Virus record (IMG/VR): IMGVR_UViG_3300032053_000003
Location: 222,392 to 237,444 of that record
Reading direction: 5' to 3' (one strand)
DNA length: 15,053 nucleotides
Origin: a virus
In this document: piece by piece, positions 1 to 15,053 of the stretch
Position numbering within the stretch: position 1 is the stretch's first letter
Layout: every line of letters starts with the position of its first letter
The notes under the pieces: generated by a model
What the model was told of the DNA's origin: nothing
Database searches by the model: none
Seen by the model: the letters and a program-made list of their open reading frames with translations, nothing else
Position numbers and translations under genes: made by a program

Positions 1-353
1 ATATCTCCAATAAGAAGATTCATCCTATCCAATACATCTCTGCTCAAGCTGCTGCTTTGATTAAGGACAAGCTTGAAGGTAAGGAGACTCCTGAGAACCA
101 GAAGGAGGATCGTAAGGAGGTTGAGTTTGATTCCTCTAACTCTCCCCTCCCAAAGATTGATATGTATCCTGATGCTGCTGATGTAAGAAAGGCTTTGTTT
201 AATGTGCTTAACATGTTTGACACTTTGTATTTTGGTTCTAAGGGCATCAATATATGTGTGAAGATGGTAGAACGTGAGTGCTTACTGAATTGCCAGCATT
301 ATAGCTACTGTAGGTCTAAGATTGCTTTCAAAGAGTCTATCAAGGAGATTTAG
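1..353 (+). CDS. hypothetical protein, 5'-truncated at window edge (K/E-rich)
   Basis: Frame 3 is open from the window start (ISNKKIHPIQYISAQAAALIKDKLEG...) to a stop at 351-353. The next gene follows 2 nt later. No recognisable domain. Confidence 0.5.
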   Translation, partial: ISNKKIHPIQYISAQAAALIKDKLEGKETPENQKEDRKEVEFDSSNSPLPKIDMYPDAADVRKALFNVLNMFDTLYFGSKGINICVKMVERECLLNCQHYSYCRSKIAFKESIKEI

Positions 354-355
354 GT

Positions 356-643
356 ATGGAACATAAGCCAGAAGATACTATTGATAAAAATACTGAATTG
401 AAGGATGGGATTGCTCCAGAGTTGGAGATACAGGAAGGTCCACTACCAGAAGCTAAACCAGAAGAACTCCCTCAGACTGAACAACAGGTATTGAAACCCA
501 AAAATGAAATATTTCATTTTGATTTTAGAGAGTCTGAGGTAAACCTCCTCCTGAAAGCTTTGGGAGAGCTACCCACTAAAGAAACATTTAATTTGGTCAG
601 TAGAATATTTGTCCTAGTGGGTCAGCAGAAACAGCCAAGTTGA
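356..643 (+). CDS. hypothetical acidic protein
   Basis: 95-aa ORF, ATG 3 nt after the upstream stop ('ttaggtATGg'). Glu/Pro-rich N-terminus. Same strand and packing as its neighbours. Confidence 0.5.
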   Translation: MEHKPEDTIDKNTELKDGIAPELEIQEGPLPEAKPEELPQTEQQVLKPKNEIFHFDFRESEVNLLLKALGELPTKETFNLVSRIFVLVGQQKQPS

Positions 644-1206
644 TAACTCCTGAGGAGATCCTCTCTATCTATGGGGTTGATGTCACAAAGCTCTCAGCTC
701 CTTACTCGTCTTACTATATAGCTACTTCTGATGATTTGTGGCTTAATACTGTTACTCCTAAACTCGATTCAATACTGAATACCCCTAAGACAAAGATAGG
801 TGATCTAATCATTATTACCCCTGATAACTATAGATCCAGGATATATGCAAACAAGTTACCCTCAAGACATGTGAATTTAACAGGTCCAGACACCTATTAT
901 TACATCTATCCAAAAGCCTACTTGATTGGTTCATTGAAGTATTGTATAACGAAATACTTGGATGATTGGACAAATCTGAATACTCAGGGCAGTCTGACTT
1001 TCACTTTCGATTATGATCATAGTACGATGCAGGTTTATGTGAGTGGACCTGTGCCAGTAATAGCTGTGAGGAAGGTAAATTATAGGTATGAGATAACAAC
1101 TCTTGACTCAGTTTTTATGAAGTGGGGCAGTAAGCAGATGGTGCAGAATTTTATGGATACTACCACTATACCTGGCTTTACTAGTTGCTGCTTCGTAGGG
1201 GATTGA
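640..1206 (+). CDS. hypothetical protein (beta-rich, Tyr/Thr-rich; possibly structural)
   Basis: 188-aa ORF. The only possible start is TTG at 640, which overlaps the upstream TGA (TTGA). There is no in-frame ATG before residue ~120 and no SD, so initiation is probably coupled to the upstream gene. No recognisable domain. Confidence 0.45.
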   Translation: MITPEEILSIYGVDVTKLSAPYSSYYIATSDDLWLNTVTPKLDSILNTPKTKIGDLIIITPDNYRSRIYANKLPSRHVNLTGPDTYYYIYPKAYLIGSLKYCITKYLDDWTNLNTQGSLTFTFDYDHSTMQVYVSGPVPVIAVRKVNYRYEITTLDSVFMKWGSKQMVQNFMDTTTIPGFTSCCFVGD

Positions 1207-1299
1207 GGAGAGATAGTATAACTTAAATAGACTCTAGAGTTTTAAGCAATAAAATAAAAATAAAGGAGGTTAAAAAACTAATAAAAGGAGTACCTTACT

Positions 1300-1848
1300 A
1301 TGAAAATGATGAGGACGAAGTGCTTAATCATTCTGGTGATAGTGTTGATATGTATTATGGTATCACCGATATCCAGAGGCTACCAAGTAAAGTTTGAGAA
1401 GGTTGTTCCAACTACTACAAGTCTTATCACTATGCTCCAGCCTGGGTATGATCCTGAGATTGCAGATGTGCATGCAAAGTATATTGATAAAAACACTGGG
1501 TTATGGGGGATAGATAGGGATGATTTTGTAAGTGTTATTAATAAAGAGTCAAGCTTTAACTCTATGGCAGAGAGTACAAAAGGTGCAAAAGGAGCATCAC
1601 AAATTCTTATTAGGGTGCATAAGGAGTTGGTTAAGAAGAGAAGGTTAATGCCTCATGAGATTTGGTATTTGGATAATAATTACTCAATGGGTTGTGAAGT
1701 TTTTTATATGGCTAAGAAGAAATCTCACAATCTAGATGAGATTCTTACACGTTATGTAGGGGGTAAATGTCCAGGTTACATACCAGACATAAAAAAGAGT
1801 ATAGCAAAATGTAGGGCAATGACAGACAGTAGGATAATATTGATGTAG
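1300..1848 (+). CDS. lytic transglycosylase, SLT domain (family 1), with N-terminal signal peptide / membrane anchor
   Basis: Two upstream SDs (aaaggaggt, aaaggagt). The N-terminus KCLIILVIVLICIMVSP is strongly hydrophobic. SLT catalytic signature ESSFNSMAESTKGAKGASQI matches E-S-x-F-N-x-x-A-x-S-x-x-G-A-x-G-[LA]-[MS]-Q. A later RYVGG matches the AYNAG-like motif. Confidence 0.8.
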   Translation: MKMMRTKCLIILVIVLICIMVSPISRGYQVKFEKVVPTTTSLITMLQPGYDPEIADVHAKYIDKNTGLWGIDRDDFVSVINKESSFNSMAESTKGAKGASQILIRVHKELVKKRRLMPHEIWYLDNNYSMGCEVFYMAKKKSHNLDEILTRYVGGKCPGYIPDIKKSIAKCRAMTDSRIILM

Positions 1849-1890
1849 ATAAAGGATAGGAGAACCTAATTTGAAACCCATGAGAATAGT

Positions 1891-2463
1891 GTGAATCAGA
1901 TTCTCAGAGATAGTGCTAAGATTATCTTGGATGCTAGAGAGGGTATGGCTTCTGTCTTACCCTCTCTATGGTCATCCCTTGATCCTATTTTTGGTTTGGA
2001 AGAGGAGACAGAGTCCAGTGTCTGGTGCACTTATGACAGTGGTAGGCTTCTGTTGTACTCTATCATCAATCTGAAGGTTAAAAATCGGGACAAGATTAAA
2101 TCAGTAGCCAGTATAAAACAGGCTTTAGTTGAATCGGGTATTGAGGGACTTCTTTGGAGTTACCCTTTGAATACTTACTCTATTATAGTAGCTTCAAGTG
2201 CCCAGGATGGCAGTACCAGTGCAGTGGAGTTGTTTACTCATAGGGATATACCTTTCTTATTTGTTCACTTGTACATTTACCTCAATGTAACTATAGAAAA
2301 GTTTGATGCTCAGGCTATGAGTATGGCTTATTTTAATTTTATACTTGAACATGGTATGATCTCAATGCAGGGTATAGTTAAGTTGTTTGGGGATAAATCT
2401 GAGGATGAGGGAGAGGTAGGGTCTCTTAATCCTGGTTTTTATAGTAATCTCTACAAAAAGTGA
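1891..2463 (+). CDS. hypothetical protein (start uncertain: GTG 1891 or ATG 1945)
   Basis: 190-aa ORF in the same frame as the SLT gene but separated from it by TAG and TAA. Its stop overlaps the start of the next gene (gtgaggaggtgtgaagtgg). No recognisable domain. Confidence 0.5.
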   Translation: MNQILRDSAKIILDAREGMASVLPSLWSSLDPIFGLEEETESSVWCTYDSGRLLLYSIINLKVKNRDKIKSVASIKQALVESGIEGLLWSYPLNTYSIIVASSAQDGSTSAVELFTHRDIPFLFVHLYIYLNVTIEKFDAQAMSMAYFNFILEHGMISMQGIVKLFGDKSEDEGEVGSLNPGFYSNLYKK

Positions 2464-3191
2464 GGAGGTGTGAAGTGGTTAAAATAGGAGTTCACAGTGA
2501 AACGGTTAAGGCTGTACAGGAGTGGCTTTGTTACAATAAGATTAATGTTGCTATTGATAGTGACTTTGGCCCAGCTACTCTTGCTGGTGTTAAAGAATTT
2601 CAAAAGAAGAAGCAGGTACCTCAGACAGGTGTTGTTGACTCATTAGTATGGGATCTTTTAAGAGATCCCATAACCTTTCTTGAGTCACTTCCTGAACTGA
2701 CTAACAAGAGCATTTCTGATACCATTGTAATTAATGCTATTAGGCATTATGTAGTTTGCCCTATAGAGATAGGTGGTCAGAATCTTGGTCCGTTTGTAAG
2801 ATTCTACATGAAGGGGGAGGAAGGAACTGAGTATCCGTGGTGTGCAGGTGCTGTCAGTACAATCGTGTTGCAGTCCTTTCAGATGTTGAATAGGGTACCT
2901 AAGAACTTCAGGTACCAGATGAGCTGTGATCTCATGTATGCTGATGCCAAGAAGTTTGGTACTCTGGTTAAGACTCCTGTTCCTGGTTGCCTCTTTCTGT
3001 CCTATGATCCTAGTAATCCTTCTGATTGTACTCATGCAGGTATCATAACAGACACGGATATTAGTGGTGGTGTGGTTAGGACTTTTGAGGGGAATACAAA
3101 CGATTCGGGTAGTAGAGAGGGCTATGAGTACGTTCCTCGTATCCGATCTCTTGTTAACAAGTACTTTATTAATCTGGGTGGTATATATTGA
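2460..3191 (+). CDS. endolysin: N-terminal PG_binding_1 domain plus C-terminal CHAP/NlpC-P60-type cysteine peptidase
   Basis: The N-terminus VKAVQEWLCYNKINVAIDSDFGPATLAGVKEFQKKKQVPQTGVVDSLVWDLL fits the PG_binding_1 pattern (LQ..L..G....DG.FG..T..AV..FQ...GL..DG.VG..TW..L). The C-terminal half has the motifs YPWCAGAVS (nucleophile Cys), CTHAGIITD (His) and TFEGNTND (EGN motif) in the order typical of CHAP/NlpC-P60 amidases and peptidases. Confidence 0.8.
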   Translation: MRRCEVVKIGVHSETVKAVQEWLCYNKINVAIDSDFGPATLAGVKEFQKKKQVPQTGVVDSLVWDLLRDPITFLESLPELTNKSISDTIVINAIRHYVVCPIEIGGQNLGPFVRFYMKGEEGTEYPWCAGAVSTIVLQSFQMLNRVPKNFRYQMSCDLMYADAKKFGTLVKTPVPGCLFLSYDPSNPSDCTHAGIITDTDISGGVVRTFEGNTNDSGSREGYEYVPRIRSLVNKYFINLGGIY

Positions 3192-3599
3192 GTGAGAGTA
3201 GTTATTGTACAGGGGGGTAAGGTATTTAAGACCCTTTCTACCAACTTATCATCTATATTGACTGTTCCCCCTCTAGCTGTGTTCAGGGAGCTTCCTGTCC
3301 CATCTTTAACTAAGAGAGGGTTATTGAGGAGGAGGAAGGAATCTGTAATTAACGAGGATATAGAAGAGAAGCTGGTGCCAGCAAAAATCATTTACCCTCA
3401 TAAAGAACCTGTTGATCATGGTTCTAGGGACTACTGTATAAAGATTGTAAAACAGGCAGAGAAAGCAGGTGTCATAAAGGAGCTGGTTCTACTTATGAGT
3501 GCCTTTCGTAATATGTATCAGAGGAAGATAGTTCCAGCCAATAGAGAGGAGACTATGGTTTGTCCAAAAGGCAAACACTATTCAGAAGGATCTGAGTAA
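3192..3599 (+). CDS. hypothetical protein (start uncertain: GTG 3192 directly after, and in frame with, the endolysin TGA; alternative GTG 3374 with SD-like gaagagaag)
   Basis: ORF track only. The C-terminal half (KIVKQAEKAGVIKELVLLMSAFRNMY...) looks protein-like, while the N-terminal third is low-complexity. It overlaps the convergent gene 3553-4017 by 47 nt. Confidence 0.3.
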   Translation: MRVVIVQGGKVFKTLSTNLSSILTVPPLAVFRELPVPSLTKRGLLRRRKESVINEDIEEKLVPAKIIYPHKEPVDHGSRDYCIKIVKQAEKAGVIKELVLLMSAFRNMYQRKIVPANREETMVCPKGKHYSEGSE

Positions 3600-4017
3600 G
3601 TTGATCTGAGATCCCGAATCTCTTTTTATTGTATTCGATACTCTTTATGATGCTACCATCATTATGACGAAGGCTTGCACTTTTCCAGTCACATAGCATC
3701 TCTATTAGGTTCACTAGGTTCATGCCATTGATACCGTCCTCTTTGAAAAATTCAGGATGGTGACGGTTGTTAGCATAGTGATGATCTAGTGCAGGTTTCA
3801 TCTCAGTTAGGAATTGATTGTATTCGGTACTACCGTAGGTACTAGTGGCAAGTTTAGGTGTGTACTCCATAAAGGTTTCTAGTTCAGGAGAACATAGTTT
3901 GGATTCATCATGCTTGGTAGCTCTATCTGTAAGTTCATGAATGATCATCAGTATGCAATGCATGACATTATCTATGTGCTTCTTGGTCTCATCTATTGTT
4001 TGTTGGCTCAGACTCAT
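3553..4017 (-). CDS. HD-motif protein resembling the DUF5662 family (putative metal-dependent hydrolase)
   Basis: Strong SD on the minus strand (aaggagaacctaaaATG). Ordered motifs H-x3-H ... KHDESK ... HHYANNRHHPE. It is the only minus-strand gene between two plus-strand operons. The family assignment is from memory of the motif pattern and was not searched. Confidence 0.55.
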   Translation of the reverse strand: MSLSQQTIDETKKHIDNVMHCILMIIHELTDRATKHDESKLCSPELETFMEYTPKLATSTYGSTEYNQFLTEMKPALDHHYANNRHHPEFFKEDGINGMNLVNLIEMLCDWKSASLRHNDGSIIKSIEYNKKRFGISDQLTQILLNSVCLLDKP

Positions 4018-4108
4018 TTTAGGTTCTCCTTATTGCATTTATAGTTGAATTATGGAGGATAAGGATATAGAAAGTAAAGAGTAATATAATAGCTAAAAGA
4101 GGGCAAAC

Positions 4109-4882
4109 TTGAGAACATCATACTGGATTCCAACTGCATCTTCTCCTCAATATCGTGATCTTGGGGAAGAGAGTAAGAGCTGGTCTCGTGCAAAATATCT
4201 TGAGAGAGACGGTTTGGATGTCTATAACTTCCTCTGGAATGAGCTTTGTAACTATAGAGAGTATAGAGCCGATGGGTGTATCTATGAGGTAGGTGGTGTC
4301 TTTGTATCCCCTGGTGATATAGTAGTGGATGCAGGAGCAAACATTGGTATTTGGTCTAATGTGGCTATGTTTAAGGGAGCCAAACAGGTATATGCATTTG
4401 AACCTACCTTGAAAAGCTTTAATTGTTTGTGTGAGAATACGGATCAGTGGCTTTTTCATCCGAGTCACTATTACCCTCAAGTTATAAAGCCATTTTGCTT
4501 AGCATTGGGTGATAAGAAACAGGTTATTGAAATGCCTGTTTGGGAAAGTGGTGACTCTGTGGGATCTCGGATCGATGGGAGTATCACTTCTACTCAATAC
4601 AATACTGTAATGGTTACTACTCTGGATGATCTATTTGATATTGGATTGTTTGATCATATTGATTATCTGAAGCTTGATGTCGAGGGTGCTGAGGATCAAG
4701 TGCTCTACAGTCTTAGTAGAGAGAGGCTTGGTATGATTAACAAGATCAGTATGGAGTATCATCCTAATGCTCTCTCTGATTCTGAGGATGTCATAAAGTA
4801 TCTTATGAGTAATAAGTTTAGACACATATTCACTCTTCATATGGGTGAGGAGTGTAAAATAATAACTTTTTCAAAACTATGA
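4109..4882 (+). CDS. FkbM-family SAM-dependent methyltransferase (Methyltransf_21)
   Basis: The stretch GDIVVDAGANIGIWSNVAMFKGAKQVYAFEPTLKSFNCLCENT ... VMVTTLDDLFD ... IDYLKLDVEGAEDQVLYSL matches the FkbM/Methyltransf_21 core (VDVGANiG...afEP.p..f..L..N; tLD; id.lKiDvEGaE..vL). The start must be TTG 4109 (SD aaagaggg 6 nt upstream) because no in-frame ATG precedes the domain. A TATAAT box at 4085-4090 lies upstream. Confidence 0.8.
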   Translation: MRTSYWIPTASSPQYRDLGEESKSWSRAKYLERDGLDVYNFLWNELCNYREYRADGCIYEVGGVFVSPGDIVVDAGANIGIWSNVAMFKGAKQVYAFEPTLKSFNCLCENTDQWLFHPSHYYPQVIKPFCLALGDKKQVIEMPVWESGDSVGSRIDGSITSTQYNTVMVTTLDDLFDIGLFDHIDYLKLDVEGAEDQVLYSLSRERLGMINKISMEYHPNALSDSEDVIKYLMSNKFRHIFTLHMGEECKIITFSKL

Positions 4883-5217
4883 ATAAACAGCAGATACTTG
4901 AGGATCTCAGAAGGATGATACCTTCTTTTACTTGTATTCCAGGCTGCACTATTTGTTGTGGTCCAGTTCCTTTCTCAAAGATAGAGAGGAAGGCTGTTAA
5001 AGGTAAGAAGAGAGGATCTACAGAAGGGTTAGCTTGTGCTTATGAGTGCAAGGAAGGATGTTCTATTTATGAGCATAGACCTATCATATGTCGGTTGTTT
5101 GGTACTGTTAATGATCCTTCAATTCAATGTAAGTATGGATTTATGCCTGAGACTGTATTAAGTAAGGTACAGGCAGATAGGATAATGGAAATCTATATGA
5201 GGGAGTTGATGTATTAA
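4879..5217 (+). CDS. YkgJ/UPF0153-family CxxCxxCC putative Zn/Fe-chelating protein
   Basis: ATGA overlap with the methyltransferase stop. Motifs CIPGCTICCG ... CAYECKEGCSIYEHRPIICRLFG fit the PF03692-type pattern (CxxCxxCC ... C.iYe.RP..Cr.f). Confidence 0.7.
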   Translation: MNKQQILEDLRRMIPSFTCIPGCTICCGPVPFSKIERKAVKGKKRGSTEGLACAYECKEGCSIYEHRPIICRLFGTVNDPSIQCKYGFMPETVLSKVQADRIMEIYMRELMY

Positions 5218-5405
5218 TGGAGAGACAGGACATATTTTTAGTAGAGATTATGAATCCACCAGGTATCCTTCTCTGTGGGAGTGGGATAGGTTTTAAGTCA
5301 GTTTGTGAAAATGATGGGTGGATCTCTTATACAAATCCTGCTACTATGTTTTGGGAACTGTGTGATCCCATGTTTTGGGATATGCCTGTTGTGGGTTGTG
5401 CATAA
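5217..5405 (+). CDS. hypothetical small protein
   Basis: 62-aa ORF. ATG at 5217 overlaps the upstream TAA (TAATGG). Trp/Cys-rich. No recognisable domain. Confidence 0.4.
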   Translation: MERQDIFLVEIMNPPGILLCGSGIGFKSVCENDGWISYTNPATMFWELCDPMFWDMPVVGCA

Positions 5406-5413
5406 GGGGTTTT

Positions 5414-5623
5414 ATGATTCCTAAGAGATTCAGGCTATGCCTATTTGATAGGGATGGTTTTATAACTATCCAGAGAAGGATCTGCTTCATTTGGATAACT
5501 TTGGTTGATGAAGACAGTCAGGTTCTTAAGTTCAAGAATGTACTTCAGGCTGAGGAGTATTTGAACAAGGAAAAGAAGTTTGGAGAGATCTTCATTATAG
5601 ATTACAGGAAGGTATCCTACTGA
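5414..5623 (+). CDS. hypothetical small protein (track ORF 5375-5623; more likely starts at ATG 5414 with SD aagggg)
   Basis: 'ataaggggttttATGattcct' lies immediately after the upstream stop at 5405. 69 aa. No recognisable domain. Confidence 0.4.
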   Translation: MIPKRFRLCLFDRDGFITIQRRICFIWITLVDEDSQVLKFKNVLQAEEYLNKEKKFGEIFIIDYRKVSY

Positions 5624-5778
5624 TGGATAGTCCTGTAATGATAGTAACAAGGCTTTTGTTGGGTATAGCCAGTAAGGAGGATGTACAGAGTCTTAGGGAT
5701 ATAAAGTGGCTTACCCCTGATCTTGAAAAACTGTATAGAGTGGAGATCCAAAAGTGTTTGAATAAGGAGGAGGGATAA
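5623..5778 (+). CDS. hypothetical small protein, 51 aa (not in the ORF track)
   Basis: The ATG overlaps the upstream TGA (tgATGg). It translates MDSPVMIVTRLLLGIASKEDVQSLRDIKWLTPDLEKLYRVEIQKCLNKEEG and stops 1 nt before ATG 5779. It fills an otherwise unexplained 155-bp gap in a tightly packed operon, and its 3' end carries the SD (aaggaggagg) for the next gene. Confidence 0.35.
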   Translation: MDSPVMIVTRLLLGIASKEDVQSLRDIKWLTPDLEKLYRVEIQKCLNKEEG

Positions 5779-6066
5779 ATGGCATTGTCTAAAGAGGATC
5801 GTGATAGGTATCTTGAGACTCTCAAGGAGTTGGCAAAGAGTAGGAGAGTTGTGACTTACTGTGTAAGAAATCTCAATAGGGCACCTGAAGCTTCTACTCA
5901 GGGTGTCTATGTGGAGCTGGCTAGGATATCCAAGATCTCTCATGACTCTATTAATGAGATTATGTCCATGGTATTTATAGCTCTTCTCTCCAGGGCTGAG
6001 ATAGCCGAGGAACAGCTCGGAAAAGCTGAGGATGAGATCAAGTTGTTGAAGCTGAAAAGTGTCTGA
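5779..6066 (+). CDS. hypothetical coiled-coil protein
   Basis: Strong SD aaggaggagggataaATG. 95 aa. Charged and heptad-like (EEQLGKAEDEIKLLKLK). No recognisable domain. Confidence 0.5.
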   Translation: MALSKEDRDRYLETLKELAKSRRVVTYCVRNLNRAPEASTQGVYVELARISKISHDSINEIMSMVFIALLSRAEIAEEQLGKAEDEIKLLKLKSV

Positions 6067-6097
6067 TAAGGAGTGTTCCCTTCTCAGAGAGGGTGAT

Positions 6098-6280
6098 ATG
6101 CTTTTTAGTGAAGAAGAAGATTCAGATCAAATTATAGAAGGATTATATGGTATACTCTGTGAGGGTCCAAAGATATCCTTGATGGATTTAGATTTACTTA
6201 ATTGGAAAGATTGGACCTTTATAGCTATTCTTTTTATAGTGATGGATATCTTGCTCCCTTTATATATGATATTTTCATAG
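6098..6280 (+). CDS. hypothetical small protein with acidic N-terminus and C-terminal transmembrane segment (track ORF 6059-6280 with GTG start; ATG 6098 preferred)
   Basis: SD gagagggtgatATG. C-terminus WTFIAILFIVMDILLPLYMIFS is hydrophobic. N-terminus EEEDSDQIIEG is acidic. Confidence 0.35.
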   Translation: MLFSEEEDSDQIIEGLYGILCEGPKISLMDLDLLNWKDWTFIAILFIVMDILLPLYMIFS

Positions 6281-6317
6281 AAGAAAGAGACATGCTAGTA
6301 TTTCCTAAGGAGATATT

Positions 6318-6755
6318 ATGGCTCAAGCTTTTTACATGGCAACAACGAAAATCCTTCCAGAGAAGACAGTAGTAGAGATCCAGCAGATCCTGGCACAGAG
6401 AGGTGCAAGAAGGGTTCTGATGGAGTATGATAATGGGGAGATAGTAGCTCTGTCTTTCACACTTGAGTTTGCTGGTAAGGTTATCCCATTTTGGCTCCCT
6501 TTTCGATGGGAGAACTGCCTAAAGGCTATGAAGGAGCACAAGGGTACTCCTCGTCATCTTTGTAACCCAGCACAGGCTAAAAGGACAGCATGGAGGATCA
6601 TTCTCAGGTGGCTGCTCTCTCAGTTTGCATTTACGGATACCCAGATGGTGAGCACCATTGAGGTGCTGCTTCCCTATGCTCAGATGGGGGAGTACACCCT
6701 GTACGAGAAGTTGGAGAGGGAGCAGTTCAATATGCTTCCCAGTCCAAATGTTTGA
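6318..6755 (+). CDS. hypothetical protein
   Basis: SD taaggagatattATG. 145 aa. No recognisable domain. Confidence 0.55.
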   Translation: MAQAFYMATTKILPEKTVVEIQQILAQRGARRVLMEYDNGEIVALSFTLEFAGKVIPFWLPFRWENCLKAMKEHKGTPRHLCNPAQAKRTAWRIILRWLLSQFAFTDTQMVSTIEVLLPYAQMGEYTLYEKLEREQFNMLPSPNV

Positions 6756-6784
6756 TCACCTCAACAAATAAAGGTGTAAAGGTA

Positions 6785-6813
6785 TTGACACCTCTTCCGA
6801 TATAGGATATATA
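6785..6813 (+). promoter_or_regulatory. sigma70-like promoter TTGACA-N17-TATATA, flanked by short inverted repeats
   Basis: ttgaca (6785-6790), a 17-nt spacer, then tatata (6808-6813). Inverted repeat aggtgt(6772-6777)/acacct(6788-6793) overlaps the -35. Inverted repeat gctagt/actagc (6821-6838) sits at the predicted 5' end of the transcript. The promoter lies in a 109-bp gap upstream of gene 6871-7179. Confidence 0.4.
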
Positions 6814-6870
6814 CTAAGAAGCTAGTGTGACAACTAGCAAAAAACAGGCTGATGCCAGAGGAGTATGACT

Positions 6871-7179
6871 ATGAAAAAGATTTTCAAGTTTGTATTAGCA
6901 GGTACAGGTAAGAGTTATCCAACAGTAGTTGAAGTCCCCATGAATGTCGGTGCAAAGATCCTCAGTGTTGCTAACCAGCTGGAGAAGATCTGTATGTGGG
7001 CTGAAATTGAAACCACTACCCCTACAGAGACGAGGATCTTCAAGATTGTGCTTACAGGTGAGTCTTTTGAGACAGATGGTTTTGAAACCAGTTTTTTGGG
7101 TACCATGATCCTTAAGGGTGGTACATCTGTAGCTCACGTCTATGAGCTGATCGCCCCTGCTGTTTCTGAGGTTGTGTAG
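6871..7179 (+). CDS. hypothetical protein with internal sequence duplication (track ORF starts 6865; ATG 6871 has better SD spacing)
   Basis: SD agaggag. Two similar segments, KIFKFVLAGTGKS and RIFKIVLTGESFE, suggest a duplicated beta-hairpin unit. No recognisable domain. Confidence 0.5.
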   Translation: MKKIFKFVLAGTGKSYPTVVEVPMNVGAKILSVANQLEKICMWAEIETTTPTETRIFKIVLTGESFETDGFETSFLGTMILKGGTSVAHVYELIAPAVSEVV

Positions 7180-7241
7180 TCATTAAGGATCTGAAACCCA
7201 TTCCCAAGTTCTGGTGTGAAACCCATCATGAACATACATTG

Positions 7242-7284
7242 AAGAGGTAAGGTAGTCCTAGACTGCCTTACCTCTTGACTTTTC
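7242..7284 (+). terminator. intrinsic terminator: perfect 11-bp stem (aagaggtaagg/ccttacctctt), 13-nt loop, followed by gacTTTTc
   Basis: RC(aagaggtaagg)=ccttacctctt at 7242-7252 and 7266-7276. A T-tract follows. It lies 63 nt after the stop of gene 6871-7179. Confidence 0.55.
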
Positions 7285-7303
7285 AGGACAAAAAGTTTAC
7301 TAA
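7275..7303 (+). promoter_or_regulatory. candidate promoter TTGACT-N17-TACTAA overlapping the terminator stem; the predicted TSS coincides with ATG 7310 (leaderless)
   Basis: ttgact at 7275-7280, spacer 7281-7297, tactaa at 7298-7303. ATG at 7310 is 7 nt after the -10 box and has no SD (tttgttATG). Confidence 0.3.
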
Positions 7304-7309
7304 TTTGTT

Positions 7310-7576
7310 ATGGAAGTTAATTTGTCTAATGGGAGGACATATCTACGAAGCCAACTTTCCATGACCTTATTCGAGAGGATTCTCAACGATCAGGGTCTCC
7401 CAGTAAACTTTGATTTGTCTGTCTATGGTGTTGTCAAGCCTCATTCAGTCAGGCTGATTGAGAAGAGGTTTGGGAGATGGTTGAGGTATCATCAGCCTTC
7501 TATGTTTGAGGAGCAATACCGAGTATGGGCCAGAGGGAGGGAACAGGTTTTGAGGGAGGCTTCTGATGGATCTTGA
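7310..7576 (+). CDS. hypothetical protein (possibly translated from a leaderless mRNA)
   Basis: 88-aa ORF. No SD. A promoter-like element lies immediately upstream. Its stop overlaps the start of the next gene (ATGGATCTTGA). Confidence 0.45.
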   Translation: MEVNLSNGRTYLRSQLSMTLFERILNDQGLPVNFDLSVYGVVKPHSVRLIEKRFGRWLRYHQPSMFEEQYRVWARGREQVLREASDGS

Positions 7577-7886
7577 AAAAGGTCAGGTGATCATTGATTT
7601 TGATTTTCAGACCAACAGCTCTTTTATGAACACCCTGGAGTTCCTGTCTGTGGTAGCCCTCAAAGAAGCCTTTGATCAGTTAGTAGCTTATGGTGACATA
7701 ATAGCAGCAGTTATTGAGGTGAAGAAGGTTAAGCCGTTGTGGGTAGTAGTGAGGAGGACTTTACCTGATCCTCCACATGCTTCTCTTTCCCAGATGGCTC
7801 TGGAGGCTAAGATTAATTTAAGGGCAAGACAGTATCTGAATGATGATACTATAATCATATCTTTTATTCATGAGGATCTTCCCTAG
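7566..7886 (+). CDS. hypothetical protein
   Basis: 106 aa. Overlaps the upstream gene by 11 nt. Last gene of the rightward block before the strand switch. Confidence 0.45.
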   Translation: MDLEKGQVIIDFDFQTNSSFMNTLEFLSVVALKEAFDQLVAYGDIIAAVIEVKKVKPLWVVVRRTLPDPPHASLSQMALEAKINLRARQYLNDDTIIISFIHEDLP

Positions 7887-7920
7887 AGGCCAAGCACTCA
7901 ATTCATAAATGCTCTAACTT

Positions 7921-8121
7921 TTATTTAGCATCCTTTACAGTGAGGTCTCGTCTTACAACAAATTTCTTACACTTGGGACATTTATACTTACCTGCTCCAC
8001 CCCACGACCATGTTGAAATCGAGTGTGTGAAGCCACAGGTGCATTTGACTCTATAGAATGACTTTCCATATGCCTGGGGTGTATAGGATAGGATGACAGC
8101 CTTCTCAGTACTCATTATCAT
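7921..8121 (-). CDS. small zinc-ribbon protein (CxC ... CxxC)
   Basis: 66 aa. VKCTCGFTHS ... YKCPKCKKF. Last gene of the leftward operon. Confidence 0.5.
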   Translation of the reverse strand: MIMSTEKAVILSYTPQAYGKSFYRVKCTCGFTHSISTWSWGGAGKYKCPKCKKFVVRRDLTVKDAK

Positions 8122-8521
8122 TTCCTTCTGGGAAAGCTTCTTTAAAGCAGAACATATGATAGTCTGTCAGACCGGATATCTCAATCAGGTGCTTGTCTTT
8201 TGCACACTTAGTAGCAGGATAGCCACTTCCAAAGTCATGGCAGAATCCAAGGTCTGTGTTTATTGGAGATAGTGACCATACCCATGCACCTGCATCTTTG
8301 TAAGCTCTGATAGCTGATTGATCTCTGGAGATCTTTGCATTGTAGATACCTCCAGGGAAGGGTTGTTTAAAGCACTCCTCATAAAGCCTAGCTAATTTCT
8401 GGGCTAGATGAGTATTAGGGTTAGGTCTTCTTAGAAGAGCCCTGATGGGTTTTCTATTAAAGGGCATGAAGCATTTGTGGAAGCCTCCTACCCCTTCTTT
8501 GTCACATCTTCTACAATACAT
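8105..8521 (-). CDS. hypothetical protein with N-terminal Cys/His knuckle (CRRCDKEGVGGFHKC)
   Basis: 138 aa, ATG start. No recognisable domain. Confidence 0.5.
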   Translation of the reverse strand: MYCRRCDKEGVGGFHKCFMPFNRKPIRALLRRPNPNTHLAQKLARLYEECFKQPFPGGIYNAKISRDQSAIRAYKDAGAWVWSLSPINTDLGFCHDFGSGYPATKCAKDKHLIEISGLTDYHMFCFKEAFPEGNDNEY

Positions 8522-8527
8522 CGTTGA

Positions 8528-9025
8528 TCATTTACCCCTGAGACATATTTGACATACCTCGTTTATGTGGCATGTGGGTTTATCGGGATCTTCTTCACAT
8601 GACTGAGGTTCCCGTTCCTGCTCTATAATATCGACATGTTGTAATTCGCCAGTTTCTATTACATTTACTCCTAGCCATCTTTTATTAGGATTGGGATCAT
8701 GAACAACAAAACCTTCTTCGTCTATGATTACGCTATGGCCTGATTCTTCAAAGGTTCTACTTGGCACTGAGGCCAGAAAAAAACCATTGATGCTTTTATA
8801 ATTACGATCTTCTTTCTTGCTGTGTCGAGGACCCATTGAGGTTCCATAAAAATCATACCCAATACCCAAGAGAAAATGTCGGTATGGTTTAAACCATTTA
8901 CCTTCACTGCCAAACAATTTGAAATGAGGCACTTGCTCCAGCTGCAGATCAAATAGAGATGCAATGCAAGCCCTTTGGCAATCGCCTTTTCCTTTTTCAA
9001 CAATGCTCTGAAATATGGGTTTCAC
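8528..9025 (-). CDS. putative papain-like (C39-like) cysteine peptidase with C-terminal Cys4 cluster
   Basis: GTG start 5 nt after SD aggagag. GDCQRACIASLF (candidate nucleophile Cys at the N-cap of a helix) ... ESGHSVIIDEEGFVVHDPNPN (His followed by Asp/Asn) has the Cys ... His ... Asp/Asn order of papain-fold peptidases. C-terminus CEEDPDKPTCHINEVCQIC. The peptidase call is tentative. Confidence 0.45.
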   Translation of the reverse strand: MKPIFQSIVEKGKGDCQRACIASLFDLQLEQVPHFKLFGSEGKWFKPYRHFLLGIGYDFYGTSMGPRHSKKEDRNYKSINGFFLASVPSRTFEESGHSVIIDEEGFVVHDPNPNKRWLGVNVIETGELQHVDIIEQEREPQSCEEDPDKPTCHINEVCQICLRGK

Positions 9026-9026
9026 T

Positions 9027-9212
9027 TTACTCTCCTACTCCATTCTTAGTCTTTTTGTCTTCTCTCCACTCTTTCAAAAATTCTGTACAGAGGTCAGCAC
9101 AATCAGAGCATATACTTACATCAGGACCCATAATAAAGAATTCAGCCTCTTCATAGTACTGTCCACAGAAAGAGCAATAGTGAGTAGGCAATCCCTGATC
9201 AGCAATGTTCAC
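9027..9212 (-). CDS. stand-alone ClpX-type C4 zinc-binding domain (zf-C4_ClpX) protein, 61 aa
   Basis: HYCSFCGQYYEEAEFFIMGPDVSICSDCADLCTEFLKEW aligns with E. coli ClpX residues ~13-50, [39 protein letters not shown]. Matches are YCSFCG, GP.V.IC..C.DLC and all four Zn Cys. GTG start overlaps the upstream TGA (GTGA). Confidence 0.8.
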   Translation of the reverse strand: MNIADQGLPTHYCSFCGQYYEEAEFFIMGPDVSICSDCADLCTEFLKEWREDKKTKNGVGE

Positions 9213-9463
9213 TTTTTCCCATTACTTGGTTTCTTTCTTATTGGACAATAATCTTTTTTAGCAGGGTCATCTGAGCAGATGCCCAAATACTCGCAGTCAC
9301 ACATTCGTTGACGAGCCGATAAAGATTCATGTTCGGTCAGTCGATTGTCAAGCTCAAAGATAACGTCAATAAAAGATTTTTCAAAATCGTTTAGTGTCCT
9401 CCCAAGGTTAACATAATCAATTAATTTCCTTAGTTTGTTTACCTTCATACTACAATCTTTCAT
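9209..9463 (-). CDS. hypothetical Cys-cluster protein (track ORF starts at TTG 9484; first ATG is at 9463, second at 9448)
   Basis: C-terminus CDCEYLGICSDDPAKKDYCP. The N-terminal region holds a tandem 15-nt duplication that creates two SD+ATG units (MKDCS-MKDCS). Confidence 0.5.
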   Translation of the reverse strand: MKDCSMKVNKLRKLIDYVNLGRTLNDFEKSFIDVIFELDNRLTEHESLSARQRMCDCEYLGICSDDPAKKDYCPIRKKPSNGKK

Positions 9464-9480
9464 ACTACAATCCTTTTCTC

Positions 9481-9768
9481 TCAATGTCTACCTCTGGAGT
9501 TCCAGGTCTTGATAGCTTCATCAGGATTGAGACCACTTGCCATGACCAAAAAATATGGATAGTGGTCTGGGTTTGTACACCTAATAGTCCAGTAACCCTT
9601 GAGGGAATCCTCTAGTACGAGTTGATCTTTTTTGCCACAGACAATACACTCTTTGGTATTCTGAGTGATGCCATAGGCTATGGGCATATCATGGTAATCA
9701 ATTGCTGACAGGGGAGCAACAAGGATCAAGAGAAGGGTTATAACAATAATGTTATATTTGAGATGCAT
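9481..9768 (-). CDS. Lar-family (restriction-alleviation-like) zinc-ribbon domain protein with N-terminal signal peptide / membrane anchor
   Basis: SD aaggagctaagATG. N-terminus NIIVITLLLILVAPLSA. C-terminal domain KECIVCGKKDQ ... GYWTIRCTNPDH ... EAIKTWNSR fits the Lar_restr_allev pattern (CPFCG ... GY.v.C..C ... EAI.aWN.R). Confidence 0.6.
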   Translation of the reverse strand: MHLKYNIIVITLLLILVAPLSAIDYHDMPIAYGITQNTKECIVCGKKDQLVLEDSLKGYWTIRCTNPDHYPYFLVMASGLNPDEAIKTWNSRGRH

Positions 9769-9769
9769 C

Positions 9770-10039
9770 TTAGCTCCTTATTTTACCATATCTGGATTTG
9801 AGAACCTTGCATTTGTTGTCTTTTATAGAGATATAGAGGATTAATCCGTGATGTTCTATATCTCCTGGGGCTATTTTGAAATCACAGAGGGTGAGTTCCC
9901 CAAAGCTCTTATCAATCGATTTACGAATATCTGTTTCGTTCAGGATTAATACAGTACTTATTTCCATCATTTTAAGTCCTTTGTGGTGTTGATATTTGAG
10001 GAACAGATATACCCACCCAACAATCCCACTAGGCACCAA
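9770..10039 (-). CDS. hypothetical small protein (start uncertain: TTG 10039 or ATGATG at 9970 with SD aaagga)
   Basis: ORF track only. The likely 66-aa form is MMEISTVLILNETDIRK.... No recognisable domain. Confidence 0.45.
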   Translation of the reverse strand: MVPSGIVGWVYLFLKYQHHKGLKMMEISTVLILNETDIRKSIDKSFGELTLCDFKIAPGDIEHHGLILYISIKDNKCKVLKSRYGKIRS

Positions 10040-10066
10040 TCCTCAGGATCTCCATTCCTCCTAACT

Positions 10067-10744
10067 CTAATCTGCCTTTATTGGATTTTTTAGATCCTTT
10101 GTCTGTGCTATTATATGCAAAATCCGCAATTCAAGATCGGCATGATCAGGAGCCTTTATTATACCACGTCCAATCAAATTAGGATGATAATGCTGAGCAA
10201 CCTCTCCCTTCATTTCATGTCTAGTTCCAAATAAATGTCTACAATTAGAAACATTTGTTGATTGTCCACAGATCATAGTTATTGCTTCTACTTTCTCCCA
10301 GGATTGAAGTTCCTTTGGAAGTTCGTATGCAAATATATCTCCCTGTCTTTTACTGCCTTCCATTCCAAAGGCTCTTTCACATGATGCTATTACATCAGGT
10401 TTTATTTCTTCATAAAAATTTCCCTTCTGCCATACTCTAAACCATTCCCACTTCACTAGTTCTACCAAAAAGGGCATTTCATCAGTCCCTCCAAACCAGG
10501 CATCGTATTGATCGTCCCCATTGTTTGCATTTTGTGTATATTCTACATTATTCAAGTACAAAAATTGGCTAAAATCATCATTGAGTTGGAGTATTCTTGC
10601 TTTCTTGTCAACAGGTAATACTATAAGTTCCTTATCTCTTACAGGAGTTTTTACCTTATCATTATATTCAATGATAGCTTGACCTGCCTTTTTTAACGGT
10701 CCAGATGATTTCTTATAATAAAGTTCAGGATATTGCTTATTCAT
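10067..10744 (-). CDS. hypothetical protein, 225 aa (largest in the leftward operon)
   Basis: SD aaaggagaaatatATG. Several conserved-looking segments (WFGGTDEMPF, KRQGDIFAYELP, ICGQSTNVSNCRHLFGTRHEMKGE). No family recognised. Confidence 0.6.
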   Translation of the reverse strand: MNKQYPELYYKKSSGPLKKAGQAIIEYNDKVKTPVRDKELIVLPVDKKARILQLNDDFSQFLYLNNVEYTQNANNGDDQYDAWFGGTDEMPFLVELVKWEWFRVWQKGNFYEEIKPDVIASCERAFGMEGSKRQGDIFAYELPKELQSWEKVEAITMICGQSTNVSNCRHLFGTRHEMKGEVAQHYHPNLIGRGIIKAPDHADLELRILHIIAQTKDLKNPIKAD

Positions 10745-10773
10745 ATATTTCTCCTTTACTTCCTAAGAATACA

Positions 10774-10795
10774 GGGGGACCCCGAAGAGTCTCCC
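10774..10795 (-). other. stable RNA hairpin with UUCG tetraloop in the intercistronic spacer of the leftward transcript
   Basis: Minus-strand RNA 5'-GGG A GACUC UUCG GGGUC CCC-3'. Eight base pairs including one G.U, an A bulge and a C(UUCG)G loop. It sits between the stop of the Gly-rich gene (10802) and the SD of gene 10744. Confidence 0.45.
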
Positions 10796-10801
10796 ATTGG
10801 C

Positions 10802-11125
10802 TTAATTCTTTTTAAGCTTCTTGTATACAAAGTTGGCACCTAATCCCACAACTACCATACCGAGGATAGCCCACCCTACAACAGGTATAGATCCAGAAAG
10901 TACAAGAGAGGTTACTCCTCCTGCCATACCTGTACCACCTGCTGCCATAGAGCCACCTCCAGCTGCTGCCAAAGCTGTAGTGGTTGTCACCGCACTAGCC
11001 CCAGCACCACCAAGGGCAGTCACTGTGGCTGCATGAGCAATGGAAACCCCCACACAAGCCCCACCAGCCAAACCTATTCCTGCTCCTGCTGTTGTAACAG
11101 CTACTTCGTCATTAGGCATATTCAT
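10802..11125 (-). CDS. Gly/Ala-rich small membrane protein with glycine-zipper-like repeats and a C-terminal TM helix
   Basis: SD gaagggag. The ATG overlaps the TGA of the upstream peptide gene (ATGA). AGAGIGLAGGACVGVSIAHAATVTALGGAGASAV...GGGSMAAGGTGMAGGVTSLVLSGSIPVVGWAILGMVVVGLGANFVYKKLKKN. Local GC is well above the window background. The + strand shadow ORF 10821-11036 is a by-product of this composition. Confidence 0.55.
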   Translation of the reverse strand: MNMPNDEVAVTTAGAGIGLAGGACVGVSIAHAATVTALGGAGASAVTTTTALAAAGGGSMAAGGTGMAGGVTSLVLSGSIPVVGWAILGMVVVGLGANFVYKKLKKN

Positions 11126-11241
11126 TTTGCTACTCCCTTCAAGACTGTGAGGATGACCCTTACGTCTCTTCCACCAATACCAAGGACTGCTGTGGTTATA
11201 GGGATAGCAAATAATGTAGTAAGCACCTTCTTAAATTTGGA
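11122..11241 (-). CDS. 40-aa hydrophobic peptide, translationally coupled to the Gly-rich membrane protein (track ORF 11122-11310 is over-extended)
   Basis: Strong SD caggaggtaacagtcATG at 11241. MSKFKKVLTTLFAIPITTAVLGIGGRDVRVILTVLKGVAK. First gene of the leftward operon. Confidence 0.5.
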   Translation of the reverse strand, partial: SKFKKVLTTLFAIPITTAVLGIGGRDVRVILTVLKGVAK

Positions 11242-11744
11242 CATGACTGTTACCTCCTGAAACGATATTTTCCAAAAGGGTAGCCATATATAAGTACCTC
11301 TGTCAACCATAAAATGAGAATATCTTAATTAATATCAGTTACTTACTTTCATATTTTGAACGAGCCTCTTTCCACATCTATTAAAATTAGCTCAAAATAG
11401 TAGACCTCGACAGTAGCCCATAGGGAAGACCTTAAGCCTGATAGGGATGGATTGCAAGTAGAAAATGTTAATCATACCTTAGATTGCTACGTTTAAGGGG
11501 GTAGTGTTTCTAGCTAACTTTTGACTAACTTAGCTTGGAAGGTTAGAAGGTGATCTAAGTTGTGTAAAAGAGGCAAGTAGAATCTAGTGTGAAACCTAAT
11601 TTGATTTTTCAAAAAGTTCATCACCCCTTATTATACTGGTATGATAAATATCACATACCATTTTGCTGTAACAAATTGATTTTAAAATTAGTTCTTGTCT
11701 TTATCTATAATGCTGAAATACAATCTTAGGTAGATACATAATAT
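11242..11744. promoter_or_regulatory. ~500-bp non-coding divergent control region between the leftward and rightward operons
   Basis: No ORF longer than 60 aa with an SD. AT-rich flanks. Contains a TATAAT box at 11706-11711 (about 35 nt before start 11745), the direct repeat ctaactt-ttga-ctaactt (11513-11530) containing TTGACT, and two copies of gcaagtagaa (11455 and 11574). Confidence 0.4.
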
Positions 11745-13118
11745 GTGGTGTTTGATCTCGGTTTTCTTAATAGATGGGGTTTTAAATTGAAGAAGCAACC
11801 AGAGAAGATGAAGACTAGTAGGGAATGTGACTATGCTTCAATCATAAGAAAGGGGAAGGGCAGGTACAAGTACGATTTCAAAGCATTGGAATACAAGGTT
11901 CAACAAAGTTACGAAAGATTCCTACAGAACCAGAAGGACTCAGAGAGTTTTCAGCAGCTATATGAGAGTGTGTTCGTTATAGCCCATGGGGTGTTAGAAA
12001 CTACCCAGCAGTGGGTTAAGAGAGAAGGACTCATAAGTGCAGATGTGGCTCACGAGTATGCAACTGGACTGATAGAGAGGATTTTGGAAGGTAGATGGAG
12101 AGCCAAGCTCAATGCAGGAGAAGACAAGTTTGGATGGGTGCCCTATATCCGATTAAATATCAGAAATACGATTCACACAAAGTTCTCTACTCAAAACCCA
12201 GAAAGGTATATTTCGTTAGACGATCTGAAAGAGATTACAAAGGAACACAGTACCGATCCTGAGGATAGCAATTATCTATTACATCCTGCCCTGATAGATG
12301 CTGAGGCTTTCCACTTTACTGAGGTGGAAACGAACAACAATCAGCTTGCTTCCCAGTGTTCAAAGTACCTAAAGCTTTTGTTCACTGAGGAACGGTACTA
12401 TTTACTCACTTCCAAGCTCCTTTCTCTCAAGGCAGAGAGCTACAATAACATACAGGATCTTGATCTACAGCTGTTTGTAAAGACTTCACTGGTGCTATTC
12501 AAACGTCTTTATGAATCCTACAATCTAAGCCAGATCAGCAGCACTAGGGTAGACAAGGTGTTTAATAGTTCTCTGTACCTTGCCTCTATCCTGTCTTCAG
12601 ATAGGGATAAGAGGTTATATGTTTCATTGGATCTGGCTAATTTATATCGGTTAGCTCTTGCTTATGGGGGTGAGACTCTGAGGGTCCCTACTTTGGAAGA
12701 GCTGGAGGAGTTGGTTAGTACAGCCAAGGTCAGTTATGAGATCCTATCTTCAAATCTCGATGACCTCAATAAAATCAGAAGAATCAGGGATAAGGTCAGG
12801 GATGACTACGATGTCTTTGTACGGTTTGATAAACTTGCAGACAATGTAAAGGGGGTTTTCAGGTATCTGTCTACTGAGATAACAGATCCTTCAACTACGG
12901 AAACCTCATTGGTTGATTCACTTCTTACATTGTCAACTAGGTCGGACCAGATCATCAATAAGATACTGGATAAGATGGAGAATACTATCAATACGGTTGA
13001 AGATAGTGACGAGCTTATCAAAGTATACAAGGAAATGGTGGAGAATCTTAATTTATCACTCAATCTTATGACTAATATTAAGAACCTGATGGAAGCTAAG
13101 TTTAAAGAAGTTAAGTAG
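11745..13118 (+). CDS. large protein with weak sigma-factor-like region 2 and region 4 motifs (candidate phage transcription factor); start is GTG 11745 or ATG 11806
   Basis: DVAHEYATGLIERI...KFGWVPYIRLNIRNTIHTKF is comparable to sigma70 region 2 (DLIQEGNIGLMKAV...KFSTYATWWIRQAITRAI). LYRLALAYGGETLRVPTLEELEEL...KIRRIRDKV is comparable to region 4.2 (LRLRFGLDDGRPRTLEEIG...RIRQIEAKALRKLR). First gene after the long control region. The sigma assignment is weak. Confidence 0.55.
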   Translation: MVFDLGFLNRWGFKLKKQPEKMKTSRECDYASIIRKGKGRYKYDFKALEYKVQQSYERFLQNQKDSESFQQLYESVFVIAHGVLETTQQWVKREGLISADVAHEYATGLIERILEGRWRAKLNAGEDKFGWVPYIRLNIRNTIHTKFSTQNPERYISLDDLKEITKEHSTDPEDSNYLLHPALIDAEAFHFTEVETNNNQLASQCSKYLKLLFTEERYYLLTSKLLSLKAESYNNIQDLDLQLFVKTSLVLFKRLYESYNLSQISSTRVDKVFNSSLYLASILSSDRDKRLYVSLDLANLYRLALAYGGETLRVPTLEELEELVSTAKVSYEILSSNLDDLNKIRRIRDKVRDDYDVFVRFDKLADNVKGVFRYLSTEITDPSTTETSLVDSLLTLSTRSDQIINKILDKMENTINTVEDSDELIKVYKEMVENLNLSLNLMTNIKNLMEAKFKEVK

Positions 13119-13205
13119 TGAGGTGAATGAATGACATTGATATTGCTAAGAAGGAAGAGAAGAAGGAATCTTTAATCAAGGGGGTCATCCCATAGGAGGT
13201 ATATT

Positions 13206-13679
13206 ATGTCAGTATCCAGTGACTTTTTGAAAAGAGTGGGGAATGATTGTAATATTTTTGAGGTGGATACGAAGATAAATAAGAAACATCCTATGTACCA
13301 GAGGGGCAGGGATGACGCTGCTAACTTTAGTTATATCCCTGACTTCAAGGATGATGAAGAGAAGAGGCACTGGGAAGCAGGGTATAAGGATGGCAAGATC
13401 AAGAAGGAATCCTCATTAGGGTTGTTTAACCAGTCCCAGGCCCATCATTTTGTATCTCTCTATGAGGATAAATGGTCTGGTGATGTAGAGACCAAGAAGC
13501 ATCCCCCTGAAGGGAAGTTCACTCAGGGTGCTGAAGCTATTGCCAAGTGGTTGAAGTCATCCCACAAGAGCTTGAAGTCTGCTGTGGCTGCTCTTAATTT
13601 CTACCATAACAGGAATCCCAAGAACATGTCTAAAGACAAGCATGATCAGATCCTGGGTATGCTTCATACGGCTTTTTAA
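13206..13679 (+). CDS. hypothetical protein, C-terminus resembling DUF3175 (…SAVAALNFYHNRNPKNM…)
   Basis: SD ataggaggtatattATG. KSLKSAVAALNFYHNRNPKNMSKDKHDQILGMLHTAF resembles the LnFYINRAGknL signature. The assignment is from memory. Confidence 0.5.
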   Translation: MSVSSDFLKRVGNDCNIFEVDTKINKKHPMYQRGRDDAANFSYIPDFKDDEEKRHWEAGYKDGKIKKESSLGLFNQSQAHHFVSLYEDKWSGDVETKKHPPEGKFTQGAEAIAKWLKSSHKSLKSAVAALNFYHNRNPKNMSKDKHDQILGMLHTAF

Positions 13680-13723
13680 GAGGGAGCTTCAAGGTTATCA
13701 ATCTTTTAAATTAGGAAGGGTTT

Positions 13724-14299
13724 ATGGGTAATGTGAGCAGTATAAAAGTAAAGAACAGTAGTGTCGTTTCCATAACCGATGCCCTTAGTACCCTCAGGGG
13801 AAACAAGGCACGGTTGAGGAGACAGAAGGGTAGGGCAAGTGTAGCCAAAGAGCCTAAGGAGCCTGGACTGCATGGTAAGAATGTCCCTGGCTTCCCTATC
13901 ATTGATGGTTTGGATGAAGAGAAGACCATCATAGGCAAGGGGATAGTGGCCCTGAACAGGGCATTGTTTGAGCAGACTCTCTATGAGTCAGAACGGCTTG
14001 GTAAGATCAGGAAGATACTGTCCAAGGTTGAAGTGAACCTGCTGGATGAGAAGGCATTTGATAAGCTTGATGTTGCTCAGAAGATGAAGATCTTTGAAGT
14101 GCTCCGTAAGGACTCTGAGACTACCGTTAACTTCCTGGAGAGGATGCAGAGGAACTCCATGCAGGTTATGGTAGTTTTTGAGATCTATAAAAAGCTGATG
14201 GAGACAATTATACCTGATGATGGGAAGGGTCTTCCTGCTGATATTGATAAGAGTAAGCTCATCCAGGTTCGTGGTGCTCTCCTTGAGATGATTAAGTGA
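13724..14299 (+). CDS. hypothetical protein; C-terminal 14 aa (KLIQVRGALLEMIK) identical to gene 14677-14907
   Basis: SD aggaagggtttATG. 191 aa, basic N-terminus, helical C-terminus. Its stop overlaps the start of the next gene (TGATG). Confidence 0.6.
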   Translation: MGNVSSIKVKNSSVVSITDALSTLRGNKARLRRQKGRASVAKEPKEPGLHGKNVPGFPIIDGLDEEKTIIGKGIVALNRALFEQTLYESERLGKIRKILSKVEVNLLDEKAFDKLDVAQKMKIFEVLRKDSETTVNFLERMQRNSMQVMVVFEIYKKLMETIIPDDGKGLPADIDKSKLIQVRGALLEMIK

Positions 14300-14305
14300 T
14301 GAGTA
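14255..14305 (+). repeat. 51-nt direct repeat (copy A), 50/51 identical to 14863-14913, spanning a gene 3' end, stop/start overlap and the next gene's first codons
   Basis: aagctcatccaggttcgtggtgctctCcttgagatgattaagtgatgagta versus the same sequence with one C-to-T change. Confidence 0.9.
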
Positions 14306-14676
14306 GAGCTAAACAGTTTTTAGAGCAACATGACTTGATCGAGAATATCAAGAAGTTCCTGTTTACAGAAGATGGATATGATACCTGGGAAGAGTTTGTT
14401 GATCATCAGGAGATTGGTAACTGTCAAGGTATTGCTGCTTCTATAGTTAGGAAATTCCCACAGGCTAAGAAGGTTTTCGGAGAGATTGATGTTGAAGAGT
14501 CCTATGTGGATGACAAGGGAGAGGAACAGGACAAGGTAACACATCACTGGATTAAAATAGGCAAAGATACCTATGACTTTTCTAAAGGTACTTTGAAAGA
14601 TTATATTACCTTCGATGATATCTATGATCCGGAAATAGAGGATGTAAGTATCTATCATCCTATATCTGGTGGTTAA
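14296..14676 (+). CDS. hypothetical protein (MMSRAKQFL…); possible Cys/His active-site pair (NCQGIAASIV … THHWIKIG)
   Basis: Start is GTG 14296 or ATG 14299, overlapping the upstream TGA. 126 aa. Its N-terminus is paralogous to the partial gene at 14907. Confidence 0.55.
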   Translation: MMSRAKQFLEQHDLIENIKKFLFTEDGYDTWEEFVDHQEIGNCQGIAASIVRKFPQAKKVFGEIDVEESYVDDKGEEQDKVTHHWIKIGKDTYDFSKGTLKDYITFDDIYDPEIEDVSIYHPISGG

Positions 14677-14907
14677 ATGAATACTACTCCCATGAACATA
14701 GATCCGAAGATTCGGAAGGCTGTAAAGAAGCTCTCTAAAGAGGAGGCATCTTTTCTCCTGTCTGATATTGAGGGTTACAAAGAGCCTTTAGTTGATATCA
14801 ACCAGTTCATAGAGGACCCTGAATATTTGGGTGGTATCCTGAAGGATGAGAACGGTAAGACCAAGCTCATCCAGGTTCGTGGTGCTCTTCTTGAGATGAT
14901 TAAGTGA
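14677..14907 (+). CDS. hypothetical small protein; C-terminal tail paralog of 13724-14299
   Basis: ATG directly after the upstream TAA. 76 aa ending ...GKTKLIQVRGALLEMIK. Confidence 0.55.
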   Translation: MNTTPMNIDPKIRKAVKKLSKEEASFLLSDIEGYKEPLVDINQFIEDPEYLGGILKDENGKTKLIQVRGALLEMIK

Positions 14908-14913
14908 TGAGTA
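14863..14913 (+). repeat. 51-nt direct repeat (copy B) of 14255-14305
   Basis: See copy A. The two copies lie 608 nt apart at equivalent gene junctions. Confidence 0.9.
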
Positions 14914-15053
14914 AAGCCAGGTCTTTCCTTTTAAAGGTTCAGGAAAGTAATAAGGTTTCCAATGAAGAAGTATATAGTATGGTTCAAAAGATACATAGGA
15001 ACCATGATGACTTTGCTGAGGGTGATCTGGGAAAGAGGCTGGATAAGTATGAT
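14907..15053 (+). CDS. hypothetical protein, 3'-truncated at window edge (MSKARSFLLKVQ…), paralog of 14296-14676
   Basis: The ATG overlaps the upstream TGA in the same TGATGAGTA context as at 14297. The frame is open to the window end. Confidence 0.45.
   Translation, partial: MSKARSFLLKVQESNKVSNEEVYSMVQKIHRNHDDFAEGDLGKRLDKYD

What the first reader, a model, noticed from the sequence alone, without database searches (positions are those of the whole stretch)
7921..11241. Leftward operon of ten small zinc-binding or membrane proteins as a probable host-takeover or anti-defence island
All ten genes read away from the ~500-bp control region. Most are under 170 aa. Many are Cys-cluster or Zn-ribbon proteins: a ClpX zinc-binding domain, a Lar-family restriction-alleviation-type ribbon, a CxC/CxxC ribbon, a Cys peptidase with a Cys4 tail, and a CDC...C...C protein. 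Several use GTG or TTG starts overlapping the upstream stop. This matches the architecture of early-gene accessory islands where anti-restriction and other anti-defence factors cluster. None of the products is a textbook anti-defence protein, so new functions are plausible.
Basis: inference. Interest (0 to 1): 0.6.

Follow-up and report, generated by a model that had tools for sequence, protein, structure and literature searches.

The report
Variable accessory-gene cassette of a jumbo phage
The ten small leftward genes are real and lie in a spot of a roughly 230-kb T4-like phage genome where related phages carry quite different genes, so this is an ordinary phage accessory-gene hotspot whose anti-defence role is still only a guess.

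Summary
Ten tightly packed minus-strand ORFs (7921-11244, 97% coding) read away from a 500-bp spacer. They are rich in cysteine (3.4% against 1.8% in the flanking genes, p=0.0016).

The window is part of a 230,776-bp metagenomic contig. A relative that shares the locus carries T4-type capsid and portal genes.

In three related lineages both flanks are conserved (up to 87% protein identity), but the block between them is replaced. Each relative shares at most one of the ten genes at this locus. g2, g3, g6 and g8 travel independently. I found no homolog of the other six in any fetched locus.

Gene by gene:
- g4 is a stand-alone ClpX zinc-binding domain.
- g3 is a C39-like papain-fold cysteine peptidase with invariant Gln-Cys-His-Asp. 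Its Cys4 tail is unique to this copy.
- g6 matches Lar only below threshold, and it carries a conserved export or anchor segment, which argues against cytoplasmic restriction alleviation.
- g8 belongs to a family of at least 425 clusters with no Pfam or PHROG match and no structural match in PDB or BFVD.

No product matches a known anti-defence protein. Early timing and operon status are inferred. Verdict: a new member of a known kind, a phage accessory or hyperplastic region.

The parts
7566..7886 (+). Left conserved flank: last plus-strand gene (106 aa), convergent with g1
   Evidence: 57% identical to L015 3042-3293, collinear with p5623-p7310. DNA similarity to L015 ends at about 7765.
7921..8121 (-). 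g1, 66 aa (64 aa if it starts at the ATG at 8115): CxC...CxxC putative zinc ribbon
   Evidence: Cysteines at 27, 29, 48 and 51. Only sub-threshold Zn_ribbon hits, E about 0.02. No homolog in any fetched locus.
8105..8521 (-). g2, 138 aa: Cys/His-rich protein of unknown family (N-terminal CxxC-x8-HxC)
   Evidence: 69% identical (tblastn) to a 133-aa gene in the leftward block of relative L014. No Pfam, PHROG or PDB sequence hit.
8528..9025 (-). g3, 165 aa: stand-alone C39-like papain-fold cysteine peptidase with a Cys4 tail found only in this copy
9027..9212 (-). g4, 61 aa: stand-alone ClpX-type C4 zinc-binding domain
   Evidence: PF06689 at 8.7e-12, 45.2 bits against a cut-off of 27. TIGR00382 positions 8-54. 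E. coli ClpX ZBD structures 1OVX and 2DS5 at E 3e-9. GTG start overlaps g5's stop.
9209..9484 (-). g5, 91 aa from the TTG (84 aa from the ATG at 9463): borderline helix-turn-helix plus a C-terminal CxC-x5-C-x9-C cluster
   Evidence: HTH_Tnp_Tc3_1 at 3.5e-4, 20.8 bits against a cut-off of 21.1. No real homolog in the metagenome scan. A 15-nt tandem duplication at 9444-9473 creates MKDCS-MKDCS.
9481..9768 (-). g6, 95 aa: exported or membrane-anchored CxxC...C...H protein, a distant Lar-like ribbon
   Evidence: Homologs in L015, L016, L018 (53-55%) and L019 (41%) by tblastn. In their alignment C41, C44, C64 and H69 are invariant and all five have an N-terminal hydrophobic segment. Maximum hydropathy (19-residue window) 2.40 at residues 7-25. 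All 5 members hit PF14354 below threshold.
9770..10039 (-). g7, 89 aa from the TTG (66 aa from the ATG at 9970): weakest gene call
   Evidence: Gene callers disagree: 89, 88, 66 aa or no call. No homolog. Codon-frame score -0.07. AGGAGG lies upstream of the TTG.
10067..10744 (-). g8, 225 aa: member of a large uncharacterised family, a putative enzyme with invariant RQGD, H176, H201 and Q214
10802..11125 (-). g9, 107 aa: Gly/Ala-rich protein with a C-terminal transmembrane helix and a KKLKK tail
   Evidence: 40% Gly plus Ala; maximum hydropathy (19-residue window) 2.12 at residues 75-93. A protein of similar build, but not a proven homolog, occurs in L015 and L016.
11122..11244 (-). g10, 40 aa: small single-pass membrane peptide, first gene of the block
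   Evidence: AGGAGG 7 nt upstream of the ATG at 11244. Maximum hydropathy (19-residue window) 1.79. ATGA overlap with g9. No homolog found.
11245..11619 (.). Distal part of the spacer, which belongs to the variable cassette and presumably carries the leftward promoter
   Evidence: Not alignable with relatives. No Rfam or tRNA match and no excess RNA folding, z 0.99 and 0.45. No canonical sigma-70 match on the minus strand here.
11620..11744 (+). Proximal, conserved part of the spacer with a sigma-70-like promoter for the rightward 457-aa gene
   Evidence: DNA similarity to L015, L016 and L018 starts at 11620-11660. Conserved TTGTCT-18-TACAAT at 11695-11724.
11745..13118 (+). Right conserved flank: 457-aa gene of unknown function, used as the synteny anchor
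   Evidence: 16 homologs besides the window's own sequence, at 49-79% identity. Present next to a divergent, variable leftward block in L014-L020.

Best explanation
The block is a hypervariable accessory-gene cassette. It is the equivalent of a T4-type hyperplastic region, or of an 'accessory region' in the sense of Silas et al. The genome is an uncultured phage of about 230 kb whose relatives carry T4-type capsid and portal genes.

The cassette runs from about 7766 to about 11619. It sits between a conserved left flank (ending at 7886) and a conserved 457-aa gene with its own conserved promoter (from about 11620). It brings its own upstream 375 bp.

The ten genes are packed with 1-6-nt gaps or 4-17-nt overlaps. 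They are therefore most likely read from one leftward transcript with translational coupling (inferred). They do not form one system, because each gene that has homologs is found alone in other phages.

Inferred working model: the products act singly on the host soon after infection.
- g4, a free ClpX N-domain, acts as a decoy. It would titrate adaptors or substrates that dock on the ClpX zinc-binding domain, or pair with host ClpX N-domains, and so change ClpXP proteolysis.
- g3 is an active Cys-His peptidase that cuts a host or phage target.
- g6, g9 and g10 go to the envelope, where they could act in superinfection exclusion, receptor masking or lysis timing.
- g5 is a small DNA-binding regulator.
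- g8 is a metal-dependent enzyme of unknown reaction.
For: Shown:
- The window is identical to part of a 230,776-bp contig.
- Relatives that share the anchor gene carry Gp23 and Portal_T4.
- The right flank is conserved in all relatives, and the left flank is collinear in L015. Of the ten genes, L014 shares only g2, and L015, L016, L018 and L019 share only g6.
- L014 has 11 other leftward genes, L019 has about 17, and L015 has Band_7 and 632-aa genes.
- DNA breakpoints lie at about 7765 and at 11620-11660.
- The g3 homolog of the L014 genome lies 136 kb away in the same contig.
- g8 homologs sit after a DNA polymerase/ThyX module or inside other arrays of small genes.
- Codon usage of the ten genes differs from the flanks: frame score 0.045 against 0.237, p=4e-5; GC3 0.356 against 0.425.
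- Stand-alone ZBD-like ORFs recur in 29 GenBank phage records.
- A g3 relative in phage YerA41 sits among small genes with annotated sigma-70 promoters.

From the literature:
- The ZBD is the docking site for SspB, RssB and lambda O (PMC7804408).
- Hyperplastic regions in T4-like phages are described in PMC4122927.
- Accessory regions as counter-defence hotspots are described in bioRxiv 10.1101/2023.04.06.535777.
Against: - There is no transcript or timing data.
- No convincing leftward sigma-70 promoter lies in 11245-11620.
- No PeSL-like promoter/stem-loop repeats lie between the genes, so the shuffling mechanism known from T4-likes is not evident here.
- Five to six of the ten genes have no homolog at all, and g7 may not be a gene.
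- Low codon scores could also mean that some calls are wrong.
- All functional assignments beyond fold or domain are inference.
Confidence: 0.75

Rival explanations
1. This is a dedicated anti-defence island: one or more products directly inhibit host immune systems such as R-M, BREX or CBASS.
For: The locus has the architecture of accessory regions, which are reported to be enriched in counter-defence genes (10.1101/2023.04.06.535777). It is hypervariable. It holds small Cys-rich proteins. g6 is weakly Lar-like in all five family members.
Against: No product matches a characterised anti-defence protein. The Lar match is below Pfam's cut-off. g6 has a conserved export or anchor segment. No dedicated anti-defence library was available. 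Accessory regions also carry many genes with other roles.
Confidence: 0.25
2. This is an envelope and superinfection-exclusion module. The main selected function is to alter the cell surface or membrane through g6, g9 and g10, so as to block competing phages or tune lysis. The cytoplasmic genes are passengers.
For: Three of the ten products have a strong hydrophobic segment. g6 is the gene most often retained at this locus in relatives. Relatives carry small transmembrane or Gly/Ala-rich membrane proteins and a Band_7 protein at the same spot. By analogy, T4 Imm and Sp are small early membrane proteins (own knowledge).
Against: There is no homology to known exclusion proteins. Seven of the ten products are cytoplasmic. 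g9 and g10 have no homologs.
Confidence: 0.2
3. This is largely neutral, transient cargo: horizontally acquired ORFs, some decaying, that persist because the site tolerates insertions. There is little or no function.
For: Codon usage is atypical. Five to six genes are ORFans. g7's start is ambiguous. There is a tandem duplication at the g5 start.
Against: The block is 97% coding with intact frames and ribosome-binding sites. g2, g3, g6 and g8 are conserved at 41-69% identity with invariant catalytic or ligand residues, which implies purifying selection.
Confidence: 0.15

Closest known systems
Hyperplastic regions (HPRs) of T4-like myoviruses (Comeau, Arbiol & Krisch 2014, PMC4122927; Arbiol et al. 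2010, PMC2839356)
   Same: The phage lineage is T4-like. A cluster of small genes, mostly of unknown function, is replaced between blocks of conserved genes. Individual genes are swapped one at a time.
   Different: No PeSL (early promoter plus stem-loop) motifs separate the genes. Junctions are -17 to 57 nt. The block looks like one compact unit with a private 375-bp upstream region.
Phage accessory regions (ARs) with counter-defence accessory genes (Silas et al., bioRxiv 10.1101/2023.04.06.535777)
   Same: The locus meets the operational definition: variable genes between conserved flanking genes in related phage genomes.
   Different: Those ARs were defined in cultured enterobacteriophages, and some of their genes were shown to counter defences. 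Here no gene matches any of them and nothing has been tested.
ClpX N-terminal zinc-binding domain (PF06689; PDB 1OVX, 2DS5-2DS8)
   Same: g4 aligns over the whole domain with all four Cys ligands and the YCSFCG and DLC motifs.
   Different: g4 has no AAA+ module. It is a 61-aa stand-alone protein, like unstudied small ORFs in Cr30, P88 and Pseudomonas phages.
C39 double-glycine peptidase domains of ABC bacteriocin exporters (PCAT1 8VP3, ComA 5XE8, 6MPZ)
   Different: There is no sequence-level Pfam match. g3 is not fused to a transporter and has no signal sequence. It is a phage-borne 135-165-aa stand-alone form (phrog_5845; YerA41 gp021).
Lar / Ral-type restriction alleviation proteins (PF14354, phrog_599)
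   Same: g6 and its four relatives give full-length but weak matches to the Lar zinc-ribbon model.
   Different: The scores are below the gathering cut-off. The ligand set is CxxC...C...H. All five have a conserved N-terminal export or anchor segment.

Membership tests
Phage accessory region / T4-type hyperplastic region | Gene content differs between related genomes while the flanking genes are conserved and syntenic | tested here: met
   The right flank is 53-87% identical in L014-L020. The left flank is collinear in L015. At most one of the ten genes is shared per relative at the locus. DNA breakpoints lie at about 7765 and 11620-11660.
Phage accessory region / T4-type hyperplastic region | Small genes, mostly without known function, individually mobile | tested here: met
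   Median length is 93 aa. g2, g3, g6 and g8 are each found alone in other contexts. The other six have no homolog in the fetched loci, and a metagenome scan for g5 found none.
Phage accessory region / T4-type hyperplastic region | PeSL promoter/stem-loop cassettes at module junctions (T4-like HPRs) | tested here: not met
   Junctions are -17 to 57 nt. There is no repeated intergenic motif. The only hairpin is a weak UUCG one at 10772-10784.
Phage accessory region / T4-type hyperplastic region | Early transcription from host-type promoters | not testable with these tools
   No expression data exist. The consensus scan finds no good leftward promoter in 11245-11620.
ClpX C4 zinc finger (PF06689), g4 | Profile match above the curated cut-off, with the CxxC...CxxC ligands | tested here: met
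   45.2 bits against 27. Cysteines at 13, 16, 35 and 38. 1OVX at E 2.9e-9.
ClpX unfoldase (TIGR00382), g4 | AAA+ ATPase module following the zinc domain | tested here: not met
   g4 is 61 aa in total. It scores 36.3 bits against a cut-off of 370.75 and matches model positions 8-54 only.
C39-like papain-fold cysteine peptidase (clan CA), g3 | Papain-like fold with catalytic Cys and His (plus Gln and Asp) | tested here: met
Peptidase_C39 (Pfam family proper), g3 | Sequence-profile match; association with an ABC exporter and double-glycine leader substrates | tested here: not met
   No Pfam hit for any of the 33 members. The gene is stand-alone with no transporter neighbour.
Lar restriction alleviation (PF14354), g6 | Profile match above the curated cut-off | tested here: not met
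   17.9 bits against 28.6. All 5 family members hit, but the best E-value is 0.0037.
Lar restriction alleviation (PF14354), g6 | Cytoplasmic protein that modulates a type I R-M enzyme | tested here: inconclusive
   A conserved N-terminal hydrophobic segment (maximum hydropathy 2.40 over 19 residues; signal-peptide-like SYA-A in relatives) predicts export or anchoring. Activity is not testable here.
Known anti-defence proteins | Homology to a characterised inhibitor of a defence system | tested here: not met
   Pfam, PHROGs, NCBIfam and PADLOC give nothing beyond the weak Lar hit. No dedicated anti-defence library was available.

The most novel reading that the evidence does not exclude
Two of the genes may be first handles on unstudied biology.

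(a) g8 may found a large family (at least 425 clusters at 50% identity). It has a confidently predicted structure with no match in PDB or BFVD. It also has an invariant Arg-Gln-Gly-Asp/His/His/Gln constellation. That would make it a new metal-dependent enzyme used by phages, and apparently by some small-genome bacteria.

(b) The free ClpX zinc-binding domain g4 recurs in many unrelated phages. It may be a general phage decoy that blinds host ClpXP to adaptor-delivered substrates. If so, it would be a new class of host-takeover or anti-defence factor.
Probability: 0.25. Interest if true: 0.65.

Novelty: new member of a known kind. Interest (0 to 1): 0.4.

Why it matters
Hotspots like this one are where phages keep fast-evolving host-manipulation genes. 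This locus is a clean, well-bounded example in an uncultured T4-like jumbo phage lineage, with at least four alternative cassettes already in hand. It offers a short list of testable candidates: a free ClpX N-domain, a stand-alone C39-like peptidase, an exported Lar-like ribbon, and a widespread family with no known structural relative. On its own it does not change what is known about phage genome organisation.

Tried and rejected
- Megablast and tblastn of the region, g8 and the 457-aa gene against GenBank phages found nothing.
- IMG/VR scans with g8, the 457-aa gene and the g8 alignment found no relatives. The wider g8 alignment was too divergent to scan with.
- The eight contigs that carry g8 exactly are 99.97-100% identical to the window, so they give no microdiversity information.
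- The afdb50 fold library was unavailable.
- PDB sequence-profile searches for g2, g3, g5, g6 and g8 gave only chance-level hits.
- PADLOC gave one hit, g9 against PDC-M09A at 14.7 bits. I rejected it as compositional.
- I looked for an RNA element in the spacer. There is no Rfam family, no tRNA, and folding z-scores are 0.99 and 0.45.
- The T4 late-promoter motif TATAAATA occurs once in the window, which is the chance level, and not in the block.
- The metagenome scan for g5 returned only 18-residue matches, so I treat g5 as an ORFan.
- g9 against the Gly/Ala-rich membrane protein of L015 shows similarity only without composition correction. I treat it as an analogue, not a homolog.
- I considered that g3 might process the Gly-rich g9. 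I dropped the idea because g3 homologs occur without any g9-like neighbour.


Full report
**1. What is there**

The window contains ten consecutive minus-strand ORFs between 7921 and 11244. I call them g1 to g10, numbered from left to right, so g10 is the first one transcribed.

| Gene | Coordinates | Length |
|---|---|---|
| g1 | 7921-8121 | 66 aa |
| g2 | 8105-8521 | 138 aa |
| g3 | 8528-9025 | 165 aa |
| g4 | 9027-9212 | 61 aa |
| g5 | 9209-9484 | 91 aa |
| g6 | 9481-9768 | 95 aa |
| g7 | 9770-10039 | 89 aa |
| g8 | 10067-10744 | 225 aa |
| g9 | 10802-11125 | 107 aa |
| g10 | 11122-11244 | 40 aa |

- The block is 97% coding. Junctions are -17, 6, 1, -4, -4, 1, 27, 57 and -4 nt.
- g10 starts at the ATG at 11244, seven bases after an AGGAGG.
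- The spacer up to the next gene (GTG at 11745) is exactly 500 bp.
- Cysteine makes up 3.4% of the ten products against 1.8% of the other 24 window ORFs (Fisher p=0.0016).
- The start-codon remark is only partly right:
  - g4's GTG overlaps g5's stop.
  - g5's TTG overlaps g6's stop, but an ATG 21 nt downstream is what other gene callers chose.
  - g3's GTG is confirmed by homolog N-termini. It lies 1 nt after g4's stop and does not overlap it.
  - g7's TTG does not overlap anything.
- g7 is the least secure gene. Public gene calls on identical DNA give 89, 88, 66 aa or nothing. It has no homolog, and its codon-frame score is negative.

**2. Where it comes from**

- g8 is encoded on eight public contigs that are 99.97-100% identical to the window. 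The longest is ENA ERZ27247916 k141_351042, 230,776 bp.
- Nothing similar is in GenBank phages or IMG/VR.
- A relative that shares the neighbouring 457-aa gene (JGI Ga0501914_00005, 246,837 bp) also carries a T4 Gp23-type major capsid gene. A Portal_T4-like gene lies in L019 and L020.
- The flanks of the window encode an SLT transglycosylase, a peptidoglycan-binding protein with endolysin-family matches, and an FkbM methyltransferase.
- The source is therefore an uncultured T4-like phage of jumbo size.

**3. The decisive test: is the locus variable?**

I used the adjacent 457-aa gene as an anchor. It has 16 homologs besides the window's own sequence, at 49-79% identity. I fetched their neighbourhoods and searched all 34 window proteins against them.

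- Right flank. The anchor, p13206, p13724 and the start of the MJ0330_N gene are present in every relative, at 53-87% identity.
- Left flank. p5623 to p7566 are collinear in L015.
- Between the flanks, every lineage has something different:

| Relative | Content at the locus | Window genes shared |
|---|---|---|
| L014 | 11 leftward genes | g2 only (69%) |
| L015, L016, L018 | Band_7, 216-aa, 342-aa, 632-aa and other genes | g6 only (53-55%) |
| L019 | about 17 small leftward genes | g6 only (41%) |

- g1, g4, g5, g7, g9 and g10 have no counterpart in any fetched locus.
- At the DNA level, similarity to L015 stops at about 7765. It resumes at 11620-11660 in L015, L016 and L018.
- The cassette is therefore about 7766-11619. 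It includes the distal 375 bp of the 'control region'. Only the proximal 125 bp or so is conserved with the rightward gene, including a TTGTCT-18-TACAAT promoter-like site at 11695-11724.
- The block's codon usage also differs from the flanks. The in-frame score is 0.045 against a leave-one-out mean of 0.237 for the flanks (Mann-Whitney p=4e-5). GC3 is 0.356 against 0.425.
- Small Cys-rich proteins and small membrane proteins recur in the relatives' cassettes.

**4. The genes travel singly**

- The g3 homolog of the L014 genome (67% identical) lies 136 kb away on the same contig, in a plus-strand array upstream of the prohead protease and capsid genes. The same holds in L011.
- g8 homologs lie after a DNA polymerase A/ThyX/DUF3987 module (L009). 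They also lie inside other arrays of small genes, and in a cellular-looking contig with ComEC, NDK and BioB-like neighbours (L024).
- So the block is a mosaic of independent one-gene modules. It is not a conserved multi-component system.

**5. What the products are**

- g4 is a complete ClpX-type C4 zinc-binding domain and nothing else.
  - PF06689 scores 45.2 bits against a cut-off of 27.
  - The E. coli ClpX ZBD structures 1OVX and 2DS5 match at E 3e-9, with the YCSFCG and DLC motifs and all four cysteines.
  - Similar stand-alone ORFs occur in 29 GenBank phage records, including T4-like Caulobacter phage Cr30 and coliphage P88.
- g3 is a papain-fold cysteine peptidase.
  - Gln6, Cys16, His97 and Asp110 are invariant in 33 homologs.
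  - The AF2 model has pLDDT 90.4.
  - No Pfam model matches any member, but phrog_5845 does.
  - A 34%-identical gene in Yersinia phage YerA41 is annotated as a C39 peptidase. It sits among small genes with annotated sigma-70 promoters.
  - The Cys4 tail is confined to this copy and is modelled with low confidence.
- g6 and its four relatives share an N-terminal hydrophobic segment. It looks like a signal peptide ending in SYA-A in the relatives.
  - They also share invariant C41, C44, C64 and H69.
  - All five match the Lar model over its full length, but below threshold (best 17.9 bits against 28.6).
  - An exported or anchored protein is an unlikely modulator of a cytoplasmic restriction enzyme.
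- g5 has a borderline helix-turn-helix match (20.8 against 21.1 bits) and a C-terminal Cys cluster.
- g9 and g10 are membrane proteins.
- g1 has a CxC...CxxC ribbon motif only.
- g2 is Cys/His-rich and matches no family.
- g8 belongs to a family of 425 clusters at 50% identity.
  - Its invariant residues include F84, G86, R133-Q134-G135-D136, H176, H201 and Q214.
  - Its model is confident (pLDDT 82.8, pTM 0.79).

**6. How it most likely works**

Shown: this is a variable cassette between conserved flanks, built of independently mobile genes under purifying selection.

Inferred:
- One leftward transcript starts in the cassette's own 375-bp upstream region. Translation of neighbouring genes is coupled at the ATGA and GTGA overlaps.
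- The proteins act one by one on the host.
- The most concrete proposal is for g4. The ClpX ZBD is where SspB and RssB dock, and it is required for lambda O degradation (PMC7804408). A free copy should therefore compete for those partners, or pair with host ZBDs, and change what ClpXP degrades.
- g3 should be an active protease.
- g6, g9 and g10 should act at the envelope.
- I found no convincing sigma-70-type leftward promoter. There is no RNA element in the spacer. There is no T4-type late promoter in the block.

**7. Comparison with what is known**

- The locus fits the hyperplastic regions of T4-like phages (PMC4122927, PMC2839356).
- It also fits the operational definition of accessory regions (10.1101/2023.04.06.535777).
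- It differs from classical T4 HPRs in lacking PeSL promoter/stem-loop junctions.

**8. Verdict**

A hypervariable accessory island is confirmed. An anti-defence function is untested, and its only specific clue, the Lar match, is weakened.
- Novelty: a new member of a known kind.
- Interest is moderate. It rests mainly on g8, which has no known structural relative, and on the recurrent free ClpX zinc-binding domain.

Noticed in passing
window 10067-10744 (g8); L024 1683-2333 and 5307-5957; L021 384-1139: The g8 family (at least 425 clusters at 50% identity) has no Pfam or PHROG match and no structural match in PDB or BFVD. It also occurs in a cellular-looking contig next to ComEC, NDK, PvlArgDC and radical-SAM genes, where a second ORF of the same length (216 aa) lies nearby; I did not compare that ORF with g8. 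It also occurs in a Candidatus Sungiibacteriota MAG contig. So the family may not be phage-specific.
   Followed up: partly
window 14677-14907, and L001 5280-5457: The 76-aa ORF at the right end of the window resembles the N-terminus of the MJ0330_N gene. It is 81% identical in protein to the start of the 590-aa gene in L015. It is 85% identical in DNA to the start of this phage's own 775-aa intein-containing MJ0330_N gene, which lies one 122-aa ORF further on. This looks like an N-terminal duplication, or a gene split by an inserted element.
   Followed up: no
window 9444-9473: A perfect-register 15-nt tandem duplication (93% identical) at the 5' end of g5 produces the repeated peptide MKDCS-MKDCS. 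It also creates two alternative ATG starts.
   Followed up: no
window 11620-11744: The roughly 125 bp upstream of the 457-aa gene are conserved across lineages whose proteins are 64-79% identical. They include TTGTCT-18-TACAAT and a GGTATG-N10-CATACC inverted repeat at about 11639-11660. This is a likely conserved promoter and operator for a gene of unknown function. The true start of that gene may lie downstream of 11745, since relatives are 12-19 aa shorter.
   Followed up: partly
window 3553-4017 (minus strand): A lone minus-strand DUF5662 gene (154 aa) sits inside the long plus-strand array. Its 3' end overlaps the plus-strand ORF 3192-3599 by 47 nt.
   Followed up: no
window 4879-5623: Cys-rich small proteins also occur outside the block: p4879 has 9 Cys and a weak CxxCxxCC match, p5217 has 4 Cys in 62 aa, and p5375 has 5 Cys in 82 aa. 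These are conserved in relatives L014 and L019, so Cys-richness alone does not mark the variable cassette.
   Followed up: partly
L001 1599-2090 and 3143-5470; L015 12922-13362; L014 12668-15697 and 17505-21053: Just right of the window, this phage lineage carries an ART-PolyVal ADP-ribosyltransferase-like gene and several intein-containing large genes. One is a portal-like gene with an intein, in L019 and L020.
   Followed up: no
window 10772-10784 (minus strand): A 5-bp stem with a UUCG tetraloop, followed by a U-rich stretch, lies in the 57-nt gap between g9 and g8. It might be an attenuator or a stability element. It is no more than chance by the shuffle control.
   Followed up: no

What the first reader, a model, noticed from the sequence alone, without database searches (positions are those of the whole stretch)
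9027..9212. Phage-encoded stand-alone ClpX zinc-binding domain: candidate hijacker or inhibitor of the host ClpX unfoldase
A 61-aa protein consists only of a ClpX N-terminal C4 zinc-binding domain (YCSFCG...GPDVSICSDCADLC), with no AAA+ module. In cellular ClpX this domain dimerises and docks adaptors such as SspB and some substrates. A free copy could heterodimerise with host ClpX zinc-binding domains or soak up adaptors, and so shield phage proteins from ClpXP or redirect proteolysis. It lies in a leftward operon of small Zn-binding proteins next to a long control region, which is typical of host-takeover genes.
Basis: partly seen in the sequence, partly recalled or inferred. Interest (0 to 1): 0.7.

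Follow-up and report, generated by a model that had tools for sequence, protein, structure and literature searches.

The report
Phage stand-alone ClpX zinc-finger protein
A large uncultured phage carries a real, conserved 61-residue gene that is just the zinc-binding docking domain of the bacterial unfoldase ClpX; similar genes already sit unstudied in several cultured phages, and the idea that they act as decoys protecting proteins from ClpXP is plausible but untested.

Summary
ORF 9027-9212(-) encodes 61 aa. Residues 12-48 match Pfam zf-C4_ClpX (E 8.7e-12, 45 bits against a cut-off of 27) and the solved E. coli ClpX zinc-binding domain (ZBD; E 3e-9). There is no AAA+ module. It is a constrained gene (dN/dS about 0.05) in a tightly packed leftward cluster of small Cys-rich genes, on a 230-kb phage-like contig.

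It is not unique. Four PHROG families match it. Cultured phages carry stand-alone ZBDs: E. coli phage P88, several Pseudomonas phages, and Caulobacter phage Cr30. Metagenomes hold thousands of ZBD proteins without an AAA+ module, mostly with two tandem units. I found no paper on any of them.

The best mechanistic guess is a free ZBD decoy that competes with host ClpX for ZBD-dependent adaptors or substrates. In its favour, purified E. coli ZBD added in trans inhibits adaptor-mediated degradation in vitro, and the pocket residues F16 and I46 are kept here as F15 and F45. This remains inference, at about 0.4. The host is unknown, the hairpin surface is altered, and the domain is also used outside ClpX. 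Heterodimerisation with ClpX is the less likely mechanism.

In passing: the translationally coupled downstream gene is a predicted C39-like cysteine peptidase, but that pairing is not conserved.

Verdict: a new member of a known but uncharacterised kind, of moderate interest.

The parts
9027..9212 (-). Gene for the 61-aa stand-alone ClpX-type zinc-binding domain protein. GTG start at 9210-9212; TAA stop at 9027-9029.
   Evidence: ORF list and sequence. Same 61-aa product called on six contigs. Pfam zf-C4_ClpX E 8.7e-12. dN/dS about 0.05 against P0002.
9069..9179 (-). The ZBD proper, residues 12-48. Zinc ligands: C13 (9174-9176), C16 (9165-9167), C35 (9108-9110), C38 (9099-9101). Pocket residues: F15 (9168-9170, equivalent to E. 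coli F16) and F45 (9078-9080, equivalent to E. coli I46).
   Evidence: Pfam match to model positions 2-39 of 39. Alignment to PDB 1ovx and 2ds5. Column comparison with 348 tandem units and 13 ClpX ZBDs. Single-sequence AF2 model, whose top Foldseek hits are 2ds6, 2ds8 and 2ds5.
9030..9068 (-). Lys-rich C-terminal tail, residues 49-61 (WREDKKTKNGVGE). It lies outside the domain and is predicted to be low-confidence or disordered at its end.
   Evidence: Sequence. pLDDT falls to 58 and then 43 in the last blocks. Similar basic tails occur in P0003, P88 and P0142.
9209..9463 (-). Upstream 84-aa Cys-rich gene (91 aa from the alternative TTG start). Its TGA stop overlaps the ZBD GTG start (GTGA), which suggests translational coupling.
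   Evidence: The only Pfam signal is a sub-threshold HTH_Tnp_Tc3_1 hit.
8528..9025 (-). Downstream 165-aa gene, whose start codon begins two bases after the ZBD stop. It is a predicted C39-like papain-fold cysteine peptidase with a Cys-rich C-terminal tail. This is context only, not a conserved partner.
7921..11244 (-). Leftward cluster of ten closely spaced or overlapping genes, in order of transcription: 40, 107, 225, 89, 95, 84, 61 (ZBD), 165, 138 and 64/66 aa. The last six each carry Cys-rich motifs.
   Evidence: ORF list. External gene calls on L001-L004.
11245..11744 (.). About 500-bp non-coding region between the leftward cluster and the rightward 457-aa gene. It is the presumed divergent control region.
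   Evidence: Sequence and repeats. Sigma-70-like matches on both strands, but not above the shuffled expectation. No Rfam family.

Best explanation
**What is shown.** This is a genuine, selectively maintained phage accessory gene. Its 61-aa product is a stand-alone ClpX-type C4 zinc-binding domain (two short beta-hairpins plus a C-terminal helix) followed by a short Lys-rich tail, with no ATPase module.

**What is inferred.** By analogy with the E. coli ZBD, it most likely folds around one zinc ion and forms a homodimer. That dimer would present the same hydrophobic peptide-docking pocket that ClpX uses to capture adaptors (SspB, RssB or CpdR type) and ZBD-dependent substrates (lambda O or MuA type). 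Made in excess during infection, it would act as a decoy. It would bind those adaptors or degrons in trans and withhold them from the host ClpXP protease. A subset of phage or host proteins would then be stabilised, such as a replication protein or labile antitoxins, while ZBD-independent degradation continues.
For: - **Domain identity:** Pfam E 8.7e-12, PDB ClpX ZBD E 3e-9, and a fold model whose best PDB matches are 2ds6, 2ds8 and 2ds5.
- **Core and pocket kept:** the CSFCG...GP.V.IC..C..LC core and the equivalents of E. coli F16 and I46 are retained. F16 and I46 lie in the hydrophobic pocket that binds lambda O, trigger factor and adaptors (PMC7804408).
- **The mechanism works in vitro:** free E. 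coli ZBD at 5-20 uM inhibits RssB-mediated sigma-S degradation by 0.6 uM ClpXP. The ZBD self-dimerises (PMC7226468).
- **Strong purifying selection:** dN/dS about 0.05.
- **Repeated presence in unrelated phages:** four PHROG families match. Stand-alone copies occur in P88, PP9W2, BUCT566, phi1, Alize and Cr30.
- **P88 resembles its host's ClpX:** the P88 copy is 82% identical to the E. coli ClpX ZBD over the 34 core positions. That is what a mimic of the host domain would look like.
- **Precedent for phage inhibitors of host AAA+ proteases:** T7 gp4.5 and T4 PinA act on Lon, and lambda RexB on ClpP (PMC10286901).
Against: - No interaction or activity was tested, and no multimer prediction was possible with these tools.
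- The host and its ClpX are unknown. The protein is only about 47-59% identical to any ClpX ZBD, and no closer to ClpX ZBDs than to non-ClpX tandem ZBDs.
- The hairpin surface departs from the consensus: R25/K26 become E24/F25, L27 becomes F26, A29 becomes M28, and K19 becomes Q18. This could change ligand specificity.
- The domain is used widely outside ClpX, in tandem ZBD-only proteins and in TPR and Hsp70/Sel1 fusions. Homology alone therefore does not tie it to ClpXP.
- The in vitro inhibition needed a large molar excess of ZBD.
Confidence: 0.4

Rival explanations
1. A generic ZBD-fold protein-protein interaction module with no link to ClpXP. It would bind a short peptide motif in some other phage or host protein. 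One possibility is that it serves as a targeting or regulatory partner for a co-expressed phage protein, such as the C39-like cysteine peptidase encoded immediately downstream.
For: Of the 148 best non-redundant relatives, 147 have 2-6 ZBD units without a ClpX AAA+ module. Some are fused to TPR or to Hsp70+Sel1, so the fold is a reusable module. The hairpin surface here is atypical. The gene is translationally coupled to a predicted C39-like peptidase.
Against: The ZBD-peptidase pairing is not conserved. Relatives of the peptidase on contigs of 100-247 kb have no ZBD nearby. ZBD homologues P0002 and P0003 have different neighbours. The pocket residues used by ClpX ligands are retained. The P88 copy is nearly identical to its host's ClpX ZBD.
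Confidence: 0.3
2. A poison subunit or docking factor. The free ZBD would heterodimerise with ZBDs of host ClpX. This would break the trimer-of-dimers on the hexamer, or tether something to it, and so reprogramme or inhibit ClpX directly.
For: The ZBD is a dimerisation domain (PMC7226468; PMC7804408). The conserved hydrophobic core residues of the helix are kept.
Against: This is reasoning from established knowledge, not a test. ZBDs in a hexamer are pre-paired at very high local concentration, so exchange with a free homodimer is disfavoured. ClpX without its ZBD still degrades ssrA substrates (PMC7226468), so the effect would again be limited to ZBD-dependent clients. The 13-residue tail is too short to carry cargo. 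Identity to any ClpX ZBD is only about 50-59%.
Confidence: 0.12
3. A small C4 zinc-ribbon regulator of transcription or nucleic acids, of the DksA/TraR or Lar kind, that merely resembles the ClpX finger.
For: Weak TraR matches: PDB 6n57_M at E 0.12, and NCBIfam TraR at E 0.01, 15.9 bits against a cut-off of 108. In Pseudomonas phage PP9W2 the ZBD gene lies next to a DksA/TraR-like gene. Neighbouring genes here are small zinc-ribbon-like proteins.
Against: The ClpX ZBD match is eight to ten orders of magnitude better and covers the whole model. The TraR scores are far below their cut-offs. The diagnostic CSFCG...GP.V.IC..C..LC signature is present.
Confidence: 0.08
4. The ZBD half of a split, phage-encoded ClpX. 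It would work with a ZBD-less AAA+ unfoldase encoded elsewhere on the 230-kb genome.
For: Some jumbo phages encode a full ClpX, with or without ClpP: Bacillus phage G gp257/gp258 and Sinorhizobium phage Phosso. I could read only about 34.5 kb of the 230.8-kb contig.
Against: There is no AAA+ or ClpP gene in the 34.5 kb read. Small temperate phages such as P88 (36 kb), Alize (39 kb) and PP9W2 (54 kb) carry stand-alone ZBDs, and nothing in the 3-5 kb annotated around each ZBD gene is a ClpX-like ATPase. So the stand-alone form does not appear to need a phage partner ATPase.
Confidence: 0.05

Closest known systems
[quoted passage not shown]
   Same: It has the same C4 signature and spacing and matches the full length of the HMM. 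It is 47% identical to the E. coli ZBD over the 34 core positions. The predicted hairpin-plus-helix fold is the same. The hydrophobic pocket residues F16 and I46 are kept as F15 and F45.
   Different: It is not attached to an AAA+ module (61 aa in total; 36 bits against the 370-bit clpX equivalog cut-off). The basic hairpin pair R25/K26 is replaced by E/F, with aromatic residues at the next positions. The tail is Lys-rich instead of the ClpX linker.
Stand-alone ZBD proteins of cultured phages: PHROGs 12435, 6797, 5259 and 3680; Pseudomonas phage PP9W2 'Clp protease ClpX' (65 aa); E. coli phage P88 AIZ95127 (110 aa); Pseudomonas phage Alize (109 aa); Caulobacter phage Cr30
   Same: These are single ZBDs without an ATPase, of similar size, lying among small accessory genes. 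HMM matches run from E 4e-9 to 1.4e-4.
   Different: Identity is only about 45-53%. They come from different phage lineages and genomic contexts (nin region, near the integrase, T4-like). P88 and Alize carry extra helical extensions. None has a demonstrated function, and their database names ('Clp protease', 'carboxylate-amine ligase') are annotation carry-over.
Tandem ZBD-only proteins of bacteria and metagenomes (2-6 zf-C4_ClpX units, about 90-300 aa)
   Same: Same domain, no AAA+ module, about 35-56% identity per unit.
   Different: They carry two or more units in one chain, most often two. These may form an intramolecular pseudo-dimer, which is my inference. The phage protein has one unit and would need to homodimerise.
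Phage inhibitors of host AAA+ proteases: T4 PinA and T7 gp4.5 (Lon), lambda RexB (ClpP-dependent proteolysis)
   Same: The proposed outcome is the same: a small phage protein that blunts host ATP-dependent proteolysis, for example to protect phage proteins or block antitoxin turnover (PMC10286901).
   Different: No sequence relationship was detected. The proposed mode also differs: a decoy copy of the protease's own docking domain, rather than a binder of the protease.

Membership tests
Pfam PF06689 zf-C4_ClpX (ClpX-type C4 zinc-binding domain) | HMM score at or above the gathering threshold across the whole model | tested here: met
   45.2 bits against 27, E 8.7e-12, model positions 2-39 of 39.
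Pfam PF06689 zf-C4_ClpX (ClpX-type C4 zinc-binding domain) | Four zinc-ligand cysteines as CxxC...CxxC, with the conserved CSFCG and GP.V.IC..C..LC context | tested here: met
   C13, C16, C35 and C38. All near-invariant columns are kept when compared with 348 tandem units and 13 ClpX ZBDs.
Pfam PF06689 zf-C4_ClpX (ClpX-type C4 zinc-binding domain) | ZBD fold (beta-hairpins plus a C-terminal helix) | tested here: met
   Single-sequence AF2 model, pLDDT 68.9, with strands 10-12, 19-21, 25-27 and 33-35 and helix 36-56. The best PDB matches are 2ds6, 2ds8 and 2ds5, with TM-scores normalised to the target of 0.58-0.65. Model confidence is only moderate.
Pfam PF06689 zf-C4_ClpX (ClpX-type C4 zinc-binding domain) | Zinc binding and homodimerisation | not testable with these tools
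   This needs metal analysis and SEC-MALS or cross-linking.
ClpX unfoldase (NCBIfam TIGR00382 / NF003745 equivalogs) | AAA+ ATPase module with the ClpP-docking IGF loop, scoring above the equivalog cut-off | tested here: not met
   36.3 bits against 370.75 and 32.9 against 359. Only model positions 5-54 match. The protein is 61 aa, and the downstream gene has a C39-like peptidase fold.
PHROG 12435 (65-position profile, annotated 'protease') and related PHROGs 6797, 5259 and 3680 | Profile match over the ZBD in a short phage protein | tested here: met
   E 4e-9, 1.2e-8, 4.5e-6 and 1.4e-4. PHROGs have no curated cut-off.
DksA/TraR C4 zinc-finger regulators | Match to TraR/DksA models above their cut-off | tested here: not met
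   NCBIfam TraR 15.9 bits against 108. PDB TraR E 0.12. No Pfam DksA/TraR hit at E up to 1.
Functional class: inhibitor or decoy of ClpXP-dependent proteolysis | Binds ClpX adaptors or substrates, or ClpX itself, and slows ZBD-dependent degradation | not testable with these tools
   There is only an analogy: E. coli ZBD added in trans inhibits RssB-mediated sigma-S degradation (PMC7226468).
Known anti-phage defence proteins (PADLOC-DB) | Match to any defence-system model | tested here: not met
   No hit for the ZBD or six neighbouring proteins at E up to 0.01.

The most novel reading that the evidence does not exclude
Stand-alone ClpX zinc-binding domains are a recurrent phage counter-measure that has not been studied. 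Phages of many lineages would have captured or evolved a copy of the docking domain of the host ClpX. They would use it as a decoy, or possibly as a targeting partner, to withhold adaptors and ZBD-dependent substrates from ClpXP. This would stabilise phage replication proteins or block protease-triggered defences such as toxin-antitoxin abortive infection. The abundant bacterial double-ZBD proteins would then be endogenous regulators of the same kind, acting as anti-adaptors.
Probability: 0.35. Interest if true: 0.7.

Novelty: new member of a known kind. Interest (0 to 1): 0.45.

Why it matters
ClpXP controls phage-relevant decisions. It degrades lambda O and remodels MuA, and it turns over sigma-S through the adaptor RssB and antitoxins such as Phd. 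These facts rest on established knowledge and on PMC10286901 and PMC7226468. Phage inhibitors are known for Lon, and lambda RexB is reported to block ClpP-dependent proteolysis, but I found no report of a phage using a copy of the unfoldase's own docking domain.

If free ZBDs act as decoys, they would be a new and simple way to re-programme a host AAA+ protease selectively. They would also be a ready-made tool for blocking adaptor-dependent degradation, and a lead to the function of thousands of bacterial tandem-ZBD proteins.

The value of this particular window is limited because its host is unknown. The same question can be asked directly with E. coli phage P88, Pseudomonas phages PP9W2 and Alize, or Caulobacter phage Cr30.

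Tried and rejected
- **Nucleotide similarity.** Megablast of 7000-12000 against 50,697 phage records found nothing, so there is no close cultured relative.
- **Host inference from the ZBD.** Scans of IMG/VR and of GTDB genomes returned only full-length ClpX genes, plus one unrelated 807-aa ORF (L024). The ClpX genes shared an 8-mer (DVSICSDC) and came from Firmicutes, Clostridia and Bacteroidales. Identities were 45-60%, and no lineage stood out, so I dropped host inference.
- **Origin of the domain.** The phage ZBD is about as similar to ClpX ZBDs (median 50%) as to non-ClpX tandem units (median 42%, maximum 56%). The ClpX set was biased by how it was found. The origin is unresolved.
- **Conserved partnership with the downstream peptidase.** Rejected. 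Three relatives' loci contain no ZBD, and the ZBD homologues have other neighbours.
- **clpX pseudogene remnant.** Rejected on dN/dS, the conserved length, the conserved N-terminus, and the absence of AAA+ sequence downstream.
- **Literature.** Nine full-text searches found no study of stand-alone or phage ClpX zinc fingers. The terms included 'zf-C4_ClpX', 'ClpX C4-type zinc finger', several 'ClpX zinc finger' variants and 'PF06689'. The only mentions were a domain table for cyanobacterial sigma factors and a virome paper that discarded a contig because it carried this domain.
- **Control region.** There was no Rfam family and no tRNA. Promoter-like and terminator-like sites were not above the shuffled expectation.
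- **Defence systems.** PADLOC gave nothing.
- **Structure.** The single-sequence AF2 model is only moderate (pLDDT 68.9).
- **Rest of the contig.** Only about 34.5 kb of 230.8 kb could be read.

Full report

Yes. The minus-strand ORF at 9027-9212 encodes 61 aa: MNIADQGLPTHYCSFCGQYYEEAEFFIMGPDVSICSDCADLCTEFLKEWREDKKTKNGVGE.

- Residues 12-48 match Pfam PF06689 (zf-C4_ClpX) across the entire 39-position model. The E-value is 8.7e-12 and the score 45.2 bits, against a gathering score of 27.
- A phmmer search of the PDB puts the E. coli ClpX zinc-binding domain first, with 1ovx and 2ds5 at E about 3e-9. Full-length ClpX chains follow, matched only at their N-termini.
- The NCBIfam clpX equivalogs match only at their N-terminus (model positions 5-54), with 36 bits against a 370-bit cut-off. 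The AAA+ module is truly absent.
- A single-sequence AlphaFold2 model has moderate confidence (pLDDT 68.9). It gives short strands followed by a long C-terminal helix. Its best Foldseek PDB matches are the ZBD crystal structures 2ds6, 2ds8 and 2ds5.

**2. Is it a gene?**

Yes.

- The GTG start overlaps the stop codon of the upstream gene (GTGA). The stop lies one base before the GTG start of the next gene.
- External gene callers predicted the identical 61-aa product on six contigs from several samples. The window is 100% identical to part of a 230,776-bp ENA contig.
- Two diverged homologues exist, of 54 aa (91% identity) and 65 aa (71% identity). The motif ADQ(G/D)LP before the first Cys is conserved in the 65-aa homologue, which supports the GTG start.
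- Comparison with the 54-aa homologue's gene gives 12 synonymous and 4 non-synonymous differences in 43 codons, so dN/dS is about 0.05.
- It is therefore not a decaying clpX fragment.

**3. Context**

The contig looks like a large tailed phage.

- In the window I find an SLT transglycosylase, an endolysin-like protein with PG_binding_1, and an FkbM methyltransferase.
- In the flanks there are HU, a RecA_N-domain protein, helicases, intein-containing proteins and an ART-PolyVal domain.
- Relatives of one neighbouring gene lie on contigs of 100-247 kb that carry a T4-type Gp23 capsid gene.
- No close nucleotide relative exists among 50,697 phage records.

The ZBD gene is seventh in a leftward cluster of ten tightly packed genes (7921-11244). 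The last six each carry Cys-rich motifs. About 500 bp of non-coding DNA (11245-11744) separates the cluster from the rightward genes. That region has no Rfam match, and its promoter-like sites are not enriched over shuffles.

In the roughly 34.5 kb of the contig that I could read, there is only this one ZBD and no ClpX-like ATPase or ClpP.

**4. How unusual is a stand-alone ZBD?**

Not very, at the sequence level.

- Four PHROG families of short phage proteins match it. These include phrog_12435, a 65-position profile labelled 'protease'.
- A tblastn search of phage records finds stand-alone copies in several cultured phages:
  - Pseudomonas phages PP9W2, BUCT566, phi1, PSA04 and phPA-G. The PP9W2 protein is 65 aa and annotated 'Clp protease ClpX'. 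It lies next to a DksA/TraR-like gene in the nin region.
  - Pseudomonas phage Alize: 109 aa, next to the integrase.
  - E. coli phage P88: 110 aa, with the ZBD at the C-terminus.
  - Caulobacter phage Cr30.
- Jumbo phages G and Phosso instead encode a full-length ClpX. In phage G a ClpP-like protease gene (gp257) lies next to it.
- The exhaustive search of 1.84 billion representative proteins gives 2,892 hits at E up to 1e-3.
- Among the best 148 representatives: 112 have two ZBD units (median length 132 aa), 16 have three, 16 have four, and one each has one, five or six units.
- None of ten representatives checked against Pfam has a ClpX AAA+ module. Two of them are fused to TPR repeats or to Hsp70 plus Sel1.
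- Nine full-text literature searches found no study of any of these proteins.

The kind exists in databases under carried-over names, but it is functionally uncharacterised.

**5. What the sequence says about function**

I aligned the protein column by column with 348 tandem units, 13 ClpX ZBDs and six phage copies.

- It keeps every near-invariant position: C, S, F, C, G ... I, G, P, V, I, C ... C ... L, C.
- It keeps the equivalents of E. coli F16 (F15) and I46 (F45). [quoted passage not shown] That pocket overlaps the lambda O site and is used by trigger factor, SspB and RssB.
- It departs from the consensus on the hairpin. K19 becomes Q, R25/K26 become E/F, L27 becomes F, and A29 becomes M. 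The 65-aa homologue has E/Y/W at the corresponding positions. The ligand surface is therefore similar but not identical.
- Over the 34 core positions it is 47% identical to the E. coli ZBD and at most 59% identical to any ClpX ZBD I recovered. That is about the same distance as to the non-ClpX tandem units. I cannot say from which gene it derives, nor name its host.
- By contrast, the P88 copy is 82% identical to the ZBD of its host's ClpX. This looks like recent capture, or constraint to mimic the host domain.

**6. Most likely mechanism**

*Shown:* it is a constrained gene encoding a ClpX-type ZBD without an ATPase.

*Inferred:* it binds zinc, homodimerises and presents the ClpX docking pocket. 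In excess, it would compete with host ClpX for adaptors and ZBD-dependent substrates.

The inference rests on three points.

- There is direct in vitro precedent. Purified E. coli ZBD dimerises and, at 5-20 uM, inhibits RssB-mediated sigma-S degradation by 0.6 uM ClpXP. Loss of the ZBD does not affect ssrA-tagged substrates (PMC7226468).
- From my own recollection of Wojtyra et al. 2003 and Thibault et al. 2006, which I did not re-read here, free ZBD likewise blocks lambda O, MuA and SspB-assisted degradation.
- Phages are known to inhibit host AAA+ proteases, partly to block protease-dependent toxin-antitoxin defences: T7 gp4.5, T4 PinA and lambda RexB (PMC10286901).

I put this at about 0.4.

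ZBDs in the hexamer are already paired at high local concentration. The outcome would in any case be limited to the same ZBD-dependent clients.

The main rival (about 0.3) is that the fold is simply a reusable peptide-binding module acting on something other than ClpXP. The abundance of non-ClpX architectures suggests this.

Minor rivals are a TraR/DksA-like regulator, for which only sub-threshold matches exist, and the ZBD half of a split phage ClpX. The split-ClpX idea cannot be excluded without the rest of the contig. It is made unlikely by stand-alone ZBDs in phages of 36-54 kb, where no ClpX-like ATPase is annotated near the ZBD gene.

**7. The neighbouring gene**

The 165-aa product of 8528-9025, translationally coupled to the ZBD gene, belongs to phrog_5845.

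- Its 33 homologues keep an invariant Cys16, His97 and Asp110.
- An MSA-based AlphaFold2 model is confident, with pLDDT 90.5.
- tblastn hits in phages YerA41 and AbbyDaisy are annotated 'C39 family peptidase' and 'cysteine protease'.

A docking domain from one protease system placed next to a cysteine peptidase is suggestive, but the pairing is not conserved. Three loci with close homologues of the peptidase have no ZBD. The two ZBD homologues have other neighbours: an HD-domain gene, and a convergent gene of unknown function. I therefore treat it as context, not as a partner.

**8. Verdict**

- This is a new member of an existing, uncharacterised kind rather than something new in kind.
- Interest is moderate. 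No function has been reported in the literature searched, and the hypothesis is easy to test. The better test systems are cultured phages with known hosts (P88 in E. coli, PP9W2 or Alize in P. aeruginosa, Cr30 in Caulobacter), not this metagenomic phage.

Noticed in passing
[not shown]
   Followed up: yes
proteins P0004-P0151 from the deep search; not in the window: Metagenomes and genomes hold very many proteins made of tandem ClpX-type ZBDs without an AAA+ module. Among the best 148 representatives, 112 have two units (median 132 aa), 16 have three and 16 have four. Some are fused to TPR repeats or to Hsp70 plus Sel1. I found no literature on them. Two units in one chain could mimic the ZBD dimer, but that is my speculation.
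   Followed up: partly
L008 2327-2659 (Escherichia phage P88, KP063541.1 10195-10527): P88 encodes a 110-aa protein whose C-terminal ZBD is 82% identical to the E. coli ClpX ZBD over the 34 core positions. It is mis-annotated as 'carboxylate-amine ligase'. It is the most tractable system for testing the decoy hypothesis.
   Followed up: partly
L009 around 1950-2174 (Caulobacter phage Cr30, KF301602.1): The annotated 41-aa CDS (AGS81055.1) starts inside the ZBD. The open frame extends upstream to Met codons that give a protein of about 62-72 aa containing the whole CSFCG...C..C domain. The deposited start is probably wrong.
   Followed up: partly
window 9481-9768 (-): A 95-aa protein with a hydrophobic N-terminal segment (signal or transmembrane-like). 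It has a weak, sub-threshold match to the Lar restriction-alleviation zinc ribbon (Pfam PF14354, E 0.0037, 17.9 bits against 28.6).
   Followed up: no
window 10802-11125 (-) and 11122-11244 (-): The leftward cluster begins with a 40-aa hydrophobic peptide preceded by a strong AGGAGG ribosome-binding site. It is followed by a 107-aa Gly/Ala/Thr-rich, membrane-like protein. Neither has a match in any family library searched.
   Followed up: no
window 11245-11744: About 500 bp without a called gene, between divergent gene clusters. It contains an imperfect 22-nt direct repeat (11598-11619 and 11673-11694, 77% identity) and several short inverted repeats. No Rfam family matches, and promoter-like sites are not above the shuffled expectation.
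   Followed up: partly
L036 10599-12926 and 16730-19066 (same contig, just outside the window): Two proteins of about 775 aa carry Intein_splicing domains. One also has an MJ0330_N domain. An ART-PolyVal domain protein lies between them. This fits a large phage genome rich in mobile elements.
   Followed up: no
L010-L013 (IMG/VR contigs 3300046777_001350, 3300010354_001066 and others): Four contigs classed as viral encode near-identical full-length ClpX proteins of about 399 aa. Their ZBDs share the DVSICSDC motif with the window protein (49-54% identity). I did not determine whether these are phage-encoded ClpX genes or host fragments.
   Followed up: no

Follow-up and report, generated by a model that had tools for sequence, protein, structure and literature searches.

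What do two small overlapping genes on the minus strand of a giant-phage-like genome (a metagenomic contig of 230,776 bp) encode, and what might their products do in the infected cell? We addressed this question for p40 and p107, which lie in a stretch of 15,053 nucleotides (the window) where a sequence-only reading had proposed a membrane-acting pair.

The p40/p107 gene pair and its reading frame

In the phage-like genome, translational coupling joins p40 and p107 on the minus strand (Table 1): the TGA stop codon of p40 falls within the ATG of p107 in an ATGA overlap. The sequence-only reading had described a hydrophobic 40-aa peptide with a Shine-Dalgarno (SD) site, an ATGA overlap and a 107-aa protein ending in KKLKKN, and the open reading frames and the sequence bore out each of these. 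The span that it gave, 10802-11241, ended 3 nt short and omitted the p40 start codon, since 40 codons and a stop need 123 nt. An AGGAGG-N4-9-ATG arrangement, as seen at p40, was limited to 4 distinct places in the 15 kb, and three of the four were starts of ORFs treated as genes, p40 included.

Table 1. Coordinates, in the window, of the gene pair and of the features discussed with it.
Feature	Position	Strand	Description
p107	10802..11125	-	107 aa, ATG start, ends KKLKKN
p40	11122..11244	-	40 aa, ATG at 11244-11242, TGA stop
Shine-Dalgarno AGGAGGT	11252..11258	-	7 nt 5' of the p40 ATG
Shine-Dalgarno-like GGGAG	11133..11137	-	7 nt 5' of the p107 ATG, within the end of the p40 coding sequence
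GC-rich hairpin GGGAGACUC-UUCG-GGGUCCC	10775..10795	-	3' of the p107 stop, before the next gene (start 10744)
Divergent intergenic region	11245..11744	.	500 bp, AT-rich, 33% GC
Pro/Ala-rich antisense ORF	10821..11036	+	71 aa, TTG start, no SD site
SLT gene	1300-1848	+	endolysin-type
PG_binding + endolysin PHROG gene	2460-3191	+	endolysin-type

Hydropathy analysis of p40 (MSKFKKVLTTLFAIPITTAVLGIGGRDVRVILTVLKGVAK) showed a basic N-terminus and a single hydrophobic span (approximately residues 7-25), after which the peptide ends in a short basic tail that is amphipathic. The peptide was called as a gene on all six contigs that carry p107, which are 99.9-100% identical; it was 40 aa long on three of them, and on the other three it was 62 or 66 aa long through an upstream start, or was cut by the contig end. 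We took p40 to be real because of its SD site, its coupling to p107 and these gene calls on all six contigs. There was no match to p40 in Pfam, PHROG, NCBIfam or PADLOC, no related peptide flanked other members of the p107 family, and two non-synonymous changes were present in p40 between otherwise identical genomes. p40 is probably lineage-specific, and it is probably the partner of p107.

The sequence-only reading had placed the pair first in a putative early operon; the two genes do head a leftward gene block, and the divergent intergenic region lies between this block and a rightward gene encoding 457 aa. No Rfam family or tRNA was found in this region. There was no sigma-70-like promoter just upstream of p40: the sole minus-strand match was a weak 9/12 site at 11707-11679, ∼430 nt upstream, and a TTGACA at 11306-11301 had no properly spaced -10 element. 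At the other end of the pair, a GC-rich hairpin follows p107, with CUGUAUUCUU 3' of it. A 76-nt stretch with the hairpin folded no better than shuffled sequences (z = -0.13), and the candidate element could be a weak terminator, an attenuator or an RNA-stability element. The 225-aa protein encoded downstream of p107 had no PADLOC, Pfam, NCBIfam or significant PHROG match.

We then asked which strand is coding, as a Pro/Ala-rich frame is open over 71 codons opposite p107. Its codon statistics (GC1/2/3 of.64/.65/.29) are similar to those of p107 because the third codon positions of the two frames coincide. However, this frame starts with a TTG that lacks an SD site and runs in the opposite direction to the gene block. 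Across 10 homologous loci the antisense frame was less conserved than the sense frame (identity of.48 vs.53, BLOSUM62 score of 2.02 vs 2.62) and was interrupted by stop codons at some loci, while the sense frame had none; DNA identity at codon positions 1, 2 and 3 was.67,.68 and.29 (GC3 range.22-.67). The best-conserved part of the family (VPxIGW...YK) also reaches past the plus-strand ORF, and the family match of p107 far exceeds shuffled controls (see below). The minus-strand frame is thus the coding one, as had been assumed, and the plus-strand ORF is a shadow of Gly/Ala codons that we do not consider a gene. We give scarcely any credence to the idea that p107 is not a gene, with the plus-strand ORF translated instead or the region non-coding.

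The sequence-only reading was also right that local GC content is raised (.50-.51 vs.40 for the window) and that Gly and Ala codons contribute; indeed, amino acid composition alone accounts for the rise. Its further suggestion of horizontal acquisition found no support. GC1/2/3 of p107 is.62/.58/.30, with GC3 below the mean of.41 for genes in the window, synonymous codon choice matches the window, and the observed GC of.505 is close to the.522 predicted when local codon usage is applied to the residues. It is Gly/Ala codons, not a foreign origin, that raise the GC, and a tempting inference is thereby removed: a local rise with this cause is no evidence of horizontal transfer.

p107 and its family

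An exhaustive phmmer search with p107 yielded 6 matches with E-values from 6e-8 to 2e-4, and homologues were found at 44-52% identity. p107 reached 75.1 bits (E 5.5e-22) with an HMM made from nine of its relatives, in comparison with maxima of 7.3 bits among 2000 whole-sequence shuffles and 15.2 bits among 2000 segment-wise shuffles. p107 is a genuine and conserved helical membrane protein with almost no charged residues. Its family, which had no name before, comprises ∼25 proteins of ∼105-135 aa and is without a model in Pfam, NCBIfam and PHROG. Conservation in the family is strongest in a core of the form AGGG[ST]xAAGGxGMxGGV ... [VI]P[VI][VI]GW ... G.G.W..YK. p107 shows the family pattern T..LA.AGGG..AAGG.GM.GGV ... 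P..GW ... G ... Y[KR] together with an N-terminal GxxxGxxxGxxxG helix, and the columns T49, L52, A53, A55, G64, G66, G70, V71, P81, G84, W85, G94 and Y101 were invariant in an alignment of nine sequences.

At least 10 family members are recorded as stubs of 44-49 aa beginning at the conserved Met of GGxGM, and for the two stubs with DNA examined the in-frame ORF extends upstream to ∼125 aa. A word-indexed search with p107 alone found no homologues, with low-complexity words swamping the candidate list; with alignments as queries, such searches gave 5 and 16 matches among 8000 scored candidates. Scans of IMG/VR with p107, the family alignment and the neighbouring 225-aa and 457-aa proteins found no relatives, and neither did blastn of 3 kb against GenBank phages. 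No match was obtained by tblastn of p107 or P0003 against phages, or of P0003 against plasmids, where the BLAST low-complexity filter may hide real ones. With no relative found in IMG/VR or in GenBank phages, p107 has no phage-side precedent. Small Gly/Ala-rich membrane proteins are systematically under-annotated, and none of four profile libraries names the p107 family.

The composition of p107 is dominated by 22 Gly, 21 Ala, 14 Val and 10 Thr residues, and the protein has no charged residue between E7 and K102, a run of 94 consecutive uncharged residues; only 7 polar residues precede the hydrophobic block and 6 follow it. A short acidic N-terminus leads into a glycine-zipper helix and then a middle part rich in Ala and Thr. 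The conserved core comprises TTALAAAGGGSMAAGGTGMAGGV at residues 49-71 and, after it, IPVVGW at residues 80-85, and the C-terminal transmembrane helix ends with the anchor YKKLKKN. The strongest hydrophobic segment spans residues ∼74-101, with a Kyte-Doolittle maximum of 2.1 at 75-93. The description of the body as Gly/Ala/Thr repeats with zipper motifs was only loosely right: there is one true zipper (G14-G18-G22-G26), but motif totals are close to those predicted by composition (4 GxxxG and 24 [GAS]xxx[GAS] motifs, vs ∼4 and ∼22).

AlphaFold2, run with 23 sequences, predicted helices at residues 8-38, 45-73 and 80-106, of which only the last was confident (pLDDT 80-92); mean pLDDT in two runs was 47 and 57, and was poor outside this helix. 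Taken together, the charge-free run, the hydropathy and the predicted C-terminal helix support the view that p107 is integral to the membrane, carries a glycine zipper and is anchored by its basic C-terminus, as the sequence-only reading had supposed.

Searches of p107 and p40 against Pfam, PHROGs, NCBIfam and PDB sequences gave nothing significant; for p107, Pfam at E <= 1 gave only TraL (0.23) and NCBIfam gave no match at E <= 10. The suggested kinship with known glycine-zipper families was not borne out by profile searches of Pfam and NCBIfam. PF13488 (Gly-zipper_Omp), PF13441 (Gly-zipper_YMGG), PF13436 (Gly-zipper_OmpA) and PF05433 (Rick_17kDa_Anti) matched neither p107 (E <= 1) nor eight homologues (E <= 0.1). 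These families resemble p107 in carrying a GxxxGxxxGxxxG motif, equivalent to its G14-G18-G22-G26, in a small membrane-associated protein, but are mostly lipoproteins or outer-membrane-associated.

The PDC-M09A hairpin and the neighbourhoods of p107 homologues

Profile comparison pointed to PDC-M09A, protein A of the multi-gene system M09, a 'phage defence candidate' of PADLOC-DB v2 and as such an unvalidated candidate; we found no paper on the mechanism or validation of PDC-M09 in the literature. The representative protein P0007 matches PDC-M09A over its whole length (E 2e-94, 314 bits). Aligned to P0007 with hhalign, the p107-family profile reached a probability of 94.3% (E 1.1e-7, 49% identity) over 47 columns, in the glycine-rich segment only. 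p107 alone matched PDC-M09A with E 0.0037 and 14.7 bits, residues 12-106 aligning to positions 139-240 of the 330-position profile, and five of eight proteins of the small family matched it at E < 0.1. The Gly-rich block ...AATxAALAxxGGGxxAAGGxGMxGG...(G)PxGWAxGG is common to both, and on these alignments the core of the p107 family is homologous to the hydrophobic hairpin of PDC-M09A.

The two differ in what surrounds this block. PDC-M09A is ∼280-330 aa long, and its hairpin is flanked on either side by long soluble stretches that resemble coiled coils, whereas p107 is the hydrophobic block alone and matches the PDC-M09A profile only there, not over its full length. A BnzB/PDC-M09B-like gene follows PDC-M09A and dynamin-like GTPases adjoin it, while at p107 the coiled-coil regions and an adjacent PDC-M09B/BnzB-like partner are absent and nothing comparable flanks the gene. 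The neighbours of P0007 are LeoA/LeoBC-like (dynamin-like) GTPases, viperin-like radical-SAM genes and a BnzB-like gene. The hairpin region of P0007 matched the membrane-proximal part of LeoBC (E 1.7e-5, positions 413-562 of 601), so that any relation of p107 to the Eleos system (LeoA-LeoBC) is second-hand; p107 and the small family have neither a direct LeoBC match nor a GTPase domain. Eleos, a dynamin-like system, was reported to protect against jumbo phages and no others (bioRxiv 10.1101/2022.05.11.491447). At one locus (L008), a small family member lies in one gene string with a 277-aa protein bearing the half-motif GPVGWAIAGG.

The other members of the p107 family come from proteobacterial or metagenomic loci; bacterial homologues include P0001 of Burkholderia sp. 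JP2-270 and P0008 of Rugamonas apoptosis. At one locus a SAVED effector accompanies a CBASS cyclase (E 1e-212), and PDC-S26 and PDC-S11 are present as well; another carries AbiTii with a phage portal gene. HipA, a PIN protein and a restriction-modification system are present at the Rugamonas locus and MazE/PIN at the Burkholderia locus, and in a Novosphingobium MAG the family member lies inside a prophage-like tail region. Members of the family are thus found repeatedly in prophages and in islands of defence or toxin-antitoxin genes, and this neighbourhood, seen at ∼5 loci and not statistical, is suggestive of a role in conflict.

Small membrane partners were encoded upstream of the family member in the window and at L008, L009 and L011, and at L009 the gene lies directly 3' of one for an Xre-type HTH protein that is itself membrane-anchored. 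The transmembrane helices of upstream partners showed no significant similarity to the C-terminal helix of the family (hhalign probabilities of 1.7% and 5.6%). At 5 of 10 family loci the gene stands alone without an adjacent small membrane ORF, and p40-type pairing is not a conserved feature of the family. The lack of a conserved partner, with the gene alone at half of the loci, argues against an acutely lethal toxin that needs a cognate neutraliser, and it leaves the role of p40 without comparative support.

Possible roles at the host membrane

A role of the pair in conflict, as a toxin-like effector, exclusion factor or channel, had been put forward in the sequence-only reading, and it fits the defence and toxin-antitoxin islands and prophages in which the relatives are found, as well as the core common with PDC-M09A. 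On these grounds, p107 probably takes part in phage conflicts by acting on the membrane of the host, and not as a microcin-like toxin. We propose that p107 would insert into the inner membrane of the host so that its basic C-terminus faces the cytoplasm. Both of its ends would probably be cytoplasmic, with an even number of spans, by analogy with PDC-M09A, because the block in that protein lies between two soluble coiled-coil regions; the three helices predicted by AlphaFold2 would contradict this by placing the N-terminus outside. p107 may self-associate through its glycine-zipper faces, and the oligomer could then alter membrane permeability or stop competing phages at a membrane step such as the entry of their DNA, which would make p107 a superinfection-exclusion or abortive-infection-type effector. 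p40 would be made in a fixed ratio to p107 through the ATGA coupling, and would be its likeliest modulator in this phage, as an inhibitor, an insertion helper or a co-subunit. We estimate a probability of about 0.4 for this explanation as a whole, that is, a coupled pair in which p107 is a glycine-zipper exclusion or abortive-type effector of the inner membrane and p40 its modulator.

Known superinfection-exclusion proteins are of the kind proposed for p107. Imm and Sp of phage T4 are small phage-encoded proteins of the inner membrane that block incoming phage and have no enzymatic domains. SieA of P22 is likewise a small inner-membrane exclusion protein, encoded by a phage or prophage and without an enzymatic domain, that blocks incoming phage (PMC10883804). 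None of these proteins has sequence similarity to p107. Our search of the literature found nothing on glycine zippers in exclusion or abortive systems.

Other functions of the pair have to be weighed against this. Like class II microcins and colicin V, p107 is small, hydrophobic and Gly-rich, and the sequence-only reading had drawn this comparison. However, no bacteriocin family in Pfam or NCBIfam matched p107, and its N-terminus (MNMPNDEVAVTTAGAGIGLAGG) lacks the double-glycine leader consensus LSxxELxxIxGG; the GG at residues 21-22 lies within the zipper helix, and it is this helix that is conserved in all full-length members. No ABC/C39 exporter (ABC_tran or Peptidase_C39 among precomputed Pfam hits for 41 genes) or immunity gene was present in the 20 kb around p107 or at homologous loci, and the basic C-terminal anchor is typical of a membrane protein that is retained, so that a secreted microcin or colicin-V-like bacteriocin is most improbable. 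A holin/antiholin-type pair that times lysis would account for two small membrane proteins with charged C-termini and for their coupling, and an SD-like AGGTGG before the conserved internal Met67 makes a dual-start product of p107 conceivable. Some members have Val or Ile in place of Met67, though, which makes this Met a structural residue and not a conserved start. The endolysin-type genes lie 8-9 kb away on the plus strand, no holin match for p107 or p40 was found in Pfam or PHROG, and the bacterial homologues of p107 reside in defence or toxin-antitoxin islands and not in lysis cassettes. We regard a role in lysis timing as decidedly unlikely.

A two-component module for addiction, abortive infection or timed host killing, with p107 as a glycine-zipper toxin that depolarises the membrane and p40 as the inhibitor cognate to it, is suggested by the position of p40 upstream of p107 and its translational coupling, by the toxin-antitoxin modules that adjoin family members, and by the HTH protein before the L009 member, which is of a typical antitoxin type. 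Polymorphic toxins offer a parallel, Tse4 of the T6SS being an example of a glycine-zipper toxin that depolarises membranes. Such domains (CDI ionophores, TelE/EsxX of the T7SS, Tse4) resemble p107 in being small, hydrophobic and helical with a GxxxGxxxG face. Their site of action is the inner membrane, and many of them have a small membrane immunity protein as partner. For CDI, T7SS and T6SS toxins, these domains are reported to depolarise membranes and to be neutralised by small membrane immunity proteins (PMC11630599; PMC10434224, PMC12744356). Unlike p107, which stands alone, is made in the cytoplasm and has a non-conserved partner upstream, they form the C-terminal cargo of large effectors that are secreted, and their immunity gene lies downstream; no homology of p107 to these domains was detected in Pfam or NCBIfam. 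This, the absence of a partner gene at half of the family loci and the variation of p40 between otherwise identical genomes make the toxin-inhibitor module doubtful. p107, with p40, could instead be an anti-defence decoy that mimics, co-assembles with and poisons the hairpin of PDC-M09A or of dynamin-associated (distantly LeoBC) systems. The core common to p107 and PDC-M09A, the link of PDC-M09A to LeoA/LeoBC-like dynamins, the reported restriction of Eleos to jumbo phages when the p107 gene lies on a 230-kb phage-like contig, the gene string shared with a half-motif protein at L008 and a weak Lar-like restriction-alleviation match in the operon (E 0.0037) would all suit such a decoy. Against it, the majority of the family is found in bacteria, alone in defence islands, a setting more in keeping with defence or an effector function than with anti-defence, and the LeoBC similarity is indirect, via P0007 only; we therefore think a decoy improbable. 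If true, it would be the first example of anti-defence by transmembrane-helix mimicry, disarming a defence that is reported to be specific to jumbo phages.

If p107 were only a generic exclusion or permeabilising factor, the preferred reading of an inner-membrane effector would make it a modest addition to a known class. A stand-alone family that shares the hairpin of a defence candidate, on the other hand, would offer a tangible way into the question of how these systems interact with membranes, and the p107 family may show a large phage using, or countering, a hairpin module of defence.

The p40/p107 gene pair and its reading frame

The genes p40 (encoding a 40-residue peptide with a single membrane span) and p107 (encoding a 107-residue Gly/Ala-rich membrane protein) form a real, coupled pair. 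The sequence-only reading had placed them at 10802-11241; both ORFs exist, but that end falls 3 nt short of the p40 start at 11244. Direct reading of the sequence bore out the proposed ATGA overlap between the stop codon of p40 and the start ATG of p107, and the sequence immediately 5' of p107, start codon included, is GGGAG-tagcaaa-ATG. An AGGAGGT lies 7 nt ahead of the p40 ATG. The window has four distinct AGGAGG-N4-9-ATG sites, three of which start ORFs treated as genes (5779, 13206 and p40), and their rarity and their position mostly at gene starts support the start of p40. The pair opens a run of some ten small leftward genes, guessed in the sequence-only reading to be an early operon, and a divergent intergenic region of 500 bp (33% GC) precedes it. 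No sigma-70-like promoter was found just upstream of the pair, the only minus-strand match being a weak 9/12 site ~430 nt upstream, and the hairpin that follows p107 folds no better than shuffled sequence.

Features of the window, with positions and strands
Feature	Position	Strand	Remarks
p40	11122-11244	minus	MSKFKKVLTTLFAIPITTAVLGIGGRDVRVILTVLKGVAK; 40 residues plus stop; ATG at 11244-11242
p107	10802-11125	minus	107 codons, ATG start
Pro/Ala ORF	10821-11036	plus	antisense frame; shares its third codon positions with p107
Spacer, 57 nt			between p107 and the next gene (225 aa, start 10744); holds the GC-rich hairpin
GC-rich hairpin, UUCG loop	10775-10795		downstream of p107
Likely lysis/cell-wall module	1300-1848 and 2460-3191	plus	8-9 kb from p40/p107, opposite strand
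DUF5662 gene	3553-4017	minus	Pfam E 1.9e-38
95-aa protein	9481-9768	minus	same leftward block as p40/p107; N-terminal hydrophobic segment
Direct repeat, 71 nt	14239-14309 and 14847-14917		89% identity

The sequence-only reading had allowed that the plus-strand Pro/Ala-rich frame might be the one translated. Codon statistics are unable to separate this frame from p107, since the third positions coincide, and we compared the two across ten homologous loci (GC3.22 to.67). DNA identity at sense codon positions 1, 2 and 3 was.67,.68 and.29. The sense frame showed the top identity (.53), the top mean BLOSUM62 score (2.62) and zero stop codons, against an identity of.48, a mean of 2.02 and stop codons present in the shadow frame. 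The plus-strand ORF runs opposite to the gene block, and its TTG start without a Shine-Dalgarno site, lower conservation and stop codons speak strongly against it as the translated frame.

GC is indeed higher in p107 (.505 vs.401 in the window), as had been noticed together with a suggestion of horizontal acquisition, and stood at.62/.58/.30 by codon position vs.47/.34/.41 in 24 reference ORFs of the window. Synonymous choice for Gly, Ala, Val and Ser matches window usage, and the p107 residues encoded with the window's own codon frequencies predict a GC of.522. The rise is thus entirely an amino-acid effect and provides no evidence of recent transfer.

Variation between samples clusters in the regulatory region and p40. 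Between the window and the near-identical contig L003 (ERZ27247880), 2 of 7118 bases differ, 11138 and 11141 (L003 3565-3568). Both changes are non-synonymous, in the adjacent p40 codons 35 and 36 (L35W, K36T), just 5' of the p107 Shine-Dalgarno site; they could mean that the tail of p40 is diversifying or that translation of p107 is affected, or could stem from misassembly. In another such contig, L005 (JGI 3300031834), 36 bp are missing from the AT-rich region ahead of p40 (window 11322-11357) and a SNP stands at 11361, 4 nt from the deletion; its 1.5 kb show one other difference, at 10313.

The p107 family and the PDC-M09A module

We found no match to p107 in Pfam, PHROGs, NCBIfam or the PDB sequences and no relatives by word-indexed homologue search, and the family is absent from every library searched. 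Running phmmer exhaustively over 1.84 billion representatives recovered six proteins (E 6e-8 to 2e-4, 44-52% identity). Further members, from Methylococcaceae and Novosphingobium MAGs and three JGI contigs, came from pattern scans and a core-profile search, along with a Rugamonas apoptosis protein and a dozen short entries; neither IMG/VR nor the GenBank phages yielded a relative. Ten or more database entries of 44-49 residues have the conserved Met of GGxGM as their first residue. For the two stubs checked on DNA (L020 3764-4141 and L021 586-963) the in-frame ORF reaches an upstream ATG, giving ~125 aa with the full architecture, and the 44-49-residue entries are therefore truncated gene calls. 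The short-entry proteins include P0009-P0012, P0014, P0015 and P0017-P0019; one stub is mislabelled 'NCAIR mutase', and the 60-aa fragment P0016 'polygalacturonase'. Nine full-length sequences have 13 invariant columns (T49, L52, A53, A55, G64, G66, G70, V71, P81, G84, W85, G94 and Y101). On an HMM made without it p107 scored 75.1 bits, vs a best of 7.3 bits among 2000 shuffles and 15.2 bits among 2000 segment-wise shuffles, indicating that composition does not account for the similarity and that p107 is part of a conserved family of membrane proteins.

The core-profile search also recovered P0007, a 280-aa protein in which a hydrophobic block carrying the family motif AALAWLGGGALAAGGAGMIGG...GPIGWAIGG lies between coiled-coil-like soluble regions. 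P0007 matches the PADLOC candidate defence protein PDC-M09A over its full length (E 2e-94) and the membrane-proximal part of LeoBC, of the dynamin-like GTPase defence system (E 1.7e-5). The small-family profile aligned to P0007 with an hhalign probability of 94% (E 1.1e-7), and residues 12-106 of p107 match PDC-M09A (E 0.0037). At the level of sequence, then, the p107 family has a module in common with PDC-M09A, which we take from its PADLOC naming to be an unvalidated "candidate"; our literature search found no publication on PDC-M09. At the P0007 locus, LeoA/LeoBC-like GTPases come first, together with a viperin-like and a second radical-SAM gene; P0007 is next, and a BnzB/PDC-M09B-like gene comes after it. 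We regard this stretch (L014 1-8180; ENA ERZ13405074 NODE_480), whose second radical-SAM protein is B12-binding and PDC-M51A-like, as putatively a composite defence locus. Millman et al. described a dynamin-like system whose protection was confined to the jumbo phages AR9 and PBS1 (bioRxiv 10.1101/2022.05.11.491447).

The residues of p107 include 22 Gly, 21 Ala, 14 Val and 10 Thr, with no charge between E7 and K102 and with a consecutive glycine zipper (G14-G18-G22-G26); hydrophobicity peaks near residues 74-101, and the C-terminal end is YKKLKKN. AlphaFold2 gave a mean pLDDT of 47 with 7 sequences and 57 with 23, the latter model having three long helices (8-38, 45-73 and 80-106), of which only 80-106 is confident (pLDDT 80-92). 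As the PDC-M09A block is flanked by two soluble regions, an even number of membrane spans is expected. This placement, with the basic residues at both ends of family members, suggests that both p107 ends are cytoplasmic, in contrast to the three-helix model, which would have the N-terminus outside.

Genomic neighbourhoods and phage character

Family members occupy conflict-type neighbourhoods. In L009, the member P0003 comes directly after an HTH_3 protein, and nearby are a CBASS cyclase (E 1e-212) with a SAVED effector, PDC-S26 and PDC-S11. Elsewhere a member adjoins AbiTii (E 3e-29) close to a phage portal gene (L020), is flanked by HipA and PIN modules and has an Eco29kI-type restriction-modification system with Vsr in its vicinity (L022, Rugamonas), or stands next to MazE/PIN (L007, Burkholderia sp. 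JP2-270). In the Novosphingobium MAG (L011) the member, with a 72-aa two-TM ORF ahead of it, is flanked by a 1119-aa tape-measure-like ORF and further phage-like ORFs and lies on the opposite strand; in L008 a 90-aa Zn-ribbon two-TM protein and a 277-aa protein with a GPVGWAIAGG half-motif come before it. The HTH_3 protein of L009 (5466-5981) is Xre-type, has a C-terminal membrane helix, GSVVPVIGSTLAGILG, and its gene lies 20 nt upstream of P0003; it could serve as a regulator or antitoxin tethered to the membrane. Its helix resembles the family VPVIGW helix, but the hhalign probability is 5.6%, which is not significant.

A small membrane ORF precedes the member in the window, L008, L009 and L011, lies ~400 bp away in L007, and was not found in L012, L020, L021 or L022. 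None of the ORFs outside the window is a p40 homologue, and the patchy occurrence and lack of homology mark the partner as variable and dispensable.

Six metagenomic contigs, 99.9-100% identical to the window, encode the exact p107 protein, the longest being 230,776 bp (ENA ERZ27247916, k141_351042). Phage-type genes of the window comprise an SLT transglycosylase, a PG_binding_1 protein with an endolysin PHROG match, an FkbM-type methyltransferase PHROG and PHROG 5845, and the "jumbo phage" label rests on the 230,776-bp span and gene content within 20 kb. The likely lysis or cell-wall module consists of the SLT-domain protein, whose N-terminus holds a hydrophobic segment, and the PG_binding_1 protein (endolysin PHROG 9589). 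The 95-aa protein has weak Lar-like restriction-alleviation matches (PF14354, E 0.0037, below cut-off; PHROG 599, E 0.028), which would be in keeping with a gene block for host takeover or anti-defence. The DUF5662 gene, isolated on the opposite strand within a plus-strand block, overlaps the 3' end of a 135-aa ORF (3192-3599, plus) by 47 nt, convergently. The 71-nt repeat covers the 3' ends of ORFs 13724-14299 and 14677-14907, both ending in the identical peptide LIQVRGALLEMIK, and includes the GTGATGAGTA stop/start junction with the next gene. A further diverged copy lies just past the window (L001 5661-5838, 85% identical to window 14690-14867), and the repeats look like a tandem array of paralogous cassettes.

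Possible role of the pair

From sequence and context we tentatively propose, with a probability of roughly 0.4, that p107 may oligomerise in the inner membrane via small-residue helix faces and act in phage-phage or phage-host conflict. Most simply it would be an exclusion or abortive-type effector, leaking ions or blocking a membrane step, with p40 as its lineage-specific modulator. That the two instead form a toxin and its neutraliser appears unlikely, in a family whose partner is variable. The module in common with PDC-M09A would also suit a decoy that mimics the PDC-M09A or Leo hairpin to counter defence, an idea we consider improbable, and a holin/antiholin pair is somewhat less probable again. 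The secreted microcin that the Gly-rich body had called to mind is very improbable, and with the sense frame better conserved we give almost no credence to p107 not being a gene. The remaining probability falls to other roles, for example a phage membrane-remodelling or assembly factor.

Glycine-zipper membrane effectors are already a known kind (PMC11630599; PMC10434224, PMC12744356). What is new is that the p107 family is related to the hairpin of PDC-M09A and occurs in a very large phage-like genome.

What the first reader, a model, noticed from the sequence alone, without database searches (positions are those of the whole stretch)
13724..15053. Tandem paralogous two-gene cassettes sharing a 51-nt near-identical block across the gene junction
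Genes 13724-14299 and 14677-14907 are otherwise dissimilar but end in the same 14 residues (KLIQVRGALLEMIK). Each is followed, through the same TGATGAGTA stop/start overlap, by a gene beginning MMS(R/K)A(K/R)xFL. At nucleotide level 14255-14305 and 14863-14913 are 50/51 identical, while the surrounding genes have diverged extensively. Such preservation implies either very recent gene conversion or selection on the nucleotide sequence itself. The sequence could be a coupling or reinitiation element, an RNA structure (the ctcatc...gatgag inverted repeat flanks the block), or a recombination site for shuffling N-terminal modules onto a constant C-terminal interaction helix. The pattern is reminiscent of module-swapping loci such as polymorphic toxin/immunity or receptor-binding cassettes.
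Basis: seen in the sequence. Interest (0 to 1): 0.6.

Follow-up and report, generated by a model that had tools for sequence, protein, structure and literature searches.

The report
Recombination scar beside the phage terminase gene
The repeated 51-base block is a leftover of a recent DNA rearrangement in a gene-swapping hot spot next to a giant phage's DNA-packaging gene, not a conserved functional element; this is ordinary phage genome mosaicism, caught with its joints still visible.

Summary
In detail: 14255-14305 and 14863-14913 are 50/51 identical and occur only twice in the 25 kb I could read.

The window belongs to a 230-kb phage contig. Just past the window's end lies an intein-containing terminase large-subunit (TerL) gene.

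"Gene" 14677-14907 is a chimera. Its first 191 nt copy the TerL 5' end: nt 1-105 are about 68% identical and nt 106-191 are 86/86 identical. At an AAGCT microhomology this copy is joined to the last 45 nt of gene A.

- **Relatives.** In five relatives gene A abuts TerL directly. Others carry different cargo there: an ART-PolyVal gene, a roughly 4.8-kb gene set, or, in one phage, homologues of D and B in the opposite order with no duplicated block.
- **Cassettes.** B has a transglutaminase/papain-like fold and D a ParB-like nuclease domain. They are unrelated, independently mobile cassettes.
- **No nucleotide-level selection.** In a relative the same 14 residues are encoded with ordinary synonymous divergence, and no RNA structure is supported.

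The block is therefore a recent recombination scar in a hypervariable slot.

The shared MSKA..FLE start belongs to a peptide leader found on at least 8 unrelated genes. It may be a capsid-targeting tag.

The parts
13724..14299 (+). Gene A (191 aa), a conserved core gene that precedes the terminase large-subunit gene in all relatives. It is helical, has no known family, and is a candidate small terminase by position only.
   Evidence: ORF. Homologues sit immediately upstream of TerL in L012, L015, L016, L021, L024, L026 and L027. Its C-terminal helix K(L/M/I)xxV(R/K)GxL(L/I)(E/D).. is conserved at protein level. No Pfam, PHROG or PDB family matched.
14255..14305 (+). Block copy 1: the native 3' end of gene A (14 codons plus TGA) with the overlapping start (GTG ATG AGT A) of gene B.
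   Evidence: The right-hand part continues into a B sequence collinear with B of L024.
14296..14676 (+). Gene B (125/126 aa; ATG at 14299). It is an accessory cassette encoding a small Cys-His protein with a transglutaminase/papain-like fold.
14677..14907 (+). Chimeric ORF C (76 aa): 62 codons copied from the TerL 5' end fused in frame to the last 14 codons of gene A. It keeps the TerL-type start context (GGTGG..TAAATG).
   Evidence: BLASTP gives 79% identity over 67 aa to the TerL N-terminus, E 5e-39. Nucleotide self-match is, and alignments are.
14677..14781 (+). Diverged part of the TerL 5' copy (nt 1-105 of C). It is about 68% identical to the resident TerL and 71-73% to the TerL of L024 and L012, so it derives from a different TerL allele.
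   Evidence: The protein is closer to P0001-type TerL (IDPKIRKAV.KLSKEEASF.LSDIEGYKEPL) than to the resident TerL.
14782..14867 (+). An 86-nt tract identical to nt 106-191 of the resident TerL gene (window-equivalent 15380-15465, L001 10704-10789). The sharp switch from about 68% to 100% marks a recombination or conversion end point.
14863..14867 (+). Joint J1: AAGCT microhomology shared by gene A (14255-14259), ORF C and TerL nt 187-191. This is where the TerL copy switches to gene A sequence.
   Evidence: Three-way alignment. The flanking imperfect similarity (GATAAGAGTAAGCT versus GGTAAGACCAAGCT) explains the '71 nt, 89%' extension.
14863..14913 (+). Block copy 2: a duplicated patch of the A-end plus B-type start, lying between the TerL fragment and gene D.
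   Evidence: Homology of D to its L024 homologue begins at window 14912, at the 3' edge of the block.
14904..15053 (+). Gene D (122/123 aa; ATG at 14907; continues to window-equivalent 15275). It is an accessory cassette encoding a ParB-like nuclease-domain protein (IIDGIHRANA). Its first codons (M-M-S) come from the block.
   Evidence: The full ORF is in L001 10228-10599. PHROG gives ParB-like hits, E 9e-6. Homologues carry PF02195, and D100, G101, H103 and R104 are invariant. It is 87% nt identical to L024 D. The joint is shown.

Best explanation
**What the block is.** The 51-nt block is the 3' end of core gene A (14 codons plus stop) together with the overlapping start of the next gene. It is present twice because of a recent recombination in a hypervariable cargo slot between gene A and the terminase large-subunit (TerL) gene of a roughly 230-kb phage.

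**Layout.** A - [block] - B - [191-nt copy of the TerL 5' end] - [block] - D - TerL.

**Most parsimonious history (inferred).** Two genome copies, or two related co-infecting phages, carried different cargo genes (B or D) in the same slot. They underwent an unequal, microhomology-guided crossover. TerL nt 191 of one was joined to the AAGCT 45 nt before the end of gene A in the other. This gave two head-to-tail units of 608 and 598 nt.

A homologous exchange or conversion end point at TerL nt 105/106 accounts for the 86-nt perfectly identical tract next to a tract that is about 68% identical.

**Consequences.**
- ORF 14677-14907 is a by-product: 62 TerL codons plus 14 gene-A codons.
- Because the joint is in frame, ribosomes starting at the retained TerL start site stop at the block's TGA. 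The ATG of D overlaps that stop (TGATG). D therefore inherits the stop-start arrangement that B has with A (inferred, not tested).
- The two pairs of direct repeats (51 nt and 86 nt) could resolve the structure by deletion to A-D-TerL or A-B-TerL (inferred).
For: **Shown.**
- The second copy abuts a TerL 5' copy: a 178-nt self-match at 84%, split into 68% and 86/86 identical segments, with the joint at a shared AAGCT. ORF C is 79% identical to the TerL N-terminus.
- The downstream 775-aa gene has Walker A and B motifs around a 183-aa intein. Intein-free relatives of this gene (up to 87% identical) match PHROG terminase large-subunit families, with E down to 1e-9.
- Gene A abuts TerL with no cargo in L015, L016/L023, L021, L026 and L027.
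- Other relatives carry different cargo there. L011-L014 have an ART-PolyVal gene. L022+L025 have about 4.8 kb of other genes. L024 has D then B.
- L024 1785-2347 is collinear with window 14299-14867, that is, B followed by the TerL start.
- B is 92.6% and D 87% nt identical to the L024 copies, while gene A is 65% and TerL 74%. The cargo has therefore moved recently between lineages.
- D's homology to L024 starts at the block's 3' edge.
- Synonymous divergence of the block in L012 equals that of the rest of gene A.
- The structure is identical in nine contigs from several samples.

**Precedent.** T4 makes tandem segmental duplications at 6-10 bp microhomologies, leaving one copy of the microhomology at the joint (PMC9391042).
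Against: - The exact order of events is not resolved. No single-cargo parent with the block (A-block-B-TerL or A-block-D-TerL) was found.
- A simple one-step tandem duplication is excluded, because the unit interiors differ. At least three novel joints plus one homologous end point are needed.
- Only about 25 kb of the 230-kb genome could be read, so further copies elsewhere are not excluded.
- No relative carries ORF C, so selection for or against it cannot be measured.
- Translational coupling of D to C is inferred only from the overlap and the lack of a strong Shine-Dalgarno sequence.
Confidence: 0.85

Rival explanations
1. The block is kept identical by selection on the nucleotide sequence. 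It would be a functional cis element: a translational coupling or reinitiation module, an RNA structure, or a dedicated recombination site that is portable between gene pairs.
For: Both copies carry the same TGATG stop-start overlap, and neither B nor D has a strong Shine-Dalgarno sequence, unlike neighbouring genes with AGGAGG. Some coupling function of the overlap is therefore plausible. The block's 3' edge is a recombination joint.
Against: In L012 the same peptide is encoded with 6 of 14 codons changed synonymously, the same rate as the rest of the gene. In L015, L016, L021 and L024 both nucleotides and residues diverge. Fold energies are not better than shuffles, and the predicted structures differ between relatives. 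There is no Rfam family and no promoter or terminator signal at the block. Only two copies were found.
Confidence: 0.07
2. This is a tandem duplication of a two-gene module (A-like gene plus partner) followed by divergence. The conserved C-terminal helix would be an interaction module for the downstream partner.
For: The two units are head to tail and of similar length, 608 and 598 nt. Both upstream ORFs end in the same helix.
Against: A and C share only 16 residues, and C is a TerL N-terminal fragment. B and D are different folds. In L024, D follows A and B follows D, so no pairing is conserved. Uniform divergence cannot give 0% and 32% difference in adjacent tracts.
Confidence: 0.02
3. D is a selfish nuclease gene that inserted itself at the TerL 5' region by double-strand-break repair. 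It would have dragged donor flanks with it, making the 86-nt identical tract and the block co-conversion tracts.
For: D has a ParB-like nuclease domain. TerL of this clade is a magnet for selfish elements, with inteins at three or more sites. The sharp 100%/68% boundary resembles a conversion tract.
Against: Small ParB-like proteins are not a known homing-endonuclease class (my knowledge). D sits in another position relative to B in L024 and in a different neighbourhood in a T4-like phage. B, ART-PolyVal and other non-nuclease genes use the same slot.
Confidence: 0.08
4. The arrangement is an assembly artefact: a chimeric join of two strain variants carrying B or D.
For: Several short contigs end within or near the locus. 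One of them ends in Illumina adapter sequence.
Against: Contigs from ENA, JGI and Logan assemblies of different samples are 100% identical across the joints. L001 and L002 span everything, and L003 spans C-D-TerL. The repeats (51 and 86 nt) are shorter than a read.
Confidence: 0.02

Closest known systems
Microhomology-bounded tandem segmental duplications in phage T4 (Srikant, Guegler and Laub 2022, PMC9391042; earlier T4 work cited there)
   Same: The units are head to tail. The novel joint lies in a short microhomology (here AAGCT, there 6-10 bp), with a single copy of it at the joint. The rearranged region holds accessory genes, and the product can be lost again through repeat-mediated deletion.
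   Different: The two units here do not have the same interior (B versus D; the TerL 5' part is 68% identical). The partners were therefore different alleles or phages, or one unit was later replaced. One end of the unit lies inside an essential gene, leaving a truncated TerL copy.
Cassette shuffling in hyperplastic regions of T4-type phages through conserved linker sequences (PeSLs; Arbiol et al. 2010, PMC2839356)
   Same: A fixed slot between conserved core genes holds different small ORFan cargo in close relatives. Short conserved sequences at cassette borders serve as crossover sites.
   Different: There is no intergenic promoter plus stem-loop linker here. Genes overlap stop to start, and no promoter or terminator signal lies at the block. 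The recurring border sequence is coding: the end of gene A, the first codons of the cargo, and the TerL 5' end.
Phage mosaicism by illegitimate recombination and 'moron' insertion (Hendrix, Juhala and colleagues; from my knowledge)
   Same: Novel joints at or near gene boundaries, extra genes inserted between core genes, and sharp transitions in sequence identity.
   Different: Here the scar is fresh enough that both the duplicated flank and the truncated copy of the neighbouring essential gene are still intact and in frame.
T4 internal proteins and Alt with an N-terminal capsid targeting sequence cleaved by the prohead protease at L/I-x-E (PMC9026906, PMC3012670)
   Same: A 9-13-residue N-terminal leader is shared by otherwise unrelated small proteins, and in the window phage those genes lie in the A-TerL-portal block. 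The leader ends in hydrophobic-x-E. The cargo includes an ADP-ribosyltransferase, like Alt. The locus is highly variable between relatives.
   Different: The leader sequence differs (M-S/T-K/R-A-x-x-F/L-L-E versus MKTYQEFIAE). No prohead protease gene was seen in the DNA available, and no virion or processing data exist. The resemblance is a lead, not a demonstrated membership.
Solo versions of polyvalent-protein effector domains next to virion genes (Iyer et al. 2017, PMC5512222)
   Same: ART-PolyVal, ParB-like DNase and peptidase-type domains are encoded beside packaging and structural genes of a portal-terminase phage.
   Different: Here they are separate small genes, not one multidomain protein. 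D was not shown to belong to the DdrB-like ParB subfamily.

Membership tests
Microhomology-bounded tandem segmental duplication (T4 type) | Two head-to-tail units in the same register | tested here: met
   Block copies are 608 nt apart and TerL 5' copies are 598 nt apart.
Microhomology-bounded tandem segmental duplication (T4 type) | The novel joint falls in a short microhomology that flanked the unit, and one copy of it is left at the joint | tested here: met
   AAGCT is shared by gene A, ORF C and TerL at the switch point.
Microhomology-bounded tandem segmental duplication (T4 type) | Both units are copies of the same sequence | tested here: not met
   B and D are unrelated. TerL 5' nt 1-105 is only 68% identical. 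This needs different parental alleles or a later replacement.
Polymorphic toxin / immunity (orphan cassette) array | A constant region precedes variable C-terminal toxin domains, each followed by its cognate immunity gene | tested here: not met
   The shared block is the C-terminal end of the upstream ORFs, and one of those ORFs is a TerL fragment. B and D are enzyme-like folds, not immunity proteins.
Polymorphic toxin / immunity (orphan cassette) array | The pairing of upstream and downstream genes is conserved across genomes | tested here: not met
   L024 has A-D-B-TerL. L012 has A-ART-TerL.
PeSL-type mobile regulatory cassette | An intergenic sigma-70 promoter plus GC-rich stem-loop of about 100 bp flanks the cargo | tested here: not met
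   Genes overlap or abut. No promoter-like or terminator-like site lies at the blocks, and there is no significant fold.
T4-type capsid-targeting-sequence proteins | A short N-terminal leader is shared by otherwise unrelated proteins | tested here: met
   8 of 36 called genes start M[STK][KRE]A. They are mutually unrelated by BLASTP. Under a stricter motif and my own ORF calls, the count is 4 of 49 genes, against an internal tripeptide frequency of 0.0012, P about 4e-7. Codons vary, so the motif is at peptide level.
T4-type capsid-targeting-sequence proteins | The leader ends in the prohead-protease site (L/I-x-E) | tested here: inconclusive
   Hydrophobic-x-E lies within 14 residues in 8/8 leader genes versus 3/28 others (P 5e-6). 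The strict [LI]-x-E form is present in 5/8 versus 3/28 (P 0.006). Cleavage itself is untested.
T4-type capsid-targeting-sequence proteins | The phage encodes a gp21-type prohead protease, and the proteins are found processed in virions | not testable with these tools
   Only about 30 kb of the 230-kb genome could be fetched. No protease family appears in the gene tables of the held loci.
Homing endonuclease gene with co-conversion tracts | The inserted gene belongs to a recognised homing-endonuclease class | tested here: not met
   D matches ParB-like families only. No LAGLIDADG, HNH or GIY-YIG hit was found.
Terminase large subunit (the 775-aa gene downstream of the window) | Walker A and B ATPase motifs, and homology to TerL families | tested here: met
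   GAIGGGKST and GLLDEAS flank the intein. 10 of 27 family members hit PHROG phrog_2 'terminase large subunit', best E 1e-9. A PDB sequence search was negative.
Terminase small subunit (gene A) | Homology to a known small-terminase family | tested here: not met
   No Pfam, PHROG or PDB match for A or its 48 distant homologues. Only its position upstream of TerL, its size and its helical content fit.

The most novel reading that the evidence does not exclude

The most novel reading not excluded is that it is a capsid-targeting propeptide, removed after hydrophobic-x-E by the prohead protease, as in T4 internal proteins and Alt. On that reading, B (a Cys-His enzyme), D (a ParB-like nuclease), the ART-PolyVal protein and others would be virion-packaged proteins injected into the host.

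The slot between gene A and TerL would then be an exchange site where new effectors are plugged in behind a resident start and leader. The 51-nt block and the TerL 5' copy would be the footprints of one such exchange.
Probability: 0.3. Interest if true: 0.6.

Novelty: new member of a known kind. Interest (0 to 1): 0.3.

Why it matters
The block itself matters little. It is a fresh footprint of the illegitimate and homologous recombination that makes phage genomes mosaic.

Its value is as a clean natural example. All joints are readable: a 5-nt microhomology, a truncated in-frame copy of an essential gene, and a start codon transplanted onto a new cargo gene. Relatives show the empty site and alternative cargo.

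It also warns annotators that the 76-aa ORF is a terminase fragment, not a new gene family.

The by-product, a shared leader on many unrelated cargo proteins next to the packaging genes, would matter more if confirmed. It would give a sequence tag for predicting injected effector proteins in an uncultivated giant-phage clade.

Tried and rejected
- **RNA element.** Folding both block copies and the equivalent regions of L012 and L015 gave z-scores from -1.36 to +0.89 and no shared structure. Rfam at a permissive threshold gave only a chance sub-threshold hit.
- **Promoter or terminator linker.** None lies at the blocks.
- **More copies.** None in the window or in the loci of other phages, and none in IMG/VR.
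- **Public phage matches.** INPHARED had no nucleotide match. IMG/VR had no relatives of gene A or TerL. The JGI metagenome scan with a gene A profile gave only 3 loci.
- **Identity of gene A.**
  - Pfam, PHROGs and PDB sequence and profile searches were negative, including on 48 distant homologues.
The single-sequence model was unusable, pLDDT 45.
- **Prohead protease.** 10 kb downstream of TerL in relative L023 shows none.
- **Apparent variant contig.** The divergent end of L004 is Illumina adapter sequence.
- **Single-cargo parents.** None with the block were found among the relatives I could fetch.
Full report
**Observation.** The two 51-nt stretches, 14255-14305 and 14863-14913, are 50/51 identical. 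None of 200 dinucleotide-preserving shuffles gives such a match. Each covers the last 14 codons of an ORF (KLIQVRGALLEMIK), its TGA stop and the overlapping start GTGATGAGTA of the next ORF. The upstream ORFs share nothing else, and the downstream ORFs are not significantly similar.

**Where the window comes from.** Exact look-ups of the two upstream proteins place the window in a 230,776-bp contig (ENA ERZ27247916:k141_351042). Shorter contigs from other samples carry the same sequence.
- Window coordinate = L001 coordinate + 4676.
- All nine contigs are 100% identical over the locus.
- L001 and L002 span the whole structure, and L003 spans from the end of B through C and D into TerL, so it is not an assembly artefact.
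- One contig's odd end is Illumina adapter.

**The key fact lies just beyond the window.** Downstream of the second pair is a 775-aa gene (L001 10599-12926). Its first 64 residues are nearly the same as the first 62 residues of 'gene' 14677-14907.

At nucleotide level the 5' 191 nt of ORF 14677-14907 (called C here) copy the 5' end of that gene. The copy has two parts:
- nt 1-105 are only about 68% identical;
- nt 106-191 are 86/86 identical.

At AAGCT, a pentamer also present 45 nt before the end of gene A, the sequence switches to the end of gene A. C is therefore a chimera of 62 codons of the downstream gene and 14 codons of gene A.

The '71 nt at 89%' extension reported by the repeat finder is only the imperfect similarity around this microhomology.

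**Identity of the downstream gene.**
- It has a P-loop (GAIGGGKST) and a Walker B motif (GLLDEAS) separated by a 183-aa intein.
- Its spliced form finds 39 relatives.
- Ten of 27 intein-free relatives match PHROG 'terminase large subunit' families, best E 1e-9.
- PDB sequence searches are negative.

I call it a divergent terminase large subunit (TerL). A T4-like portal gene with an intein lies 4 kb further on.

**What relatives show.** I fetched the neighbourhood of nine distinct TerL relatives.

| Relative locus | What lies between the gene A homologue and TerL |
|---|---|
| L015, L016/L023, L021, L026, L027 (TerL 61-81% identical where measured) | Nothing; gene A ends within 0-8 nt of the TerL start |
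| L011-L014 | One ART-PolyVal gene |
| L022 + L025 | About 4.8 kb of genes, including a response regulator and a PAS histidine kinase |
| L024 | A homologue of D, then a homologue of B, then TerL; no second block and no TerL fragment |

Adjacency of gene A and TerL is therefore ancestral, and the junction is an insertion hot spot.

Further comparison with L024:
- L024 1785-2347 is collinear with window 14299-14867, that is, B followed by a TerL start.
- B and D are 92.6% and 87% nt identical between the two phages, whereas gene A is 65% and TerL 74%. The cargo has moved recently between lineages.
- Homology of D to its L024 copy begins at window 14912, at the 3' edge of the block. L024 D instead has a 20-codon 5' extension.
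- The block's right edge is thus a second novel joint, and D's first codons (M-M-S) were transplanted from the B-type start.

**What the cargo genes are.**
- D has the ParB/sulfiredoxin motif IIDGIHRANA. It hits ParB-like PHROGs, some homologues carry PF02195, and the motif residues are invariant.
- B and D are unrelated to each other.

**Is the block under nucleotide-level selection?** No.
- L012 encodes the same 14 residues with 6 synonymous codon changes. Identical codons among identical residues are 8/14 in the block against 47/83 in the rest of gene A.
- In L015, L016, L021, L022 and L024 the residues themselves diverge, while keeping the pattern of a C-terminal helix.
- RNA folds are not better than shuffles and are not shared between relatives.
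- Rfam and promoter or terminator scans are negative.

**Mechanism (inferred).** The simplest history is an unequal, microhomology-guided crossover between two genome copies or related co-infecting phages. One carried B and the other D in the same slot.
- The crossover joined TerL nt 191 of one to the AAGCT near the end of gene A in the other.
- A homologous exchange or conversion end point at TerL nt 105/106 explains the 0%/32% divergence step.
- A one-step duplication within a single genome is excluded because the unit interiors differ.
- The exact order of events cannot be resolved.

T4 forms tandem segmental duplications at 6-10 bp microhomologies in the laboratory (PMC9391042). T4-type phages also shuffle ORFan cassettes at short conserved border sequences (PMC2839356).

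The in-frame joint means that ribosomes starting at the retained TerL start of C terminate at the TGA that overlaps D's ATG. This is the same arrangement B has with gene A. B and D lack the AGGAGG seen before neighbouring genes, so coupling is plausible but untested.

**Gene A.** It has 51 distant homologues of 73-223 aa, plus one 1,633-aa outlier. None matches a known family, and the single-sequence model is unusable. 'Small terminase' is a guess from position only.

**The N-terminal similarity.** Beyond the three codons inside the block, B and D share A(K/R)xFL. The same leader, M-(S/T)-(K/R)-A-x-x-(F/L)-L-E, heads 8 of 36 called genes of this genome. All eight lie in the A-TerL-portal block. 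Several genes of the relatives carry it too.
- The eight proteins are mutually unrelated.
- Codons and start codons vary, so the motif is at peptide level.
- It is far above chance.
- All eight have hydrophobic-x-E within 14 residues, against 3 of 28 other genes.
- Homologues of B and D in other phages lack MSKA but start with similar M..F..YL.E sequences. One D homologue lies between the gp15-like and terminase genes of a T4-like phage.

This resembles the T4 capsid targeting sequence and the L/I-x-E site of the T4 prohead protease (PMC9026906, PMC3012670). ART, ParB-like DNase and peptidase domains are typical of virion-delivered phage effectors (PMC5512222).

I could not find or reach a prohead protease gene. 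This remains a hypothesis, at about 0.3.

**Verdict.** The block is real but ordinary. It is a recent recombination scar in a cargo slot beside the terminase gene, and the 76-aa ORF is a terminase fragment.

Noticed in passing
window 14299, 14907; L001 13979, 14522, 15503, 15938, 16320, 19213; L012 3511, 4561, 6934, 7172, 8980, 10757; L015 4178; L022 1573: A peptide leader, M-(S/T)-(K/R)-A-x-x-(F/L)-L-E, heads many mutually unrelated genes around the terminase and portal genes. It ends in hydrophobic-x-E, like a T4 capsid-targeting propeptide. The gene upstream of A (window 13206, MSVSSDFLK; MSKAEDFIK in L024) has a related start.
   Followed up: partly
L001 10599-12926; L015 5001-8030; L016 5001-8021; L025 4001-6094; L001 16730-19066: Inteins occupy at least three different sites in the terminase large subunit of this clade: before Walker B, inside the P-loop (with LAGLIDADG), and before the P-loop. 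L025 has two. The portal-like gene also carries an intein.
   Followed up: partly
L022 1573-3314 and L025 1-3996: In one relative the slot between gene A and TerL holds about 4.8 kb. The cargo includes a CheY-like response regulator and a 911-aa PAS-domain histidine kinase with a receiver domain, which is unusual for a phage.
   Followed up: no
L001 13979-14470 (window-equivalent 18655-19146): The window phage has its own ART-PolyVal ADP-ribosyltransferase gene 3.4 kb downstream of the locus. It is only 27% identical to the ART-PolyVal gene that fills the A-TerL slot in L012.
   Followed up: partly
L012 2995-3087; L015 3686-3778: A conserved 30-aa, extremely basic ORF (MGGD(R/K)K(G/S)KVKKEKKK..) follows the roughly 440-aa gene in two relatives. 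The window has only an 88-nt gap at the equivalent place (13119-13205).
   Followed up: no
window 9027-9212 (-): A 61-aa ORF matches the ClpX-type C4 zinc finger (PF06689 in the precomputed gene table). It lies within a leftward block of small Cys-rich ORFs.
   Followed up: no
window 10802-11125 (-): A 107-aa Gly/Ala/Thr-rich ORF with a hydrophobic C-terminal segment overlaps a 40-62-aa ORF. It could be a membrane or holin-like pair.
   Followed up: no
L004 741-787: The public contig ERZ27247707:k141_2144958 ends in Illumina TruSeq adapter sequence (AGATCGGAAGAGCGTCGTGTAGGGAAAGAGTGT).
   Followed up: yes
L018 4001-4369: A D homologue (69% identical) lies between a T4 gp15-like gene and a Terminase_6 large terminase in an unrelated 253-kb T4-like phage. 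This ParB-like gene is therefore found next to packaging genes in two very different phage lineages.
   Followed up: partly
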